In this document: positions 1 through 64,000 of the stretch, one piece after another
Position numbering within the stretch: the first letter of the stretch is position 1
Layout of the letters: the number at the start of each line of letters is the position of its first letter
NCBI GenBank assembly: GCA_019057815.1
Contig: JAHLWR010000008.1
Location: 32,001-96,000, forward strand
Origin: Candidatus Heimdallarchaeota archaeon
GTDB taxonomy: Archaea; Asgardarchaeota; Heimdallarchaeia; Heimdallarchaeales; Heimdallarchaeaceae
Reading direction: 5' to 3'
DNA length: 64,000 bases
Notes under the pieces: model-generated
The model's input: the letters and a program-made list of their open reading frames with translations, nothing else
Database searches by the model: none
Told to the model about the DNA's origin: nothing
Translations under genes and position numbers: made by a program

Positions 1-697
1 TTATACATCCTGCTCCTGAAGCAACATCATTATCCACGAAATCGCACAGTAGAGTCTCACCATCTTTCTCTTTGTATGGATATGCAAAATCAGCTGTTTT
101 CTGCATATCTGTGATCGAAAAATTGGAGTTTTCCATACCCAATGGCTTGAAAATACGATCCTCTATAAATTCGTTATAACTCACACCTGAAATCTCTTCA
201 ATTACCACAGAAGCTGTCATGAACATAAGATTGTTGTACTGGAAGGTCGTTCTAAGGTCTTTACTTGGTTCTAGGAAAGGTAAACGTTCTAGTACTTGAT
301 TATAAGTGAAATTAGTGTTCATCCAAACAAAATCATGCCTTGGTAAACCTGTCCTATGAGAAAGCATATCTTCCAGTGTTATTCTGTTTGAAACAACAGA
401 ATCGTTCAATTCAAACTCAGGAACATATTTCCTAATAGGTTTATCCCACTCAAGTTTTCCTTCTTCTACAAGCATCGCAATAGCAGCAGTAGTAAAAGAT
501 TTAGTGCAGGAAGCAATGGGTTGGATAGTTTTGGTAGTCATTTCAAGCTTGTTAGCTACATCACGATATCCAAATGCTTTAGAATAAATGACCTTCTTAT
601 CTTTTAAAACGACAACTGCTACTCCTGGAATCCCCCAAGTATCAGGTAGATCATGTAGAAAATCATCTAATTCTTTAAATTCTTCAATACTCGACAT
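1..697 (-). CDS. Serine hydrolase, beta-lactamase/AmpC-like (S12) family; runs off the window edge
   Basis: Manual translation from ATG at 697: MSSIEEFKELDDFL...WGIPGVAVVV...IASCTKSF (SxxK), ITLEDMLSHRTGLP, FQYNN (YxN). Not in the ORF track because it is incomplete. Confidence 0.9.
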   Translation of the reverse strand, partial: MSSIEEFKELDDFLHDLPDTWGIPGVAVVVLKDKKVIYSKAFGYRDVANKLEMTTKTIQPIASCTKSFTTAAIAMLVEEGKLEWDKPIRKYVPEFELNDSVVSNRITLEDMLSHRTGLPRHDFVWMNTNFTYNQVLERLPFLEPSKDLRTTFQYNNLMFMTASVVIEEISGVSYNEFIEDRIFKPLGMENSNFSITDMQKTADFAYPYKEKDGETLLCDFVDNDVASGAGCI

Positions 698-762
698 AAG
701 CAACAATAATAATAAGAATTATTAAAATTATTGCAAATTCTCTTTATTTTAGCATATAAATT

Positions 763-920
763 TAGTTAGTGTGAGAAAAAAACTAGGTGAATATTAATAA
801 GTGTTTGAAATCTATTATTTATGATAAAATACTTCTTGAGATGGATTTTATTTCAGAGAATGAGTAAATAAGAAATTGTAGAGTAAAATGCTTGTTAAAT
901 AATAAGAGAGTGGAAAAATG
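763..920 (+). repeat. Duplicated upstream/promoter region, copy 1
   Basis: Aligns by eye with 2871-3031 (GTGAGAAAAAAA, AATATTAATAAGTGTTTGAAA, GGATTTTATTTCAGA, AATAAGAGAGTG blocks). Confidence 0.9.
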
Positions 921-2873
921 AAAAAAAGACTAGTAATTCCTTTACTTATTATTATGCTTTTATTTGGATCTATTATCAAAGCAAGTTCTGTCAAACTTAC
1001 CATTGAACCTATTGCAGAGTTAACTTTGTTGCAATGGGGAGCAGCAAGATCAGATTGTAGTTTGTACATTATAGAACAGTTAAGAGAAATAGGTATTGAG
1101 GTTGAAGTCAGGAAACCTTTATGGCAATGTGGAGATATTCCTGATTTGAATGAAATTGACATGCATCTTCTAGCGCTATCTGGTACAAGAGTAGATCCAG
1201 ATCTCAGTCATATTTATAGTGAAACTGGGTCATTAAACGTATTTCGTCTAAATACAAATATACCTTATGGACAAGAAAATGAAGATATGCTTGAAGAAGG
1301 AATCAGAATAACTAACATTACAGATCGACAACAACACTATTATGACTGGCAGCAGTTATTAATTGATAAAATAACTCCATTAAAACCCTTTTTCAGCCCT
1401 AGAAGTTATATTGCAATTTGGAGTACACTCACTGGATACGAGTACCAATGGAGCTTAACTGACAATTTACCTTATATGGAATTTACAAATTATCACGAAG
1501 GTCAATCTAATATAACAGAATTAATAATAGCAGACTCTAACTGGGTGGGGTTAAATCCCCTATTTTACGATGATTATGTAAATCAAGAAATAATATCTCT
1601 CATATCGGAACCTCTTTTGAAAATTGCACCTGATTCTGAATACCTAAAGACTGGTATAATTTATGATTGGGAACAAAGTGATTGGTCAAACAAATATGAG
1701 ACTCATTTTCAATTCTTTATGAGAGACAATATTTACTGGAATCCTTCATATAACGTAACTGGAAGAGATAACACAAGTCTTCCTCTAAATCTAACTCCTC
1801 TAATGCCAGGACTAAAGAGCGGTGAAACTAGCAATGGTACCAACAGGCAATTAACTGCTAAAGACGCTGTTTTCACCTTATTGACACACGCTAATCCTCT
1901 CACTAGCGAAAACGCTGACATTTTTGCATGGATTAATGATATCTGGATTGATTCTTCCAATCCTTTATCTTTTCATATTATTGTGGATGGAGATCCTTCA
2001 ACAGTGGAACTTGATCCATATGCTCCTTTCTTGTATGACTTGAATCTAGTTATTATACCTGAATTCTTTCTAAACAGCTCAATGACTAATTCTACTTATT
2101 CTTCTGGAGGAAAAGAGATGAAAGGCATTTACGAGGGGATTGAATCTACTTCGCAGTGGCAAACATATGCCATTTCAGCATTCTTTTCAGGGAAATACAT
2201 GTTAGATTATTCTGTCAAGAATTCAATAACAGTTCTTAGAGCTAGTCCCTATTGGTTTGGAATAGGAACAAAAGATGGGACACCACAAGATTTGGATTTA
2301 GAAACAATAAAAATTAGGATTATTCCAGATCTAACTTCAGCATTAGTTGAATTTAAGGAAGGGAATTTGGATTTAACTTGTTTAAGTACATTTCCAGAAA
2401 TGAGAAAAGAAATGCAAGATGATCCTCTTTTTACAGTACAAAACAAAATTGCAAATTATATGTCCTTTCTTGCTTTCAATTTACATCGTCCATTTGTAGG
2501 TGGGGATGATAACTATGTCTACCTTAATGAAACTGGTAAAGAAGGATATACCAAAGCATGTGCTGTTAGAAAAGCTATTTGTTATGCTATTAACCTAGAA
2601 GAAATGAACAATGATATATATAATGGTGAATACTTTACCAGTTTTAGCCCAATTCATCCCATACATTCTTTCTGGTATTACCAAGATATAATTAAATATA
2701 GACATAACTTAGAAATTGCGTGTGAATGGTTAGAAGCTGCAGGATATGAAACACCAGCAACTGAAACAAGCGACACTACAATAACTATTGTTTCTGTAGT
2801 TTTCTACGTGATTCCAATATCTTTGTTTTATCTCATTAAGATTCAGAGAAGAAAAAGAATAAGAAAAATCTAG
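918..2873 (+). CDS. ABC-type peptide/nickel solute-binding protein family 5, circularly permuted, C-terminal membrane anchor
   Basis: Signal peptide; motifs EQLREIGIEVEV, LNP..D...I..LISEPLL, LTAKDAVFT, AVRKAICYAIN, WLEAAGY; Thr-rich linker, TM helix and basic tail. Confidence 0.85.
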   Translation: MKKRLVIPLLIIMLLFGSIIKASSVKLTIEPIAELTLLQWGAARSDCSLYIIEQLREIGIEVEVRKPLWQCGDIPDLNEIDMHLLALSGTRVDPDLSHIYSETGSLNVFRLNTNIPYGQENEDMLEEGIRITNITDRQQHYYDWQQLLIDKITPLKPFFSPRSYIAIWSTLTGYEYQWSLTDNLPYMEFTNYHEGQSNITELIIADSNWVGLNPLFYDDYVNQEIISLISEPLLKIAPDSEYLKTGIIYDWEQSDWSNKYETHFQFFMRDNIYWNPSYNVTGRDNTSLPLNLTPLMPGLKSGETSNGTNRQLTAKDAVFTLLTHANPLTSENADIFAWINDIWIDSSNPLSFHIIVDGDPSTVELDPYAPFLYDLNLVIIPEFFLNSSMTNSTYSSGGKEMKGIYEGIESTSQWQTYAISAFFSGKYMLDYSVKNSITVLRASPYWFGIGTKDGTPQDLDLETIKIRIIPDLTSALVEFKEGNLDLTCLSTFPEMRKEMQDDPLFTVQNKIANYMSFLAFNLHRPFVGGDDNYVYLNETGKEGYTKACAVRKAICYAINLEEMNNDIYNGEYFTSFSPIHPIHSFWYYQDIIKYRHNLEIACEWLEAAGYETPATETSDTTITIVSVVFYVIPISLFYLIKIQRRKRIRKI

Positions 2874-3031
2874 TTGATGTGAGAAAAAAATCGTGTAAAT
2901 ATTAATAAGTGTTTGAAACCTATTATTTGTGAGTGAATACTTATTGAGGAAGGATTTTATTTCAGAAAATGTGTAAGTAAAAAATTTGAGAATAAATGTT
3001 TATTAAATAATAATAAGAGAGTGAAGAAATG
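2871..3031 (+). repeat. Duplicated upstream/promoter region, copy 2
   Basis: Similar to 763-920; marks an approximately 2.1-kb tandem duplication unit. Confidence 0.9.
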
Positions 3032-4999
3032 AAGATTAGAATAGTATTAGCTTTACTAACAATTCTGTTTTTCTTTGGAGGTGTCATTGATGTTATTTCT
3101 GCTGACCAAGTCTATGAGCCTATTGCAGAATTAACTTTAAAAGATCATGGAGGAGGAGTACGCCCAGCCTACGATGTGTTTATTGCTCAATATTTAGCTG
3201 AAATAGGTATCAAAGTAAACATTGTAATTGTAGAATGGATTATTTTTTGTGAAATAATTACTGAAACCTATGATTTTGATCTTACAATTGTTAGTTTAAC
3301 TAGTGTAACAAGAGATCCAGATCTTAGCTCTATTTACAGTGTAAACGATTCGCTGAATTTATTTGGTTTAAAAACAAGTATTCCTTATGTACAAGAAAGC
3401 GAAGATATGCTTAAAGAGGGTGTAGAAATAACCAATATTGCAGAACGTCAGAATCATTATTATAAGTGGCAGCAGTTAATGATGGATAAAATAATTCCAA
3501 TACTACCACTTTACAGTCCTAGACTCTATGTTGCTAGTTGGAGTACACTCACTGGTTATAATTGTCGCTGGAGTTTAACTGATAATTTGCCTTACATGGA
3601 ATTTACAGACTATCACGAAGGTCAATCTGATACAACTGAATTAGTAGTAGCTAACTCTAACTGGAAAGAGATGAATCCAATACTGTACGACGATTCAGCA
3701 AGTCAAGAAACAATATCATTGATATCAGAACCTCTTTTAGCAATATCTCCTGGTGGAGAACCTTTTAAGACTGGGATAATTTATGATTGGGAACAAATCA
3801 ATGAGAGTCATTATCAATTCTTTATGAGAGACAGTATTCACTGGAATCCCTCATATAACGTAACTGAAAGAGACAGTGAGAGTATTTCTCTTGACCAAGC
3901 TCCTCTCATGCAAGGTCTGAAAAATAATGATGTAAGTAATGGTACTAATCTTCAAGTCACTTCCAAAGATGCTGTTTTTACACTATTAGCTAATGCCAAC
4001 CCTCTCATTAATAAGAATGCAGATAATTTCGCATGGATAAATGACATATGGGTTGATTCTATTGATCCCTTATCATTTCATGTCATAATAGATGGGGATC
4101 CTTCAACAGCAGAGCTTGACCTTTACGCTCCCTTCTGGCACAATTTAGATTTAGCTCTTTTACCTGATTTCTTTCTAAACAGCTCAGATGCAACTATTAC
4201 ATATTCTTCTGGAGGAAAAGATATGAAAGGTATTTATGGTGGGATTAACTTAACAGCTCAGTGGCAGACATACAGTATTTCAGCATTTGGTTGCGGAAAA
4301 TACATGTTGGATTATTCGGTTAATGATTCAGTAACAGTTCTCCGAGCGAGCCCCTATTGGTTTGGAAAAGGAACAATGGATGGGACACCACAAGATTTGG
4401 ATATAGAAACTGTAAGAATTCGTGTTATACCTGACCTTCATCAAGCTCTTGAAGAATTTAAACTTGGAAAATTGGATATCTGTACTGTAACTGCATTTAT
4501 TTCAGAGAGAAAAGAAATGCAAAATGATCCTCTTTTCATTGTAAACACCAAACTTTCTAATAGCATGACTTTTATCGCTTTCAATTTACGTCGTCCATTT
4601 ATAGGTGGGGAGGACAATAATGTATTTCTTACAACGCTTAGTAAAACAGATTATACTAAAGCATGTGCTGTTAGAAAAGCTATTTGTTATGCTATTAATC
4701 GTGATGAAATGAATCTTGTTATTCATGATGGTGAATTTCTGACTGTGCATAGTCCAATCAATCCAATGCAGACTTTCTGGTACTATCATGACATAACTAA
4801 GCATAGATACCATATTAGTGACTCAAAGGAATGGTTAGAAGCCGCAGGATATACAATTCCAACAATCATTACTACTGAAACAACACCGGAAAAAACAGAA
4901 ACGACTAGTAGCACGATTAGTACTATTTCAGTGATTTTCTCCTTGGTACCACCAACTTTACTTTGTCTTGCCAAGATTCTAAGAAGAAGAAAAATCTAA
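3029..4999 (+). CDS. ABC-type solute-binding protein family 5, paralog of 918..2873
   Basis: Long identical blocks with the previous ORF (WSLTDNLPYMEFT, YTKACAVRKAICYAIN); same permuted architecture and C-terminal TM. Confidence 0.85.
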   Translation: MKIRIVLALLTILFFFGGVIDVISADQVYEPIAELTLKDHGGGVRPAYDVFIAQYLAEIGIKVNIVIVEWIIFCEIITETYDFDLTIVSLTSVTRDPDLSSIYSVNDSLNLFGLKTSIPYVQESEDMLKEGVEITNIAERQNHYYKWQQLMMDKIIPILPLYSPRLYVASWSTLTGYNCRWSLTDNLPYMEFTDYHEGQSDTTELVVANSNWKEMNPILYDDSASQETISLISEPLLAISPGGEPFKTGIIYDWEQINESHYQFFMRDSIHWNPSYNVTERDSESISLDQAPLMQGLKNNDVSNGTNLQVTSKDAVFTLLANANPLINKNADNFAWINDIWVDSIDPLSFHVIIDGDPSTAELDLYAPFWHNLDLALLPDFFLNSSDATITYSSGGKDMKGIYGGINLTAQWQTYSISAFGCGKYMLDYSVNDSVTVLRASPYWFGKGTMDGTPQDLDIETVRIRVIPDLHQALEEFKLGKLDICTVTAFISERKEMQNDPLFIVNTKLSNSMTFIAFNLRRPFIGGEDNNVFLTTLSKTDYTKACAVRKAICYAINRDEMNLVIHDGEFLTVHSPINPMQTFWYYHDITKHRYHISDSKEWLEAAGYTIPTIITTETTPEKTETTSSTISTISVIFSLVPPTLLCLAKILRRRKI

Positions 5000-5051
5000 A
5001 TTTATTCTATTTTTATGGATTATTTATTCTGATCTTTTTCTTTTTCTTTTT

Positions 5052-6254
5052 TCAAAGATAATCTATTGCTGGTAGTAATTCTCCTTTCATCACAGCTAGG
5101 CTAGCTCCACCGCCTGTAGATACAAATGATATGTCTTTTTCAAAATCAAATTTCTCGAAAGCAGCAGCTGAATCTCCCCCACCAACAAATGTAGTAACAT
5201 TTTGTTCTACAAGATATTGTGCTAGTTCCCTTGTCCCTTTCTCAAATTCTCTTATTTCGAATATTCCCATTGGTCCTGTCCATAGAACGCTATTTGATTT
5301 AGATAAAACTTTTTTATATTCTTCAATTGTAGCTGGTCCGATATCTGCTCCAACTTGATTTTTAAGAATGTTTTTTACTGAAACAACTTCAACTGGTACT
5401 ATTCTACGTAAATCTTCAGTCACAACAACATCATTAGGTATGTAAATCTTCGTCCCAACCTCATTAGCTATTTTGATAAATTCTTTAACTGTTTCAACTT
5501 TTTGAGTGTCTTTGACTGACATTCCTACATCATAACCTAAGGCTAACAATGCTGTAAAAGTTAACCCTCCTCCCAATAAAATGTTATCAGCTAAACCTAT
5601 CATATTTCTAATTGCAGGAAGTTTGTCTTCTAGTTTTACACCTCCGATAATTGCAGTTAAGGGTCTTTGAGGTTCAGCAATAGTACTAGCTAGGAATTTA
5701 AGTTCCTTAGCCATAAGAAATCCATAAGCTTTCTCATCAATATAGTTAGCTACACCACAAGTACTGGAATGCTCTCTGTGAGCCGTAGCAAACGCATCAT
5801 TGATAAAAACATCCGCATGCAAAGCTAGTTTTCGAGAAAACTCTTCATCATTTTTATTTTCTTCAGAGTGGAAACGAGTATTTTCTAGTAGCAAAATTTG
5901 TTGTTGATTGAGTTTATTAGATAATGCCTTTACGTTTTTACCAATGCAGTCATCGACTTTGTAAATTCTATAAAGTGGAAGTAGTTCACGTAATCTTTTG
6001 GCTACCTTGTCCATTTTCAGAGAAGGAACAACTTCACCTTTAGGTCGTCCCCAATGAGACATAAGGATAACTTTACAATTCTCATTCAGGAGATAATAAA
6101 TTGTAGGTAAAGTATATCTGATTCTCCGATCATCAGTGATATTTCCATTTTCGTCCATTGGAACATTAAAATCTACTCTGACTAGAACTCTCTTGTTTCT
6201 AACGTTGATGTCTGTAATCTCTTTTTTTTCTTTAAATTTCAGTATATTAGACAT
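5052..6254 (-). CDS. pgk: Phosphoglycerate kinase
   Basis: RVDFNVP, SHWGRP, LLENTRFH, DAFATAHR, GGGDS, STGGGASL motifs; ATG at 6254 preferred over the upstream TTG at 6299. Confidence 0.97.
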   Translation of the reverse strand: MSNILKFKEKKEITDINVRNKRVLVRVDFNVPMDENGNITDDRRIRYTLPTIYYLLNENCKVILMSHWGRPKGEVVPSLKMDKVAKRLRELLPLYRIYKVDDCIGKNVKALSNKLNQQQILLLENTRFHSEENKNDEEFSRKLALHADVFINDAFATAHREHSSTCGVANYIDEKAYGFLMAKELKFLASTIAEPQRPLTAIIGGVKLEDKLPAIRNMIGLADNILLGGGLTFTALLALGYDVGMSVKDTQKVETVKEFIKIANEVGTKIYIPNDVVVTEDLRRIVPVEVVSVKNILKNQVGADIGPATIEEYKKVLSKSNSVLWTGPMGIFEIREFEKGTRELAQYLVEQNVTTFVGGGDSAAAFEKFDFEKDISFVSTGGGASLAVMKGELLPAIDYL

Positions 6255-6490
6255 ATCTCGTTGTTCTTCTTTCAAAGGATTATCTTCTGTAATTAGCAAA
6301 GTTTACACCTTAAGGATTAAACTGATAATCCTTCACTTTAAATTTTTATTGTTAATAAAGTTAAAATTTTGATGTAATCACTACAGTTAAGTGATAAGGA
6401 GAAGTATTGAATTCCTAGTTGAAATTCTAAAAAAAATACAAACGTGAAGAATACGAAAACAAGAATTCTATTAAAAGAGAAGCATAAACA

Positions 6491-7957
6491 TTATATACAA
6501 CGTTCAACCACGGATGAACCCTTTTCATTGTATTCTTCCTTAGTTATCCATAACTTTCGATCATAAAAGATATCGATAGATGCAATAATTGAACCTCCTA
6601 TCCACCCAGAACTAACACCATCAGTCGATAAACTGACATTAATCTCAATGTTCTGAGGAGCTACCATCCTTATTTCCCTAGTAAATCTCTCAAGAAAACC
6701 CTCATATTTTGAAGCTCCTCCTGTAAGAATGATGTTAGAATAAAGATCCTTTGCTAAATCTCTATCACACTTTTGAATACTTTCCACAACTGCTTCTGCA
6801 AGGTTTCCAGGTGTTTTTGTTACACTTAATGGTTCATTTTTAAATAGTACTTCAACCGCTTGATATCTAGTTTTTTCTAAAGAGATAAAATCATTATCAA
6901 TAAGCCTAAAGGATCGTGCAAGTTTATCCGAATTATGCCATTTTTTGTCCTCTCCATTAGGATCTATTGAAACATAGCATAGTTCTTCCGAAGCAATTCT
7001 AATGTTTTTCTGCATTATATCTTGCTCTTCGACTGATTTTCTCATTTGCATTCCTTGATTTATTACTTCTTTTTTTACTATGTTAACAACATCCTTTGCT
7101 CCCACAGAGCGAAAATTACTTGCATGAGAAATTACAAAACCTCCATAGATTGGAGTTATACGCGTGTTTTGATTACCTAAACCCACAATAACCCCTGTGA
7201 CTGATTCATTCGCATATATGGAGAGTATTTCTTCAAACGAGAAGTATAACTCAGAGATGTTTAATCTATCAAATAAAACTAAAGCTAGTTTTCTTCTAAA
7301 AGCATATAATCTTGGTGATCGATTAACATATTTTACGGGTTTTTCAGCTAATAACAATTCCTTTGCACTAGATGGCAATGAGCTATCATTTACAACTTCT
7401 GTATTACCTTTCAAATATTCAAGACTCACATCATCTAAGAGCTGATTCACAATCAAAACTGGTAAATCTTCAGGTTTAATTTTCAACTCATCAAAAATAT
7501 GTATAAAAAATAGTTCTAGAGTATCTAAATCTATTTCCTCTTCAATATTTTCTGTATCTTGAAAAATATTAACTGTTCGTACAGACTTCTTCTTTGGATC
7601 TTGATAATTAGCTTGTCGAATAAATGTTTTACCAGCTTCATTATAATAAATAGCTGTATCAAAAATGAATCTAGGTTTAGATTCACCAGCTACACCAACT
7701 TTCGTCATGCAGCTGCCAAGATCTATTACTACTGCTCTGGGATTTTTTTCAAATTCAACTAAATTATCAAAGCTTATTAAAACTTCATCTATTTCACGTT
7801 TTTTCATTAGATCCACTTTCCTAAACATTCCAGAACATATATCACAGAAATAACCAACAGGAATCCATTTGCGTTTCTCTGTTCCTTTTCGTATATACAT
7901 ACGATGCATTGATTTTCCACAATGTTTGGGCATTGTTTTTGAAGACATCTGATTCAT
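6491..7957 (-). CDS. Actin-family (actin-related) protein with N-terminal Zn-ribbon extension
   Basis: AVVIDLGSCMTKVGVAG (phosphate-1), SIQKCDRDLAKDLYSNIILTGG (adenosine motif), WIGGSIIAS and WITKEEYNEKG match hallmark eukaryotic actin segments; N-terminal HCG...CDIC. Confidence 0.93.
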   Translation of the reverse strand: MNQMSSKTMPKHCGKSMHRMYIRKGTEKRKWIPVGYFCDICSGMFRKVDLMKKREIDEVLISFDNLVEFEKNPRAVVIDLGSCMTKVGVAGESKPRFIFDTAIYYNEAGKTFIRQANYQDPKKKSVRTVNIFQDTENIEEEIDLDTLELFFIHIFDELKIKPEDLPVLIVNQLLDDVSLEYLKGNTEVVNDSSLPSSAKELLLAEKPVKYVNRSPRLYAFRRKLALVLFDRLNISELYFSFEEILSIYANESVTGVIVGLGNQNTRITPIYGGFVISHASNFRSVGAKDVVNIVKKEVINQGMQMRKSVEEQDIMQKNIRIASEELCYVSIDPNGEDKKWHNSDKLARSFRLIDNDFISLEKTRYQAVEVLFKNEPLSVTKTPGNLAEAVVESIQKCDRDLAKDLYSNIILTGGASKYEGFLERFTREIRMVAPQNIEINVSLSTDGVSSGWIGGSIIASIDIFYDRKLWITKEEYNEKGSSVVERCI

Positions 7958-8086
7958 GGTATATCATTCGTAGATATATATTCTTTGATATGATATATCT
8001 GCTAAAAGAATTAAACTTAGTTATGGAAAAGCCTAGAATTTGGTATATCATTCGCAGATGGTATATCATTAACAGATGGTATCTCG
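7957..8086. repeat. 18-bp direct repeat array (TGGTATATCATTcgcAGA) in the divergent actin/EEP intergenic region
   Basis: Copies at 7957-7974, 8041-8058 and 8059-8076; partial copy at 8077-8086; core variant TGATATATCT at 7991-8000. Confidence 0.85.
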
Positions 8087-8177
8087 AAAAAGCTCAGTCA
8101 TAGTTTAAAATTTCCAGCTTATTACACATCGATATAATACAATTAATTTTTAAACTAGTAACAAAATAAATTTTTTT

Positions 8178-10196
8178 ATGGCTAATTTTAAGAATATTAT
8201 AACGAAAAATTATTCAGAACTCACCCTTTTCAGCATCATTTTTCTGTTTTTTTTGCAAATGCTTTCTGATTTAGCAGAGAGGATTTACAATTTTGCTTTA
8301 CTAGGGTTGGAACCTACAATGCACATTCTCGCTTTGTTATTCTTCTTTTCTCCTCTAATTTTATTATTCTTCAGGCGAACGATATCAAATAAGACTTTAT
8401 TCATAATAGGAGAATTAGCAATTATAACTCGATTACTAGAACCACTTTTCCAAAAAGAGACGATGCTTATTCTATCAGGAGTTTCTGTCAGTTGTTTCCT
8501 AATCTTCTTCCCAGCGTTTTTCACAAGGAACAAGAATAAAGAACAACAAACAGGAATAACTCTTGGATTATCGTTAGCAATAGCAGTAGCATTATCCATT
8601 CTTTTCAGAACTGTGAACTCTACACTAGATATCTCAATGTATGGATGGTTTCAGATAATAGGTTGGGTGCTTGGAATTATTGCTTCAATAATGTTAGTTG
8701 GAATGTTATTGAGAAAAGAGGAACCCAAAGAGAAAAGTACTGATAATCAAGGACAACCAGCAAGTTTCGGTCGAATTCTCGGTTTAACTTTTGGTTTAGT
8801 AAGTGTCTTCATAATCATATGGTTTGCTTTTGTTAGCCCTACAGTAATTTCTAGGTGGACTGAAGGAAACTATATTGCCATAACAATTGGAGTACTAGGG
8901 ATGTTATCTTTATTTATCATAGGGATGACAATTAAACCTGATCTAATGAACCATATTAAATCTTGGATGCTTTGGGTGTGGAATGGTCTTTTCACACTTT
9001 CTCTTACTTTAACAATAATGGTACATCAAATTATTCCCGAATATGGAATAAGATTCCCTGATATTCCTGATGCATATCCTATTGTTGCATTTGCTACAAC
9101 TTGGACTCAACATATTCCTTTAGTCTTGATGATTCTTCTTTCACCGATAATTTACATTGACTTTGTTCTATTATCCCGAGAAATGCTCAAAATAAAACCA
9201 AAGCCATCAAAAATAGGAGGAAGTTTTGCTTTAGGAGCAGGATTGTATATTGTTATAATGATCTTTATGCAATTATTACCTACAGTTTGGGGTTACTTTT
9301 ATGCAATTGGCTATGCTTTCAGAGATTTATACTGGTTAGCCTTTCTAGTCCCTGGAGTATTATTGACCTTACCTATTTTTCTAATCAAAAAGAAGACAAT
9401 CAATTTTGATAAAACCACTCAAAAAATGAAATCGAAATCGATTATTTTTGCAATATTAGGACTCATATTTGTTGGGACAGTTGCTGGAGCGATCATTACA
9501 ACGCCATATCCAACCACACCCTCTGAAGCGAAAACATCCCTGATAATAATGACCTTCAATATTCGTCAAGGTGTCAACGATTCTGGTGATAAAAACTATG
9601 ATGGACAGCTGGAACTAATAAGAAGTGTTAATCCTGATATTCTTGCTCTGCAAGAATGCGATCCGACTAGAATATCAGGTGGAAATTCCGATGTTGTCAG
9701 ATATTTTGCAGATAAACTGAATATGTACTCTTACCGTGGACCAAAATCAGTTGTAAACACTTATGGCACGGCAATTTTATCTAAATATCCCTTGTCGAAT
9801 GTTGCTGCTTTCTTCATGTATAGTGGACACCAACAGATAGGTGCAACACAAGTTCAAATAGAAATTAACTCAACGCTAACATACAATGTCTTCTCGCACC
9901 ACCCAGCTGCACATACTGATGATATACGAACATATCAGATTCAAGAAATGCTGAGCCGAGTAAATGGTCTAGATAATGTAATATTCATGGGAGACTTCAA
10001 TTTTAGACCTTACACAGCACAATATAATTTAACTGTTAATGTTTTAGAGGATTCTTGGGCACAACGATGGGATACAGCTGCAGATGACAGGATAGATCAC
10101 ATATTCCTAAGTTTTGGAATGACAGTTCTTAACGCACAATACATAGAAAGAGGACAGTCTGATCATCCAGCATATTGGATAGAAATTCAAATATAG
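8178..10196 (+). CDS. Polytopic membrane protein with C-terminal endonuclease/exonuclease/phosphatase domain (CWH43/PGAP2IP-like)
   Basis: Many TM helices followed by MTFNI, DILALQE, GDFN, RIDHIF and SDH EEP motifs. Confidence 0.85.
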   Translation: MANFKNIITKNYSELTLFSIIFLFFLQMLSDLAERIYNFALLGLEPTMHILALLFFFSPLILLFFRRTISNKTLFIIGELAIITRLLEPLFQKETMLILSGVSVSCFLIFFPAFFTRNKNKEQQTGITLGLSLAIAVALSILFRTVNSTLDISMYGWFQIIGWVLGIIASIMLVGMLLRKEEPKEKSTDNQGQPASFGRILGLTFGLVSVFIIIWFAFVSPTVISRWTEGNYIAITIGVLGMLSLFIIGMTIKPDLMNHIKSWMLWVWNGLFTLSLTLTIMVHQIIPEYGIRFPDIPDAYPIVAFATTWTQHIPLVLMILLSPIIYIDFVLLSREMLKIKPKPSKIGGSFALGAGLYIVIMIFMQLLPTVWGYFYAIGYAFRDLYWLAFLVPGVLLTLPIFLIKKKTINFDKTTQKMKSKSIIFAILGLIFVGTVAGAIITTPYPTTPSEAKTSLIIMTFNIRQGVNDSGDKNYDGQLELIRSVNPDILALQECDPTRISGGNSDVVRYFADKLNMYSYRGPKSVVNTYGTAILSKYPLSNVAAFFMYSGHQQIGATQVQIEINSTLTYNVFSHHPAAHTDDIRTYQIQEMLSRVNGLDNVIFMGDFNFRPYTAQYNLTVNVLEDSWAQRWDTAADDRIDHIFLSFGMTVLNAQYIERGQSDHPAYWIEIQI

Positions 10197-10197
10197 A

Positions 10198-10228
10198 ATT
10201 TTCTTTTCTTTTCTTTTCTTTTCTTTTT
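10198..10228 (+). terminator. Oligo-T (TTTTC)n archaeal-type terminator
   Basis: Run of TTTTC repeats immediately after the stop codon. Confidence 0.55.
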
Positions 10229-10295
10229 AATCACAATTTGTGCACTAAATATATAAATTCCCTTTGTTTTATCTGCTTGCCTAGATGTGTTACTT

Positions 10296-11714
10296 ATGGA
10301 AAATGAATATATTTACGACCTTCTACACAATGCTGTAAAAGAAGGGGAAAATAAAGGTGCAGATTTTATTGAAGCAAGATTTGATGATTTACAATTAACA
10401 ACTATTGACATGACGAATGATATTCTCAAAAGGTCTTCTTCAATACACAGAAAGGGTATCGGTGTGATGGCTTACTATCAAGGAACTCCTGGATACTCCT
10501 TTACTCCTGAATTGAATACTGAAGCAGTGAAAGAAGCTACTTTTAATGCTGTAGGATTAGCAAAATCTACGGATTCAAGAAATAAAATGAAACTAGGTTT
10601 TGAGAGAACTAAAGGAATTAAAGATAAAGTCAAACCTTTGATTAAAAAACATCCTAAAGATTTTGAATTTAATGATAAATTAGAATTGATAAAAAGAGGA
10701 ATTGCAGCAATAAAGGAAAATGCTGATATATCTAGTACTACAGGTTTATATGGTGAATTATACGGAGAAAAGTTCTTTGTTAACTCTGATGACTCAGAAA
10801 TTTATTGGGTTACAGTAATGGTTGATATGAGAATGATTGCTGTAATTATGAGGGAAGGACAACAAGCCACGTCCGTAGAGGGATTTGGTGCATCGAAAGG
10901 TTTAGAATTCTTCGAAGAGAAAGAAACAACTCCTGAAAAAGTTGGTAGTAACTCAGGAAAGTACTGTAAAGAACAACTAGACGCAGTAGCATCTCCGACA
11001 GGAAAAACCAAAACACTAGTATCTCCACAAATGGGCGGTGTTGTTGTTCATGAATCATTTGGTCACTTAAGTGAAGCAGACTTTGTGATAACAGGACAAT
11101 CACCCATAGCTGATAGATTAGGAGGGGAATTAGGAAGCGAACATGTAACAATAATAGATGAGGGAATCTCCCCTTATGGAGGGTTATATCTCCCATATGA
11201 TGATCAAGGAGTGAAAACTGGAAGAACTGTTCTAGTGGAAAAGGGTATATTGAGAGGATATCTTCATGATAGAGGAACTGCTCAAAAAATGAATGCCGAA
11301 ACAACAGGTAATGCAAGAGCAATTAACTACATGTTTAACCCTATTTGCAGAATGAAGAATACCTACTTTGAGAAAGGAGATTTAACTCATGAAGAGGCTG
11401 TTGAACAGGTAAAGAATGGAGTTTATGCTGTAGATATGTCAGGAGGACAAGTAGAATTAGATGGTAATTTCATGTTTAACTGTAGCAGAGGATATCTCAT
11501 AGAAAATGGAGAAATAACAAAACCAATTAAAAATACTGCACTTTCAGGAAATATTCTAGATTTGCTGAAACATATCCAAGGAGCAACAAAAGAAATTACA
11601 CTGAAAACAGGTTATTTCGGTGGTTGTGGCAAGGGAAGCCAACATCCCTTACCTGTTGGATTTGGTGGTCCGGAAGTTATAATGGATCAAGTTTTAATTG
11701 GAGGTGCCAAATAA
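10296..11714 (+). CDS. tldD: TldD metalloprotease subunit
   Basis: HESFGHLSEAD zinc motif, YDDQG, TGNARA, RMKNTY, GCGKG. Confidence 0.95.
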   Translation: MENEYIYDLLHNAVKEGENKGADFIEARFDDLQLTTIDMTNDILKRSSSIHRKGIGVMAYYQGTPGYSFTPELNTEAVKEATFNAVGLAKSTDSRNKMKLGFERTKGIKDKVKPLIKKHPKDFEFNDKLELIKRGIAAIKENADISSTTGLYGELYGEKFFVNSDDSEIYWVTVMVDMRMIAVIMREGQQATSVEGFGASKGLEFFEEKETTPEKVGSNSGKYCKEQLDAVASPTGKTKTLVSPQMGGVVVHESFGHLSEADFVITGQSPIADRLGGELGSEHVTIIDEGISPYGGLYLPYDDQGVKTGRTVLVEKGILRGYLHDRGTAQKMNAETTGNARAINYMFNPICRMKNTYFEKGDLTHEEAVEQVKNGVYAVDMSGGQVELDGNFMFNCSRGYLIENGEITKPIKNTALSGNILDLLKHIQGATKEITLKTGYFGGCGKGSQHPLPVGFGGPEVIMDQVLIGGAK

Positions 11715-13084
11715 TGGAATTTGAAGATTTAAAGGCTAAAGTGCTTGAAGTAGCTGATTCAGCCATTAAATATGCAAAAGACTCAGGTGTTCCAAGTGCT
11801 GAAGCGTTCGTTTTTAATCAAAAAATCAATAATGTTTCAGACAATAATGGTAAAATTGATAGCAGACTTGGCATGGTTCAAGGCTTAGGTATTCGTGTTG
11901 CAGTTGGTAAACAAGTAGGTTTTGCAAGTTGTACGGGTTTTGAATTGAAGTCAATTAAACAAGTAATCAATCAAGCTCATAGAGTTGCAAAAGTAAGTCC
12001 TGCAAATCCCATGTTTAATGGTTTTGTTGCAGATACAAAAACTGCTAAAGAAGGCCTTTTAGATCCTGAAATATTGAATCTTAATCCTGAAGAGCTAACA
12101 AACTACCTAGATACGATTAATCAAGAAATCAATAGAGATGATCAAAGAATCATTTCAACTTCCATAGGTGTAAGAATCAGTTGGGGAGGTTACGCAGTTG
12201 GAACAACAGAAGGATGTTTATCATCTTCGCTTACGACAGCGTTCGTTGCTTTCTGCAGTAGTGTAGTTGCTGAAGCAGGAGATCGAAAAACAGGTGATGA
12301 TTTTGTCTTTGGAAGAAAAATTAAAGATTTGGATGGAATTGGTGCAAATGCTGTTAAAAAAGCAATAGACGGATTAGGAGCAAAGAAATTTGAAGGATCT
12401 GAAATTCTTCCTTCTATCTGGGAAACTCGTCCTGTATCAAGTTTCCTAGATGTAGCTTTAGGTTTTCTGTTTTCCGGTTCAAGTTATGTAGAGAAAAGCA
12501 ATCCTTGGGGAGAAAAATTAAACCAACAAGTAGCTATTGAGGATTTTAATGCTATTGATGATGGTCAGAATCCAGAATATGTTCGAACTGCATCAATCGA
12601 TGCAGAAGGAACTCCTAAAGGAAAAACTGTCACAATTAAGAAAGGTATTCTAAAATCATTTCTATTCGACAGAATGTATGGTAATGCTGCAGATAAAGCT
12701 ACTACAGGAAATGCTAACAGAGGATTAGGTGGACCAGCTTTTGAGAGTGTCCCAGTTATTGTACCCAATTCTATTATTATCAAGAATATTGGTAAAAACG
12801 TAGATGAGCAAATAGCTGAAATAGATAAAGGGATTTTAATAAGAAGTGAACCTATAGGTCTATTTACAGCAAATCTAGCAACAGGTGATTTTAGCGTGAC
12901 TTGTAACCATGGTTTTCTAATTGAAAGAGGTGAAATAGTCTATCCCTTGAAATCATTTGGTTTAGCAGGAAACTATTTCAAAACATTCAATGACATTCAA
13001 CAGATAGGTTCTGACAGAGAAATGACAGGTGGTACATTTCAATCACCATCTATGACTTTTAAGAATCATACAATTTCAGGATGA
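11714..13084 (+). CDS. pmbA: TldE/PmbA subunit
   Basis: GLGIRV, IDAEG, TTGNA, TGDFS; no HExxH; ATG overlaps the tldD stop (TAATG). Confidence 0.92.
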   Translation: MEFEDLKAKVLEVADSAIKYAKDSGVPSAEAFVFNQKINNVSDNNGKIDSRLGMVQGLGIRVAVGKQVGFASCTGFELKSIKQVINQAHRVAKVSPANPMFNGFVADTKTAKEGLLDPEILNLNPEELTNYLDTINQEINRDDQRIISTSIGVRISWGGYAVGTTEGCLSSSLTTAFVAFCSSVVAEAGDRKTGDDFVFGRKIKDLDGIGANAVKKAIDGLGAKKFEGSEILPSIWETRPVSSFLDVALGFLFSGSSYVEKSNPWGEKLNQQVAIEDFNAIDDGQNPEYVRTASIDAEGTPKGKTVTIKKGILKSFLFDRMYGNAADKATTGNANRGLGGPAFESVPVIVPNSIIIKNIGKNVDEQIAEIDKGILIRSEPIGLFTANLATGDFSVTCNHGFLIERGEIVYPLKSFGLAGNYFKTFNDIQQIGSDREMTGGTFQSPSMTFKNHTISG

Positions 13085-13369
13085 AACTCTTTTCTTCCTT
13101 TTTTTATTCTCCTCTTTAATTAACGCCATTTTAGAGAGATCATAGGTATGAATAATCATCCAAATCCATAATCGAATACTTATTGTTATTAGTCATTGTA
13201 TATTCTTATCTGTTTCTACTTATTTTTATTTATGAATAATTCTACTTATAGATTTCTCTAGCTAATTTCACCCCAAGAATTATATGTGATGAAATTTTAA
13301 ATCGTGAATAACTATTCATTGAGCGTAAATGGTTATTAGTGAAAAATTCAGATTCAGATTGTGCTATAA

Positions 13370-13801
13370 ATGATTACAAAGAAAAAAGTAATGAGAATTT
13401 TTGTCAAATCTGTTTGGGTTTTTAATTGGTTTAACTCATGTGGATTTACTGAGCTTGTTCCAGTTGTAGGTTCTAGATGGGATATGGAGCGTTTTGGAAT
13501 GATTGCAGTTAATTCACCAAGAAAAGCTGATGCCTTATTCATAGCAGGATATCAAACACCTAAATCAATTAAACGAGCACAACAGATACATGAACAAATG
13601 TCTAGTCCTAAATTTGTTTTTGCTTTAGGATCGTGTACTATGACAGGAGGAATGTATTGGGATTCTTACAATACCATCAAACGTTTGGAAGATTATCTCC
13701 CTGTATTTATGTACATTCCTGGTTGCCCCCCAAGACCTGAGGCTATTTATGATGCGGTCCTTAAAGTATTTGAACATGTAGAGGAACTCCCGGATAAGTG
13801 A
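13370..13801 (+). CDS. NuoB/MbsJ-like Fe-S small subunit
   Basis: DMERFG, SPRKAD, GSCTMTGG, YIPGCPPRPE. Confidence 0.9.
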   Translation: MITKKKVMRIFVKSVWVFNWFNSCGFTELVPVVGSRWDMERFGMIAVNSPRKADALFIAGYQTPKSIKRAQQIHEQMSSPKFVFALGSCTMTGGMYWDSYNTIKRLEDYLPVFMYIPGCPPRPEAIYDAVLKVFEHVEELPDK

Positions 13802-14346
13802 TAGAAATGAGTACAACAGAACAAAAAAACAAGAAAACCTCCAATGAAGAAAGATTAATAGAAAAATTAAGTTCAAAATTAAATATTCCTGTTAATCTTC
13901 AAAAGGAACGAAGATTTTGGGCTATTATTGATCATTCTAAAATTGTTGAAACTTGTTTAACAGCTTACGAGATGGGTTTTGAGCATTTATCAACCATTTC
14001 TGTAACTGATTGGTTAGAAGAAGGTAAATTTGAGCTAGCTTATCATTTGTGGTCATATGAACACAAAGTTTTACTTACATTAAAAACAAAAATAGATAGA
14101 AAAAAACCTAAAGTTTCGTCGATTAACTCTATCTGGGGAACAAATGCTGAAACATGTGAACGTGAGTGCCATGAGATGTTTGGTGTGATTTTTGATGGTA
14201 ATCCAAATCTTACTCCTCTATTTTTAGAGGATTGGCAAGGTCCACCACCCTTTTTGAAAGATTTCAATTGGAGAGAATATGTTAGAAAAGAAACTTATGA
14301 CCAAAAGAATCCTCGAGAAGAGACTTATTTTGAGGTGAAAAAATGA
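13798..14346 (+). CDS. NuoC/MbsK-like subunit
   Basis: ERECHEMFGVIFDGNP and PFLKDF motifs. Confidence 0.9.
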   Translation: MIEMSTTEQKNKKTSNEERLIEKLSSKLNIPVNLQKERRFWAIIDHSKIVETCLTAYEMGFEHLSTISVTDWLEEGKFELAYHLWSYEHKVLLTLKTKIDRKKPKVSSINSIWGTNAETCERECHEMFGVIFDGNPNLTPLFLEDWQGPPPFLKDFNWREYVRKETYDQKNPREETYFEVKK

Positions 14347-15461
14347 CAAGTACACAAAAAAAGGATGAAATTGGTGATTTTTCCATGAATTTTGGTCCTG
14401 CACATCCAGGATCAGGTAATTTTGGAGTAAAAGTTCAAATGCAAGGAGAACGAGTACTTAAAGCTACTGCGGATCCAGGATATTTACATCGAGGTTTCGA
14501 AAAACTGATGGAATATCGAGAACCTATGCAAAATGCTGTACTATCCGATAGGGTTTGTGTATTGGAACCTCTACAATGGAACCTAGTACATGCAGAAGCT
14601 GTTGACTATTTAATGAATTATGATGTTCCGGAAAGAGCAAAATACATTAGAGTTATTTTAGCTGAATTATCAAGAATACAATCTCATTTCATTTGGTATG
14701 CTGTCATGTCTTTAGGAACAGGATTTATGACAGGATTTAATGTTTCTATGGGGTATCGAGATTATATATTAGATGTCTTTAATCTCATTACAGGTGGAAG
14801 AGTGTATCCTGCGGGTTATATCTGCCCAGGAGGAGTTCGAAAAGATTTACCTGAAAAAGCTGAAAATAAAATACTAAAACTACTCCCAAAAATCGATTAT
14901 ATGCGTAAATTTATCTTAAAAGAGAATCCGGCTTGGTTAGCACGATTTAAAGATGTTGGTGTCTTATCAAAAGAAGAAGCTATCAAATTCGGAGCTACTG
15001 GTCCAGTTCTACGAGGAAGTGGAGTAGGTGCAGATGTTAGACGTGATGACCCATATGAAGTTTATGATGAACTAGAGTTTGATATTCCAGTACGTGATGA
15101 AGGAGATGGATATGCCCGATACTGTGTTGGGATACAAGAAATAGAAGAAAGCATGAAAATCATAACTCAAGCAATAGATCGATTACCAAAAGGTGAAGTT
15201 AGAACACCCAACCTTAAACCTATTGTACAATTCCGCAAAGCTAAAGGTGAAATATATATACGAAATGAACTCTCTCGGGGAGAAGGTGCTTTTTATATGG
15301 TTGCAAATGGGGAAAAGACTCCTTATAGAGTAAAAATACGTGGTCCATCTTTCAGTCATATGATTCCAATTTTGGAATATTTGCTTACTGGTGTGGATTA
15401 CGCTGATGTTCCTGCAATTTATTGGAGCTTATACCAGTGCCCTGCAGATGTTGATAGGTGA
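14343..15461 (+). CDS. NuoD/MbsL-like large subunit (group 4 hydrogenase-related, lacking complete NiFe CxxC motifs)
   Basis: NFGPAHP, GYLHRGFEK, DRVCVLE, AELSRIQSH, TGPVLRGSG, RVKIRGPS, C-terminal QCPADVDR. Confidence 0.9.
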   Translation: MTSTQKKDEIGDFSMNFGPAHPGSGNFGVKVQMQGERVLKATADPGYLHRGFEKLMEYREPMQNAVLSDRVCVLEPLQWNLVHAEAVDYLMNYDVPERAKYIRVILAELSRIQSHFIWYAVMSLGTGFMTGFNVSMGYRDYILDVFNLITGGRVYPAGYICPGGVRKDLPEKAENKILKLLPKIDYMRKFILKENPAWLARFKDVGVLSKEEAIKFGATGPVLRGSGVGADVRRDDPYEVYDELEFDIPVRDEGDGYARYCVGIQEIEESMKIITQAIDRLPKGEVRTPNLKPIVQFRKAKGEIYIRNELSRGEGAFYMVANGEKTPYRVKIRGPSFSHMIPILEYLLTGVDYADVPAIYWSLYQCPADVDR

Positions 15462-15462
15462 G

Positions 15463-15852
15463 ATGATGAAAATGAAATTAGGTATAATATCAGAAGTGTT
15501 CAAAAATCTCTTTAAAAGACCGATGACAGTACTCTTTCCAGAAGAAAGAATTGAGATTCCAGAAAGGAATAGAGGAGAGCATAAGTTTGATATAGACACT
15601 TGTATATCCTGTGGATCCTGTGCTAAAATCTGTCCAAACAAAGCAATAAAAATGGTTGAAGCTCCCCCAGAATTTAAGGAGAAATATCCCAAAACCTATC
15701 CACAAGTGGATCTCGGAAAATGTTGCTTTTGTGCATTGTGTGAAGATATTTGTCCAAAAGGTTCTCTAACATTAACAACATACGTTTTCCTAGCAACTTT
15801 TGATAAAGATACTACAATGAGAAACCCAATTAACGTTGAACAAATAGACTAA
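15463..15852 (+). CDS. NuoI/MbsN-like 2x[4Fe-4S] ferredoxin subunit
   Basis: CISCGSCAKICP and CCFCALCEDICP; exact start uncertain (15463-15472). Confidence 0.9.
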   Translation: MMKMKLGIISEVFKNLFKRPMTVLFPEERIEIPERNRGEHKFDIDTCISCGSCAKICPNKAIKMVEAPPEFKEKYPKTYPQVDLGKCCFCALCEDICPKGSLTLTTYVFLATFDKDTTMRNPINVEQID

Positions 15853-15979
15853 CCTTTATTTTTTTTTGCATGAAAACTTACCACCGAAAGTAAATGGATA
15901 GATGATAGAAATATTAGAAAAATTAAATTGGAGTGAAATTAAGAGAAATCAAGACTTAAGATAATACAACATAAAATTT

Positions 15980-17512
15980 ATGAGTTATTTAACATTGAAT
16001 TATCCTATGCGAAAGAAATATGAAGAATTGCTCCAATTATTTAAAGAATCTCTTATTGTTGAAGAAATTGCTATGTTATTATACTGGGATAAAGATGTTA
16101 CAATGCCCTCTGGTGGACTTAAACAGAGAGCAGAACAAATGGCTTTTATCGCAGAATTAGAACACATTAAAAAGATTAATCCTAGAAAAGGAGAGCTTCT
16201 TCAACAAATACTTGAACATCCTGATTACGAGAATCTTTCAGATTTAGAGAAACGTAATGTGTATCTCATTCAAAGAGAATATAACAAACTTGTTAAAGTA
16301 CCTTCTGATTTCGTTGGAGAATTCCAGAGACATTGTGTCTTAGCTACTGAAGCATGGGAGAAAGCTAAGGAAAAAGCTGATTTTACTATTTTTCTTCCCA
16401 AGCTTGAAAAGATGATTGAATATAACAAGAAATATGCTCAATTCCTTAATCCCGATGGTGACCCTTATGAAGTTCTCCTTGATTACTGCGAACCAGGAAT
16501 GACAATAGAAAAATGTGATCAGATATTTAATCCATTAAAGAAAGCATCAATTCCTTTAATCGAAAAATGTATATCTTCTACAACGAAACCTGATATGAGC
16601 ATTCTAAATCGTTCATGTCCTATAGATATTCAAAAGAAAGTTAACTATGATGTCTTAGAATTAATAGAATTTGATCTAGAAAGAGGGAGATTAGATGAAT
16701 ATGTTCATCCTTTTACAACTGGTACTTATGATGATGTTAGGTTAACAACTCTATATTCAGAAAAAGATATTCTTAGTGCGATTTTAAGTACAATACATGA
16801 AGGGGGACATGGGAGTTATGAGCAAAATGTGGGGAAAAACAGTCATTATCAACCCGTTGGAATGTATTGTAGTGAGGGGATGCATGAAGGAATTGCACGA
16901 TTCTATGAGAATTTTATTGGAAGAAGTCCTGAATTTTGGAAATCATATCTTAAGAGATTCAAGGAATTAACAGAAGATATATTTGCAGATGTTTCTTTAG
17001 ATGATCTTATTCTAGCAGTTAATAATGTTGAACGTTCAGCTGTAAGAACTGAAGCAGATGAACTAACTTATAACTTGCATATAATTCTGCGTTATGAACT
17101 AGAAAGAGACCTGTTAAATGGAAAAATTGAAGCAAAGGATTTACCTCAAATATGGAATAGGAAAATGAAAGAACTAATCGGTTATGATGTTAAAAACGAT
17201 GTTGAAGGAGTACTTCAAGATATCCATTGGTCAGGAGAGTTAATGGGATATTTCCCAAATTACACACTTGGAAACATCTTTGGAGCACAATTATACGCTA
17301 AATTTAAGAAAGATACACCAAACTGGCAAGAGGAATTAGAAAGAGGAAACCTGAAAATAATAATTGATTGGCTTAAAGAAAATGTGCTAGAAAAAGGGAA
17401 TCTATACGATCCTTTTGAATTGATTAAGGAAGTTACAGGAGAGGAGGTTTCTTCAGAGTATTTAATTGAGTATTATAAAGAGAAGTTCTCGAAAATCTAC
17501 AATCTGAATTAA
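15980..17512 (+). CDS. Carboxypeptidase, M32 family
   Basis: HPFT, HEGGH, RTEADE, GVLQDIHW, GYFPNYTLG. Confidence 0.95.
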   Translation: MSYLTLNYPMRKKYEELLQLFKESLIVEEIAMLLYWDKDVTMPSGGLKQRAEQMAFIAELEHIKKINPRKGELLQQILEHPDYENLSDLEKRNVYLIQREYNKLVKVPSDFVGEFQRHCVLATEAWEKAKEKADFTIFLPKLEKMIEYNKKYAQFLNPDGDPYEVLLDYCEPGMTIEKCDQIFNPLKKASIPLIEKCISSTTKPDMSILNRSCPIDIQKKVNYDVLELIEFDLERGRLDEYVHPFTTGTYDDVRLTTLYSEKDILSAILSTIHEGGHGSYEQNVGKNSHYQPVGMYCSEGMHEGIARFYENFIGRSPEFWKSYLKRFKELTEDIFADVSLDDLILAVNNVERSAVRTEADELTYNLHIILRYELERDLLNGKIEAKDLPQIWNRKMKELIGYDVKNDVEGVLQDIHWSGELMGYFPNYTLGNIFGAQLYAKFKKDTPNWQEELERGNLKIIIDWLKENVLEKGNLYDPFELIKEVTGEEVSSEYLIEYYKEKFSKIYNLN

Positions 17513-17639
17513 ATTAAACTATGACGATGTCTGTTTGAAAGATGCATCAGATTCTCATTCAACTTCTCCAACTTAACTATTTGAGACAAAAAAATTGTTC
17601 TTAAGAACAAGTTATATACCCATATTCCTTCAAATATAC

Positions 17640-18821
17640 ATGATAAAACGAAGAATAATTGATAAAGTATACTGGTTAGGTGGAATTGATTGGGATAGGC
17701 GATTATTTGATTCTCTTATACCTCTTCCTGATGGAACTAGTTATAATTCATATCTGATTCAAGGTAGTGAAAAAACTGTTTTGATTGACACTGTAGATCC
17801 TAGCATGGTAGATACTCTCTTCTTTCAATTGAAAGGTGTTGAAAAAATAGATTATATTGTATCTCACCATACAGAACAAGATCATTCAGGGTCAATTCCA
17901 GCTGTTCTTAAGAAATATCCATCAGCTATAGTTCTCGCATCTAAAAAAGGAAAAGAAATGTTGATAGATCATTTATTAATTCCCCCTGAACAAATACAGA
18001 TTGTAGAAGACGGGGAGGAAATTTCTTTAGGTGATAAGACATTAAAATTCATCTATACTCCTTGGGTTCATTGGCCAGAAACAATGGTTTCCTACCTTGT
18101 AGAAGATAAAATTCTTTTTTCATGTGACTTTTTTGGGTCACACATTGCAACAACTGACCTCTACGTTAGAGATGAAGGATTGGTTTATGAAGCCGCTAAA
18201 AGATATTTTGCTGAAATTATGATGCCATTTAGCAATATTATCCGAAAAAACATTGAGAAAGTAAAAAAAGTGGACATTCAATTGATAGCTCCTAGTCATG
18301 GTCCCATGTATGATAAACCCTCATTTATTATAGATGCTTATGAAGATTGGATTTCAGATACTCCAAAAAATGTTGTCGTGATTCCTTATGTATCTATGCA
18401 CGGAAGCACAAGGGCTATGGTAGAATACTTAGTTGGCGCTCTAGCAAAAAAAGGTGTGACGGTCTATCAATTTGATTTAGCTGTTGTTGATATTGGTAAA
18501 CTTGCTATAACTCTAGTAGATGCGGCTACAGTGATTCTTGGCACTCCAACAGTTCACTCAGGTCCCCATCCCTTAGCAGTATATGCAACCTATCTACTAA
18601 ATGCTTTGAAACCAAAAATAAAACTTATTTCAGTTATTGGATCTTATGGATGGTTTACAAAGACTATTGATCAAGTTGTCAGCATGGTACCTAGATTAAA
18701 GGAAGTCGAGATTTTAGAACCTGTTTATGCCAAAGGTCATCCAAAAGAAGAAATATTCAAAGCATTAGACACAATGGCAGAAAAAATAGCAGAAAAGCAT
18801 AAAGAGTTAAATCTTCTTTAA
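17640..18821 (+). CDS. fprA: Flavodiiron protein (FprA/type A flavoprotein)
   Basis: GTSYNSY, HTEQDHSG, HWPE, SCDFFG, PSHG; flavodoxin motifs SMHGST and GSYGW. Confidence 0.95.
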   Translation: MIKRRIIDKVYWLGGIDWDRRLFDSLIPLPDGTSYNSYLIQGSEKTVLIDTVDPSMVDTLFFQLKGVEKIDYIVSHHTEQDHSGSIPAVLKKYPSAIVLASKKGKEMLIDHLLIPPEQIQIVEDGEEISLGDKTLKFIYTPWVHWPETMVSYLVEDKILFSCDFFGSHIATTDLYVRDEGLVYEAAKRYFAEIMMPFSNIIRKNIEKVKKVDIQLIAPSHGPMYDKPSFIIDAYEDWISDTPKNVVVIPYVSMHGSTRAMVEYLVGALAKKGVTVYQFDLAVVDIGKLAITLVDAATVILGTPTVHSGPHPLAVYATYLLNALKPKIKLISVIGSYGWFTKTIDQVVSMVPRLKEVEILEPVYAKGHPKEEIFKALDTMAEKIAEKHKELNLL

Positions 18822-18930
18822 TAACTCTTTTCATTTTTCTTTTTTAAAGTTAGGAAAAAATTACTTCTACTTTTGATTAAACTTTTTAAAGAAGAACAAG
18901 AATTTAATTTTGATTAAAGAAGGTTAAGTT

Positions 18931-20226
18931 ATGGGTGAAGCTCGAGCACATTGGGATATGTTAAACTTAATTCGCCGAGAGAAATTTGACATTATTCTAC
19001 CAAAAGCTATGAAGGAAAATGGAATCGACATGTGGATTCATGTGATGAGAGAAGGAAATCCTGACCCTCTAGCTATTGATTTGGGGGGACATCTTGGTTA
19101 TTTTATTTTTACTGACCGTGGAGATAACAGAATTGAAAGAGCAGTATTAGGTGGTGATGAGCATACACTCAAGAAGAATGGAGCTTATGATATTTTTGGT
19201 TTAGAAGAAGAGCTAAAACAGTTTGTCTCTGAACGTGACCCCAAGCATATTGCTATCAATATATCAGAATGGATTGCTGTTGCTGATGGTCTTTCGCATA
19301 CAGGATACTTAAAATTGGTCAAGGTTCTTGGTGACAAGTATGCAGAAAGGTTAGTTTCAGCTGAACAACTAATAACTGATTTCCGTACGAGAAGAGTAAC
19401 AAGTGAGATTGTAGTTTATGGAAAACTGTGCGAAACAGCAAGACAGCTTCTTGAAAAAGCTTTATCCAATGCAGTTATCACACCTGGAATAACCTCGTTA
19501 GAGGATATAGCTTGGTGGATGGAAGATCAGCTTCTAGTTAGAGGGATGAGCTCTACATTCGAGCTTTGTACGCCAAATATCATCCATTCAGCTAAATCCA
19601 AAGAGTCAGAATATAGGTCTGACCAATACATAATTCAACGAGGTGATTTGTTGCAGTATGACTATGGTATCAGCTTCATGAACCTAGGTACAGATTTTAA
19701 ACGCGTAGCGTATGTTTTACTAGAAGGAGAAATAGCTGTTCCCTCAAGTTTTCAATATGGTTGGGATCAAGCACTGAAAGCTCGTAAAGTTATCCGCAAA
19801 AACATCAAAATAGGTAAAACCGCGGGAGAAACGCTTAAAATCCTAGGTAAAGCTCTGCAAGAGGAGGATTTTGTATATATTCACCTTACAAAGGATCCTA
19901 TGCATGACGGAGGTCCTAGCTTAGAACCGGATGAACATTATAAATATCCAGGAAAAACAGGTATTTCAATAGATTGCCATTGTGTAGGAAATACTGGTAA
20001 TAGCGAAGTTGCATCTGGTCCCTCGATTGCGGGTTTTCGTCCAGATCGGGCTCATGTTGTAATTAAACCAAATAACCTTTTTGCATTTGAATTCGTCGCT
20101 TATACGCCTGTACCAGAATGGGGAGGAAGGAAAATTCGTTTTAATATCGAAGATGATGCAATTGTCACAGAAAATGGCGTTGAGTGGCTCTATCCTCCAA
20201 ACGAAAAGATTCTATTAATTCATTGA
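18931..20226 (+). CDS. M24 family (Xaa-Pro) aminopeptidase-like protein
   Basis: IQRGDLLQYDYG...TDFKR, HCVG, FEF, IEDD metal-ligand pattern. Confidence 0.85.
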   Translation: MGEARAHWDMLNLIRREKFDIILPKAMKENGIDMWIHVMREGNPDPLAIDLGGHLGYFIFTDRGDNRIERAVLGGDEHTLKKNGAYDIFGLEEELKQFVSERDPKHIAINISEWIAVADGLSHTGYLKLVKVLGDKYAERLVSAEQLITDFRTRRVTSEIVVYGKLCETARQLLEKALSNAVITPGITSLEDIAWWMEDQLLVRGMSSTFELCTPNIIHSAKSKESEYRSDQYIIQRGDLLQYDYGISFMNLGTDFKRVAYVLLEGEIAVPSSFQYGWDQALKARKVIRKNIKIGKTAGETLKILGKALQEEDFVYIHLTKDPMHDGGPSLEPDEHYKYPGKTGISIDCHCVGNTGNSEVASGPSIAGFRPDRAHVVIKPNNLFAFEFVAYTPVPEWGGRKIRFNIEDDAIVTENGVEWLYPPNEKILLIH

Positions 20227-20335
20227 ACTCTGTGAAACTGATTCTCGTGGTTTGGATGATCTATCCATGTGATAATTATGTTAAAAATGGTTTTGGGTTT
20301 GAGGTTACGTTTTTAAACTAACTCGAGATTTTCAG

Positions 20336-21838
20336 ATGAGAGATATTATGGAATTAAATGAAATTCTAGAGAAAATCAAAGCTGATTTCCAAGATATTCA
20401 TCTTAAAGAAATTCAAAGATTCATAAGACAACCTTCAGTTTCTGCTGATGGCAATGGAATTATTGAAACAGCTGAAATGTTAGTTAAGAAAATAGAAAAA
20501 CTTGGAGGAAAAGATGTTCATTTAGCTGATCTATCTGGTGATGATTTTGGTCATCCTTTTGTTTATGGAGAAATCCTTTCTAATGTTTCTAAACCTACTC
20601 TTCTCTTTTACAGTATGTACGATGTTCAACCTGTATTTCCTGAAAATTGGGTCTATGATGATAGGAAAATAGATCCGTTCGGAGCTGAAATTATTGATTT
20701 CGAATGGATACCTGGTTATACAGGAAAATGCCTTATGGGACGCGGAGTCTGTAACCAGAAAGGACCAACAATTGCTTTCTTCAATGTTCTTGATATTTAT
20801 AAGGAACTCTATGGTGAACTTCCTTTCAACATTATCTTTGCTCTCGAAGGTGAAGAAGAATTAGGTTCCACTCATATAGGACCATTCATTGATGAATATA
20901 AAGAAAAACTCAAACGTGCAGAAGTACTACTCTTCCCAGCATTTTGGGAAAATGAAATTGGACGTATAAATATGCCTTTAGGTGTTCGAGGTGTTGTTTC
21001 TTTAAAGCTTAAATGTAAGGGTGGAGAATGGGGAGGACCAACAATTCGAAACCAACACTCTGCAGTGTCAGGAATAATTCAGAGTCCAGTTTTCAAATTG
21101 ATTGAATGTTTAAATGCTTTGAAAAAAGATGAATCTAATGAAATTTTGGTTCCGGGGATAATGGATGATCCTGACATAATAGGTCCTGATGAGGAGGATG
21201 AAGAAGTTATTCAGAACTTCCTAAAAAATCATTCTTTTGAAGAAGAGATGAAAAGAGATGGAAACATCAAAATTTTTCGTATAGATGAAAATGGTCAAGA
21301 GTTGTCAGATAAGGACGCTATCATCGAGATGTTGTTTAAACCAGGAATTTCTATTAATGGAATAGAAGGAGGTTACTACGGAAAGGGGAGTATGACTATA
21401 ATTCCTAAAGAAATTAAAGCTAACCTAGATATACGTTTACCTCCTTTCCAATCAAGAAGTTATGTTATTGAAAAATATAGTAACTTTTTGGACAAGAATT
21501 TTCCGATGGTAGAATATGAATTCGAAAAAGGTGGTTATGAAGCTGGTAAGATTCCCTTTTCCCATCCATTAGCTCAAACAGCTTACAGTATCTATAAAGA
21601 ATTTAATAAAGAAGTGTTAGTTCTTCCTTTACTTGCAGGTTCTGCTCCTTTTGCTCTTTTTCAAAAAAAGTTAGATATTCCCTTTCTTGTCATTGGAATA
21701 GGGCATAGCGGAAGAGCACATTCTCCGTTAGAGTATGCTGTTATTGAATCAAAACAACCTGAAGTCGGAGGTATTATTGATTTTGAGTTGTATTCAGCAA
21801 TGCTGCTAAATAAGCTTAGTAGAGATTTGAAAACCTGA
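20336..21838 (+). CDS. M20 family metallopeptidase (dipeptidase-like)
   Basis: YDVQP, GRGVCNQKG, EGEEELGS, AHSPLE. Confidence 0.9.
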   Translation: MRDIMELNEILEKIKADFQDIHLKEIQRFIRQPSVSADGNGIIETAEMLVKKIEKLGGKDVHLADLSGDDFGHPFVYGEILSNVSKPTLLFYSMYDVQPVFPENWVYDDRKIDPFGAEIIDFEWIPGYTGKCLMGRGVCNQKGPTIAFFNVLDIYKELYGELPFNIIFALEGEEELGSTHIGPFIDEYKEKLKRAEVLLFPAFWENEIGRINMPLGVRGVVSLKLKCKGGEWGGPTIRNQHSAVSGIIQSPVFKLIECLNALKKDESNEILVPGIMDDPDIIGPDEEDEEVIQNFLKNHSFEEEMKRDGNIKIFRIDENGQELSDKDAIIEMLFKPGISINGIEGGYYGKGSMTIIPKEIKANLDIRLPPFQSRSYVIEKYSNFLDKNFPMVEYEFEKGGYEAGKIPFSHPLAQTAYSIYKEFNKEVLVLPLLAGSAPFALFQKKLDIPFLVIGIGHSGRAHSPLEYAVIESKQPEVGGIIDFELYSAMLLNKLSRDLKT

Positions 21839-22327
21839 TATTCATAGCTCAAATCTTTTCACTTTTTCGACAATAAATATAAACTTACATCATATCTTAT
21901 TTAGATGACTTACATGATGAGTAAATGAGGAGAAATCTGTCGGTCGGTTTCTTAATAGCATTACTCGTTTTGAGTTTGCAAAGGAAGTTAACTAATTAAT
22001 TCTTCGATTATAGATTTTTTTCCTTTTTTACTATTGTATAACAAAAAATACCTTGATTGGAGAATAATTATCTTTAGCTTTTATGTCATTAAAATAAGTT
22101 GAAATTATTTATTTTCTTTTAATCACAAATTATTCCTTTTAACTCGAAAGCAAGAATAAAATGAAGAATTACAGTTGTTATAAGAATTTTGAAGGCTTTT
22201 TAGCAGATAAAATACAAAAAGAAATAGAATCTGAAGGAATTGCAAAGGAAAAAGTTAAACGATACTTTTTACATGTTTTTGGTGGAAGCTTAAAATGATA
22301 ATGAGTAAAACGATGCAAACTAAATTT

Positions 22328-23722
22328 TCATAGAGAATTAACTTTAATTAGAAGACCAGGGTCATCTAGTACAAAAATCGTAGCTTCAGAGTTATTTTCC
22401 AATACTCGTTTTACTTCCCTTCTAAGGGCTTTGATCGGACTCTCAGAAGCTTCTTTTATTGGTACAATTCGATTGATAATCAGTTTTTGGCTGTCCATAT
22501 CTGAGATCATCATTATATTGCCATCTCCAATCTTCTTTAAAACTCGCAAAATCTCGACTGGGTTTTGATTACCTATATCAAACGTTTTTTCACTGCAGTA
22601 ATTATCTAAGACGTAATCCAAAGCTTTTTGCGTCGACATGTCTTTACATTCATCCATGATCTTTTCATAATTCTTATTTCCTATCTGTTCTGGACATGGA
22701 GATAAAACGATTATTTGTCCCTCTCCATCTTCTTTGACACCATATGATGCTGCACAAATTCCCTTACCAGTTTGATATAAGTTAATACCCCAGTTTTTCA
22801 ATCCAGTGATGATTAAATCTGCAGGTCTGGGTACTTTTACCGTTCTCATATTTATTATCTGTTCTACTGCTTCTTCATGTAGTTTTACAATATCTCCTGC
22901 ATTTAGGTAAACTATCTCTCCATCTGTTACAATGGCATCAATACCAAAAATATGAACTTGCTCTTTTACAATCTCTACAATGTTCTTTATATCTTGAATA
23001 ACAGGATTGTTTTCAACATTTCCTAGCTTGCATTCAGGAACAAATCCAAACTCTCTATGAAACATTTGCGTGTGATTGATTTTAACAGTTTTTCTACTTG
23101 CTAATCCTGGGCAAATATGTTTGATTGTACCAGCCATTCCAGCAAAATAGTGTAACTCACTATCTGTAAGTGGAATCAGCATAGAGCAACTTTGTACCCA
23201 CTTGTTCAAAAGTATAGGAGTTCCTACTGTACTTTTTCCATATTCAATCATCTCTGAATTATCACAATCATGAGAAACAATGTTATCTTTGAGCAGATCA
23301 GCCATTTTTTCTCCAATAATATTCGAATATTCCTCCTTTCTTGAAATTCTGTGAGTACCTGTTGCAATAAGAATTTTGATATCTTCCTTTCTTAAACCCA
23401 GAGAGAGTAATTTCTTGACTAGAATTGGAATTATCCTTTTAGTGTGAATGTTTGGTCTTGTACTGTCATCCACAGTTATAACAATAGGTTTTCCTCTTTG
23501 AAAAACATCTCTAACTATTGAATCGAAGGATTGATTGTAACCTAGAGGATTTTGAAATGCTTTTTCTAAAGCTTCTTCTGTTGTTCCCTCGTATTGTTTT
23601 TTTTTGGAAAAAACAGGCGATTTGATGACGGTTACTTGCTTTTCTACATATTTAGGAATGAAATTGTCGATTGTTTCTGTTCCCCAACTAATTGGAGTAG
23701 ACAAGTAATCAGAATTCATCAA
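22328..23722 (-). CDS. LarA (nickel-pincer lactate racemase) family protein
   Basis: DDSTRP, ATGTHR, SHD, HYFAG..G..K.I.PG, NLYQTGKG. Confidence 0.88.
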   Translation of the reverse strand: MMNSDYLSTPISWGTETIDNFIPKYVEKQVTVIKSPVFSKKKQYEGTTEEALEKAFQNPLGYNQSFDSIVRDVFQRGKPIVITVDDSTRPNIHTKRIIPILVKKLLSLGLRKEDIKILIATGTHRISRKEEYSNIIGEKMADLLKDNIVSHDCDNSEMIEYGKSTVGTPILLNKWVQSCSMLIPLTDSELHYFAGMAGTIKHICPGLASRKTVKINHTQMFHREFGFVPECKLGNVENNPVIQDIKNIVEIVKEQVHIFGIDAIVTDGEIVYLNAGDIVKLHEEAVEQIINMRTVKVPRPADLIITGLKNWGINLYQTGKGICAASYGVKEDGEGQIIVLSPCPEQIGNKNYEKIMDECKDMSTQKALDYVLDNYCSEKTFDIGNQNPVEILRVLKKIGDGNIMMISDMDSQKLIINRIVPIKEASESPIKALRREVKRVLENNSEATIFVLDDPGLLIKVNSL

Positions 23723-23908
23723 GTAGATTTATTGACTCTATTAATTAAATATTGCTCTGAATTGAATGATTTTTTCTAAATAATGTACAGCAATTTCCTT
23801 AGCTTCTATAGAGACAAATAGTAGTAAAGGTATTTTTGATTCTGATTATCAAGAAAATTTAACATATCTGGTAGAAAATCTTTAAATTAGAATAATGCAA
23901 GTGTTTCT

Positions 23909-24325
23909 GTGAAACAGTTTTCTGAAAAACAATACAATATTTTACTTATTATAATAGCTGCAATAATTGTCGTAGTAGGAAATGTTGTAACCTTTTGGAT
24001 ATTTATCTCAATAGGAACATCAGATTATGTTGTATATTTGGGATGCTTTTTATCAGCGTTTGTTGCAGGTATAGTAGTATCACTTCTATATAAAGGCAAG
24101 TTATTCACTAAATGGATTATTCTAAGTACGATTCTTATTTTAGTTGTTCTATTCCTTATTATGATAATATTTGCGTTTTCCGTAGATGACCAACCCATAT
24201 ATTTCTTAAAAGATTCAATCGATATTTTCGGGTTTATTTTTGCAATTGATGCCTTGATTTATAGTTCAACATTTTTCGCAACATACTATTTAAAGCATAT
24301 AATCATCAAAAAACTAAATGAGTAA
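23909..24325 (+). CDS. Hypothetical membrane protein (about 4 TM)
   Basis: Four hydrophobic segments. Confidence 0.7.
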   Translation: MKQFSEKQYNILLIIIAAIIVVVGNVVTFWIFISIGTSDYVVYLGCFLSAFVAGIVVSLLYKGKLFTKWIILSTILILVVLFLIMIIFAFSVDDQPIYFLKDSIDIFGFIFAIDALIYSSTFFATYYLKHIIIKKLNE

Positions 24326-24374
24326 TGTATATTATTTTCATGGACAAATTTAGATTAAATCAACAAAAAGGAAA

Positions 24375-25040
24375 CTATTTTTTACCTTTCCTATAACCTC
24401 TAACTAAAAATATGCAAAATAATGAAAATATTGCCAAGGGATAATTGAAGGGTAGAGAACTTTTACTAGTGTAGATAGTCACAGTGTTAAAAGAGATATC
24501 CATATTTGGAAAACCTATATAAGTAATTTTAATCTCATTTTCAGTTATTTCTATGAGTGATTTACTATGTTCTATACCTGCTACATTACCATAAACCCAA
24601 ATCTTGTACCTCCCTTCTGGAAGCTTGGTCAGATTCTGTTGATTAATTCCAAGCAGGAAATTAGTCGTTCCATTTGTTATTCCAGATTCTATGGTGACAT
24701 CTCTCTCCGCAGGTAACTCATAATACGATAATGGTACTATTTGCAATGATGAATTGTCAAAATCTGCAGACATATTTCCCAAGAAGTGACGAAGCCAACA
24801 ATGGAATGTAATGACAATATCACTTGAGTTAGGATTTAATTTTTTAAAACCAATATCAAACCAAAAATACGAGTAACTAGAATTTGAATCAACATAATAA
24901 TAAGGACACCAAGAGACATCGGTAACTTTTGTGTAAACAAGACTATTATTTTCAAAGTTAGCTGGAACTTCTAGACTTAAGGATACTAAAAGACTTAAAA
25001 TAATAACACAAACAAATGTTTTCTTGAAATAGAAATCCAT
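24375..25040 (-). CDS. Secreted/surface protein with C-terminal membrane anchor
   Basis: Signal peptide, beta-rich body, C-terminal hydrophobic helix with basic tail. Confidence 0.7.
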   Translation of the reverse strand: MDFYFKKTFVCVIILSLLVSLSLEVPANFENNSLVYTKVTDVSWCPYYYVDSNSSYSYFWFDIGFKKLNPNSSDIVITFHCWLRHFLGNMSADFDNSSLQIVPLSYYELPAERDVTIESGITNGTTNFLLGINQQNLTKLPEGRYKIWVYGNVAGIEHSKSLIEITENEIKITYIGFPNMDISFNTVTIYTSKSSLPFNYPLAIFSLFCIFLVRGYRKGKK

Positions 25041-25188
25041 TTGACTTAGAATAATTTAAACATTAATAAAATTTACTTCAAAAGATATAGTCGTTATGTA
25101 CAAATCATTTACATACACATCAATGTAATCTAAGTTAGATACATCTTTTGCATAGATTTATTAACGTTCGAGAATCCTAATTTGACAT

Positions 25189-27548
25189 ATGTGGGACAGA
25201 TTCAGTAAACCAAGATTTACCAAACATGCAATCATCATATTTCTTGTGATATTTTTTACTCCTTCTCTTATAATCCCCACCAATGTAGTCACTAATAATC
25301 CTTCGACAAATGAAATAATATTAAATCTAACTAAAACAATCAATCTAGAATTATCTACACCTACGGAACTAGAAAGTTTCTTAGATTCTATAATCCCCGA
25401 ACAGCTGACAAACTATTCCATAGCTGGTGCTACTTTTTCTATGGTTAAAGATGGTTCCATATTTTTTGAGAAAGGATATGGTTATGCTAATTCTGTATAT
25501 AAGTCTCCAGTTGTAGCAAATGAGACTCTTTTCAGGATTGGCTCAATTTCGAAGACATTTACTTCGATTGCAGTTTTACAATTAGTAGAAAAGGGATTAC
25601 TAGATTTAGATACAGATATCAATAGCTATCTTTCTGCATTCAAAATACCGGAAACGTATGAAGAATCTATAACTCTTAGACATTTACTAACTCATACAGC
25701 TGGTTTTGAAAGAGCGGTTTTTACAGTAATTCATGCTTATGGTCATTTAATTGAACCTTTAGAAGATTTATTAGCAGAAGGCATGCCAGATAGAGTCTGA
25801 CTACCTGGTGTAATTTCATCATACTCCAACTACGCACGTTATGATACTTGGTTAAAATTGCCAGAGGCTTTCTAACCGTCGTTTGAAGGGGGTTTCACCC
25901 TTGACCCCTCACGTGCGTTGAGGGGTAGTCACGAAGACTTTTCCATTATAGTTAGTGTATCATCACCACGGAGCTAGCTAGGCTCCCTATTTCATAGATA
26001 GTTAACTGAGGGACAACCACTTGTGTAGTTGCGAAACAGAAAAGTGACGATGATCACACTCTCTCTATCTCTGTATTTTTAGATTCATATATAAACCCGT
26101 AGAAAAAAAAGATTTCATTTTTACTCTTCTTCTACATCGTCATTTATGTAGTTAGAACGCGATGGCAGATTTAGCCAACTTTTCTGCACTCAGTGGACGA
26201 CGGTTTCGCTTTAGCAGGTTATATCGTGCAAGAAGTTTCAGGGAAAGATTTTGAACAATACGTGAGTGATGAAATACTAGCTCCTTTAGGAATGAATTCA
26301 AGCACTTTTTTACAACCTCTCCCAAGCAACCTCAATTCGCAAATGTCTTATGGTCATGATGAAAATAATGTTCCAGGTTTTTTTGAATATATCAGCATCC
26401 CCCCTGCTGGATCAGCTAGCTCTACAGCTTCAGATATGGCTAAATTTATGATTACATTATTAAACAATTGTAGTTATAATGGGAACAAAATCCTGGAGAA
26501 CACTTCAGTAGAAATGATGTTAAGTAACCAATTTCTAACTCATGAAAATCTTGCAGGGATTGGTTTAGGTGTTTATGAATTTGATGTGAGTAATCAACGA
26601 ATAATGGGACATGGTGGTGACACTCACTTCTTTCACAGTCGTATGATGCTGTTTCCTGAACTTAACATAGGTATTTTTGCTTCTTACAATAGTGTAGGTG
26701 GATCTATAGCTAGAACTGAACTTTTTAATGAATTTATAGAAGAATATTATCCTTTTTCCAAAGTGGACATAGAACCACTACAAGGATACAAAGGAAGATC
26801 TCGTAGGTTCACTGGGTTTTATGTCTCATCTAGAAGAATCTATTCCGATAAACCCACAGTTGCTGAAAGAGATTATATTGATGAGAGTTTTACTATAACC
26901 ACAAAAAATGGACATCTAATCTATAATGGCTTTCCTGATTTAGAATTTGTAGAAATTGAGCCAAATTACTTTGTGGAATCTACAGGTGAGTATTATCTTG
27001 AAATTGCTTTTATACAAGATAATAAAGGAAGAATAACCCATTTCTACACTAATTTCATAGGATCTCATTATGCTTTTGAAAAAGCTCATTCGCTCTATTT
27101 CGGATCTGAACTTCAATCAGGATTCATAGCTTCAGTTTTAGCATTAACTTTTATTTCATTAGCCTATTGGGGAATTAAAGGTTTAATTGGAGTTTTCAAG
27201 AAGAAAGAGAAAAATCCAAAAATCCAGAAGATAGCGAGATGGAGTTTTCTAGTTAATTTCATTCTTGCTGCAGTAATAGCTATAATGACTACTTTAAAAA
27301 TAAATAAAGATATTCTGCTTGAAATTGATACTGTCGAAGTTTTCAATGGACTACTTGTTTTTCCATTTTTGTATCTTTTAACTGTAATGGTTCTAATAGT
27401 TTTTACATGGTTTGCATGGACTGGAGTGAAAAACATAGAAGAAAAACCTTACTGGAAATTATCTGGGAGAATACACTACTCAATTCTTGTTCTACTCTCC
27501 ATTATTATGATTGGCATATTTGCATCGTGGCATTTCTATTTATTTTAA
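25189..27548 (+). pseudogene. Membrane-anchored serine hydrolase (beta-lactamase-like), disrupted by an in-frame TGA and a 368-bp insertion
   Basis: 5' part has RIGSISK (SxxK) and LRHLLTHTAG. The frame continues past TGA 25798-25800 as LPGVISSYSNY and resumes at 26202 as GFALAGYIVQEVSG...HGGD with C-terminal TMs. Removing the insertion restores YSNYGFALAG. Confidence 0.9.
25832..26199. mobile_element. Non-autonomous 368-bp insertion element with 3-bp core duplication (ACG), hairpin-rich
   Basis: Precisely interrupts the YSNY/GFAL codons; ACG at 25832-25834 and 26200-26202; higher GC than its surroundings; stems such as ACCCCTCA/TGAGGGGT (25904-25926). Confidence 0.8.
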
Positions 27549-27720
27549 GGAGAAAGATTATAGAAGCAATGAATGATCAACATTTTTCTGCAAGAGAGAA
27601 AGCAGCTAAAGGGTTAGGGAAGATAGGAGATAAACGAGTATTGAACCATTAATAAAGGAATTACTAGGTGAACAACGTACTGATAATAATATGAAGAAAA
27701 CAGTTGCTAGTTCTTGAACA
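27549..27720 (+). pseudogene. HEAT/PBS-lyase repeat gene remnant
   Basis: IIEAMNDQHFSAREKAAKGLGKIGDKRV, then a frameshifted EPLIKELL; no start codon context. Confidence 0.55.
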
Positions 27721-28033
27721 TCTAATTGTTCATCCAATATTTGAGTTTGAATTTGTATTTTATCCATATGTTTAATTCTATTTTCTGAATATTCAATTAT
27801 TTTGATGAAATTAGCATAAATTAATGAATTCATGGTTATCTTAGAAATCGTCTAGAAGAAGTTATTAGTACTCAGATTAGAACCAATATTGCTCATTTTC
27901 TATAGGTGTTAGTTTGCTTCATTCTTTCAAAAACATAGTCACAGTCACATTCCATTTAATCATAGCTAACTAACACCTCTTAATTCGAAGATTGAATTAA
28001 TGCTTCTGAGATCCTTTTCCTATGTACATTTAT

Positions 28034-28921
28034 TTAGTTTGACAAGATTCTATAATTTCCACTATTTGACTCCCATGTTTTAATGGAATTGTACAAATTA
28101 GTTTGTTTAAAATATTGGATCTCATATGCTAGTCTTAAATATGCAATTAAATCATCATTTTCTAACTTCGTATAGTGAACATTTCTTTTTACTCTAAATA
28201 TGTGTTTACCGAAAATTTCATGATAGCCTATAAGAAGTATTTCAATTAAATCATGTCCATTACAGACATCCCAGGGATCAGATATTTGTTTCTCAGATTT
28301 CTGAATTTCCGAACAGATTTGTGAGTAAGATACTTGAATATTAGTAGAATTTGAAATCACAGAGCTTACCAAATCTTGAATTTTGATTTCAAGCGTTTTT
28401 TTGCTGATAAACTTGCGGAATTTCAATCCTTGAATCTTTAAGAACCAAGCTTTTTTTATTGATAAATATCGAATGTATCCAACGTATCTCGCTGAATTAG
28501 TTATAATTTCTCTAATATTTCTTGTCCCCAAAAATTTTTGAAGTTTAGTTCTATCAGTTTTTTCTGTTAATAATTTTTCAAGAGCGGGTGATTTTAACAT
28601 AAGGGATTCAAAGTCGCAAGTATCTGTTCTTAGAAGATTAGCGCTATTAAATGTAAAACCTAGTAAATAATCTAAATCAGCATCAACTATTGCTAAAGTA
28701 CCTTTAAAATCCCTTTTTCCGAGAATTCTGGTTGTTTTTATTACATTATCTTTACCCCTAATAGATTCAACGTTACATAATGTTGAATCTATGAATTTTT
28801 CAAAAAACCGATAGTCTGTATCACCTTCAACTATTAAGAAACTTCCTTTGAAAGAAGATCTTAACATCATGATTTTATTAGCTAGGATGCTTGGAGAGCT
28901 ATTCATTGCAGGATGTGTCAT
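28034..28921 (-). CDS. DUF4435/TOPRIM-like nuclease (PARIS AriB-like)
   Basis: FLIVEGDTD, IVDADLD, DFESLM, CNGHDL; overlaps the 3' end of the upstream ATPase. Confidence 0.8.
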   Translation of the reverse strand: MTHPAMNSSPSILANKIMMLRSSFKGSFLIVEGDTDYRFFEKFIDSTLCNVESIRGKDNVIKTTRILGKRDFKGTLAIVDADLDYLLGFTFNSANLLRTDTCDFESLMLKSPALEKLLTEKTDRTKLQKFLGTRNIREIITNSARYVGYIRYLSIKKAWFLKIQGLKFRKFISKKTLEIKIQDLVSSVISNSTNIQVSYSQICSEIQKSEKQISDPWDVCNGHDLIEILLIGYHEIFGKHIFRVKRNVHYTKLENDDLIAYLRLAYEIQYFKQTNLYNSIKTWESNSGNYRILSN

Positions 28922-30281
28922 CAGGACCCTCCAAACACACAGTTAAATCCCATTTATCATTGATAATCTGAGGGGAATGAGTAGCTATAAGAAATTCCAT
29001 GTTATTAACTTCAGATATTTTAAAAAGATTATCTAGAAAATCTTGTTGCCAAGCAACATGAAGAGATAATTCTGGTTCATCAATAAGAATTAAAGAATCA
29101 GGTTTTGTCTCAAATAGAAGTTCATAGAAAACAACAAGCATATGTTTTTCACCTGAGGAGATATCTGATACATCAAGTTTCATATCTTCGTTTGTTGTAA
29201 GAATAAAACCTTCATTCTTATCAATTTTCAGTTTTTTGTATTTAAATCGCTTATTTATTATTTCAGTAAGCAATCCTATTCGGTTATATAATTCATCAAA
29301 GATTCCTAATTTCCGTTCTGTATCTTCTATATGCAATAAAAGTACATATTTTATTCGGTCATCGGTTGAGATTTCTCCTGATTTAATAGGTACAAGTTGA
29401 TGTTCTTGCTCTGCATCTAATATCCCCACATTTATTAGATTCAATCTCTGTTTTTCAAGTGCAGACATCTTGCTTACTAAACTTTCAATATCAATCTCAT
29501 TTCTTTCTCCCTTTTCCAAATAATCTATGAGTCTTCTAGGATATGTTCTGTCTAATGATTCAAATATCGTTGTGGATTCACTTCTCAAGTTTTTAATTTT
29601 TTGTGCAACTTCATTTGAATAATTCACCACTGCTTCTGATATCTTTTCTTCCGAATCTTCATCATCAAGTGTAAAAGATATTAATCTTTGTGTTTGAATA
29701 AATCTAACAGATATCTCTGATGTTAGCTCATGAAACCATTTAATCTCATCAGGTTTTGTTCTATCAAAAAAGAAATCTCTATCAGGTTGAATGCGACCGT
29801 AGCGACCATAATGTCTTTTACTTGATAAATCCCGTCTTCTTCTTATATAATCTCGTCTTCTACTGTATTCTATATGTTTAAAAGTTTCATATGTTAGAAA
29901 TTTTCCATAAAGATCTAGTAGTCTATCTTGTGCGTCTAATCTCTCAATTTTTCCATCAACACAGTAGTATGAACCCAAAACTCCTTTCGCAGAATTAGTA
30001 CCAGTTAATTCTATTTCAATAGCATCTAAATTTTTCTTTTTTTTAATTGTTTTTTTTGTAAAAATTAATTTGTTATCCTCAGAAAATTCAAGTGTTATCG
30101 TTTTAAAAGGGATGAAAACAAGTTCTTCATAGTTCTTATTAAAAATACTATCTAAAATTTTTAGAATTGTTGTTTTTCCATATCCATTTAATCCGTGAAT
30201 AATAGTAATTTTATCTTTCATTTCAATTTTATGATTGAAATAACCAAACAAACTATCAATATGAATACTTTTAATTCGCAT
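28899..30281 (-). CDS. ABC/AAA ATPase (AAA_15/21, PARIS AriA-like)
   Basis: Walker A GLNGYGKT, signature ISSGEK, Walker B LILIDEPE, H-loop ATHSPQ. Confidence 0.9.
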   Translation of the reverse strand: MRIKSIHIDSLFGYFNHKIEMKDKITIIHGLNGYGKTTILKILDSIFNKNYEELVFIPFKTITLEFSEDNKLIFTKKTIKKKKNLDAIEIELTGTNSAKGVLGSYYCVDGKIERLDAQDRLLDLYGKFLTYETFKHIEYSRRRDYIRRRRDLSSKRHYGRYGRIQPDRDFFFDRTKPDEIKWFHELTSEISVRFIQTQRLISFTLDDEDSEEKISEAVVNYSNEVAQKIKNLRSESTTIFESLDRTYPRRLIDYLEKGERNEIDIESLVSKMSALEKQRLNLINVGILDAEQEHQLVPIKSGEISTDDRIKYVLLLHIEDTERKLGIFDELYNRIGLLTEIINKRFKYKKLKIDKNEGFILTTNEDMKLDVSDISSGEKHMLVVFYELLFETKPDSLILIDEPELSLHVAWQQDFLDNLFKISEVNNMEFLIATHSPQIINDKWDLTVCLEGPDDTSCNE

Positions 30282-30370
30282 CATTAATAGTAAACTCAAA
30301 ATTAGCCTTGATAAACTTTATTACATTAATTGAACTAATCCACATTATTTTCAGTTTGATGTATTTTAAG

Positions 30371-31858
30371 TTACATATAAAATCTATAATGAGGATCAAT
30401 TTCTATTTCTTTGCTTCTAGCTTCTGACATGATTTTTCCAACTCGTCTAGACAATAGTAAAGTAACTGGCATATAGGAATTGAATTTTATATTGTTCCAA
30501 TCTAAACGTGATAAAGAGATAATTTCTTCTGCTATTTTATTAAGAGGTGTATCAAAAGAATATCTAGTAATTTCTACAGGAACAGGGATTCTAGGACCCG
30601 GGTATGTTCCCAAAGCAGGGATAAAACCAGTTAAATATAGAAAACTCTTATCTTCTTTTGAATCAGGTTCTATATGGGTACCCCTAAGAACAGGATATAA
30701 ACCATTTCTACAGAAACGTATGGTGGAATAATTATTTAACGTAATCATATCTACAATTTTGACATTTGCTTTATTTGAATAAAAACCCTCAATCTCTTCA
30801 CTATTGAAGTGTGAACTTTTGTGAATAACAATTCTCAGAGGATAAGTTTTCTTTAAACTACAATAGAAATCTAAAACATAATTCATTAAATTTAAGGCGT
30901 ATTCTTTTGATAACCTTGGATTTCTATCTTTTTTTGATGATTTCCATTCGAAAGGCTCTCCCCTTAGAATGAAACTTTCGCCTGTACTTAAGAAAACCTG
31001 TGCAATACTTGCTTGAAGAGATTGTTTTTCTTCACTAAAATCTCTAAAGAAACTAATCCCAATGTAGCATACATTGTCATCCAACTTAGTAAGTTTCCAT
31101 GGTGTTCCAAATGCTTTATAATAAACAGCAACAGCGACATTCCAAGCAAATGTGGCTGGATCTTCAGTAGGATATTCTGTTCTTTCCTTATCTGAAATTA
31201 TTTTATCCAATATAGATTCTATGGTATGAATCAAAAATAATTGTGTAGGAATTTTATATTTCATTCCTATTACCTTAATAATATTGTGAAAGTCAATATC
31301 TCCTTCAGCTTTGGATATACTTACGCTATCTGTTTTGTCAGCAAATTTAATTTTAATATCTTTAATATACTTGCGAGAGTACATATCAGTTATTTCTCTT
31401 GGAATTGAAATAAATATTATATCTGGGCGTGATTCTGCCTCCAAAATCAGTTTTATTTTATTCTCAAATAAATTAATTAAGGATACTCGTTGATCTTCTT
31501 TTCTGCTTATTTTTGTTAATGTTGTAATTTCCTCTGTAAAAATAAGTTGTTCCCAACTAACATCCGTTATTAATGAGAATAGTAGAGGTGATTTTTTACC
31601 CAAACCTGGAAAACCTAAGTTCCCATATGTTGATTTGTCAACTGGTTCAAGGGGATTAGACAATTCTCTTACAAGAGTTTTACATTTTTCTAAAGACTCT
31701 GCTGTTCCAACCACACCATAATTAATTTGTCTGTGATCGACATCTGCATTTAAGTAAGGTCCAACTGGTCCTCCTTTAAGAAGACCTATTCTTGGGTCTA
31801 ATGCAACAATGTTGTTCCCAAAATAAAGTTTAGATTCTTCTATTAAACTGGTTTTCAT
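30371..31858 (-). CDS. Short prokaryotic Argonaute (MID-PIWI, catalytically inactive)
   Basis: MID FHNIIK...IPTQ; AWNVAVAVYYKAFGTPWKL; PIWI CYIGISFF (first catalytic Asp replaced), RIVIHK, PVLRGT, YPGPRIPVP, LSRLDWN, PVTL, C-terminal YRFYM. GGAGG lies upstream of ATG 31858. Confidence 0.93.
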   Translation of the reverse strand: MKTSLIEESKLYFGNNIVALDPRIGLLKGGPVGPYLNADVDHRQINYGVVGTAESLEKCKTLVRELSNPLEPVDKSTYGNLGFPGLGKKSPLLFSLITDVSWEQLIFTEEITTLTKISRKEDQRVSLINLFENKIKLILEAESRPDIIFISIPREITDMYSRKYIKDIKIKFADKTDSVSISKAEGDIDFHNIIKVIGMKYKIPTQLFLIHTIESILDKIISDKERTEYPTEDPATFAWNVAVAVYYKAFGTPWKLTKLDDNVCYIGISFFRDFSEEKQSLQASIAQVFLSTGESFILRGEPFEWKSSKKDRNPRLSKEYALNLMNYVLDFYCSLKKTYPLRIVIHKSSHFNSEEIEGFYSNKANVKIVDMITLNNYSTIRFCRNGLYPVLRGTHIEPDSKEDKSFLYLTGFIPALGTYPGPRIPVPVEITRYSFDTPLNKIAEEIISLSRLDWNNIKFNSYMPVTLLLSRRVGKIMSEARSKEIEIDPHYRFYM

Positions 31859-33341
31859 TTTGTTCCTCCGGGAAATCAAGTAGTTCATTATCCACAATCT
31901 TTTCGAATTTCTTTAAGAGAAATGAATTTTCTATAGGGCTTCTATTGATTTTGATTTCTTTCAGTTTTTGTGGATCAATTGTTCTTAGAATTCTTCTTGT
32001 ATGAAATTGATTTTCTCTCTGAAAATCAGTCTGTGTCAATGGATCTGTAAAAATATCAAAATGCTCAAAAAGTACATAATACCAAAAACATATATCATTT
32101 AGTGCATTTGGATTATATCCCATGATTGATTTTCTGTATCCTCTTTCAATTCTTTCATAATCATTCACTGACACTGGAGTTTTTCCATCAGTTGTGAAAG
32201 TTTTTTGAGGTAAAATACAATAGTAAATATCTGAATTGATAATTTTTGTAGTAATAACAACTGATAAATGATAACAAAAATTAATCTTTTGTTCTTTCAT
32301 TCTAACAGATGCAACATCTCTAGAATGTAATTTGCTACCCTTTTTCCATCTAACACTCCGTTTTAAATATTTTGGGTATTGTAATGGATAAAACCATCTC
32401 CCTTTATTGTCAGTGTAAAGACCTCTATGTCTACAAAGTTTGTTTGCAGTAGTATTCAAAAGATAAATTAGTGTATTATGTTTGTCTCTTTCTTGAATCC
32501 AATCTACAATATCTATTTCTTCAATTGATGTTTCATCAACAAAATTAAGCAGGTTATTTTTTCTATTAAAAGAATAAAGTGATATCAGTTTTCCTTCAAA
32601 TAGAAGAAAAGGTGGTGCATACTTTATTTTAGAGAAAATTTCATCTTTTGTTCGTATACTAGTATTTGCTTGCCAGATTTTATCAATATTAGTTAACTGA
32701 ACTAAATTTGAAATAATATATTCTTCTTTTTTTTCTTGATATAATTCTTCTTTCAAATTCTGATAATTAGAAAAAATGTTGCTTGGATCAAATTCTTCAT
32801 TATAAATTTGGTCGATTTTTATTTTTAAGGAATCAATATCTGATTGATAAAGATCAATCTTTCCAAAAAATCCTTTTAAATCATCAATAGTTAAGGAGAG
32901 TAGCAGTTCTTTGTCTTTATCATCTTTTGTAAGGGGAATAATCTTAGTTATTATGCTTAATATTTCCTCATTGCTCAATTTATTCAAGAGAGATTTATGA
33001 AATACTTGATTCTTTGTATTTCTTGCAAAAATCATTAATCTGAATCTATCTTCTGGAATTCTATAAAAATAAGATAACGTGTAACCTAAAAATTCCTCCA
33101 AAAAACTGGAATCATTAAAGCTAAAATCTGACCATTTAGCTTCAATCCAAATCTCTCTGTCTATTTCGGTCTCATTATCAATAAAAATCAAATCAGGTAA
33201 GTGTCCTTCAACTTTTGAATCTGAAATAAATCTATGCCCCTTAGCTTCTAGATAAGCTCTAATATATTTCTTATAAGTTTCAGAATTTGCAGTTTTTGCT
33301 TCTCTATCACCAAGTAAATTGTAATAAGGCAGATGTCTCAC
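31830..33341 (-). CDS. PD-(D/E)xK nuclease-APAZ effector partner of the short Argonaute
   Basis: N-terminal HLPDLIF...WIEAKW motif; C-terminal region from EYIISNL through FTTDGKT and YNPNALNDICFW fits an APAZ domain; stop overlaps the pAgo start. Confidence 0.78.
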   Translation of the reverse strand: MRHLPYYNLLGDREAKTANSETYKKYIRAYLEAKGHRFISDSKVEGHLPDLIFIDNETEIDREIWIEAKWSDFSFNDSSFLEEFLGYTLSYFYRIPEDRFRLMIFARNTKNQVFHKSLLNKLSNEEILSIITKIIPLTKDDKDKELLLSLTIDDLKGFFGKIDLYQSDIDSLKIKIDQIYNEEFDPSNIFSNYQNLKEELYQEKKEEYIISNLVQLTNIDKIWQANTSIRTKDEIFSKIKYAPPFLLFEGKLISLYSFNRKNNLLNFVDETSIEEIDIVDWIQERDKHNTLIYLLNTTANKLCRHRGLYTDNKGRWFYPLQYPKYLKRSVRWKKGSKLHSRDVASVRMKEQKINFCYHLSVVITTKIINSDIYYCILPQKTFTTDGKTPVSVNDYERIERGYRKSIMGYNPNALNDICFWYYVLFEHFDIFTDPLTQTDFQRENQFHTRRILRTIDPQKLKEIKINRSPIENSFLLKKFEKIVDNELLDFPEEQNENQFNRRI

Positions 33342-33682
33342 TTCCCTAATGTGTCTAATATAAAAAATAAGTCATATAAAAATATAAACTTTTACTCTGA
33401 GTAATTATATTTTCGAGAATTTTCATTTTACTGCAAAGAGTACTATCTTCTCATATAGAGGAAGTTCCAAGAAGTAGACCTTGATATAAGGATTTAATAT
33501 TAGTAGAACACAAAAATTAGTTCCATACGTAAATGTTTGAGATAAAAACTGACCCTATAAATTCTTAATAGAAAAAACGCATAAAATTTTAATTTTCTAT
33601 AAATAGAAGCTATAATGATATTAAATACTTCAAGCTCTATGTTTAAGAAAGGTTTTATAATTAAGATGTTTCTTTGTTTTTA

Positions 33683-34750
33683 ATGATAAAAGATCTGATT
33701 ATAAAAAACTTCAAATCTGTAGAAAATCTTGAATTAAGTTGTTCAAAGTTCAATGTATTCATAGGAGAACCTAACGTAGGTAAATCAAACATTTTAGAAG
33801 CTTTAGGTATTTATTCATCACTTCTTTATAATAAACACACTAAAGATCAAAAGCTAATAAGTAAAGAATTTGTCAGATATGAAAATTTATTAAATTTATT
33901 TCACAACAATTTTATCCAGAAAGATATAGAGATAATAACAGACAAAAGTAAGATTTTGATAGAAGCTAAAGAAAATTACTTCAAATACTCGGTCTGTAAA
34001 ACAGAATTAGGCATAAAACAGGACGAAAATCAAGAGATGTACAGAGACATAATAAAATCACAATTACTCTTTGAAGCTGAATTAGAAAATGATGGAAAAT
34101 ATCATTCAGGTCTCCATAAGGGTAGAATAAAAGAAGAAGAAAAATTGAAAACCTTTTTACCTAATTTTAAAATGTATAAACATATCGAATTAAATCAATT
34201 TTTATCCAAAGATTTTGCATTTTTAAATCCACCTTCTGGAAATAATCTTCTTACAATTCTACAAACACATGAGGATTTATATGAATATTATAATGATATT
34301 TTGCATCCTTTTAATCTACGTTTGATGCTCAGAGAGATTGATGGAAAAATCGAGTTTTTAAGAGATGCAAAAGGTAAATTGATTCCTATTCCTTTTAGCT
34401 TGATTGCAGAAACTTTTCAGCAACTTTTTCTAATATTAGCATCAATAGAAACAAATGAAGATTCAATTATAGTAATTGAAGAACCTGAAACTCATGTTTT
34501 CCCTAAATATACTAAAAAAATTGCTGAAATGATTGCAAAAAATGAGAAATCAAATCAATTCTTTATCTCTACGCATAACCCCTATTTTTTGATATCTTTA
34601 ATTGAAAAAGCAAAAGAAAAGGATGTTAGCATTTTTGCTGTTGAATTCGTAAACAATGAAACACAAGTTAAGAAACTGGATAATGCTGATATTCAGCTAT
34701 TATTAGAGGGTGAAGATCCTTTCTTTAATATTAGAAAATATTTTGAGTAG
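33683..34750 (+). CDS. AAA_15/AAA_21-family ATPase
   Basis: IKNFKS, GEPNVGKS, IEEPETH, STHNPY. Confidence 0.88.
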   Translation: MIKDLIIKNFKSVENLELSCSKFNVFIGEPNVGKSNILEALGIYSSLLYNKHTKDQKLISKEFVRYENLLNLFHNNFIQKDIEIITDKSKILIEAKENYFKYSVCKTELGIKQDENQEMYRDIIKSQLLFEAELENDGKYHSGLHKGRIKEEEKLKTFLPNFKMYKHIELNQFLSKDFAFLNPPSGNNLLTILQTHEDLYEYYNDILHPFNLRLMLREIDGKIEFLRDAKGKLIPIPFSLIAETFQQLFLILASIETNEDSIIVIEEPETHVFPKYTKKIAEMIAKNEKSNQFFISTHNPYFLISLIEKAKEKDVSIFAVEFVNNETQVKKLDNADIQLLLEGEDPFFNIRKYFE

Positions 34751-34757
34751 ATTTCCA

Positions 34758-35243
34758 ATGATCTTAGTTGAGTGCGATCCTGATGAAGTACTAGTAAAAA
34801 CTTTGATTCCCAATCTTACAAAAAATGATTATTCACATGCAGGTAATAATACTGGAGTTATTAAAAGGTTAATTAAAAAAACCGAAGGAACGGGACATAT
34901 TGGTATTATTGATAAAGATTCTGGATCAATACCACCTGGGTATTTTAATAAATTTGATTTAGTTCAAGAATGGGAATCATTAAACATTGAGCTCTTGAAA
35001 GCACCAAATAATGCAAAATTAATCGTTCTTTATCCCAATTTGGAAGGGTGGAGTATAAATGCAGCTCACTTCATCCATATAAAACTTAAAGACTATAGTT
35101 TACCTGAATCAGAAAAAGAATTGCATAAAATAATAAATGAAAAACCGAATCTAATGAAATTTGAAAAACTTATAACAGATTTAGAAAAAAAGAGTAAACA
35201 CATACAAGAATTAAAAGCAATCTTAATGGAATATCATAAATAG
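34758..35243 (+). CDS. Small TOPRIM-like partner of the ATPase
   Basis: ILVECDPD, IGIIDKD and PNLEGW acidic motifs; 7 bp after the ATPase stop. Confidence 0.65.
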   Translation: MILVECDPDEVLVKTLIPNLTKNDYSHAGNNTGVIKRLIKKTEGTGHIGIIDKDSGSIPPGYFNKFDLVQEWESLNIELLKAPNNAKLIVLYPNLEGWSINAAHFIHIKLKDYSLPESEKELHKIINEKPNLMKFEKLITDLEKKSKHIQELKAILMEYHK

Positions 35244-35391
35244 TTTAGAATTTTTAACATCCTCTTTATAAGAAGAATTGCAGGCTTGCATTAAAATGAA
35301 AAGAGAAAAACCATTTAATATTATTCCTTTTGACTCTTCATTCTTGAAGATTAAGATTCGAACTTTGAACTCCGAGCAATCTGTTTTTTAT

Positions 35392-35640
35392 TTAGATTTT
35401 TCTTATCATATCAATTAGTTTATCTTTTGGAATATTATTCCAGATTGATATTTTTGATAATATGTCAGTTAATGTTCCTTTTGCAATTTCAGGGTGTCTA
35501 GGGACGGTAATATTATGTTCCCCAGCTTCAGTTGTTTTTCTTAGACTCACGTGACTCCCCCTTTGCTTAATTATCTTGTAACCTAATTTCGATAACATCT
35601 TGATTAAGTGATTACCGCTAATTACTGGTAACTTTGGCAA
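35392..35640 (-). CDS. hicA: HicA-family toxin
   Basis: LGY...QRGSHV, TVPRH, GTLTDIL. Confidence 0.9.
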   Translation of the reverse strand: MPKLPVISGNHLIKMLSKLGYKIIKQRGSHVSLRKTTEAGEHNITVPRHPEIAKGTLTDILSKISIWNNIPKDKLIDMIRKI

Positions 35641-35842
35641 CTGAACCTACCTCAATTTCTGAAATTGAAAGGATTCTTATCTCTTCTCCTTTGTTTAAAA
35701 TATCTTCAAAATGGACTTCTACTGCTTCTTTAATGTTATCCATCAAGTTATCTAATGTATTACCTTGAGTAAAAATATCTACTCCAATTCCTCTTGCACA
35801 CCAGAAGTCTTCATCTTTATATATCTCAAATTTGACTAACAA
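35618..35842 (-). CDS. hicB: HicB-family antitoxin
   Basis: FTQGNTLDNLMDNIKEAVEVH; overlaps hicA. Confidence 0.88.
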   Translation of the reverse strand: MLVKFEIYKDEDFWCARGIGVDIFTQGNTLDNLMDNIKEAVEVHFEDILNKGEEIRILSISEIEVGSVAKVTSN

Positions 35843-36095
35843 TGAGTTTCACCTGTTTTATTCTTTCATTGCTACTTATTAATGATTTTCGTTAAGCATC
35901 TTTTCTACTGGCGATGATTAATGATTAGTTGCTTCTATTTTGATAGTTATTGTTTTTTTGTAGTACTTTCAATGAACTCGTATGAGGTAAGTCTATCCAA
36001 ATTTTTCCATTTTGATTTCATCACAATTTTTTCTGAATCCTTTAGACCTATTGTAGCATTCCAGATGTAATTACTTACCCAGCTTTTTCCTGAGA

Positions 36096-36308
36096 ATGGT
36101 TGCATTATGGTTACGATTAAGAGCTGTAGAAGGATGGAGTGGTTTTGCGATATACTCATTAATCGCAGCAATCATATCATTGGTACTTGTTGCTATTTCA
36201 GCAATCTTTATCACTAGCAATTATATGGGGTTAATCGAAAGATTCATGGTTAGTTCCTATCAGGTCTACTACTTTGTTATCGGACTGATGGTGTTTCTAA
36301 ATAATTAG
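36096..36308 (+). pseudogene. Membrane protein C-terminal fragment (possibly DUF998-like)
   Basis: Two TM helices with GLIERF; looks N-terminally truncated at the island edge. Confidence 0.35.
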
Positions 36309-36445
36309 CAATTTGAGATGGAGTTGAAAAAATGAGAAGAAGACTAATATCAGTTCTTCCTATTATTCATGATGAAATTAATAGCAGGTTTTAGAAAACC
36401 TAAAGCAAAGATCTCAAGGAAAATTTAAATAAAAACCAGAAGTGA

Positions 36446-36865
36446 ATGTATAACATGTGGCATATACTATTTGGCATTCTTCTCATACTTCATGGATTAA
36501 TATTTATTTTATTTCTAATTTATGTTAAACTACCTGAGAATGAAGGATATTTTGGATGGTCAAGAAAATCATGGTTATTAGACAGAGTCCTTAATGAGAA
36601 AATAGTAAAGATTGTTGGAATCGTACTTTGGATTTTAGTATTGGGTGGTTTCTTAGGTTCTGGAATAGTGATACTCGTTAAGCATGAATCATGGAGAATT
36701 ATAGATATCATCGCATCCTTTATCTCACTATTCGCTTTTATTCTCTTCTGGAATGAATTGAAACCAAAACCAATAAGATTCATTCTAGGCCCAATTATAG
36801 CAATCGTTAATATCATAGCTCTATTGATTGTTAAGTGGCCTACAGACACAGCTATTTTTGGTTAA
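36446..36865 (+). CDS. Hypothetical membrane protein (about 4 TM)
   Basis: Hydrophobic helices; LHGLI and SWLL motifs. Confidence 0.7.
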   Translation: MYNMWHILFGILLILHGLIFILFLIYVKLPENEGYFGWSRKSWLLDRVLNEKIVKIVGIVLWILVLGGFLGSGIVILVKHESWRIIDIIASFISLFAFILFWNELKPKPIRFILGPIIAIVNIIALLIVKWPTDTAIFG

Positions 36866-37353
36866 GATAATAAACTTTAGACAAGAGGATTGGAATCTGT
36901 ATTATAGATGAAACAGTAAATTAATTGTATAATTTCATGACAGGTTCTACAGTTACACATACTGTATGAACAACTCTTCTATCTGGATAATCTTTGAAAA
37001 TTGCTGTAAAAATATATACTCCTGTTTCAATAATTAATAATTCTACATCAATAATTATTAGAACGTTTGATTGCTAAGGCTCTTCTATTATTTGAGTAAA
37101 ATTTACGAATAATAACCATTCCCAAGGATCAATTCACAATTTATTATAAGAAATCTTAAATTTTCCATAAAGAAGAAACATTATTATGATATAATAAGAG
37201 CGAAAGAAAGATTTCTTTTCTTTGTTTTTAACAACTATTTTCATTATATTTTCCCTTGATGCTCGTGTTAAAACAGTATTCCAACTTAGAATTAGGAAAT
37301 ACCTTTTGGAAATTCTACTGTACCTTTTGGATATGAAAAGGAAGATCGAATTA

Positions 37354-39156
37354 TTAGATATTCTCTAAAAAAATTGACTCTGCATATGATTCTACTTGTT
37401 CAAATGTAGATTTATCCAAACCTTTTAGTGTAGTTTTATAGTTTTCAAAATTCGACAGAATATCCTCATTCAATATAATGATATTAAGAAATTTTTCAAG
37501 TTTCTGAATAGCATGATAAGATTGTCCTTTATAGACATAACAGAATAGAAATTTCTCTCTTTGTCTTATTAGGATTGTGTAATCTTGATGTTTGATTGTT
37601 TCAATTGAACCAGAAACAGCAAAAACCTCTGCGCCAAATGTATTGATAGCACTTAAGAAACCACTAACTAGGAGACTGTCAATTTTGATTGTTTCATCAA
37701 ATAGACTTGTAAAAAGGCTTATTCCATCATCAGATACTATCGTTAATAAAATTGGGAATTCAGGAACAATATCAGAACTTTTAAGGTATCTACTATCAAC
37801 CATAAAATCAAATAGATTTTCCATTCTAGCCATTTCTATTCTTTTACTGAATGGTATTTCATCCAGTATGACTTCCTTCCATTTCTTCTTTTGGTTTAAA
37901 AGATTATCCTGTTCAATCGATATTAATATAGTTAGACTAGTTAACCCTTTTGATTGAGCTATTGTTAACGCATTTGAAATTTCAGTTGTTGCTTTTTCAA
38001 AGTTCATTTCGAGGAGAGATAGCTTAGATTCAAATAAACTGGTTTTAGCTAATAGTGAGTATGAGTTCTGTTTTTCAGCAATTTTTTGAAGTTTCATTAA
38101 TAAATTCTTTACTTCATCTAGAACATCAATATTTCCAGACAAGCTTAACTCATATAGAAGAGATTCCAGAAGATTGAACATTGCAAGTATTGAAACCTCA
38201 TGATCTATTATCTCCTCCTCTGCTATTTCTTTAAAAATCTCCTGAGCTTTCATTCTAGAAAGAAGTCTAGAACTGTCTTTCAAAACGATTCCTTGTGCTA
38301 CCTTATATCTTTGTTTAATTATTTGAAATTCATTCTCTTCTTGAATTGAGTTAAGTTTGTTGAGAAATTCAGTTGCTTCATCAGTCGATTTCCCATCAAC
38401 TAGTAAGATAATTAAATTTAATAGGATATTAGAAGACAATAATTTATTTTCAATTTTTTCAGCTCTTGCTAATGCTACTTTATAATAAATTGAAGCATCT
38501 TCAAGATCTCCAGTCACATGATAAACCTTGCTAATTTTATACAGTACAACTATTACGTCTATCTCCCATCTAAGTTCATCATATATACCAAGACTGGTTT
38601 CATAACAGTTGAAAGCTTGTTCAACTTCACCTTTGTAAATGTAAATATCCCCTATTCCAATTTTAACAGATGCTATGCCAATTTTATCCTCTATTTTTTC
38701 AAAGAAACTTAATGATTTTTGATAGAGAAGAAATGCTTGTTTTAGTTCCCCCCTTTTGTAATTCATTACACCTTGTAGGTGATAAATAGCTGAAATACGT
38801 TTCTTGACTTCTATTGTTTTTTTACCTTTTAGACTAATATGATCAAAACAGGTTTGTATTAGATTCTCAGCTTTAGTTAACTCACCTAATAAAGACAGTG
38901 TTTTTACCTTTGCTAGAATTGAATCGACAATAAGATTTTTGTTCTTTATCTCTATACTTTGTTGAAGAGCAATCTTAGCAATATCTAAACTCTGTTTATA
39001 ATTACTCTGATAATTTAGTATCTCAATCTGAAGTATCCTAGCTTTTATTACATCTTCTTGAGATAGGAAATTGTCACCAAAATTCTCTTCTAATAATTGG
39101 AGAGCTTCGCTAAAATCCCCCTTCTTTAAATAAGTTTGAACCTTTGAGAATTTCAA
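37354..39156 (-). CDS. TPR-repeat protein with C-terminal longin-like domain (Asgard type)
   Basis: Helical repeats (e.g. IGDIYIYKGEVEQAFNCYETSL); C-terminal IVSDDGISLF...LVSGFLSAINTFGAEVF. Confidence 0.8.
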   Translation of the reverse strand: MKFSKVQTYLKKGDFSEALQLLEENFGDNFLSQEDVIKARILQIEILNYQSNYKQSLDIAKIALQQSIEIKNKNLIVDSILAKVKTLSLLGELTKAENLIQTCFDHISLKGKKTIEVKKRISAIYHLQGVMNYKRGELKQAFLLYQKSLSFFEKIEDKIGIASVKIGIGDIYIYKGEVEQAFNCYETSLGIYDELRWEIDVIVVLYKISKVYHVTGDLEDASIYYKVALARAEKIENKLLSSNILLNLIILLVDGKSTDEATEFLNKLNSIQEENEFQIIKQRYKVAQGIVLKDSSRLLSRMKAQEIFKEIAEEEIIDHEVSILAMFNLLESLLYELSLSGNIDVLDEVKNLLMKLQKIAEKQNSYSLLAKTSLFESKLSLLEMNFEKATTEISNALTIAQSKGLTSLTILISIEQDNLLNQKKKWKEVILDEIPFSKRIEMARMENLFDFMVDSRYLKSSDIVPEFPILLTIVSDDGISLFTSLFDETIKIDSLLVSGFLSAINTFGAEVFAVSGSIETIKHQDYTILIRQREKFLFCYVYKGQSYHAIQKLEKFLNIIILNEDILSNFENYKTTLKGLDKSTFEQVESYAESIFLENI

Positions 39157-39496
39157 TATCTAAACAAAGGTGTTTATCTATATAAACATTACAATGATTT
39201 TGTTCCTCTATTAGAAAGTAATCACAGCTTAGAGTAGTCATATACTTTTAGTAAACAATTTATCAATCTCTTTTGGAACTCACATAAAAGATTCAAAGCT
39301 TCTAATTCATTTTCTATAGAAAGTACGGCCTCGATTTACTCATAGTTGCAGTTATATTTATTACTAGTGCAGAGAATATCTACATCATTTGTATGATTTT
39401 ATCTACAATAGGGTTTGTTTAGACATTCTTTTTGAAAGATATCAACAAAACACATATATCTGATGAATGAAATATTAATAAAATAAGGAGATTACA

Positions 39497-39850
39497 TTGG
39501 TTCAGACGGTAAAAATACTATTAGCAGATGATAATGATGAATTAAGAATGCTATATAGAATTATGTTATCAGAATTCACCGTAATACAAGCAGTAAACGG
39601 AAATGAAGCAGTAGCTTTCTATAAGAAACACAAACCCGATTTAGTTCTGATGGATATTTTAATGCCAATAAAAGATGGGATAGAAGCTACAAAAGAGATC
39701 ATCGAATTTGATCCTAAAGCTACAATAATAGCGATTACAGCATATTCTTCAAAAGCAGAAAATATTTTACTAGCGGGAGCAAAACAAGTAATTAAAAAAC
39801 CCTTCAGAAGAATTGAATTAATTGAAATAATTGTGCAAGAATTGCAATAA
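39497..39850 (+). CDS. Stand-alone response regulator receiver (CheY-like)
   Basis: ADD, DLVLMDILMPIKDG, ITA, KKPF. Confidence 0.93.
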   Translation: MVQTVKILLADDNDELRMLYRIMLSEFTVIQAVNGNEAVAFYKKHKPDLVLMDILMPIKDGIEATKEIIEFDPKATIIAITAYSSKAENILLAGAKQVIKKPFRRIELIEIIVQELQ

Positions 39851-39984
39851 GTTTTTAAGAATAAACAACTAAGTCTGGGATATATACATAACTCCAAACT
39901 GGATTAAATTAGTCAGTACAGAAATTTCATACGATAAATTTACGCTTAATTTGATTCAATTTGGCTTCAGATCAGAATTAAGGA

Positions 39985-42080
39985 TTGCTGGAAATGTCAA
40001 GTTTTTTGTCAATTAATGTAAAAATTTGGGCTGTTATTGGAGGAGTAGTTATTGTTGGAGGAAGTCTTACGGGTTTTCTCGTCTGGTATTATGTCGGTGG
40101 TGGTCCTGGTACTCCACCTGGACCTGTCGAGGAGGTTTACCAAGAAGCACCAATGCTTGAGGAACTTGTTGAAGCAGGATTACTTCCACCTGTTGAAGAA
40201 AGACTTCCTGTTAATCCGATGGTTGTTCAACCGCATGATGAAGTAGGAATCTATAATGGAACATGGCGGATGGGATTGGTTGGGGTTGAATCTGGCACCT
40301 TACGAACCACTACTCAATATGAAAACCTACTACGATGGGATCCTGAATGGTCCAGAATTCTACCGAATATAGCTCAGTCTTATGATGTTAGTGAAGATTC
40401 CCGCGAATTTACTTTTCATTTACGTCGAGGGTTAAGATGGTCAGATGGTGTTCCTTTCACTGCAGATGATATTGTTTTCTGGTATGAAGCAGATTTTCTA
40501 AATACAGAACTCCATTCTTCCTATTCATCTAAATATACTCAAAATGGTGTTCCAGTAATTGTTGAAAAAGCCGATAATTACACGGTAATTTTGAGATTCT
40601 CTGAACCATATGGTCTATTTCCATTCTTTCTTGCGGAAATGGTAGGAGATTGGATTACAAACAGACCGATGCATTATATGAAGCAGTTTCATAAAGATTA
40701 CAATCCAGAAATTGAGGAGTTGATTGAAGAAGCTGGAGTCGAAAACTGGGTTAAATTGTGGAAATCGAAGGCTAGTGAATGGAACAATCCAGACATGCCA
40801 ACTGTGAATCCTTGGATATTAACAGATCACTATAATGTGAACTCAACTCATGTTTGTTGGAACGAAATCCGTATTATTGGAAGATAGATACAGAATATAA
40901 TCAACTACCATACATTGATAGAGTTAATTTTACTATATACTCAACAAATGAGGAATTAAAACTTGCAGCACTTGCTGGTCAAATTGACATGCAACACGAA
41001 CTTTCTATTATTCCTTATTATGATGAGTACGTAGCAAACATGGAAGAAGGAGAGTACGATCTTCACACATTGATTAACACAAATTCCAATGATTTAGCTA
41101 TTCATCTTAATATTGTGCATGAAAATCCAATTCTGAGAGCTGTTTTCTCGAACAAAACATTCCGTATAGCTCTATCTCACGCAATTAATCGAACAGAGAT
41201 TATTGAGCAAGTGTATGGTTTAGATCTAGAACCTATTCAACCAGCTCCACGAAGAGAATCACCATATTATAGGGATCTCTTGGCTACTCAATACACAGAG
41301 TTCAATCTCACATATGCAAATGAGCTCTTGGACGCAGCAGGATATAACGAGAGAGATACGGAGGGATATCGTCTCACCCCAGAGGGACATCGTATCAATT
41401 TTACAATAACAGTGACTTCCCACTGGGATTACGACCCATTGAACGGGTCTCTAATGTTATCAGAATATTGGGATGAGCTGGGGCTCATAGTAAATGTAGA
41501 AGATTTGAGTCGCAGTGAAAGAGATTCTAAAATCATTGGTTTGAACCAACATGATGTGACTGTACATGGTACTAAGGGAGGATATTATGTAGTAAGGGAA
41601 GCAGGCCCATACATACCATTTGACAAATACAATTCATTCTTTGCTATACCGTGGGCTTATTGGTATATGAATAGCAGTGACAGTAGAGCAGAAGAACCAT
41701 CCTCTGCAGCACAAGAACAAATGCTTCTTTATAACCAAATTTTAGCTAGCAATAATGTCGAAAAAATAGTTGCTCTGATGAATCAAATATTTGTAATCGC
41801 AGAGGAGGAGTTCTATATAATGGGTATCTGCACTCCCCCAGATCTCTATTTCATAAAAAAAACAAACTTCCTCAACGTCCCACTAGTAATCCCGAGATCT
41901 TGGTCCTATGCTACACCAGGACCTACTAATCCTTGTCAGTACTATATAGAACAACAGAATGAATCACAAGAGATACCGAAAGCGATTGTAAATAATAAAC
42001 AACTAAACGATAATGTGCACCAAAATTCAAAAAATCCACAAGATTACTTAATATGTTCTGTAGTTAGGAGATTTAGATAA
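39985..42080 (+). pseudogene. Solute-binding protein family 5 (canonical order), split by a single frameshift near 40853
   Basis: ORFs 39985..40887 and 40854..42080 join as ...THV/LERNPYYWKID; LPPVEERLP, WSDGVPFTADD, FRIALSHAINR. May be a sequencing error. Confidence 0.8.
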
Positions 42081-42160
42081 ATTAAATTAAAAGGAATACT
42101 CCTTTTGAATCATGAAAGAGGGAAGTCTTTTTATTTAATTTGTCTGTAACTATAAAAAGG

Positions 42161-43126
42161 ATGACTCAAATGAAACAATTCTTTAAGAGTTTGACATTTA
42201 AAATTGGTGTACTTATAATCATCGCTGAAATCATTGTTTTGGGAGTAGTGGGGGTAGTTTATATCAATCGATTTTCTAATGAAGTAGATAGAAGAAGTAT
42301 AGAACGACTTCAATTACCAGGAAAATTGATGAGAGCAGGATTATTAGATTATGATGCTGTAGGTGATGAAAATATGATGAGGGAACTTGTTGGGGAAAAT
42401 CTTGTTAATGGAATGGTTGTTGGTATAAATCATATTATCTATTATTCATTGAATTCTAGTCTTTTAGGTTATAGTATATCTGATTTGGACTTTATAAATC
42501 TAAATTGGTTTAATGTTGATATTTCTTATGATCAAATTATTGAAGAAGGTGGGCATTTGATTAGTGTCTCAAGAGTATATTATCCTGATGGTTATACACC
42601 TCAATGGTTTGTTTACATGGAAATTGAAACTCATGAAAGTGTAGTAGAGAAAAGAAACATTTCGATTCTTTTTATTTTAGGCTCTTTAATAGCCTTAATT
42701 CTTACTTCCATTATTATTATTCTTTCATTTAGATTTACAGTGCTAAAAAGAATGAAGAATTTACTTGGTGTTTTAAGAGATGTTCAAGATGGAGATTTAA
42801 AAGCTAGAGTAGGGGAACCAATTTCAGAAGATGAGATAGGTGTTCTACAGAAGGGTGTCAATTCAATGACAGAAGAGCTTCAAATGAGTCAGATGAAAAT
42901 CAAACAATCTCTTGAACAGATTCAAAGAAATATTGAGCAGTTTGGATTCTTGATAGATTCTATACGTAATCCTTTAGCAGTTATGTTGGGTTATTTAGAA
43001 CTAGATTCTCTCGATAGTACAGAACCTTTAATTAAACAGTTAAAAGAGGTTGAAAAGATTCTCAAGCAAATTGATCAAGAATGGATAATCTCTGAAACAA
43101 TAAGAGAATTTCTCAGAAAATACTAG
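42161..43126 (+). CDS. Membrane sensor with HAMP and degenerate HisKA-like C-terminus, no HATPase domain
   Basis: Two TMs; HAMP (DEIGVLQKGVNSM); DSIRNPL in place of the usual H-box; protein ends shortly after. Confidence 0.75.
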   Translation: MTQMKQFFKSLTFKIGVLIIIAEIIVLGVVGVVYINRFSNEVDRRSIERLQLPGKLMRAGLLDYDAVGDENMMRELVGENLVNGMVVGINHIIYYSLNSSLLGYSISDLDFINLNWFNVDISYDQIIEEGGHLISVSRVYYPDGYTPQWFVYMEIETHESVVEKRNISILFILGSLIALILTSIIIILSFRFTVLKRMKNLLGVLRDVQDGDLKARVGEPISEDEIGVLQKGVNSMTEELQMSQMKIKQSLEQIQRNIEQFGFLIDSIRNPLAVMLGYLELDSLDSTEPLIKQLKEVEKILKQIDQEWIISETIREFLRKY

Positions 43127-43223
43127 CTATTGAATTATACATGCGAATATCTTTACTTGAAATTTTTACGCAAAGTATTTTAGTAAGGAAGTGGATTGTT
43201 CTTCTAGCTTTGTAGTGATGTAA

Positions 43224-43589
43224 ATGAAGATTTTGATTGTTGATGATAATGAAGATATAAGATTGATTCTAGGATTAATGCTTAAGGAACAACTGGATTT
43301 AGTATTACTTGAAGCAGGTAATGGTTGTGAAGCAGTCAAGATGTTTATCAAAGAACTTCCTAATCTGGTGATAATGGATATTGTTATGCCAAGAAAGGAT
43401 GGTATTGAAGCAACGAAAATTATTTTGGATAAATTTCCAGATGCAAAAATTATTGGTCATACAGCTTATGCCTCTATTAAAGGTGAAGAGATGTTACGAG
43501 AGGGTGCACTTGAAATTATGTCAAAACCAATAATGAAAAGGGATCTACTACATACGATTTCAAAATATTGTAATGAAGCTGTAACATAA
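43224..43589 (+). CDS. Stand-alone response regulator receiver
   Basis: IVDD, MDIVMPRKDG, HTA, SKP. Confidence 0.93.
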   Translation: MKILIVDDNEDIRLILGLMLKEQLDLVLLEAGNGCEAVKMFIKELPNLVIMDIVMPRKDGIEATKIILDKFPDAKIIGHTAYASIKGEEMLREGALEIMSKPIMKRDLLHTISKYCNEAVT

Positions 43590-43806
43590 TTTAGTGCGAT
43601 CTGTGAAAAGTTTTAGTTTTCTAAAATCTCTGAAAGTTAGGTAGAGATTGTTTCAATTTATCATTCATTATTTCTGGTTTGAAATTTGGTTTAATTACTC
43701 TACAATCTAACTCATTTAACTATATATTTTCAATTATATCAGCGATTGTTTTTTGTCCATTTAGTAAGCTTAAAAAGAAGTGAAAATATTAGCATCACGA
43801 TTATAA

Positions 43807-45000
43807 ATGGTGAAAATAACTAGATTATTTGGAACTCCTTGGTGTTCTGATTGTAAGCTATCAAAATCCTTTCTATCTGAAAATCTTATAGATTACAAGT
43901 ATATAGATATAGTAGATGATGAAGAAGCAGCGAAATTTGTTGAAGGGATAAATGACGGTAAGAGAAAAGTTCCAACGATTGAATTTTCTGATGGAACCTA
44001 TCTAACAGAACCTTCGAATGTTGAGCTTGCAGAGAAACTAGGATTAGTTTCAAAACCCACTAAATCTTCTTATGATGTTCTTATTATAGGGAGTGGTCCT
44101 GCTGGATTGACAAGTGCTATCTATACAGCTCGAGAAGGATATGATACAATTGTTGTCGAAAAGAGTGCATTAGGGGGAAGGATGAATTTTACTGAAAAAA
44201 TAGATAACTATCCAGGTTTTCCAGTAGGTATTAAAGGTGAGAATCTCGCTTCGAATTTTACTAAACAAGCTGAAAGGTTTGGAGTTGAAATAATAAAAGC
44301 TACGCTTGCTACTGAAATTGAGAAAAAAAATCATTATTTTGAGGTAAAAACTTCTCATGGGGGTGTTATTCAAGCAAAAACAGTTATTATAGCCACAGGA
44401 AGTGACTATCGAACTCTTGGTGTCGAAGGTGAAAAGGATTTGATAGGTTATAAGATCCATTTTTGTGCAGTTTGTGATGGACCTTTCTATAAAGACAAGA
44501 AAGTTCTGGTAATTGGAGGTGGAAATTCTGCTCTTGAAGAGTCTCTTTTCTTAGCTCGTTTTGCTTCTGAAGTAGTCGTTACTGAAATCATGGATCAATT
44601 AACAGCTTCAAAGGTTATTCAAGATCAAATCTCTGCTGAACCCAATATTAAAACTCTTACTAGCTATAAAATTAAAGAATTCATTGTTGGAGAGAAAAAG
44701 AAACTAGAAGGTGTAAGGTTTATTGACCTAACTAATGAAGAAGAAGTTGTGCTCAAACCTGATGGAGTTTTTATATTTGTTGGACTAAAACCTAATGTTA
44801 CAATTGTCGAAAAGATTGTCAATTTAGATGAAAGGGGATTTATCAAAACTGATGATAAAATGATGACAAGCCTTCCTGGTTTATTTGCAATTGGTGATTG
44901 CCGAAGTGAATCCACATGGCAGGTTGCTTCAGCTGTTGGTGAAGGAGCGATAGTAGCCTTAAGGATTAGGAATTATCTAAGAAGTTTGCAATCAAATTAA
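43807..45000 (+). CDS. trxB: Glutaredoxin-like domain fused to thioredoxin-disulfide reductase
   Basis: N-terminal WCSDC and VPTI; GSGPAG, CAVCDG, GGGNSA, AIGD. Confidence 0.92.
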   Translation: MVKITRLFGTPWCSDCKLSKSFLSENLIDYKYIDIVDDEEAAKFVEGINDGKRKVPTIEFSDGTYLTEPSNVELAEKLGLVSKPTKSSYDVLIIGSGPAGLTSAIYTAREGYDTIVVEKSALGGRMNFTEKIDNYPGFPVGIKGENLASNFTKQAERFGVEIIKATLATEIEKKNHYFEVKTSHGGVIQAKTVIIATGSDYRTLGVEGEKDLIGYKIHFCAVCDGPFYKDKKVLVIGGGNSALEESLFLARFASEVVVTEIMDQLTASKVIQDQISAEPNIKTLTSYKIKEFIVGEKKKLEGVRFIDLTNEEEVVLKPDGVFIFVGLKPNVTIVEKIVNLDERGFIKTDDKMMTSLPGLFAIGDCRSESTWQVASAVGEGAIVALRIRNYLRSLQSN

Positions 45001-45015
45001 TTCTATTTTTTTCTC

Positions 45016-45504
45016 TTACAGCATTTTAATGTTTTCAAGTAGTACTTCTAAATCATCTTCATGTTCAATTTCATCTTCTAGAATTTCTAGAACCATGTTA
45101 TATGTTATTATATCTTTCCCAGATGTTAAATCTACAAGTTTTTGGTATGTAGTAATTGCGCATTGCTCTCCCTTAATATTTTGTTCTAGAATTTTCATCA
45201 CTAAGAAATCCTCCGGTGCTTCATATCCACAATTGGTTTCCTTGTACCAGTCTTCAGGTTTCAACAATGGAGTTCCGCCTAGTTTGACAATTCGATTAAC
45301 TAGCATTCCAGCATGACGAAATTCATCACCAGCGTGTTCCATCAATTCTACTATTACTGCACTGCTCATAGGTCCTTCGATAACTTGTGCTCCTATCCAG
45401 TATTGATAATAAGCTAACCATTCATCCGCTAAAGCTTTGTTGAGCAACTTTATCAATTCATTTATATCCAAATCTTTGATTATTTTTCTTCCATATGTTC
45501 CCAT
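45016..45504 (-). CDS. Dps-like/bacterioferritin-related ferritin-family protein
   Basis: LNKALADEWLAYYQY, DEFRHA, GEQCAI, DEIEHE. Confidence 0.9.
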   Translation of the reverse strand: MGTYGRKIIKDLDINELIKLLNKALADEWLAYYQYWIGAQVIEGPMSSAVIVELMEHAGDEFRHAGMLVNRIVKLGGTPLLKPEDWYKETNCGYEAPEDFLVMKILEQNIKGEQCAITTYQKLVDLTSGKDIITYNMVLEILEDEIEHEDDLEVLLENIKML

Positions 45505-45571
45505 TATAAATACACCATACAAAACTCTACCTTAGATTATTAAATTTTACTATAAAAAAAAGGAATTGTTA

Positions 45572-45668
45572 TGTCAACCCACATAGGTAACAGTTAAGAA
45601 GGTGGGGACACTGGGGCATGTAATTACAATGAACCGCGTCCGTGATCCCGAGCTTATAGGAAGCTTTC
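45572..45668. ncRNA. Candidate structured RNA or leader upstream of the Dps-like gene
   Basis: GC-rich patch in an AT-rich intergenic region; stems GTC..CCCAC/GTGGG.GAC and palindrome TGTAATTACA; minus-strand T-run at 45554-45561. Confidence 0.3.
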
Positions 45669-45904
45669 GATTATAAAGATAAAGAAATATTTAGTTTCAA
45701 AAAAGTACTAATCAGATTATTACCTCCTTTAAATATCACAAGTGATGTATTACTTTTCTTACACAACAAATTTCCCAAGTGCTTAAATCTATTTAAAGTA
45801 TTAAGACATTCATCAAACACCTTAAAAGTTAACTTTCTTTTCTCTATAATTTTTCAGTAATTACAAAACAAGGTTTATTTAGTAAAAACTCTAGTAATTC
45901 CATA

Positions 45905-46090
45905 ATGGTAAGTTCTCTCAAAGTTAACAAAGAAAGAATAAAACAAAGAAGGCGAGAAGTAATGGAAGCTGCGTACCGAGCACGTAATTTCACATCAGAG
46001 CAGCTGACCAAGGAAGCAGCAGACTTCATTGAATTCTGTTTATCTTTGGAGAAAATAAGAAAGAAGAGAGAAAAGGAAAGAAACAAATGA
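45905..46090 (+). CDS. Small basic protein coupled to a nucleotidyltransferase (putative antitoxin partner)
   Basis: 61 aa; ATGA overlap with the next gene. Confidence 0.55.
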   Translation: MVSSLKVNKERIKQRRREVMEAAYRARNFTSEQLTKEAADFIEFCLSLEKIRKKREKERNK

Positions 46091-46656
46091 CCAATCCAAT
46101 TTCAAATAGTCTGATGTATCTTGCACAATATTTCAAAGAACATTCTATTCCTTATGTTATTGTTGGTGGAGTAGCTGTGATGATTACAGGACGAACTAGA
46201 ATGACTCAAGATATTGATATTATTCTAGACCATACTATAATTAATAGAGGGAATTTTCTTGCCTTTTTACAAAAAAATGGTTTTGATGCAACATTGTCAG
46301 ACTTTGAGGGTTTTGATGAAAAATCTCACTGTACCATATTCTTCAAGGAAGGGATGTTCAGAATTGATATTAAAGGGATTTATTCAGAATTAGATCAAGA
46401 AAGTATTGATATGGCAATAGATGAAATATTCAATGGTGTTCACTTAAAAATCAATCATCCACTTAATACAGTAGCATTTAAATTAAAATTTGGATCTGAA
46501 CAAGATTACGAAGATGCTTTAGCTGTATATATAAAAAATCTGGAAATAATCAATAGAGAAGAATTAGTGAAAAAAGCCAGTAAAATGATGATAAAGAATG
46601 AACTAAAAGTGTTCTTAAAGGAAGTTGATGAATTCTTAAAAGAAAAGATGGAATAA
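46087..46656 (+). CDS. Nucleotidyltransferase (pol beta superfamily, AbiEii/DUF6036-like)
   Basis: IVGGVAV...RMTQDIDI, RID, KL...QDYED. Confidence 0.8.
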   Translation: MTNPISNSLMYLAQYFKEHSIPYVIVGGVAVMITGRTRMTQDIDIILDHTIINRGNFLAFLQKNGFDATLSDFEGFDEKSHCTIFFKEGMFRIDIKGIYSELDQESIDMAIDEIFNGVHLKINHPLNTVAFKLKFGSEQDYEDALAVYIKNLEIINREELVKKASKMMIKNELKVFLKEVDEFLKEKME

Positions 46657-46918
46657 AATAGCACAAGAATATTTTTTATATTGGAATAGAAGTTTTTCTC
46701 ATATGAATGCTAAAGTTAAGGAAGAAATGGACAAAATGGTGGGATGAAAATAAAATGATATTCAATCTCACAAACAACTAAGACTTTGAAAAATCTTCAG
46801 ACAGAATTTTTTCAATTATGTAACTCGCCTTGTTGCGCAAGAATCAGCGTTTCATCATTTAAGGTCAATTCTATACCAATAATTTCAAAACCTAGGGGTT
46901 TGTTTCAAATGGAAAAAA

Positions 46919-47329
46919 TTAAGTGCATAATTCTAAATCTAAACTATCATCTGTTATGACTTCTCTAATCATTTTGTCAAGATTTCTAAGTTCTAATGGT
47001 TTCATAATATATTTTGATACCCCTAACTCTGATGCTTGATTTTGAAGATTTGACGTAGCTGTAATCAGTAGAATCTTTGTTTTCTGATTATAATTTAGTT
47101 CTTGTAAATCCTCAAGTAATTCTAAACCTGTTTTGTTGGGCATATTATGATCTAATATTATAATATCTGGAGGATTAGCGCTATAATTACAGAATAAGTC
47201 GATTAGAGCCTCTTCTCCATCATATGAATTTCCTACAATTTCATGACCCATTTTCGACAAATATAGTGTATATAAAACATGCAAATCCTTGTCATCTTCA
47301 ACAATATACACTCTTGCCATTATAATCAC
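46919..47329 (-). CDS. Response regulator receiver
   Basis: VEDD, LDHNMPNKTG, ITA, MKP. Confidence 0.9.
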   Translation of the reverse strand: MIIMARVYIVEDDKDLHVLYTLYLSKMGHEIVGNSYDGEEALIDLFCNYSANPPDIIILDHNMPNKTGLELLEDLQELNYNQKTKILLITATSNLQNQASELGVSKYIMKPLELRNLDKMIREVITDDSLDLELCT

Positions 47330-48558
47330 TCTATTCTATTTGATACGCTTCTTAATTGATTTTTTGATACTTTATCATCAATATCTTGAATGACTTTGTC
47401 ATACATCCAATCCCCATCGTCACGCCACTTTTGTTTATCTATGTTATAATTATGAACGTAAAACCTGTATTTTACAGCGTTATAACCAAAACTATCTAAA
47501 AGATAGGTTGAGAAATTCTCATATGATAACTTCATTAAATAAGCAAATTGTGTTTGATAATATGGTGGTAATGATATAGAGAGGTACAAATCCTTACCAA
47601 AATCTTCTAGATATACACTAAATGGTGGTCTTTCATTTCGAAGTAAATTAAAAATATCTGATTTCTCGTTCTTTGATATTCCTGATATAACATATGCAAA
47701 CCTAATGAACATCGAGAAATATTTCCTATTTACATCTAACCAATAATTTTCAACGTGGTTATCGAGTATTGAATGATATTTCTTTTTGAAGTCTATATAA
47801 ATTGCATTTTCTGTTTTTTCTTCTGAAAAATAATCCTTTATATGTGGTTTGAAACCCTTGGGCAGTCTATGAAATGCTTCTTTATCTTTAGATATATCCA
47901 AATAACTTTTGTATCTTTCTAATAATTGGCTCATTGGAGTTCTCATATTTGTTGTTATGTCTCTCAAAATAAGCAACTGAATCGGGTGATATTCTATCGA
48001 AGAAGATAAATTATTTTTCTTTTGAGTATTGCTATCTTTTTCGCTTATTTTCTTTGAAAAGTAACTTTTTAGATCAAATTCATCGATATCCATTATATTA
48101 TTACAATAAGGCTGAGGATAAAAAATTCTATTTCCTTCCGATTTATACACGAAAAATTTATCACAATATTCCTTATTATTCACCATTTCTAGAAAAGATT
48201 TGAAATGATTGTATGATCCTACTGGAATGTCAAATCTCGCATATAATCCATATTCACTACCGAATATTCTATTTCTAGATGATGCATATGGATGAATATC
48301 ACATGATAATTCTAACAAACTAACTTGACTTAAAGAAGAAACAAGGAATATAACAACATATCTTTGTAAAAGCATACTTTCAGGATTCAGGGAGGAATGT
48401 ACTGTGCGGATAATGTTTCGTGATTCTAAATCCTTTACACGTCGAATAAGAGTTTGTGTTGAAACACCAATTTTTTCAGCTAATACACTATAAGATTTTA
48501 ATGGGTAATTCTCCAATAATCGCAATATTTCAATTGAGTCTGTAGAGAAACCTTTCAT
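47326..48558 (-). CDS. Lrp/AsnC-type wHTH transcriptional regulator (long, duplicated-domain type)
   Basis: SYSVLAEKIGVSTQTLIRRVKDLE; second degenerate module at IQLLILRDI; overlaps the receiver gene. Confidence 0.75.
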   Translation of the reverse strand: MKGFSTDSIEILRLLENYPLKSYSVLAEKIGVSTQTLIRRVKDLESRNIIRTVHSSLNPESMLLQRYVVIFLVSSLSQVSLLELSCDIHPYASSRNRIFGSEYGLYARFDIPVGSYNHFKSFLEMVNNKEYCDKFFVYKSEGNRIFYPQPYCNNIMDIDEFDLKSYFSKKISEKDSNTQKKNNLSSSIEYHPIQLLILRDITTNMRTPMSQLLERYKSYLDISKDKEAFHRLPKGFKPHIKDYFSEEKTENAIYIDFKKKYHSILDNHVENYWLDVNRKYFSMFIRFAYVISGISKNEKSDIFNLLRNERPPFSVYLEDFGKDLYLSISLPPYYQTQFAYLMKLSYENFSTYLLDSFGYNAVKYRFYVHNYNIDKQKWRDDGDWMYDKVIQDIDDKVSKNQLRSVSNRIE

Positions 48559-48607
48559 TTATGTCACTCACGGTTGGTGTATCACTATTTGTACTATTGA
48601 CACGTTT

Positions 48608-49075
48608 TTATGGACCTGGAGATAACCCTCCATCTGGGGGGTAGTCTGGATCTCCACCAGGAGGATCAAAAGGTTTTATACTAATTAGGAAAGCACTTTG
48701 ATCTCCATTCACAATCTCAAACCAAACTCTGAAAATATACATCCCACTTTCATAAGCTATATTAATAAAGTAGAATTTGTAAACAATTTCCGTTTCCGTC
48801 CTTATATGGTTATCTCTATAAATAGAGTAGAGTAAATCTCCATGGAATATTACTGAAGCTTCAAGTGTTAAGAAATTAGTTCCTTCCCACATTCTTAGGT
48901 ATACTTCAGCATACACATCATCGAATTTCCCATCACCATCTAAGTCGCAATATCCCACATATTCAATTCTTATTCTGGGATTTAGCGCACTGACATTGAA
49001 AACTTGGAGAAATAAAAACGCTACAAGCAGTACAAATAACCCTTTTAGTACTTTTTTCAGTTTCATATGTACCAA
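48608..49075 (-). CDS. Secreted hypothetical protein with DxDxDG Ca-binding-like motif
   Basis: Signal peptide; DLDGDGKFDD; Pro/Gly-rich tail. Confidence 0.6.
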   Translation of the reverse strand: MVHMKLKKVLKGLFVLLVAFLFLQVFNVSALNPRIRIEYVGYCDLDGDGKFDDVYAEVYLRMWEGTNFLTLEASVIFHGDLLYSIYRDNHIRTETEIVYKFYFINIAYESGMYIFRVWFEIVNGDQSAFLISIKPFDPPGGDPDYPPDGGLSPGP

Positions 49076-49245
49076 GTGACTATTAGTTCCATACGTTATA
49101 TAAACATATAGAAATGTTGGTCATTAAATCTATTTGTTTATAGGATTATGTTGATTTTCATCATAGTGGCTTTAGCTTCACAGTTTTAAAATAGATAAAT
49201 TACAGGACCAAAAGTATATTTATTGAAGACTCAATACTTAAAATA

Positions 49246-50199
49246 CTAACCTAACGATTTTTCATTTTTCCTTTTTCTTCTTTCAATAATATAAATAACG
49301 ATTATTGCTATACCAACTGCTGATATATTGATTACTTCATCTTTTAAAGTATCAACGATTTCACCTGGTTGTAAACCGTATTCAAACAATTCCCAGAGTA
49401 GATGGCCTCCTGCTACTATTACTCCAGATATCCATTTATTCCTTATAAAACTCCATAAAAGCAGTACAATAACTACACTCATCATGAAATGTAAGAATTT
49501 GTCGAATGAATACCAAGATTGTCCATATAGAAATATATCTAGATAGCCACCTGGAAACCAAGGAAATCCTGCTATGGTTTCAAGAGTCATAGTACTGAAA
49601 ATTATACTGTAAAGCAAAGGTGTTGTACAGAATTCATATGCCCTCTCATTTAGTTTTCCACCTTCTTTCATACTTGAGTAGATAACAAAGAATAATCCTG
49701 ATAAAATGAAAGTTACAGAAAATTGAATCTTGTGATAGATGTCTATGTACCAAGTTGGATCCACGAAATAGGGAACAGGATTAGAAAAAAAGAAACTTAC
49801 TATCAGAATAGCTGCTACTGGTATAATGATCATAACAATTCCCCACCATGATTTAGGCATCTTACGTAGATTTCTTCTTTTTCGACCATGATTAATTGAT
49901 AGAGTTAGAAATACAATAAAGAAAAAGAAACCAGCCATTATCCAATGTTTAAAGACATAATAGTGAATTGTCTTCCCTAGAACTATCTTCAAGAGAGAAT
50001 CTGGAATGGATGTATATTCATAGATACTAGATAATCCTTTCAATATTGGTTCAGGTTCTGTAGCGGTTGACATAATAGATAATGTGTCAACAAGAGTTGC
50101 TAGCCATTCTATTATGAAAAAGAAAGCAAGCGTTATTTTCAGTACTAATAAAGCTATTGAGAGGATTCTTTTCCAGTCTATTGGTTCCTTTTCAGTCAT
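49246..50199 (-). CDS. Integral membrane protein (VanZ/DUF2238-like C-terminus)
   Basis: Multiple TMs; DKFLHF...WELFEY...DTLKD. Confidence 0.65.
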   Translation of the reverse strand: MTEKEPIDWKRILSIALLVLKITLAFFFIIEWLATLVDTLSIMSTATEPEPILKGLSSIYEYTSIPDSLLKIVLGKTIHYYVFKHWIMAGFFFFIVFLTLSINHGRKRRNLRKMPKSWWGIVMIIIPVAAILIVSFFFSNPVPYFVDPTWYIDIYHKIQFSVTFILSGLFFVIYSSMKEGGKLNERAYEFCTTPLLYSIIFSTMTLETIAGFPWFPGGYLDIFLYGQSWYSFDKFLHFMMSVVIVLLLWSFIRNKWISGVIVAGGHLLWELFEYGLQPGEIVDTLKDEVINISAVGIAIIVIYIIERRKRKNEKSLG

Positions 50200-50244
50200 T
50201 TCTTAACACTAATCTGTTGTTTGTAAAATTCAAGAATAACGGTG

Positions 50245-51417
50245 TTAACTAGTAGATTTTTTAAATTCTTCTGTCATCTTTTTCACAAGCTCAGAATCAG
50301 TGAAAACCTCTATTGCTGTCATTGCCAGTGCTTTTGCTGCTGTTAGCATTGCTTTTTGTCCCTTTTCTGAAATAGATGCTTTAGCAAATTCTCTTGAATG
50401 TGCTGCAATATCCTCTTCTGCGATTGCTATATAAGGATGGATAGTTGGGCATTCGTGACTAACATTACCTATATCGCTAGATCCTAGACCGCTTTCAGGA
50501 GATATAGGTTTTATAGGTTCTCCTAAAGTTTCAAGGTTTTTTAGAAAAGAGTGTCCCAAGGTTATATTTACATTTCTTGATTTGTAAGGCTGTCCAACTC
50601 TCTTAAACTCCATCCTCGCTCCTGTACTTAGAGCTGCTCCTTCAGCGCATTTTTTCACTTTTTCAATTAGTTCCTGACAATAGTTATTATCAAGTGCACG
50701 AACATAAAATGAAGCAGTGGCATAATCGGGGACAATATTTGGTTTTACACCGCCATGTGTAATAATTCCATGAATTCTAGCATCACTTGTTATATGTTGT
50801 CGTAGAGCATTGATGGAGTTAAAAGTCTGTATGACTGCATCTAATGCATTAATACCTTTTTCAGGGACAGCAGAAGCATGAGCTGGTTTACCAAAAAATT
50901 CTATCGCTATCTCAGTTACTGCTAATCCTTTTCTTCCTACCATCGTATGATTAGCTGAAGGGTGAAACATCATAGCAGCATTAACACCATCAAAAAGACC
51001 AGCGCGAATCATGTAAATTTTTCCTCCTCCCCCCTCTTCAGCTGGTGTTCCCATGAATATTAGTTTTCCTGGTAATTCAGATTTTATTGAACCTAGAGCT
51101 AAAACCGCACCAAGAGCAGATGCAGCAATTAAATTATGACCACAAGCATGATCAATCTCAGGTAAAGCATCATATTCCCCTAGAATGGCTACAGTTTGAC
51201 CTTCAGATTTATCAGGATGAACAGCGTAAATAGCTGTTTCCAAGTCAGCTACACCCAATTTTGTTTCAAAACCAGCGTCTTGAAGCTTATTAGTAAGAAG
51301 TTTAGATGCTTTAAATTCTTTAAAAGCAACCTCAGGATTGTTGAAAATCTCTTTGCTAACTTTAAACAACAAATCCTTATTCTTATCTATGTATAAACAA
51401 ACTTTTTCTTTCAACAT
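50245..51417 (-). CDS. M20D amidohydrolase (PM20D2/AbgB-like)
   Basis: EYDALP, HACGHN, GTPAEEGGGGK, GSSDIGNVS. Confidence 0.92.
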   Translation of the reverse strand: MLKEKVCLYIDKNKDLLFKVSKEIFNNPEVAFKEFKASKLLTNKLQDAGFETKLGVADLETAIYAVHPDKSEGQTVAILGEYDALPEIDHACGHNLIAASALGAVLALGSIKSELPGKLIFMGTPAEEGGGGKIYMIRAGLFDGVNAAMMFHPSANHTMVGRKGLAVTEIAIEFFGKPAHASAVPEKGINALDAVIQTFNSINALRQHITSDARIHGIITHGGVKPNIVPDYATASFYVRALDNNYCQELIEKVKKCAEGAALSTGARMEFKRVGQPYKSRNVNITLGHSFLKNLETLGEPIKPISPESGLGSSDIGNVSHECPTIHPYIAIAEEDIAAHSREFAKASISEKGQKAMLTAAKALAMTAIEVFTDSELVKKMTEEFKKSTS

Positions 51418-51600
51418 AAAACTCTATATTGCTTATTTTGCTAGATTATAAAAATATGCTTTCGTTTTTATTCATTTAGCCATCAAGATCCTAAATAATA
51501 CTATTTGCAAACATTGTAAAAATCTAGTGAAAAGCAATTTGAACATATCTTATACGAAATTCTATCTAAACGTTTATAAAAGCTCTCTACGGCACTTATA

Positions 51601-53709
51601 TTGAGTAAGTTGATGGAACTGGCAAAATACATTCCTTTTCTTACTTCTACAGATAAGGAGGTTCTAGGAGGGCAACTAAATCCAGATGATTATAGTACTC
51701 TTTATGAGTATTATACTTTTGTAATTGATAATTGGGAATCTATTAATTCAATAGAACTCCCTTCAATTTATCAAGCTATCTTATCTTATGTTTTAACGAT
51801 ATATTTTGATTTTCAAAAATTAGGAGAATTTTACTACAAATATCCAACAATAGAAGTAGCAGCAACTTATTTGAGGATTTTAACAAGACAAAGTCAAAAA
51901 GAGAAAATCGATGAAATCATAAGTAAATTTCCTATAAATGAAATGGTAGAAGCACCAATTTATTCTCAATCAGATTTACTAATTTGGAAAATATATTTCC
52001 ATGTTTATAATCATGATTTCGACAAAGCAAGAGAACTTATCTTAATAGCTGAAAATCTTTTAAACAAGATAAATGAAAAAGAGGAATACTCAATACTATA
52101 CAAACAACAAACATCCCTGCTTTTCTATGTTAAAGCACTACTCTATAATATGACAAAGAAGATTCAACAGTCTCTAATAGATAACATTCAAGGAATTAAA
52201 ATTTTAGAAGAAAGTAAAACCTACGATAGTTTCATTCTTGGAACTTTATATAATATGTATGGTGGTACCTTAATGGGAGCAGGAGACCCTATAGCGAAAG
52301 ACAAATTTAAAACAGGGCTTAGTTACTTTTCTCAAAATAAAATTGAGAGAGGAATGGCAGTATGTCAAGCTAATATTGCGTCATTGTTAATACAAGAAGG
52401 AAGATTTGATGAAGCTTTGAGCTATTTTTATGATTTTGTAGAAATAATGGAAAAATATCAGGATCAAAGAAATATATTAGTGATATTTAATCATATATAT
52501 TCTTGTTTGAAATCATTAGGAAGAATGAACGAAGCTGAAGAATATTTAAACGAAGCATTCAAACGAATGGAGGAGCACAATCTAGAAAATGATGACATAT
52601 TCCTTGACGCTTCTGAATTCTATGCAATCGAGGGAAATTTCAAATTAGCAGAAAAACATTTAGAGAAATATGCTGAGGTATTAAAAGTAAAAGAAGAGGA
52701 AGAAACATTAACAAGTGCAACTTGTTTAATACATAAGGGATTTATTGAGCTAAAAAAGAAAAACATGTATGAATCTGAGCAACATTTACTTGAAGGAATT
52801 CAAATTGCTAAGAATAACCTTTCCGCTCCATTAAGCTTACAAGGTATAATATATCTAATTGAATTATTAATCAGTAAATACCGAACAGAAGAAGATAGTC
52901 TATCAAAACAAAAAATCATAGATGATATTGAATTATATAGTCAAGAGTGTGTAATTCTACTTCGAGAATATAAGTCTAATTTTCAAATGGTAAACTACGA
53001 ACTACTTTTAGCAACAACATATATTTTATCAAGTAAACTTGAACTTGCTTGGGATGTGTTGAAAAGAACATCTCAAGTCTGTAAACAATATAATTTTCAA
53101 AATCAGTTAGAAAAAGTTGAAAAAAATATTAGAATTGTACAAGAACTTAAATCAAATCAGAAAAAGTCTGAATTGGGAAAAGATATAATTAAGATGCGCT
53201 CTGATATTGAGCTCTCAATGGTAGATTATTCTGCAAAAGGAGTCAAAGATATTACTATTCTTACTGAAACGGATGAGAAACCACTACTTATATTTTTATT
53301 AGTTATTCTACCATCTGGTTTACCTTGTTATTCTTACAATTTCAAGACAGATAGAATTAGTGATAATGAAATTCTGATAGCTGGGTTAATAAATGCAATA
53401 CAGAATTTTAGTTCCGAGATATCCTTGAAGAAGGGAGTTTTTAGAATGCTGGAACACTCAGATTACATAGTATTGCTTGAACCTAGAGATAATTTTTCTA
53501 TTGCTATGTTTACAGACAGTTTCTCATATGAACTCAAAAAACATGTACTTGAATTCGCAAACAATGTAGAAAAAATCATTGATATTTTAGCTAAAAAGGA
53601 TTTTGTGAAAGTAGAGGAAGTTGAAGTAATAACAATCAAACTAGACAAGCTGATAAGAGAGATATTTCAATCTACTGAAATACCTATTCTTAATAGTAAA
53701 CACAATTGA
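51601..53709 (+). CDS. TPR-repeat protein with C-terminal longin-like domain
   Basis: Helical repeats; C-terminal VILPSGLPCYSY...LIAGLINAIQNFSSEI. Confidence 0.8.
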   Translation: MSKLMELAKYIPFLTSTDKEVLGGQLNPDDYSTLYEYYTFVIDNWESINSIELPSIYQAILSYVLTIYFDFQKLGEFYYKYPTIEVAATYLRILTRQSQKEKIDEIISKFPINEMVEAPIYSQSDLLIWKIYFHVYNHDFDKARELILIAENLLNKINEKEEYSILYKQQTSLLFYVKALLYNMTKKIQQSLIDNIQGIKILEESKTYDSFILGTLYNMYGGTLMGAGDPIAKDKFKTGLSYFSQNKIERGMAVCQANIASLLIQEGRFDEALSYFYDFVEIMEKYQDQRNILVIFNHIYSCLKSLGRMNEAEEYLNEAFKRMEEHNLENDDIFLDASEFYAIEGNFKLAEKHLEKYAEVLKVKEEEETLTSATCLIHKGFIELKKKNMYESEQHLLEGIQIAKNNLSAPLSLQGIIYLIELLISKYRTEEDSLSKQKIIDDIELYSQECVILLREYKSNFQMVNYELLLATTYILSSKLELAWDVLKRTSQVCKQYNFQNQLEKVEKNIRIVQELKSNQKKSELGKDIIKMRSDIELSMVDYSAKGVKDITILTETDEKPLLIFLLVILPSGLPCYSYNFKTDRISDNEILIAGLINAIQNFSSEISLKKGVFRMLEHSDYIVLLEPRDNFSIAMFTDSFSYELKKHVLEFANNVEKIIDILAKKDFVKVEEVEVITIKLDKLIREIFQSTEIPILNSKHN

Positions 53710-53835
53710 AATACGTTTTTTTTGATTTTCATTTTTCTTTCTTTTTATTTTAACAATGAATTCTTATCAAGTAGCTAGAAAATACTAATTCTTGAGTTAT
53801 AAATTTATATACACTATTACTTTAGGGCAATAACA

Positions 53836-54813
53836 ATGGAACAAGAGAATGATAGATTTTTACTCTCAGATGAAAAACTTCAAACAATCCAAGATTTATT
53901 AAAGGAAAACCAAAGAGATGTTCCAGCTTTTACAGATGAAGGAATATGTGATGAGTTCTATGTTCCTGTCAAAGATGGAGAGTTAAGAGTATTTCATCAC
54001 AAACCTGAAAAAATTGAAGTTAAAAGACCTATACTCTTTCTTCCTGGTTTTACTGCTAATCCTCTAACTTGGGTAGATTTTCATAAAACACACCAAGGTT
54101 TTACAGAGTATTTTTACATTGAGTCACGTGAAAAAAATTCTAGCAGATTAAAGAAGAGCAAAGATACTTTATTTACAGTTGATCAATGTGCTCAAGATTT
54201 ACGAGATGTTATCAAATACCTTGGATTTGCAAATAGAGATTATGTATTACATGGTTCAAGTTATGGAGGAGCTATCGTTTTGCAAAGTCTTATTAGAGAA
54301 TATATTAATCCTCCAACAGCTATTGTTTTTGACCCTATAGCTTTATGGGTTTATGGAGGTCCTATAATACACGCTATAATTCAAATTATTCCACCGAAAA
54401 TATTAGGGAAATTGCGTTTACTTATCACTCATATAGCATTAAGATCTATGAAAAATAAAAATCAAAAGAAAAGGATGATAGAATTTATTAAAGGGGGAGA
54501 TATCAGTAAATTTCAAAAAAGTACAAAACAAAATAGGAAATTTAATATCATCGACAAACTTCAAAAAATCAATAATGAAGTTTTCGTTTTTACTGGACCT
54601 TTGGACAAATATCACCCTAGAATAGCCTATTATAGTTATGCTAAAGAAATACCAAAAGGAAGATTCTTCTTCATGGAAACAGAAGAAAAACAACGACAAC
54701 TCCTTGCTGGGTTAATAGCTACAGCTTTTTCCAAAGTATCAAGTGACGAGGGTGTCCCTCAGATATTACTTCCCTTTGAAATTCCCATAGATAGAAGTAA
54801 AGGGGAAAAATAA
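53836..54813 (+). CDS. Alpha/beta hydrolase
   Basis: LFLPGF and HGSSYGG nucleophile elbow. Confidence 0.8.
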   Translation: MEQENDRFLLSDEKLQTIQDLLKENQRDVPAFTDEGICDEFYVPVKDGELRVFHHKPEKIEVKRPILFLPGFTANPLTWVDFHKTHQGFTEYFYIESREKNSSRLKKSKDTLFTVDQCAQDLRDVIKYLGFANRDYVLHGSSYGGAIVLQSLIREYINPPTAIVFDPIALWVYGGPIIHAIIQIIPPKILGKLRLLITHIALRSMKNKNQKKRMIEFIKGGDISKFQKSTKQNRKFNIIDKLQKINNEVFVFTGPLDKYHPRIAYYSYAKEIPKGRFFFMETEEKQRQLLAGLIATAFSKVSSDEGVPQILLPFEIPIDRSKGEK

Positions 54814-54871
54814 CAGATTGAATTCTAAAATCTGGTTTACTTATTATTGATTCATTAAAGAAACTGCCAGA

Positions 54872-55031
54872 TATAATTTTTCACTATTGCTATGTTTACA
54901 GAGAGTTTCTCATATGAACTTAAAGAACATGCACTTGAATTCGCAAACAAAGTCGAAAAAGTCATTGATATTTTAGCTAAGAAGGATTTTGTGAAAGCAG
55001 AGGAAGTTGAGGTAATAACAACCAAATCGAC
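54872..55031 (+). repeat. Degenerate duplicate of the 3' end of the TPR-longin gene (53488-53646)
   Basis: MFTESFSYELKEHALEFANKVEKVIDILAKKDFVK versus MFTDSFSYELKKHVLEFANNVEKIIDILAKKDFVK. Confidence 0.9.
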
Positions 55032-55099
55032 TTATCTTATCGTATTTATTGGATATCTTACTTTGTTATCAACTAGATTATAACTTACAAAACAATTAC

Positions 55100-56326
55100 T
55101 TAACTTCCTAATGCTATAACATTCAAATGATTAACAATAAATTCGATAATTCTTTCCTTGTCTTCTAGTTCCTTTCTATTATTTATTTTCTTGATAAAAG
55201 AATCAAAACCTTTTTCCCATGAAACACGCTTATAAAGCATCCATTCTAAATTTTTAGGTATCACAACAGTTAACACAATATAACTTCTACCTTTATATCG
55301 AATATCTTTTTGTTTCTCATCTTTAATCCAGCTACTAAGAATTAATCCTGTATATCTTTGGTTATATAACATTGGAATAATTGCGGATCCCTCTATGTAT
55401 TCTTGACCTGCACCTAAAGTTGTTATACTCATTAAACTTTGTTTAAACACATAATCTTCCCTATGGTTTTCATCTTCCACAAATTTAAAACCATAAAAAG
55501 TGACTATTGCTGGTCCCTCTAGCTCAAATCGAATCATAGAAAAAGAAATTTCTTTGTTTTCAGTAAGATTTTGAATAACTCTACTCAGAGAAAAAATACA
55601 TTTAGGATCAAGTACACCAGCAAGTAATATTAACGTAACTCCTGTTAATGCAAGTAACCTAGAACTGATGAATAATGCAATTTTTAAATACAAATTATAT
55701 TCAAAATAATCCATAACTCCTTCTATAGCAAATAATAGAAATCCAGAAAGGGATATTATAGCTCCTGAAAAATACATTTTAGATACTTTTTTCTTAACCC
55801 ATAAGCGCTTTTTTGGATGTGAAAATAATGTAGACATTTGGAGCAAAAATAACATCATTAAACACCAACTAGTGATAAGAACCCCAAAAAAAATGTTAGC
55901 TTTAAATTTTATAACATACTCTGTATGTTCAATCCAGAAAAATTTCGCTCCAGTTTCATAGTTATATTGTGATAATAATAAGCTAATTAGGATTATACTA
56001 AAATATGTCATTATTTTCTTATAAGGAGGAAAATAAGAAAAACGTGGAACCATAGTATAAGATGAGAGATTTAGTAAAGCTGCAATAATGATTGTAGAAA
56101 AAAATATAGGCGTTATATAATGTTCATATTTGGATAGATCTTTGATATAGATATAGGCATTAGATGTATATAACCAGAAAGCAACAATGTCTATAGCTAA
56201 AATACCCAAGAAAAATCTTCTCCCTATTCTTTTTTTTAAGATAAAAAAATTGATTACAATGACTACTATAATTAAAAGAGTAGATATAACGAATCCCAAT
56301 AAAAGAAAAAACTCTATAAGATTCAT
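55100..56326 (-). CDS. About 7-TM membrane protein with C-terminal cytosolic longin/uDENN-like domain
   Basis: About seven hydrophobic helices, then SFSMIRFELEGP...TTLGAGQEYIEG..IIP; start at 56326 preferred. Confidence 0.65.
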   Translation of the reverse strand: MNLIEFFLLLGFVISTLLIIVVIVINFFILKKRIGRRFFLGILAIDIVAFWLYTSNAYIYIKDLSKYEHYITPIFFSTIIIAALLNLSSYTMVPRFSYFPPYKKIMTYFSIILISLLLSQYNYETGAKFFWIEHTEYVIKFKANIFFGVLITSWCLMMLFLLQMSTLFSHPKKRLWVKKKVSKMYFSGAIISLSGFLLFAIEGVMDYFEYNLYLKIALFISSRLLALTGVTLILLAGVLDPKCIFSLSRVIQNLTENKEISFSMIRFELEGPAIVTFYGFKFVEDENHREDYVFKQSLMSITTLGAGQEYIEGSAIIPMLYNQRYTGLILSSWIKDEKQKDIRYKGRSYIVLTVVIPKNLEWMLYKRVSWEKGFDSFIKKINNRKELEDKERIIEFIVNHLNVIALGS

Positions 56327-56596
56327 TAATACATTAAATATTGTTTTATTATAAAAACACTTTTGCCATAATATCTTAAAAGAAGAAGAATTTGAGTAAA
56401 AATAGTAATTTTGTGGGGTATTACTCTTTGTCATTACTGTAGAAGGAAAAAGAGCATGTATAGCGCTTACTGACCTAATTTCGGTTCATTTAGTTATTAA
56501 TATAAATGAGTTCTTACAATAGACTATTTAACCGAAGTTGGGATAGATTCAGATGCCTCCTCTAAATGATTTAATGCCTTTATTATTATCAGTTTT

Positions 56597-56920
56597 TCAA
56601 ATTTTCTTAGGAATTGGTTTGTTTACATGGTTAGTAATAGAATATAAAAAGAGTAAATACCAAACAATTAAGTATCTTCTAACTGCAACAACAATTTCCT
56701 GACGCAGTTCAGGTAAACCTGAGCTAGTAGAATACCCTCCAACAAGCCCTTTTTCTATAGCTTCAATTGCACCTTCTTTGATATGGAGAGGAGTGTCAGA
56801 TGTTGGTTTCGCCCAAGACAAAAAGGCTACATCATCAATCGTACTTGACAATCTTGTCATTTCATGAATAGCTGATTTTGGAATTTGCTGAACACGTCTA
56901 GAGAATTTGTTATTTTTCAT
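56597..56920 (-). pseudogene. Truncated class I/II PLP aminotransferase (N-terminal fragment)
   Basis: FSRRVQQIPKSAI..., P...TPLHIKE, YSTSSGLPELRQEI; homology then ends and there is no PLP-lysine region. Confidence 0.75.
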
Positions 56921-57080
56921 TTTTTATCATAACCAATTTAAAGATTTTAAGAGAGTCATTTTAAAGATTTCGTAAATTTTTCTCTTCATAATAATGGGAA
57001 TATCATTAAAAATAATGAAACAAAAAATGAAACTATCCAGATGAGCAGTTTATTGAAAAGAATAATAAACTTAAAAATAA

Positions 57081-58208
57081 ATGAAAGAAATGAAAGAAAT
57101 GAAAACTCGGAAACTTTCAAAAATAGAAGCATTAGATTTAGTAATTGGTGCGAAAATTTTAGCTTGTGGTGGAGGAGGGAGTGAAACTGATGCAATAATA
57201 AACATTAAGAAAACATATGATGATGGAAGATTCTTTACAATTGGCGATTTATCAAGTTTTAAATCAAAGGATTATATCTGCATAATTGGGATGGTTGGAG
57301 GGGGAATCACTGATGAAGATGCTAAGTTAATTGAAAATTTAGATGTGATTCAAAAGAATCCGATGGTTGCAGCTGTAAAGGAGTTAGAGGAATTTCTAGA
57401 AATTAATTTTCAAGGTTTTATTGCTACAGAGCTTGGACCAAATAATAGTATCATTCCTTTAATGGTAGCTGCTCAAATGGGTAAAATAGCTATTGATGGT
57501 GATTGTTGTGGTAGAAGTAAACCAAAGATTTCAATAAGCACAACAAAGATAACTGATATTTCTATTTCTCCCTTCTCAATTGTTAATTGTTATGGAGATG
57601 TGCAAATTGTAAAAAAATCTGTAGATGATACACGTGGAGAAATTATAGCAAGAGAAATTGCTAGACTTTCTGGAGGTTCTGTGAGTGTTGCTAGATGCCC
57701 TATGACAATCGAAAAAGCAAAAGCAGCTGTTATTCCAGGAACTTTTTCATTGGCAATTAAACTTGGAAACAAAGTGAGAGAAGCAAATGAGAAGAAAGAA
57801 AATCCAATCAGAGTCATTAAAAAAACCTTACCTGATGCCAAATTCATCTATACAGGTGAAGTAAAAGAGTTTTCTCGTGTAGAGGAAGGAGGTTTTACTT
57901 CAGGGGAAATAATATTACAATCTAATGAAACTAAAAATCAATTGAAAATTTGGTATCAAAATGAGTACCTTCTATCTTGGATAAATAACCAACATTATGT
58001 CACGTGTCCTGATGGATTTTACATAATAGACTCTCATACAGGATATGGTCTTACTCCTTGGGAAGAGGATTTCGAAGAAGGGAGAAAGGTCACTGTTTTT
58101 GTTCGTGATGCTCCTGAAATTTGGAGTAAGAAGAAAGGATTAGAGGTTTTTGGACCACAAGTATTTGATGAGAATTGGTCGGAATATAAAAAATCAAGTT
58201 CATTCTAA
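57081..58208 (+). CDS. DUF917 family protein
   Basis: GAKILACGGGG, ELGPNNS, IDGDCCGRSKP, QNEYL, TCPD. Confidence 0.85.
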   Translation: MKEMKEMKTRKLSKIEALDLVIGAKILACGGGGSETDAIINIKKTYDDGRFFTIGDLSSFKSKDYICIIGMVGGGITDEDAKLIENLDVIQKNPMVAAVKELEEFLEINFQGFIATELGPNNSIIPLMVAAQMGKIAIDGDCCGRSKPKISISTTKITDISISPFSIVNCYGDVQIVKKSVDDTRGEIIAREIARLSGGSVSVARCPMTIEKAKAAVIPGTFSLAIKLGNKVREANEKKENPIRVIKKTLPDAKFIYTGEVKEFSRVEEGGFTSGEIILQSNETKNQLKIWYQNEYLLSWINNQHYVTCPDGFYIIDSHTGYGLTPWEEDFEEGRKVTVFVRDAPEIWSKKKGLEVFGPQVFDENWSEYKKSSSF

Positions 58209-58289
58209 GATGAACAACTCTCCATCTGTCGTTGCTTAGAGTAATATTGTATTTATAGTATTTATGAGTGATTTTCCCACTTTTCCCAC

Positions 58290-58646
58290 TTAAGGGTAGT
58301 GGCAAATAGTTTTTTCAGATACTTCCCTTTGCCTAATTGTTGACAAATGCGATATAGCTCTTTTTCCCTTTGAAGTTAGAATAAAGATTTTGTTATCACT
58401 CTCACTAGAAGAACAGTTGCTAGAAAATGCGCAAAATCTACAAGAAAGTGATAACAATCCTCTTCTTGGTGAAAATTTGCTTTGAACTTGTTTTTTTGTA
58501 TCATTAAGTTGCTCTTTAATGTATCCAACATTTATACAATGTTCGATTTTAGATTGTATTAGATCAGTGTTGATACTTAGTTTTAATGCCAATTGTTGAT
58601 TTGTTATAGCACCTTCACTAAGACTACTTAACAACTTTAGCATCAA
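58290..58646 (-). CDS. FeoC-like winged-helix protein with Cys cluster
   Basis: wHTH pattern, CRFCAFSSNC, LTSKG; last gene of the feo operon. Confidence 0.65.
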   Translation of the reverse strand: MMLKLLSSLSEGAITNQQLALKLSINTDLIQSKIEHCINVGYIKEQLNDTKKQVQSKFSPRRGLLSLSCRFCAFSSNCSSSESDNKIFILTSKGKRAISHLSTIRQREVSEKTICHYP

Positions 58647-58678
58647 TATATATTCACCATCTTTCAGTAGTTTTTTAT

Positions 58679-59179
58679 CTAACTTTGCTGTAATTGTTCC
58701 TTTCTCCTTCTAAGAACTGTAAATCCCCCATATTTTATGGCTAAGAATATTGGTATTGGTGATAAAAATATTATCCATCGTAAGCTAGCTAAAGCAGTCC
58801 AATCTTCATAATCTTCTAGTTTTAAAGCATAAGCATTGAATACATCAGTTAGTAGAATAACGATAAATAAGAGTATGAAACCCAAAGCTATTACAATACC
58901 AACTGAAAGGTACCCTTTTGCATTCTGCTCCCTAATAGAAATAAAGTAACCTGCTAGCCATACTAGACCAACAATAAGAATTGATAATCCAGGAAAAATT
59001 CCAGGAGGGAAAGGAATTGCATTTACCCAATGTTCTTCTAACTCTTTTATATCAGCATATATCTTAAAAGCACCTAGTACTATTTCAGCTAGAGCTACCA
59101 TTAAGAAAATAAGACTCCCCAAAAGTAGGGAAGTTTTAATATCTTTTGAAGTATTTTTCACTGTTTCCATTCTTATCAC
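58679..59179 (-). CDS. Membrane protein in the feo operon
   Basis: About 4 TMs; directly adjacent to the feoB stop. Confidence 0.7.
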   Translation of the reverse strand: MIRMETVKNTSKDIKTSLLLGSLIFLMVALAEIVLGAFKIYADIKELEEHWVNAIPFPPGIFPGLSILIVGLVWLAGYFISIREQNAKGYLSVGIVIALGFILLFIVILLTDVFNAYALKLEDYEDWTALASLRWIIFLSPIPIFLAIKYGGFTVLRRRKEQLQQS

Positions 59180-61222
59180 CTATAATCCAAATCCCATTAG
59201 AGATCCTATTTGAAAAACTGCGAAAGCGAACAACCAAGCAATAACAGTGCTATAAACCATTGTGAAGATTGTCCATCGCCAACTACCCGTTTCTTTTCTC
59301 ATTACACCTACGACTGCTGCACAAGGAAAATATAGTAGAGTGAAAACCATTAAACTCAAAGAATTTAAAGCATAGAAACCTCCATCAGCTAAAATAGCAG
59401 ATTTAATGCCTTCGTCACTTTCACCACCACCAACAATAGTACCTAATGAACCTACAATTAGTTCCTTTGCTACAAAACCAACAATTAGAGCAACAACAAT
59501 CCTCCAGTCGAATCCAAGTGGTTTGAAGATAGGTTCAAAGAATGTACCAACAGCTGCTAACCATGTTTCGGGACCACCATACTCTACACCACCAAAAGGC
59601 ATTGCTGCTAAAAACCATACAAAAACGACACCTATCAGAATTATTGTTCCTGCTTTTTTCAGGTACATCTTTCCTTTGTCCCACATTGCAACTGTAGCAG
59701 ATTTTAGCTTTGGTGAGTGGTATGGAGGTAATTCCATAATGAATGGTGCAGATGTACCTTTAAAGAAGGTCTTTCTTAAAAGAAATGCAGTAAGAATTGC
59801 AACTACAATTCCCAAAATATATAGAGTAAAAATAACTGTTCCTGCTGTTGCTCCAAAAAATAATCCTGCAAACAAGATAAATACAGGCATTCTTGCACCA
59901 CAAGACATGAATGGATTTATCAATATTGTAATCATCCTATCTTTATTATTCTTTAAAGATCTAGTACTCATAATAGCTGGTACATTACATCCAAAACCTA
60001 GTAGCATTGGAATGAAGGAATGACCGTGTAAACCGAATTTTACCATTAATTTATCCATAACAAATGCTGCACGAGCTAAATAGCCTGAGTCTTCAAGAAT
60101 TGATAATATGAAGAACATTGTGAAAATCGGAGGTACAAAAATCAACACTGCACCTAAACCCCCAACAATCCCGTCGCCTAGTAAAGAACCTAACCACTCA
60201 ATTCGGATACTATCGACTAGAAGTCCCGCTAACCAACCAAAAAACACATCTACCAACTCCATAAATGGAACTGCAACAGCAAAAACAAATTGAAATGAAC
60301 CCCACATAATCATAAGAAAAATTGGTATTCCAAGCCATTTGTGTGTAACAACTCTATCTATTAAATCAGAACGGGTTACTTTAGTTTCAGCTTTCTTCCA
60401 AGCCTTTGAGGTAACTTTTGAAATATATTCGTATTTTGAATCAATTATTTCAGCCTCATAATCTTCTTTACTAAAAGAAGTTAGCTCTCCAACAATCTCG
60501 CTTTTAACGTTCCAACGCTCCAGAAGTGTTGGAATCTCTGAATTATTTTGGAGAATTTGTGTAGCTAACCATCTCAAATTGAAATCAGAGGGAATTGAGG
60601 GTATTGTCTCTAGTATTTTTTGAATTTTCGAAAGTGCGTTTTCAATTTCCTTTGAATATTTGATTCCCATGGGTTTTTGATCCTCTTGATAAACAGATTC
60701 AATTGCATTTTCAAGATCATCAATACCAATTTTTTTGTTAGCAATCATAGGTACAACAGGAATACCTAGCTCTGTTGAGAGTTTTTGTACATCAATTGAT
60801 GAACCATTTTTCTTTAATAAGTCCATCATGTTTAAAGCTATAACTACTCTAGCACCTAACTCTCTTAGCATTGTAGTTAAATAGAGATTACGTTCTAAAT
60901 TCGAAGCGTCTACTATTTGTACAACAACTTCTGGATTTCCATTGATAATATAATCTCTTGCAATTTGTTCATCTAGTGACGAAGCAGATAAAGAGTAAGT
61001 TCCTGGTAAATCAGTAATAGAGAGTTCAAAATTGTTAAAACTTCTTTTACCCTCCTTTTTCTCAACAGTAACTCCTGACCAATTACCAATTTTCTGCTTT
61101 AAACCTGTTAAAGCATTAAAAAGTGTACTTTTTCCAGTATTAGGGTTGCCTGCCAATGCAATATTAATAGCAATTTTACTACCATCAGAAATGTTTTTTA
61201 TTTTTTTAGCTTTAATAGTCAT
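59180..61222 (-). CDS. feoB: Ferrous iron transporter FeoB
   Basis: GNPNTGKS, GNWSGVTVE, DLPG, NMMD, GFGCNVP, MSCGAR, LYFPC. Confidence 0.98.
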   Translation of the reverse strand: MTIKAKKIKNISDGSKIAINIALAGNPNTGKSTLFNALTGLKQKIGNWSGVTVEKKEGKRSFNNFELSITDLPGTYSLSASSLDEQIARDYIINGNPEVVVQIVDASNLERNLYLTTMLRELGARVVIALNMMDLLKKNGSSIDVQKLSTELGIPVVPMIANKKIGIDDLENAIESVYQEDQKPMGIKYSKEIENALSKIQKILETIPSIPSDFNLRWLATQILQNNSEIPTLLERWNVKSEIVGELTSFSKEDYEAEIIDSKYEYISKVTSKAWKKAETKVTRSDLIDRVVTHKWLGIPIFLMIMWGSFQFVFAVAVPFMELVDVFFGWLAGLLVDSIRIEWLGSLLGDGIVGGLGAVLIFVPPIFTMFFILSILEDSGYLARAAFVMDKLMVKFGLHGHSFIPMLLGFGCNVPAIMSTRSLKNNKDRMITILINPFMSCGARMPVFILFAGLFFGATAGTVIFTLYILGIVVAILTAFLLRKTFFKGTSAPFIMELPPYHSPKLKSATVAMWDKGKMYLKKAGTIILIGVVFVWFLAAMPFGGVEYGGPETWLAAVGTFFEPIFKPLGFDWRIVVALIVGFVAKELIVGSLGTIVGGGESDEGIKSAILADGGFYALNSLSLMVFTLLYFPCAAVVGVMRKETGSWRWTIFTMVYSTVIAWLFAFAVFQIGSLMGFGL

Positions 61223-61500
61223 TTTTCCACCTTTCGTTCTCTAGATTCTGTAAGTATTTTCACTGATATCCCTCTTCCTAAAGCAAAACGAGTCTGTCCA
61301 ATAGCAATAATAACAGGACCAAAAGAATTTTTGATGACTGTTACATCTATTCCCTCACGAAGACCCATCTCATTAATACGATTACGTAAACGAGTACCAC
61401 CGCTAATAGAAACGATTCTTACTTTCTTACCTTCAGATACAAATCCGAGGGGAACAAGAATTTCATTGTTCATAGTTTTAATGACCTCTTTAGTTAACAT
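61219..61500 (-). CDS. feoA: FeoA
   Basis: RINEMGLREG, GPVII, FALGRG. Confidence 0.92.
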   Translation of the reverse strand: MLTKEVIKTMNNEILVPLGFVSEGKKVRIVSISGGTRLRNRINEMGLREGIDVTVIKNSFGPVIIAIGQTRFALGRGISVKILTESRERKVEK

Positions 61501-61730
61501 TCAACAATCACCTTGCTTGCTTCTTCCTTCCGAAGAGTCAAATTGTAATTCCTAAATTTGTACTCTATTGGGTCACCAAGAGGAGCTTTTCCAATTACTC
61601 TGATTTCTGTATTTCGTGTTAAACCCATTTCCATGAGCTTGCGTCTCAAATCGCCTGATGTACCTATTTTTACTATTTTAGCTACATCTCCAACTTCTAG
61701 TTGATCCAATGTAATTTCTTTATCAGTCAT
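61494..61730 (-). CDS. feoA: FeoA
   Basis: KLMEMGL, APLGDP, LRKEEA. Confidence 0.95.
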   Translation of the reverse strand: MTDKEITLDQLEVGDVAKIVKIGTSGDLRRKLMEMGLTRNTEIRVIGKAPLGDPIEYKFRNYNLTLRKEEASKVIVEC

Positions 61731-61755
61731 TAAATCACTTCAATTATTGTAAAAA

Positions 61756-61792
61756 TTTCGGTAGACCGAATATTTATTTCGGTAGACCGAAA
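61756..61792. promoter_or_regulatory. Tandem palindromic operators TTCGGTAGACCGAA (likely DtxR-family boxes)
   Basis: Two identical copies 21 bp apart (61757-61770 and 61778-61791), between the feoA start and a TATA-like element near 61803-61810; dtxR is divergent. Confidence 0.85.
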
Positions 61793-61946
61793 AACTGTCT
61801 AGTATATAAAATTTGTCCCATTTTGGGTTATAACCCAAAAGAATTTAAAATGTAGCTGGATTTATAGATAACGAAGTACAAAAGTAATAAGCTAACTATA
61901 AAAACAAGTAATTCAATATTTATATGTTTAACTCTGGCGAACTCAT

Positions 61947-62399
61947 ATGACGACAGTTAGAATAGAAGAATACATCGAAATAATTTATATTATTTGTTCA
62001 GGAAAAAAAATTGCGAAAATTAGTGACATAAAGAATAAAATGAGACTAAATAGCCTTGCTACAGTAACAGAAATGGTTCAAAAACTGGATGATGAAAAGC
62101 TAGTCAAGTATGAGAAGTATAGGGGAGTTACTTTAACTAGAAGGGGATTTAAACTAGGAAAACAACTTATAGAAACGCACAAATCTATTGAAGAGCTTTT
62201 TAAAATTATTAATATTAGAAGTTCAATTGCATCAAATGATGCTTGTTTGGTTGAACATATAATTTCTAAGGAAACAGCAAAAGCGATAAAAAAATTCGTA
62301 GAATTTGCTCAGAAAGAGGAGAATAAAGATATTTTAGAAAGGTTAGATGATTACTATTCAAAATCAAGCAAAAAGAGAAAAAGAGAAAATACAAGGTAA
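61947..62399 (+). CDS. DtxR/MntR-family metal-dependent repressor
   Basis: EEYIEIIY, TVTEMVQKL, YEKYRGVTLT, DACLVEH. Confidence 0.93.
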   Translation: MTTVRIEEYIEIIYIICSGKKIAKISDIKNKMRLNSLATVTEMVQKLDDEKLVKYEKYRGVTLTRRGFKLGKQLIETHKSIEELFKIINIRSSIASNDACLVEHIISKETAKAIKKFVEFAQKEENKDILERLDDYYSKSSKKRKRENTR

Positions 62400-62513
62400 A
62401 AATACTTTTACCCAAATGAATTTGCTCTTTTGATCATTTCTTCTTGTTTGTTTATACAATGAATCAAAAAACAGAGAAAAATGTTTTATAAGAAAATTGA
62501 TTTAATTGTTATT

Positions 62514-63149
62514 ATGAGTATTAAAGATCTATATCGGCTTAATAGGAAAGACGTTTTACGAGCTGCAAATGTGCATGCAAGAGCGTTCCATAATGATCCC
62601 TTAGTTTGTCTTATGTATCCTAATGATGAAGAAAGAAAAAAACTATCTCCTTATCTTTGGAAATTTCTCATACTCGATGGTCTAAGATATGGTGAAGTTT
62701 ATGCACCCACTAGCAAATTGGAAGGAGTTGCTAAATGGTTACCGCCTAAAAGAGAACACATTGGAATTTGGCGTGCTATTAGAAGTGGAGCTCTTACCAT
62801 GGTAATAAAAACGGCTAAACAAAAAGATGAGAGGAGAATTTCAATAAGAAAAATAGAAGAAATAACAGATTACATTACAGATATCCACAAAAAACTTGTA
62901 TCTGAACCTCATTGGTATTTAGCATCTATTGGTGTAGATTCAGATAATCAAGGAAAGGGTTTTGGAAGTAAGCTAATGAAACCAATGTTAGAACGAATTG
63001 AGAGAGAGGGATATCTAGTATACCTAGAAACTAACCATGAAGGAAATATTGACCTGTACAAGCACCTTGGCTTTGAAGTAACTGATGAATGTTTAGTACC
63101 AGAAACAAATATGAAGAACTGGGCTATGATAAAGTACCCTAAGTCTTAA
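62514..63149 (+). CDS. GNAT acetyltransferase
   Basis: AFHNDP, HWYLASIGV...QGKGFG, YLET, LYKHLGF. Confidence 0.9.
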   Translation: MSIKDLYRLNRKDVLRAANVHARAFHNDPLVCLMYPNDEERKKLSPYLWKFLILDGLRYGEVYAPTSKLEGVAKWLPPKREHIGIWRAIRSGALTMVIKTAKQKDERRISIRKIEEITDYITDIHKKLVSEPHWYLASIGVDSDNQGKGFGSKLMKPMLERIEREGYLVYLETNHEGNIDLYKHLGFEVTDECLVPETNMKNWAMIKYPKS

Positions 63150-63197
63150 TATTCTGTTCATTCTATTTTAAACATTTTATCTTCTATTTTATTTTGT

Positions 63198-63734
63198 TTA
63201 ACTTGTCTTCTTAAAAATCAAAATTCTCTTCGATTCTTCAACAAACTCAAACTTACCATCTTTTGTAATTTCCTTAATTATTCTACCCTTAGATAGCCTT
63301 GATCTCTGTATTGAAATAATTCCTTCATCTTTTAAGATTCTATGCATCTCAGCAACTACTTTGTCAATAAATTTTACTAGTGAATGAATAACACCAAAGA
63401 AGAATACTAAATCAATACTATTATCTTCTAAAGCTGATTGGGTAACATCATCTAACAAGACTTTAACATTCTTGACTCCTGCATCTCTAATCTTCTGCTC
63501 GACTTTTTTTGCTGCAAAAGAATTAATATCAGTAGCGTAAACAAATCCTTCTTCCCCTACTATTCTAGCTGCGGGAAGAGTAAAGAAACCTGGACCACAA
63601 CCTACTTCTAAAACATGCTGTCCTGATTTCAATCCTGCTGGAATAAGCAGTTTATTTGGTTTCATGAAAATACCATACATTTTATCATGTATGAAGGAGA
63701 TAAAAGCAAATTCGATTCTATCATGTAAGGACAT
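63198..63734 (-). CDS. Class I SAM-dependent methyltransferase
   Basis: VLEVGCGPG, TDI, RILK. Confidence 0.9.
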   Translation of the reverse strand: MSLHDRIEFAFISFIHDKMYGIFMKPNKLLIPAGLKSGQHVLEVGCGPGFFTLPAARIVGEEGFVYATDINSFAAKKVEQKIRDAGVKNVKVLLDDVTQSALEDNSIDLVFFFGVIHSLVKFIDKVVAEMHRILKDEGIISIQRSRLSKGRIIKEITKDGKFEFVEESKRILIFKKTS

Positions 63735-64000
63735 ATTTTATCGAGATATTTTGTACATACATCAATAAAAATGCTCTTATTCGTTTTGAATCAATAAATT
63801 ACATATACTAATATTAAGATGAGAAATTGTAAATCCTTTTAGAAATCTGCAATAAACAAAGAAAAAAAGATACAGTTATCACTGATAGTATAGTGTGATA
63901 AATACACTAAATAATTTTATAGGATAAATATCTACGTTGTACTTATGCTCTTTTAGATATAAGGAGAAATAAATTGCAGATAGAAAAAGATTATCTGTAT

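What the first reader, a model, noticed from the sequence alone, without database searches (positions are those of the whole stretch)
25832..26199. 368-bp non-coding insertion carrying internal complements of its own target site and junctions: candidate RNA-guided (bridge-RNA-like) miniature element
Seen in sequence: the insert splits the empty site CAACT-ACG-GTTTCGC, with ACG present at both ends and no clear terminal inverted repeats. Inside it are exact reverse complements of the left flank (GTAGTTG 26025-26031 vs CAACTAC 25827-25833), the right flank (GCGAAAC 26031-26037 vs GTTTCGC 26203-26209), the left junction (ACGTGCGT 25911-25918, spanning the loop of an 8-bp hairpin, vs 25832-25839) and the right junction (AACCGTCGT 25874-25882 vs 26197-26205). 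A further hairpin loop contains GGTTTCAC, matching the right flank GGTTTCGC at 7 of 8 positions. There are several GC-rich stems and a minus-strand TATA-like TTTATATA (26095-26088) pointing into the structured part. Established knowledge: IS110/IS1111 elements often lack conventional terminal inverted repeats, recombine at a short core, and encode a non-coding RNA whose loops pair with target and donor DNA. Inference: this is a non-autonomous element that keeps only the guide RNA. Weak support: minus-strand 26187-26144 reads AEKLAK/ICHRVLTT with one frameshift, reminiscent of an IS110 transposase C-terminus. The guide orientation does not neatly match the known IS621 layout, so a different mechanism, such as a self-splicing intron with exon-binding guides, remains possible.
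Basis: partly seen in the sequence, partly recalled or inferred. Interest (0 to 1): 0.82.

Follow-up and report, generated by a model that had tools for sequence, protein, structure and literature searches.

The report
Gene-less IS607 mini-transposon with guide-RNA scaffold
The 368-bp insert is a protein-less offshoot of an IS607 jumping gene in a Heimdall-group Asgard archaeon; it keeps the transposon ends, a promoter-like TATA box and the folded guide-RNA scaffold of a TnpB-type nuclease, a kind of element already known, and is not an IS110 bridge-RNA element or an intron.

Summary
The sequence facts hold: all four reverse-complement matches, ACG at both ends and the empty site are real. A cold-seep metagenome contig from another study carries the uninterrupted gene, skipping exactly these 368 bases.

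The IS110/bridge-RNA reading fails. The genome has 5 full copies, and 24 of 31 genomes of the family hold relatives. In 13 full copies the internal "guides" stay constant while the flanks differ.

The parent is a 2,732-bp IS607 element elsewhere on the contig, with a serine-recombinase TnpA and a 652-aa TnpB/Cas12f-like protein. It shares both ends with the insert.

- The insert lies antisense to the broken beta-lactamase-family gene.
- On its minus strand it has a TATA box and a ~230-nt conserved structured RNA that ends at the transposon right end, as a TnpB omega-RNA does.
- The "left junction" match is its pseudoknot, which has compensatory changes in relatives.
- "ACG at both ends" is the crossover core shared by the target motif ACCGT and the right end.
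- The two flank matches are chance.

This scan has already found the same kind of element in other Asgard genomes. It is a new member of a known kind, of low to moderate interest.

The parts
25832..26199 (-). 368-bp non-autonomous IS607-derived element (MITE). Its own orientation is the minus strand: the left end (LE) is at 26199 and the right end (RE) at 25832. The boundaries are ambiguous by 3 nt (ACG on +, CGT on -).
   Evidence: There are 5 full copies in the genome at 84-89% identity and 13 full copies aligned across genomes. A contig of run X4 skips exactly 25832-26199.
26200..26204 (-). Target / transposon-adjacent motif ACCGT (ACGGT on +). It abuts the LE and belongs to the host gene (codons TAC GGT).
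   Evidence: ACCGT flanks the LE in 12 of 13 MITE copies, with ATCGT in one, and also flanks the full-length parent. Its -3 base covaries with the RE tail in 8 of 8 full elements.
26155..26199 (-). Left end, shared with the IS607 parent. It starts CGTCCACTGAG and includes a subterminal AAAAGTTGGCTAAATCTGCCAT at 26162-26183.
   Evidence: The last 37 nt match the parent LE at 84%. See the alignments. The resemblance to an inverted RE-side word was judged by eye only (15 of 21) and was not reported by the repeat finder.
26088..26111 (-). T-tract followed by TACGGGTTTATATA: a TATA-box-like promoter pointing into the RNA.
   Evidence: It is conserved in all copies. The motif is found upstream of the RNA in 4 of the 5 G000 copies and upstream of another tnpB ORF at C1:42095. 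Promoter function is inferred.
25832..26066 (-). Predicted omega-RNA scaffold, about 230 nt. A 5' domain (26060-25954) has four helices. It is followed by the pseudoknot hairpin, the helix GGUUAGA/UUUAACC (25877-25850) and the 3' tail.
   Evidence: Fold energy is -74.1 kcal/mol, z -4.0. 93.8% of cells are paired against 35-44% when the partners are slid, and 13 pairs have compensatory changes. A 210-nt RNA-library contig from X20 covers 25853-26060, which is only a weak hint.
26014..26039 (-). Helix 3 (CAACUAC/GUGGUUG, 26031-26014) and the 5' strand of helix 2 (CUGUUUCG, 26039-26032).
   Evidence: The two helices are 97.6% and 98.6% paired across 18 sequences, with compensatory changes. The words are invariant in copies with unrelated flanks.
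25905..25925 (-). Hairpin CCCCUCA-ACGCACG-UGAGGGG. Its 7-nt loop pairs with the 3' tail to form a pseudoknot.
   Evidence: The stem is invariant. The loop/tail helix is 99% paired in 15 parent-type sequences, with G-C to A-U (2 sequences) and C-G to U-A (1 sequence) double changes.
25832..25838 (-). 3' tail of the scaffold, CGUGCGU. It is the pseudoknot partner and the last bases of the RE. Its final CGT equals the last three bases of the target motif (crossover core).
25872..25884 (-). In the parent it encodes the last tnpB codons (N D G stop), and it overlaps helix GGUUAGA.
   Evidence: It is near-invariant in MITEs and parents. Its G/A variant does not covary with the target motif: L114 and L116 break the link.
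25812..25831 (-). Predicted guide portion of this copy's omega-RNA (AGUUGGAGUAUGAUGAAAUU). It is host-gene sequence beyond the RE and would match the uninserted allele next to ACCGT.
   Evidence: Inferred from the TnpB omega-RNA layout described in 10.1101/2023.11.20.567912 and PMC10055086. The RE flank differs in every copy.
25189..27548 (+). Interrupted beta-lactamase-family serine hydrolase gene (YSNY|GFALAGY). It also carries an in-frame TGA at 25798-25800.
   Evidence: Both halves match PF00144. Orthologues have AGA/CGA (Arg) at the TGA position. The empty-site contig has C at 25798.

Best explanation
The insert is a miniature, protein-less derivative of an IS607-family insertion sequence of Heimdall-group Asgard archaea.

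Insertion (inferred mechanism). It entered the host gene by serine-recombinase (TnpA) recombination between a circular element junction and the target motif ACCGT. The crossover lay in the shared CGT, so there is no target duplication and no terminal inverted repeat. The element lies antisense to the gene and inactivates it.

What it keeps (shown). It retains about 40 nt of the left end, a TATA-type promoter and a ~230-nt structured RNA on the minus strand. That RNA runs to the right-end boundary and has the layout of a TnpB omega-RNA: a scaffold with a pseudoknot just before the boundary, and a guide supplied by whatever DNA lies beyond it.

Likely function (inferred). The RNA is transcribed and loaded in trans by the 652-aa TnpB-like proteins of the three resident full-size copies. 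It would direct them to the uninserted allele (ACCGT followed by AGTTGGAG...), helping the element persist.

Shown: homology to the parent, the ends, the target motif, the empty site, RNA structure conservation and pseudoknot covariation.
Not shown: transcription, TnpB loading and DNA cleavage.
For: Copies and parent
- The genome has 5 full copies plus fragments, and 24 of 31 genomes of the family have matches.
- The full-length parent at C27:145860-148591 (2,732 bp) begins and ends with the same sequences and sits next to the same ACGGT.
- Its genes are an IS607 transposase (NF033518, 151 bits against a cut-off of 110) and a 652-aa protein. That protein has PF07282 above cut-off, weak TnpB/IS607_TnpB/Cas12f2 matches, and an AlphaFold model (pLDDT 83.7) whose top PDB hits are all Cas12f/TnpB.

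Target and ends
- The target motif ACCGT abuts the left end in 12 of 13 copies, while right-end flanks are unrelated.
- The -3 base of the motif covaries with the -3 base of the right-end tail in 8 of 8 full elements. This matches the core-nucleotide and TAM logic shown for an IS607 element in 10.1101/2023.11.20.567912.

RNA structure
- On the minus strand 93.8% of cells are paired, against 35-44% with slid partners. Thirteen pairs show compensatory change, and the many G-U pairs fix the strand.
- The pseudoknot loop/tail helix shows double changes in relatives.
- A covariance model built from the MITEs hits the 3' ends of the three tnpB genes over their last ~119 nt.

Empty site and host gene
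- A natural empty site is seen in run X4, and both junctions are bridged in run X1.
- The host gene also carries a nonsense codon that is absent from the empty allele and from orthologues.

Precedent
- Protein-less IS605-type elements that encode omega-RNAs for use in trans are described in PMC10055086.
Against: - Transcription is not shown. Only two RNA-library contigs from one study, about 92-93% identical, cover the region, so they come from related copies. One of them also covers the TATA box and continues into a different flank, so DNA carry-over or read-through cannot be excluded.
- The 5' domain of the MITE RNA (about 110 nt) is not recognisable in the parent. Only the last ~95-119 nt are shared, at 83-85% identity. 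Compatibility with the resident TnpB is therefore assumed.
- The TnpB-like family has an invariant His where solved relatives have the RuvC-III catalytic Asp. Nuclease activity is therefore uncertain.
- The only cognate tnpA in this genome has two nonsense codons. Current mobility in this strain is doubtful.
Confidence: 0.88

Rival explanations
1. It is a miniature IS110/IS1111-type element that keeps only a bridge RNA, whose loops pair with target and donor DNA.
For: There are no conventional terminal inverted repeats and a short core is shared at both junctions. In this one copy, internal words are complementary to both flanks, which happens at about 0.1% of random sites.
Against: - The internal words are identical in 13 copies with unrelated flanks.
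- The parent encodes an IS607 serine recombinase and a TnpB-like protein.
- No DEDD_Tnp_IS110 match exists in the 95%-complete genome, while the control genomes gave hits.
- The words are stems of a conserved minus-strand RNA.
Confidence: 0.01
2. It is a self-splicing or enzyme-spliced intron (group I or II, IStron-like, or archaeal bulge-helix-bulge) that is removed from the hydrolase mRNA.
For: Removing the 368 nt restores the reading frame. On the plus strand the upstream exon could end in U and the insert in G, as in group I introns. This was read from the sequence.
Against: - There is no Rfam intron match on either strand at E up to 10.
- The conserved structure, with its G-U pairs, is on the strand antisense to the gene.
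- Of the other four copies, three have no open frame longer than 55 aa through the junction, and the fourth has only a 173-aa frame.
- The host gene has acquired a nonsense codon (CGA to TGA) that is absent from the empty allele and from orthologues, as expected for a dead gene.
- Scarless presence or absence is expected for IS607 without any splicing.
Confidence: 0.02
3. It is an IS607-derived MITE, but the RNA has no function. The conserved sequence would reflect only recent spread and transposase-binding sites, so the element is a passive hitch-hiker.
For: - Copies within the genome are 84-89% identical, and related copies inflate covariation counts (see the tool's caveat).
- The cognate tnpA is broken in this genome.
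- The partner TnpB lacks the canonical RuvC-III Asp.
- Transcription is unproven.
Against: - Copies down to 72% identity in another genus keep 94% of pairs, with 13 pairs changed on both sides.
- The TATA motif is kept in all copies.
- The pseudoknot covaries.
- Several fragments have decayed while full copies keep the RNA part intact.
Confidence: 0.08
4. It is an assembly artefact: a repeat wrongly placed inside the gene.
For: In run X1, Logan contigs break inside the repeat and none spans all 368 bases.
Against: X1 contigs run from unique flank into the element with no differences, 44 nt on the left and 189 nt on the right. The insertion sits precisely at an ACGGT, like every other copy.
Confidence: 0.01

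Closest known systems
IS607-family elements with TnpB and a right-end omega-RNA, for example the Clostridium botulinum IStron studied in 10.1101/2023.11.20.567912
   Same: - A serine-recombinase TnpA in the parent.
- No target duplication.
- A target motif abutting the left end that also serves as the TAM position.
- A right-end scaffold that ends in the same bases as the target motif (here CGT of ACCGT/GCGT; there GG of TGGG/TCGG).
- The guide lies outside the right end.
   Different: - The element has no genes at all and no group I intron.
- The target motif is ACCGT.
- It has its own TATA-type promoter.
- Its extra 5' RNA domain is not recognisable in the parent.
- It is archaeal.
- The partner protein is 652 aa, with His at the RuvC-III Asp position.
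Protein-less PATE-like IS200/IS605 elements that encode omega-RNAs used in trans (PMC10055086)
   Same: It is a non-autonomous element reduced to its ends plus a guide-RNA scaffold, dependent on TnpA and TnpB encoded elsewhere.
   Different: Those elements are moved as single strands by a Y1/HUH transposase that recognises end hairpins. This one derives from a serine-recombinase (IS607) element.
SMN1, the 320-bp non-autonomous element of Sulfolobus islandicus, which depends on the ISC1733 transposase (PMC3718332). That ISC1733 belongs to the IS607 family is from my own knowledge.
   Same: It is an archaeal, ORF-less element of about 320-370 bp mobilised in trans by the transposase of a larger IS.
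   Different: There is no sequence relation, and an RNA role for SMN1 is not described in the paper read. The host phylum also differs.
IS110/IS621 bridge-RNA elements
   Same: A short shared core at both junctions, no classical inverted repeats, and a structured non-coding RNA encoded by the element.
   Different: The recombinase family differs (no DEDD). No loops covary with target or donor. The RNA lies at the right end, with an external guide.

Membership tests
IS607-family non-autonomous derivative (MITE) | Both ends are homologous to those of an element encoding an IS607-type serine recombinase | tested here: met
   The right-end 94 nt match the parent at 83-85% and the left-end 37 nt at 84%. 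The parent TnpA scores 151 bits on NF033518 against a cut-off of 110.
IS607-family non-autonomous derivative (MITE) | No target-site duplication; the same core nucleotides lie at the target and at the right end; scarless empty site | tested here: met
   The empty site is CAACT-ACG-GTTTCGC in orthologues and in the X4 contig. The -3 base of the target motif covaries with the right-end tail in 8 of 8 elements.
IS607-family non-autonomous derivative (MITE) | No protein-coding capacity | tested here: met
   The only ORF is a 57-aa frame that runs out into host sequence. Stop codons lie in the frame that aligns with the tnpB C-terminus.
IS607-family non-autonomous derivative (MITE) | Mobilised in trans by the cognate TnpA | not testable with these tools
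   Multiple insertion sites and a natural empty site show past mobility. The only cognate tnpA in this genome has two nonsense codons.
TnpB omega-RNA (OMEGA guide RNA) | Encoded at the right end on the tnpB strand, with the scaffold ending at the transposon boundary | tested here: met
   The covariance model hits the 3' ends of all three tnpB genes, and the matches end at the boundary. The tnpB stop codon lies about 43 nt from the right end.
TnpB omega-RNA (OMEGA guide RNA) | Conserved secondary structure with a pseudoknot next to the guide | tested here: met
   Comparison with the ISDra2 omega-RNA pseudoknot rests on my recollection of published structures and was not tested.
TnpB omega-RNA (OMEGA guide RNA) | Transcribed, bound by TnpB, and directing DNA cleavage next to the TAM | tested here: inconclusive
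   Only RNA-library contigs of related copies from one study are available. Binding and cleavage cannot be tested here, and the partner has His at the RuvC-III Asp position.
IS110/IS1111 bridge-RNA element | Parent encodes a DEDD (RuvC-like) plus Tnp recombinase | tested here: not met
   PF01548 has no match in the genome, while the controls were positive. The parent encodes an IS607 TnpA.
IS110/IS1111 bridge-RNA element | RNA loops complementary to the target and donor flanks, changing with them | tested here: not met
   The internal words are invariant across 13 copies with different flanks. Anchored flank matches of 5+5 nt occur only in this copy.
Group I/II intron or IStron | Match to an intron covariance model, on the sense strand of the interrupted gene | tested here: not met
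   There is no Rfam intron match at E up to 10. The conserved structure is antisense to the gene. The host gene carries a nonsense codon.

The most novel reading that the evidence does not exclude
The mini-elements may be dispersed, promoter-driven guide-RNA genes for an unusual Heimdallarchaeial TnpB lineage. That lineage is about 650 aa, with an invariant His in place of the RuvC-III Asp. The RNAs carry an extra ~110-nt 5' domain that is absent from the parent's own RNA and is kept by compensatory change across two genera. The domain could give the mini-element an advantage in competing for the protein, or a role other than homing cleavage such as RNA-guided binding or regulation.
Probability: 0.12. 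Interest if true: 0.6.

Novelty: new member of a known kind. Interest (0 to 1): 0.27.

Why it matters
The finding settles a tempting but wrong reading: this is not a bridge-RNA miniature in archaea. It also gives a clean natural example of an IS607-type mini-transposon that keeps a promoter and a guide-RNA scaffold, with filled and empty alleles both present in public data.

For annotation:
- the beta-lactamase-family gene is a pseudogene;
- these repeats should be labelled as IS607-derived elements.

For the field, two modest leads need experiments:
- the three-way link between target motif, right-end tail and pseudoknot loop;
- the His-for-Asp TnpB lineage of Heimdallarchaeia.

Tried and rejected
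- **Rfam scan.** An E-value scan of 25300-26700 on both strands gave only four chance-level hits (E 1.2-5.7) and no intron or known RNA family.
- **Bulge-helix-bulge intron.** I tried by hand to place 4-bp central helices at the four possible boundary registers. None paired, so I dropped the idea without a tool test.
- **Right-end internal word as a target guide.** I tested whether ACGACGGTT covaries with the target motif. One element (G006) suggested it did, but L114 (ACTGT target with ACGG) and L116 (ACCGT target with ACAG) break the link.
- **Origin of the 5' RNA domain.** The covariance model aligns only the last ~119 nt of the parent. BLAST finds only short words, including an exact 13-mer, TGTCCCTCAGTTA, inside the tnpB ORF. 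The origin remains unresolved.
- **Second tnpB at C1.** The tnpB with the same promoter word at C1:42095 does not match the RNA model.
- **Left ends of sister-genus tnpB-only copies.** They could not be found with a left-end motif, so these copies may be truncated.
- **RNA-library contigs.** X19 and X20 are from one study and are contigs only, so they do not show a transcript start, end or strand.
- **Subterminal inverted repeats.** The 15-of-21 repeat seen by eye was not reported by the repeat finder, so I give it little weight.
Full report
**1. What is in the sequence**

The stretch 25832-26199 interrupts a beta-lactamase-family (PF00144) serine hydrolase gene between ...SYSNY and GFALAGY... 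The left half matches profile positions 1-107 and the right half 149-313.

So are GGTTTCAC (25891) and the minus-strand TTTATATA (26095-26088).

The empty site is not just an inference:
- Orthologues in a sister genus (73-78% identical) run through this point without interruption (AACTAT/AATTAC-GGTTTTGC).
- A 344-nt contig from a cold-seep metagenome of a different study (run X4) joins 25831 directly to 26200. It skips 368 bases with 3 ambiguous letters.
- In run X1, which may be the source sample, contigs run without any difference from unique flank into the insert on both sides. The junctions are therefore not an assembly chimera.

**2. It is a repeat, and the internal words do not follow the flanks**

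The genome holds five full copies (84-89% identical) and several fragments. Twenty-four of the 31 genomes of the family have matches, including full copies down to 72% identity in another genus.

In an alignment of 13 full copies with flanks:
- every copy starts (window + strand) ACGCACGTT and ends CAGTGGACG;
- 12 of 13 are followed by ACGGT, and one by ACGAT;
- the DNA on the other side is unrelated between copies.

GTAGTTGCGAAAC, ACGTGCGT and AACCGTCGT are the same in all of them.

Only 5 of the 7 nt of each flank match are true flank. The remainder is element end (AC) or the conserved target motif (GT). Such an anchored 5-nt match occurs at 3.6% and 3.1% of random genomic sites, and both together at 0.1%. 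The other 12 copies reach only 1-4 nt. With 13 copies and a free choice of pattern, this is a coincidence of one copy, not a guide.

**3. The parent element**

Three loci share the first 82-94 nt of the insert and continue into a 652-aa ORF on the opposite strand. One of them, C27:145860-148591 (2,732 bp, outside the window), also ends with the insert's other end and the same ACGGT flank.

Its two genes are:
- an IS607-family serine-recombinase transposase (NF033518, E 2e-44, above cut-off; Resolvase and MerR domains);
- a 652-aa protein with the Cas12f1-like TNB domain above cut-off and weak TnpB, IS607_TnpB and Cas12f2 matches over its last 180 residues.

An AlphaFold model built with 33 homologues (pLDDT 83.7) finds only Cas12f, TnpB and other Cas12 structures at the top of the PDB search, at E about 1e-8. 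Homologues are numerous and carry NCBI names from Candidatus Heimdallarchaeota and Heimdallarchaeaceae.

No DEDD/IS110 transposase domain exists in this 95%-complete genome, although the same search hits control genomes.

The insert is therefore a deletion derivative of an IS607 element. In the element's own orientation (window minus strand) the left end is at 26199 and the right end at 25832.

**4. The ends and "ACG at both ends"**

Read on the minus strand, every copy is ...ACCGT | CGTCCACTG ... AACGTGCGT | variable. The last three bases of the target motif (CGT) equal the last three of the right end. That is why the boundaries are ambiguous by 3 nt and why no duplication is seen.

In eight full-length elements from several genomes, the -3 base of the flanking motif always matches the -3 base of the right-end tail: ACCGT with ...GCGT six times, and ACTGT with ...GTGT twice.

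This is the behaviour described for an IS607 element studied experimentally. There, TnpA needs matching core nucleotides at both ends. The target motif abutting the left end is also the motif read by TnpB. The RNA scaffold ends in bases resembling that motif (10.1101/2023.11.20.567912). That the crossover here lies within CGT is an inference.

**5. The RNA**

On the minus strand a T-tract and TACGGGTTTATATA (26111-26088) precede about 230 nt that fold well (-74.1 kcal/mol, z -4.0).

On an alignment of 18 MITE-type sequences from nine genomes, my proposed structure is 93.8% paired, against 35-44% when the partners are slid. It has 13 pairs with changes on both sides, against 2-5 when slid. The frequent G-U pairs would be A-C on the other strand, so the structure belongs to the minus strand, antisense to the host gene.

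- **GTAGTTG** is the 5' strand of hairpin CAACUAC/GUGGUUG.
- **GCGAAAC** lies in helix CUGUUUCG/UGAAAUAG.
- **ACGTGCGT** is the 7-nt loop of hairpin CCCCUCA...UGAGGGG, which pairs with the last seven bases of the right end to form a pseudoknot.
- **GGTTTCAC** belongs to a small extra hairpin that only this genus has.

In the MITE set the pseudoknot is invariant. In 15 parent-type right ends it is 99% paired and shows G-C to A-U in two sequences, C-G to U-A in one, and several G-U changes.

The fourth match, AACCGTCGT, is the complement of AAACGACGGUUAG. In the parent this encodes the last tnpB codons and stop, and it overlaps helix GGUUAGA/UUUAACC. Its G/A variant does not follow the target motif. 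I have no specific function for it.

A covariance model built from the MITEs finds the 3' ends of all three tnpB genes, but only over their last ~119 nt. The 5' domain of the MITE RNA is therefore specific to the mini-elements, or has diverged beyond recognition.

**6. Expression**

Two metatranscriptome runs from one study contain contigs about 92-93% identical to the element. One, of 210 nt, covers 25853-26060 and begins at the first base of the outer helix. The other covers 25832-26106 and continues into a different flank. These are contigs of related copies and cannot show starts, ends or strand. I count them only as a weak hint.

**7. State of the host gene and of the system in this genome**

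- The hydrolase gene also has TGA at 25798-25800, where orthologues have AGA/CGA. The empty-site contig has C at 25798, giving CGA. It is a pseudogene, which argues against any splicing of the insert.
- Three of the other four copies lie where no frame longer than 55 aa crosses the junction.
- The single cognate tnpA in this genome has TGG to TGA at codon 11 and a second early stop. The same-genus genome G001 has an intact 209-aa frame. The family may be immobile in this strain.
- The three 652-aa genes are open. However, the whole family has His where CnCas12f1, OsCas12f and a solved TnpB have the RuvC-III Asp (NTHxNAA against NADxNAA). The RuvC-I Asp (D434) and RuvC-II Glu (E533) positions are invariant. 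Whether this protein cuts DNA is open.

**8. Comparison and verdict**

The element works like the protein-less IS200/IS605 derivatives that carry omega-RNAs for use in trans (PMC10055086). It also resembles archaeal mini-elements that depend on a larger IS, such as SMN1 with ISC1733 (PMC3718332). Its parentage is IS607.

It fails both defining tests for an IS110 bridge-RNA element and the tests for an intron.

Earlier follow-ups in this scan reached the same conclusion for similar inserts in other Asgard genomes. I re-derived it here independently. It is a new member of a known kind. What remains open is the role of the extra 5' RNA domain and the activity of the His-bearing TnpB lineage.

Noticed in passing
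window 25798-25800: There is an in-frame TGA in the interrupted hydrolase gene, where orthologues have AGA/CGA (Arg) and the empty-site contig of run X4 has CGA. It is a second lesion in the same gene.
   Followed up: yes
L031:659-1204 (G000:C27, outside the window): The only cognate IS607 tnpA of this genome has TGG to TGA at codon 11 (MLVRIGIAAE*WGVS...) and a stop five codons before the normal end. G001:C184 has an intact 209-aa frame.
   Followed up: yes
L031:1294-3249 (652-aa TnpB-like protein), residues 616-624: The whole Heimdallarchaeial family (33 aligned members) has an invariant His (NTHxNAAxNI) at the position of the RuvC-III catalytic Asp of solved Cas12f/TnpB (NADxNAAxNI). D434 and E533 are invariant. 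Whether the enzyme is active, altered or nuclease-dead is unknown.
   Followed up: partly
window 26001-26013 (minus strand) and the parent tnpB ORF (L031, about 1.1 kb before the right end): The conserved single-stranded GUCCCUCAGUUA of the MITE RNA is an exact 13-mer inside the parent tnpB coding region, where it encodes SVPQL. It may be a trace of the origin of the 5' RNA domain, or chance.
   Followed up: partly
L033:2734-2913 (G000:C21:23633-23812): A fragment of the MITE RNA's 5' domain sits directly upstream of one tnpB-only copy. This looks like a nested or hybrid arrangement.
   Followed up: no
L070 (G000:C1:39500-42130): A second, ~430-aa open frame, taken to be another tnpB but not scanned against any protein family, is preceded by nearly the same promoter word (TACGGGTTTTTATA). 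It does not match the MITE RNA model.
   Followed up: partly
L115 (G027:C15:30300-31550): A tnpA match ends only about 35 nt before a right-end match. This may be a tnpA-only IS607 variant without tnpB.
   Followed up: no

Follow-up and report, generated by a model that had tools for sequence, protein, structure and literature searches.

The locus at positions 28034 to 33341 of the window (the whole 64,000-nt stretch of Candidatus Heimdallarchaeota DNA that was analysed) raises the question of whether a short Argonaute with its nuclease partner and the ATPase/TOPRIM pair that follows them form a single immune system, or two systems that are merely neighbors. The four genes were found where they had been predicted, with only small corrections of their starts, as co-directional, full-length open reading frames on the minus strand without internal stops. 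The gene encoding the nuclease-APAZ partner (31830..33341, 503 aa) overlapped the gene of the short prokaryotic Argonaute (30371..31858) by 29 nt (31830-31858). The Argonaute most likely begins at ATG 31858, which yields a protein of 495 aa, and not at TTG 31897 of the listed ORF, because its homologues are approximately 495 aa in length (477-500 aa) and align from query residue 14. A spacer of 86 nt (30285..30370) separated the Argonaute stop from the gene of the AriA-like ABC ATPase (28899..30284), for which ATG 30284 (approximately 461 aa) or ATG 30281 is the most likely start, since the Pfam AAA_15 match starts at residue 7; the listed TTG start would reduce the gap to 71 nt. The gene encoding the AriB-like TOPRIM nuclease (28034..28921, 295 aa) overlapped the ATPase gene by 23 nt (28899-28921). 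The expected gap of about 90 bp and the overlap inside each pair were consequently recovered, and the PADLOC models Aga_REase_Archaea, pAgo_I, AriA, and AriB all matched the respective proteins.

The first gene pair belongs to the short-Argonaute systems of the S2B/SPARDA-SPARHA lineage. The Argonaute contained MID and PIWI domains only, matched the PADLOC pAgo_I model end to end over its 455 positions (3.3e-128), and aligned over its full length with the solved short Argonautes 9qbp_B, 9om4_B, 9jsb_A, and 9qbl_B (471-485 aa; E 3e-60 to 3e-55). Reading of the motifs and alignment to the inactive SPARDA Argonautes placed GISF at the position of the slicer G-x-D, which agreed with the original prediction for the first catalytic Asp, and IHKSS at the position of R-D-G. 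The Ser of GISF was nearly invariant among Argonaute homologues, and the Lys of IHKSS was conserved. Invariant or nearly invariant columns also included H191, K195, Q206, and K248 of the 495-aa form (H204, K208, Q219, and K261 in the numbering of the listed ORF); judged from Argonaute MID motifs, these H-K...Q...K columns are putatively part of the guide-binding pocket of the MID domain. Homologues of this short Argonaute were detected in 27 of 400 Asgard genomes, representing 19 of 85 genera, and short Asgard Argonautes have already been discussed (PMC11217426, PMC11291487). The earlier observation that the Argonautes discussed for Asgard archaea are mostly of the long type does not make this protein unusual.

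The partner protein consisted of a Cap4/LmuA-like PD-(D/E)xK nuclease domain (residues 1-185) and an APAZ domain (approximately residues 200 to 470). Its best PADLOC model was Aga_REase_Archaea (9.8e-30, residues 31-450), along with Aga_REase-PNTD1-PNTD2 (2.8e-28), and the REase-, SIR2-, and TIR-PNTD1-PNTD2 partner models matched approximately residues 200 to 450. The full-length AlphaFold2 model (pLDDT 80.9) was searched with Foldseek, which ranked the DREN-APAZ chains of SPARDA first (E ~1e-14), followed by the HNH-APAZ and TIR-APAZ partner chains of SPARHA and SPARTA. The APAZ half could be superposed on the partner chains of all three systems, and it was the well-superposed part of the SPARDA matches (TM 0.69-0.74, rmsd 3.5-4.8 A). 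The only solved chain matching the partner by sequence was the HNH-APAZ protein 9om4_A, over the APAZ part (1.2e-05). The predicted nuclease motif PDLIF...WIEAK was present, and its D50, E67, and K69 were invariant across 38 homologues, in which E14, G35, and H358 were also invariant or nearly so; in the predicted model the catalytic residues lie within an alpha-beta-beta-beta-alpha-beta core, on its second and third strands. Both folds that the original prediction had proposed for 31830..33341, and with them the assignment of a short-Argonaute system with a PD-(D/E)xK nuclease-APAZ effector, were thus substantiated.

The N-terminal domain modeled alone (pLDDT 90.6) had LmuA, HerA-DUF4297, Avs3, Cap4, and FokI as its best structural matches (Z 7.4-9.1), domains that share a helical extension. 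No SPARDA/DREN chain occurred among its top 50 structural matches, and no Pfam match to DUF4365/DREN was obtained for the nuclease domain at E up to 0.1. On the basis of the predicted model, this domain is closer to Cap4/LmuA than to the SPARDA DREN nuclease. Since it is not detectably DREN, the details of its activation may differ from those in SPARDA. In relatives, a homologue of the partner gene immediately preceded the Argonaute gene, and full-length homologues preceded short Argonautes at Asgard, Bathyarchaeia, Nanohaloarchaea, Nanoarchaeia, and Methanolobus loci. The identity to most relatives was 20-30%.

SPARDA, which is composed of a short Argonaute and a DREN-APAZ nuclease, is known from Novosphingopyxis baekryungensis, Xanthobacter autotrophicus, and Enhydrobacter aerosaccus (PDB 9jsb, 9qbl, 9qbp, 9qcc; PMC12205087, PMC12774872). 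The present pair resembles it in being a two-gene operon of a nuclease-APAZ gene and a MID-PIWI Argonaute gene, in having SPARDA Argonautes among the closest solved relatives of its own, in the superposition of the APAZ half, and in a PD-(D/E)xK effector whose catalytic triad is intact. In contrast, its host is an archaeon, the partner is only 13-20% identical to SPARDA partners, and the effector domain belongs nearest to Cap4, LmuA, HerA-DUF4297, Avs3, and FokI-type nucleases. SPARHA of Acidithiobacillus caldus (PDB 9om4; PMC12738770) follows the same operon logic, with an Argonaute match of 3e-58 and the partner match over the APAZ part, but carries an HNH effector in place of the PD-(D/E)xK domain. 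The architecture of the pair is no different from that of PADLOC Aga_REase_Archaea with a class I pAgo. Among the papers searched, none described experiments on this archaeal REase-APAZ subtype of short Argonautes, and the archaeal Cap4/LmuA-like nuclease-APAZ effector may represent an as yet uncharacterised branch of short-Argonaute immunity that has a mechanism of its own.

The second pair had been predicted to have the PARIS architecture, and this was corroborated. The ATPase matched Pfam AAA_15 over its full length (3.9e-22) and AAA_21 (4.3e-14), matched PADLOC AriA (6.4e-30 and 8.8e-22) with the model covering the whole protein, and had AriA as its best match among solved chains (8ux9_B and 8v45_A, ~2e-18), which is of the same size (464 aa). 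Walker A, the ABC signature, Walker B, and the H-loop were all present (GLNGYGKTT, SSGEK, LILIDEPE, and ATHS). The TOPRIM protein matched PADLOC AriB over 229 of 236 model positions (3.6e-22), and E32, G33, D36, K57, D80, D82, D103, G222, and D224 were invariant in 12 family members, among them E32 as the TOPRIM Glu and D80 and D82 of the DxD motif. An AriA-like gene was located directly upstream of the AriB-like gene at all 12 other loci of the family that were examined, in 10 other Asgard genomes and at two sites in this genome, and these pairs had no Argonaute next to them. The latter are further AriA/AriB pairs on contigs C33 and C23, with no Argonaute beside either of them, so that this genome contains three PARIS-like pairs. 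The reference system is AriA/AriB of E. coli B185 (PDB 8ux9, 8v45-8v49; PMC9122126, PMC11464382), with which the present pair shares an AAA_15/AAA_21 ABC ATPase of approximately 460 aa, an overlapping downstream TOPRIM gene of approximately 295 aa, and conservation as a unit; it differs in its archaeal host and in the divergence of its TOPRIM protein. PARIS has already been reported in Asgard genomes (n = 43; PMC13700489).

This divergence leaves some room for another reading, that the pair does not function as PARIS and is instead another ABC-ATPase and TOPRIM system, such as an OLD, AbiL, or Gabija-like member, with a different trigger or substrate. The architecture is common to PARIS, OLD, Gabija, and AbiL (PMC11464382), and the ATPase also scored well against the PADLOC PtuA models. 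The TOPRIM protein itself had no Pfam DUF4435 match and only weak matches to the OLD-like TOPRIM (0.0038), DUF3226, and AbiLii, and no solved chain, AriB included, was detected for it by sequence even with a profile. However, DUF4435 was matched by 4 of its 12 relatives (best 4e-14), and the near end-to-end AriB match, the full-length AriA model, the equal length of the solved AriA, and the gene order, overlap, and sizes all fit PARIS, which makes the alternative unlikely. The DUF4435 part of the original DUF4435/TOPRIM label was not reproduced for the protein itself, for which these relatives and the PADLOC AriB model make such a domain plausible.

A very improbable reading is the one put forward in the original prediction, namely a composite four-gene system in which the PARIS-like module acts as a guard of the Argonaute system or is wired to it, for example by firing at a viral anti-Argonaute or anti-restriction protein. 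The arrangement of the locus is consistent with it to some degree. The pairs are adjacent and co-directional, and the spacer sequence contained no obvious oligo-T terminator (no run of ≥5 T) after the Argonaute stop; given the 86-nt gap, read-through co-transcription of both pairs may occur. Against this, the 9-mer AAAGTTTAT lies in the spacer at 30311-30319, 27 nt upstream of the ATPase ATG, where it is a candidate promoter element for the ATPase gene. A second copy was located at 33384-33392, 43 nt upstream of the start of the partner gene, and the window contained 3 copies, all on the minus strand, a count not above the 3.45 expected by chance.

The comparison with related loci spoke against the composite system. 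Of 97 related Argonaute loci for which 2.5 kb or more of downstream sequence was available, including the six closest (44-56% identity), not one carried an AriA/AriB homologue in a tblastn search that very divergent relatives could escape; there was accordingly none next to the closest relative of the Argonaute (56% identity). This genome contained only one Argonaute, and its two other AriA/AriB pairs are Argonaute-free. One other Asgard genome (G195, contig C84) carried both pairs within approximately 10 kb on the same strand, but they were approximately 9.5 kb apart and separated by eight unrelated ORFs (≥100 aa each), some of which encode HNH, NucS-like, and GIY-YIG nucleases. Both modules were found in 2 of 399 other Asgard genomes, a nominal enrichment (odds ratio 3.8) that was not significant (Fisher p = 0.13). 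Furthermore, the only protein that is specifically associated with short Argonautes in the literature is the APAZ protein (PMC9097488), which leaves no third protein tied to them. The predicted four-gene order did not recur in the relatives examined, where each pair was conserved as its own two-gene unit, and the proposed guarding or wiring was not upheld. Such a lack of co-occurrence is one of the two signs of ordinary defence-island clustering that the original prediction had named. Since the pairs are separate at the other loci examined, we read the locus as a defence island rather than as a new four-gene system, with the two modules brought together by island clustering and not by a common mechanism. 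It is likewise very improbable that in a few Asgard lineages both pairs are co-transcribed as a layered defence, in which blocking of the Argonaute system by a virus protein would trigger the ATPase/TOPRIM pair.

The surroundings also have the character of an island. The G+C content was 26-30% across 28-40 kb, vs. 31-36% in most of the remaining window, and the locus is flanked by a second pair, consisting of an AbiLi-like ATPase and a small TOPRIM protein, and by a HicA toxin gene, as expected of a defence island. A genome of the same genus (G011) retained the flanks at 91-95% identity, and its syntenic contig contained none of the four genes. The predicted Asgard host was supported by a flanking housekeeping gene, whose closest named relatives are Candidatus Heimdallarchaeota and Heimdallarchaeaceae (69-77% identity). 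Gene debris, including a split beta-lactamase-family gene, was also observed nearby. That one or both modules are decaying remnants without current function is the least credible reading, in spite of this debris, the absence of the variable island from the sister genome, and the GTG start of the partner gene, which lacks the Met-Pro usual in homologues, because all four frames are full length, the invariant catalytic or nucleotide-binding residues of each family are all kept, and the overlaps typical of coupled translation are intact.

We therefore favor, with a probability of roughly 80%, two independent immune modules of the abortive-infection type that are neighbors within a variable defence island, in an Asgard archaeon of the Heimdallarchaeaceae type. 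For the Argonaute module, this reading draws on homology, on the folds, and on the intact state of the catalytic and putative guide-binding residues, and its mechanism is proposed by analogy with SPARDA and SPARHA. The predicted catalytically dead MID-PIWI Argonaute would heterodimerise with the APAZ domain of its partner and load a short 5'-phosphorylated guide, probably RNA. Pairing of the guide with invader DNA would cause the Argonaute complex to oligomerise, and this would gather the N-terminal PD-(D/E)xK domains and switch on indiscriminate nucleic-acid cleavage, by which the infected or plasmid-bearing cell would be stopped. In the second module, by analogy with E. coli PARIS, the ABC ATPase would restrain the TOPRIM nuclease as long as no viral protein is sensed; upon sensing, the nuclease would be freed and would cut an essential RNA such as tRNA. 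No anti-restriction trigger such as Ocr is known from the viruses of this host.

The composite system having failed, the main value of this locus is a clean negative: that two known defence modules are adjacent in a single genome is no sufficient ground for proposing a new system. The locus also provides a well-preserved short-Argonaute system from an archaeon, with a Cap4/LmuA-like effector in contrast to the DREN, HNH, TIR, and Sir2 effectors that have been studied so far, and, with relatives in at least 19 Asgard genera, it would be a sensible choice for a first biochemical characterisation of the subtype. It further fits a view of Heimdall-group archaea as carriers of several abortive-infection modules of bacterial type, with the three PARIS-like pairs in this one genome as an instance.

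Two gene pairs of known kinds, a short Argonaute system and a PARIS-like ATPase/TOPRIM pair, lie next to each other in one defence island at 28034-33341. This region contained four co-directional minus-strand ORFs with no internal stops, namely a nuclease-APAZ partner (31830-33341), a short Argonaute (30371-31858), an AriA-like ATPase (28899-30284), and an AriB-like TOPRIM protein (28034-28921), whose lengths as listed ORFs were 503, 508, 466, and 295 aa, respectively. Comparison with homologues placed the Argonaute start at the ATG at 31858, the 14th codon of the listed ORF, which gives a protein of 495 aa; the ATPase starts at the ATG at 30284 or 30281. With these corrected starts, the partner and Argonaute genes overlap by 29 nt, the ATPase and TOPRIM genes overlap by 23 nt, and the gap between the two modules is 86 nt, so the ORFs and their arrangement were as described in the original prediction. 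The window comes from a 3.7-Mb genome of 95% completeness (G000), in which it is contig C27, and the predicted Asgard origin was supported by a flanking thioredoxin-reductase-like gene, the nearest named relatives of which (69-77% identity) belonged to Candidatus Heimdallarchaeota and Heimdallarchaeaceae. The same gene showed 58% identity to Candidatus Heimdallarchaeum endolithica.

The Argonaute matched the full length of the PADLOC model for class I short Argonautes (3.3e-128), and no NCBIfam model was found for it. Over its full length, it matched the solved Argonautes of SPARDA (9qbp_B, 9jsb_A, and 9qbl_B) and SPARHA (9om4_B) with E-values of 3e-60 to 3e-55, and those of SPARTA more weakly (about 1e-35 to 1e-40), which assigns it to the S2B type of short Argonautes. 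[quoted passage not shown] Where slicing Argonautes carry catalytic Asp, the motifs read G-I-S-F, with Ser, and I-H-K-S-S, with Lys; these motifs and the homology to inactive relatives suggest that the catalytic tetrad has been lost. Published surveys of Argonautes in Asgard archaea already cover short forms (PMC11217426, PMC11291487). In several Asgard genomes, a short-Argonaute homologue also formed part of a 940-1020 aa open frame (G365:C16, L167; G370:C84, L172; G321:C286, L176; G318:C9, L182; G316:C25, L183; G312:C10, L188), and the length of these frames suggests fused effector-APAZ-Argonaute proteins of an S1A-like type.

The partner had no match in Pfam or NCBIfam, and it matched the PADLOC model Aga_REase_Archaea (9.8e-30), with residues ~200 to 450 matching several REase-, SIR2-, and TIR-APAZ models. 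The best Foldseek matches of its AlphaFold2 model (pLDDT 80.9) were SPARDA DREN-APAZ chains (E about 1e-14), followed by HNH-APAZ and TIR-APAZ. The C-terminal 280 residues of the model superposed on solved APAZ domains with a TM of 0.69-0.74 and an rmsd of 3.5-4.8 A, and the APAZ fold, named as the critical test in the original prediction, is thereby confirmed. In an alignment of 38 partners from related loci, G35, D50, E67, K69, and H358 were invariant and E14 was nearly so; this is a textbook PD...ExK nuclease signature. When modelled alone (residues 1-190, pLDDT 90.6), the nuclease domain formed a predicted alpha-beta-beta-beta-alpha-beta core, with D50 and E67/K69 on neighbouring strands, followed by a helical extension. 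The closest structures were LmuA (Lamassu), HerA-DUF4297, the Avs3 nuclease domain, Cap4 (CBASS), the FokI cleavage domain, and HamA (Hachiman), with Z of 7.4-9.1 over about 130-160 aligned residues. None of the top 50 structure matches of the isolated domain was a DREN chain, though the domain may still be of the DREN type. These matches place the predicted effector among restriction-fold nucleases of the Cap4/LmuA type and do not identify it as DREN. SPARDA has the DREN nuclease as its effector; the nuclease domain of the present partner resembles Cap4/LmuA more than DREN, and its APAZ half resembles that of SPARDA. In SPARDA, guide RNA directs recognition of target DNA, with filaments and collateral nuclease activity (PMC12205087, PMC12774872).

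The ATPase matched Pfam AAA_15 and AAA_21 and PADLOC AriA, and its best solved match was AriA of PARIS (2.3e-18, 464 aa). It carries the Walker A, ABC signature, Walker B, and H-loop motifs. The TOPRIM protein matched 229 of the 236 positions of the PADLOC AriB model (3.6e-22); it did not itself reach Pfam DUF4435, which was matched by four of 12 relatives (4e-14). The TOPRIM Glu, the DxD residues, and a G-H-D motif were invariant in the AriB-like family. No NCBIfam model was found for this protein, and no solved chain was found with its sequence; a 12-member AriB-like profile gave only a marginal match to the TOPRIM domain of RNase M5 (0.14). "PARIS-like" is a fair name for this pair, and strict membership is predicted from HMM evidence. 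The original identification of both modules is supported, that of the first by the PADLOC, solved-chain, and fold matches and the invariant nuclease residues, and that of the second, with its PARIS architecture, by Pfam, PADLOC, and the solved AriA. AriB of PARIS stays bound to an AriA hexamer until a foreign protein is sensed, and once freed it cleaves lysine tRNA; the pairing of an ABC ATPase with a TOPRIM protein is widespread, with OLD, Gabija, and AbiL among its examples (PMC11464382). Putative PARIS systems have been described in Asgard genomes (n=43; PMC13700489).

The original prediction joined the two modules into a composite four-gene system. Loci retrieved with a 20-sequence Argonaute alignment (80 from genomes and 80 from metagenomes), as well as contigs of the closest relative, were searched with all four proteins. 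An APAZ partner was found upstream of the Argonaute wherever similarity permitted, and AriA and AriB homologues were found in none of the fetched Argonaute loci, including the 97 in which 2.5 kb or more of sequence followed the Argonaute (identity 44-56% in six of these). Downstream of the closest Argonaute relative was an unrelated ORF of 544 aa, and this relative lay beside a pair made up of a methyltransferase and a PLD-helicase. Of 400 Asgard genomes, 27 contained the Argonaute (19 of 85 genera), which was absent from G011, the genome of the same genus; the AriB-like protein occurred in 11 of the 400 genomes surveyed, with an AriA-like gene directly upstream of every AriB-like gene examined. 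The source genome contained three AriA/AriB-like pairs and one Argonaute. Its two extra pairs (G000:C33:22314-23159, L204 and L207; G000:C23:25897-26676, L205 and L208) lacked a nearby Argonaute, and their TOPRIM proteins were 42% and 29% identical to that of the window, respectively. Two other genomes carried both systems. These were on separate contigs in G246; in G195, they were on the same strand about 9.5 kb apart, with eight ORFs between them that included HNH, NucS-like, and GIY-YIG nuclease genes. The latter island (L206, G195:C84:108000-127900) comprised an AriA/AriB-like pair, HNH, two NucS/YhcG-type PD-(D/E)xK genes, GIY-YIG, REase-APAZ with a short Argonaute, and an HFX_2341/CARF-like gene. 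Carriage of both systems was not significantly enriched (Fisher p = 0.13), with related genomes being non-independent samples. Only the APAZ protein was specifically associated with short Argonautes in the study of Koopal et al. (PMC9097488), and no functional Argonaute-PARIS link was found described in the literature. The 97 loci, the genome census, the same-genus genome, and the defence-island surroundings do not support a composite system.

Separate transcription of the two modules is plausible. The 86-nt spacer contained AAAGTTTAT 27 nt ahead of the ATPase start, and the same 9-mer was located 43 nt ahead of the partner start; judged by position, it may be a BRE/TATA-type promoter candidate, and its frequency in the window was not above chance. 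No clear oligo-T terminator was seen in the spacer.

The surroundings of the four genes look like a defence island because of the low G+C (26-30% over 28-40 kb), an AbiLi-like/TOPRIM pair, and HicA. The former pair (33674-35243, plus strand) was directly upstream of the Argonaute module and divergent from its operon, and consisted of a 358-aa ABC ATPase (PADLOC AbiLi, 7.3e-23; Pfam AAA_21 and AAA_15) and an overlapping small ORF with a likely start at Met17 and TOPRIM-like LVECDPD and IIDKD motifs. It looks like a minimal OLD/AbiL/PARIS-type pair, and its homologues were absent from the fetched Argonaute loci. Beyond it was a HicA toxin gene (35392-35842, minus strand; Pfam, 1.8e-13), preceded, where an antitoxin gene would sit, by an overlapping ORF of 74 aa. 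A beta-lactamase-family gene (PF00144; 25189-27548, plus strand) appeared to be split, a 203-aa ORF covering profile positions 1-107 and a 451-aa ORF covering positions 148-313; the two were separated by about 390 nt (25801-26192), which could reflect an insertion or a broken gene. In the same-genus genome, the right flank was 94-95% identical to the window and the HicA region, found twice on G011:C66, was 91% identical, and unrelated genes replaced 28-35 kb. In G014 and G015, complete genomes from the same family, the two flanking genes were far apart, so these genomes are uninformative on synteny. The window had no tRNA gene, and a search around 22-42 kb for flanking repeats, direct or inverted, gave nothing convincing.

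The archaeal REase-APAZ subtype is already in PADLOC, and no experimental study of it was found in the literature; the Cap4/LmuA-like effector of an Argonaute is the one mildly interesting feature. Among bacterial relatives (Argonautes of 30-35% identity), the APAZ proteins directly upstream of the Argonaute (loci L050, L064, L068, L073, L012, L021, and L027) carried a SMEK domain (Pfam PF21941, E 1e-38 to 1e-49), an effector type that is not known to have been characterised. Among metagenomic relatives, the three nearest (Argonautes 51-56% identical) had partners of 425 aa (L162, 8705-9982; no Pfam matches), 590 aa (L082, 4323-6095), and 370 aa (L083, 8883-9995), which aligned with the present partner over the APAZ half only; by this comparison, the effector N-domain has been exchanged recently. 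Together, the SMEK domains and the APAZ-only alignments indicate that Argonaute partners of this lineage freely exchange their N-terminal effector domains.
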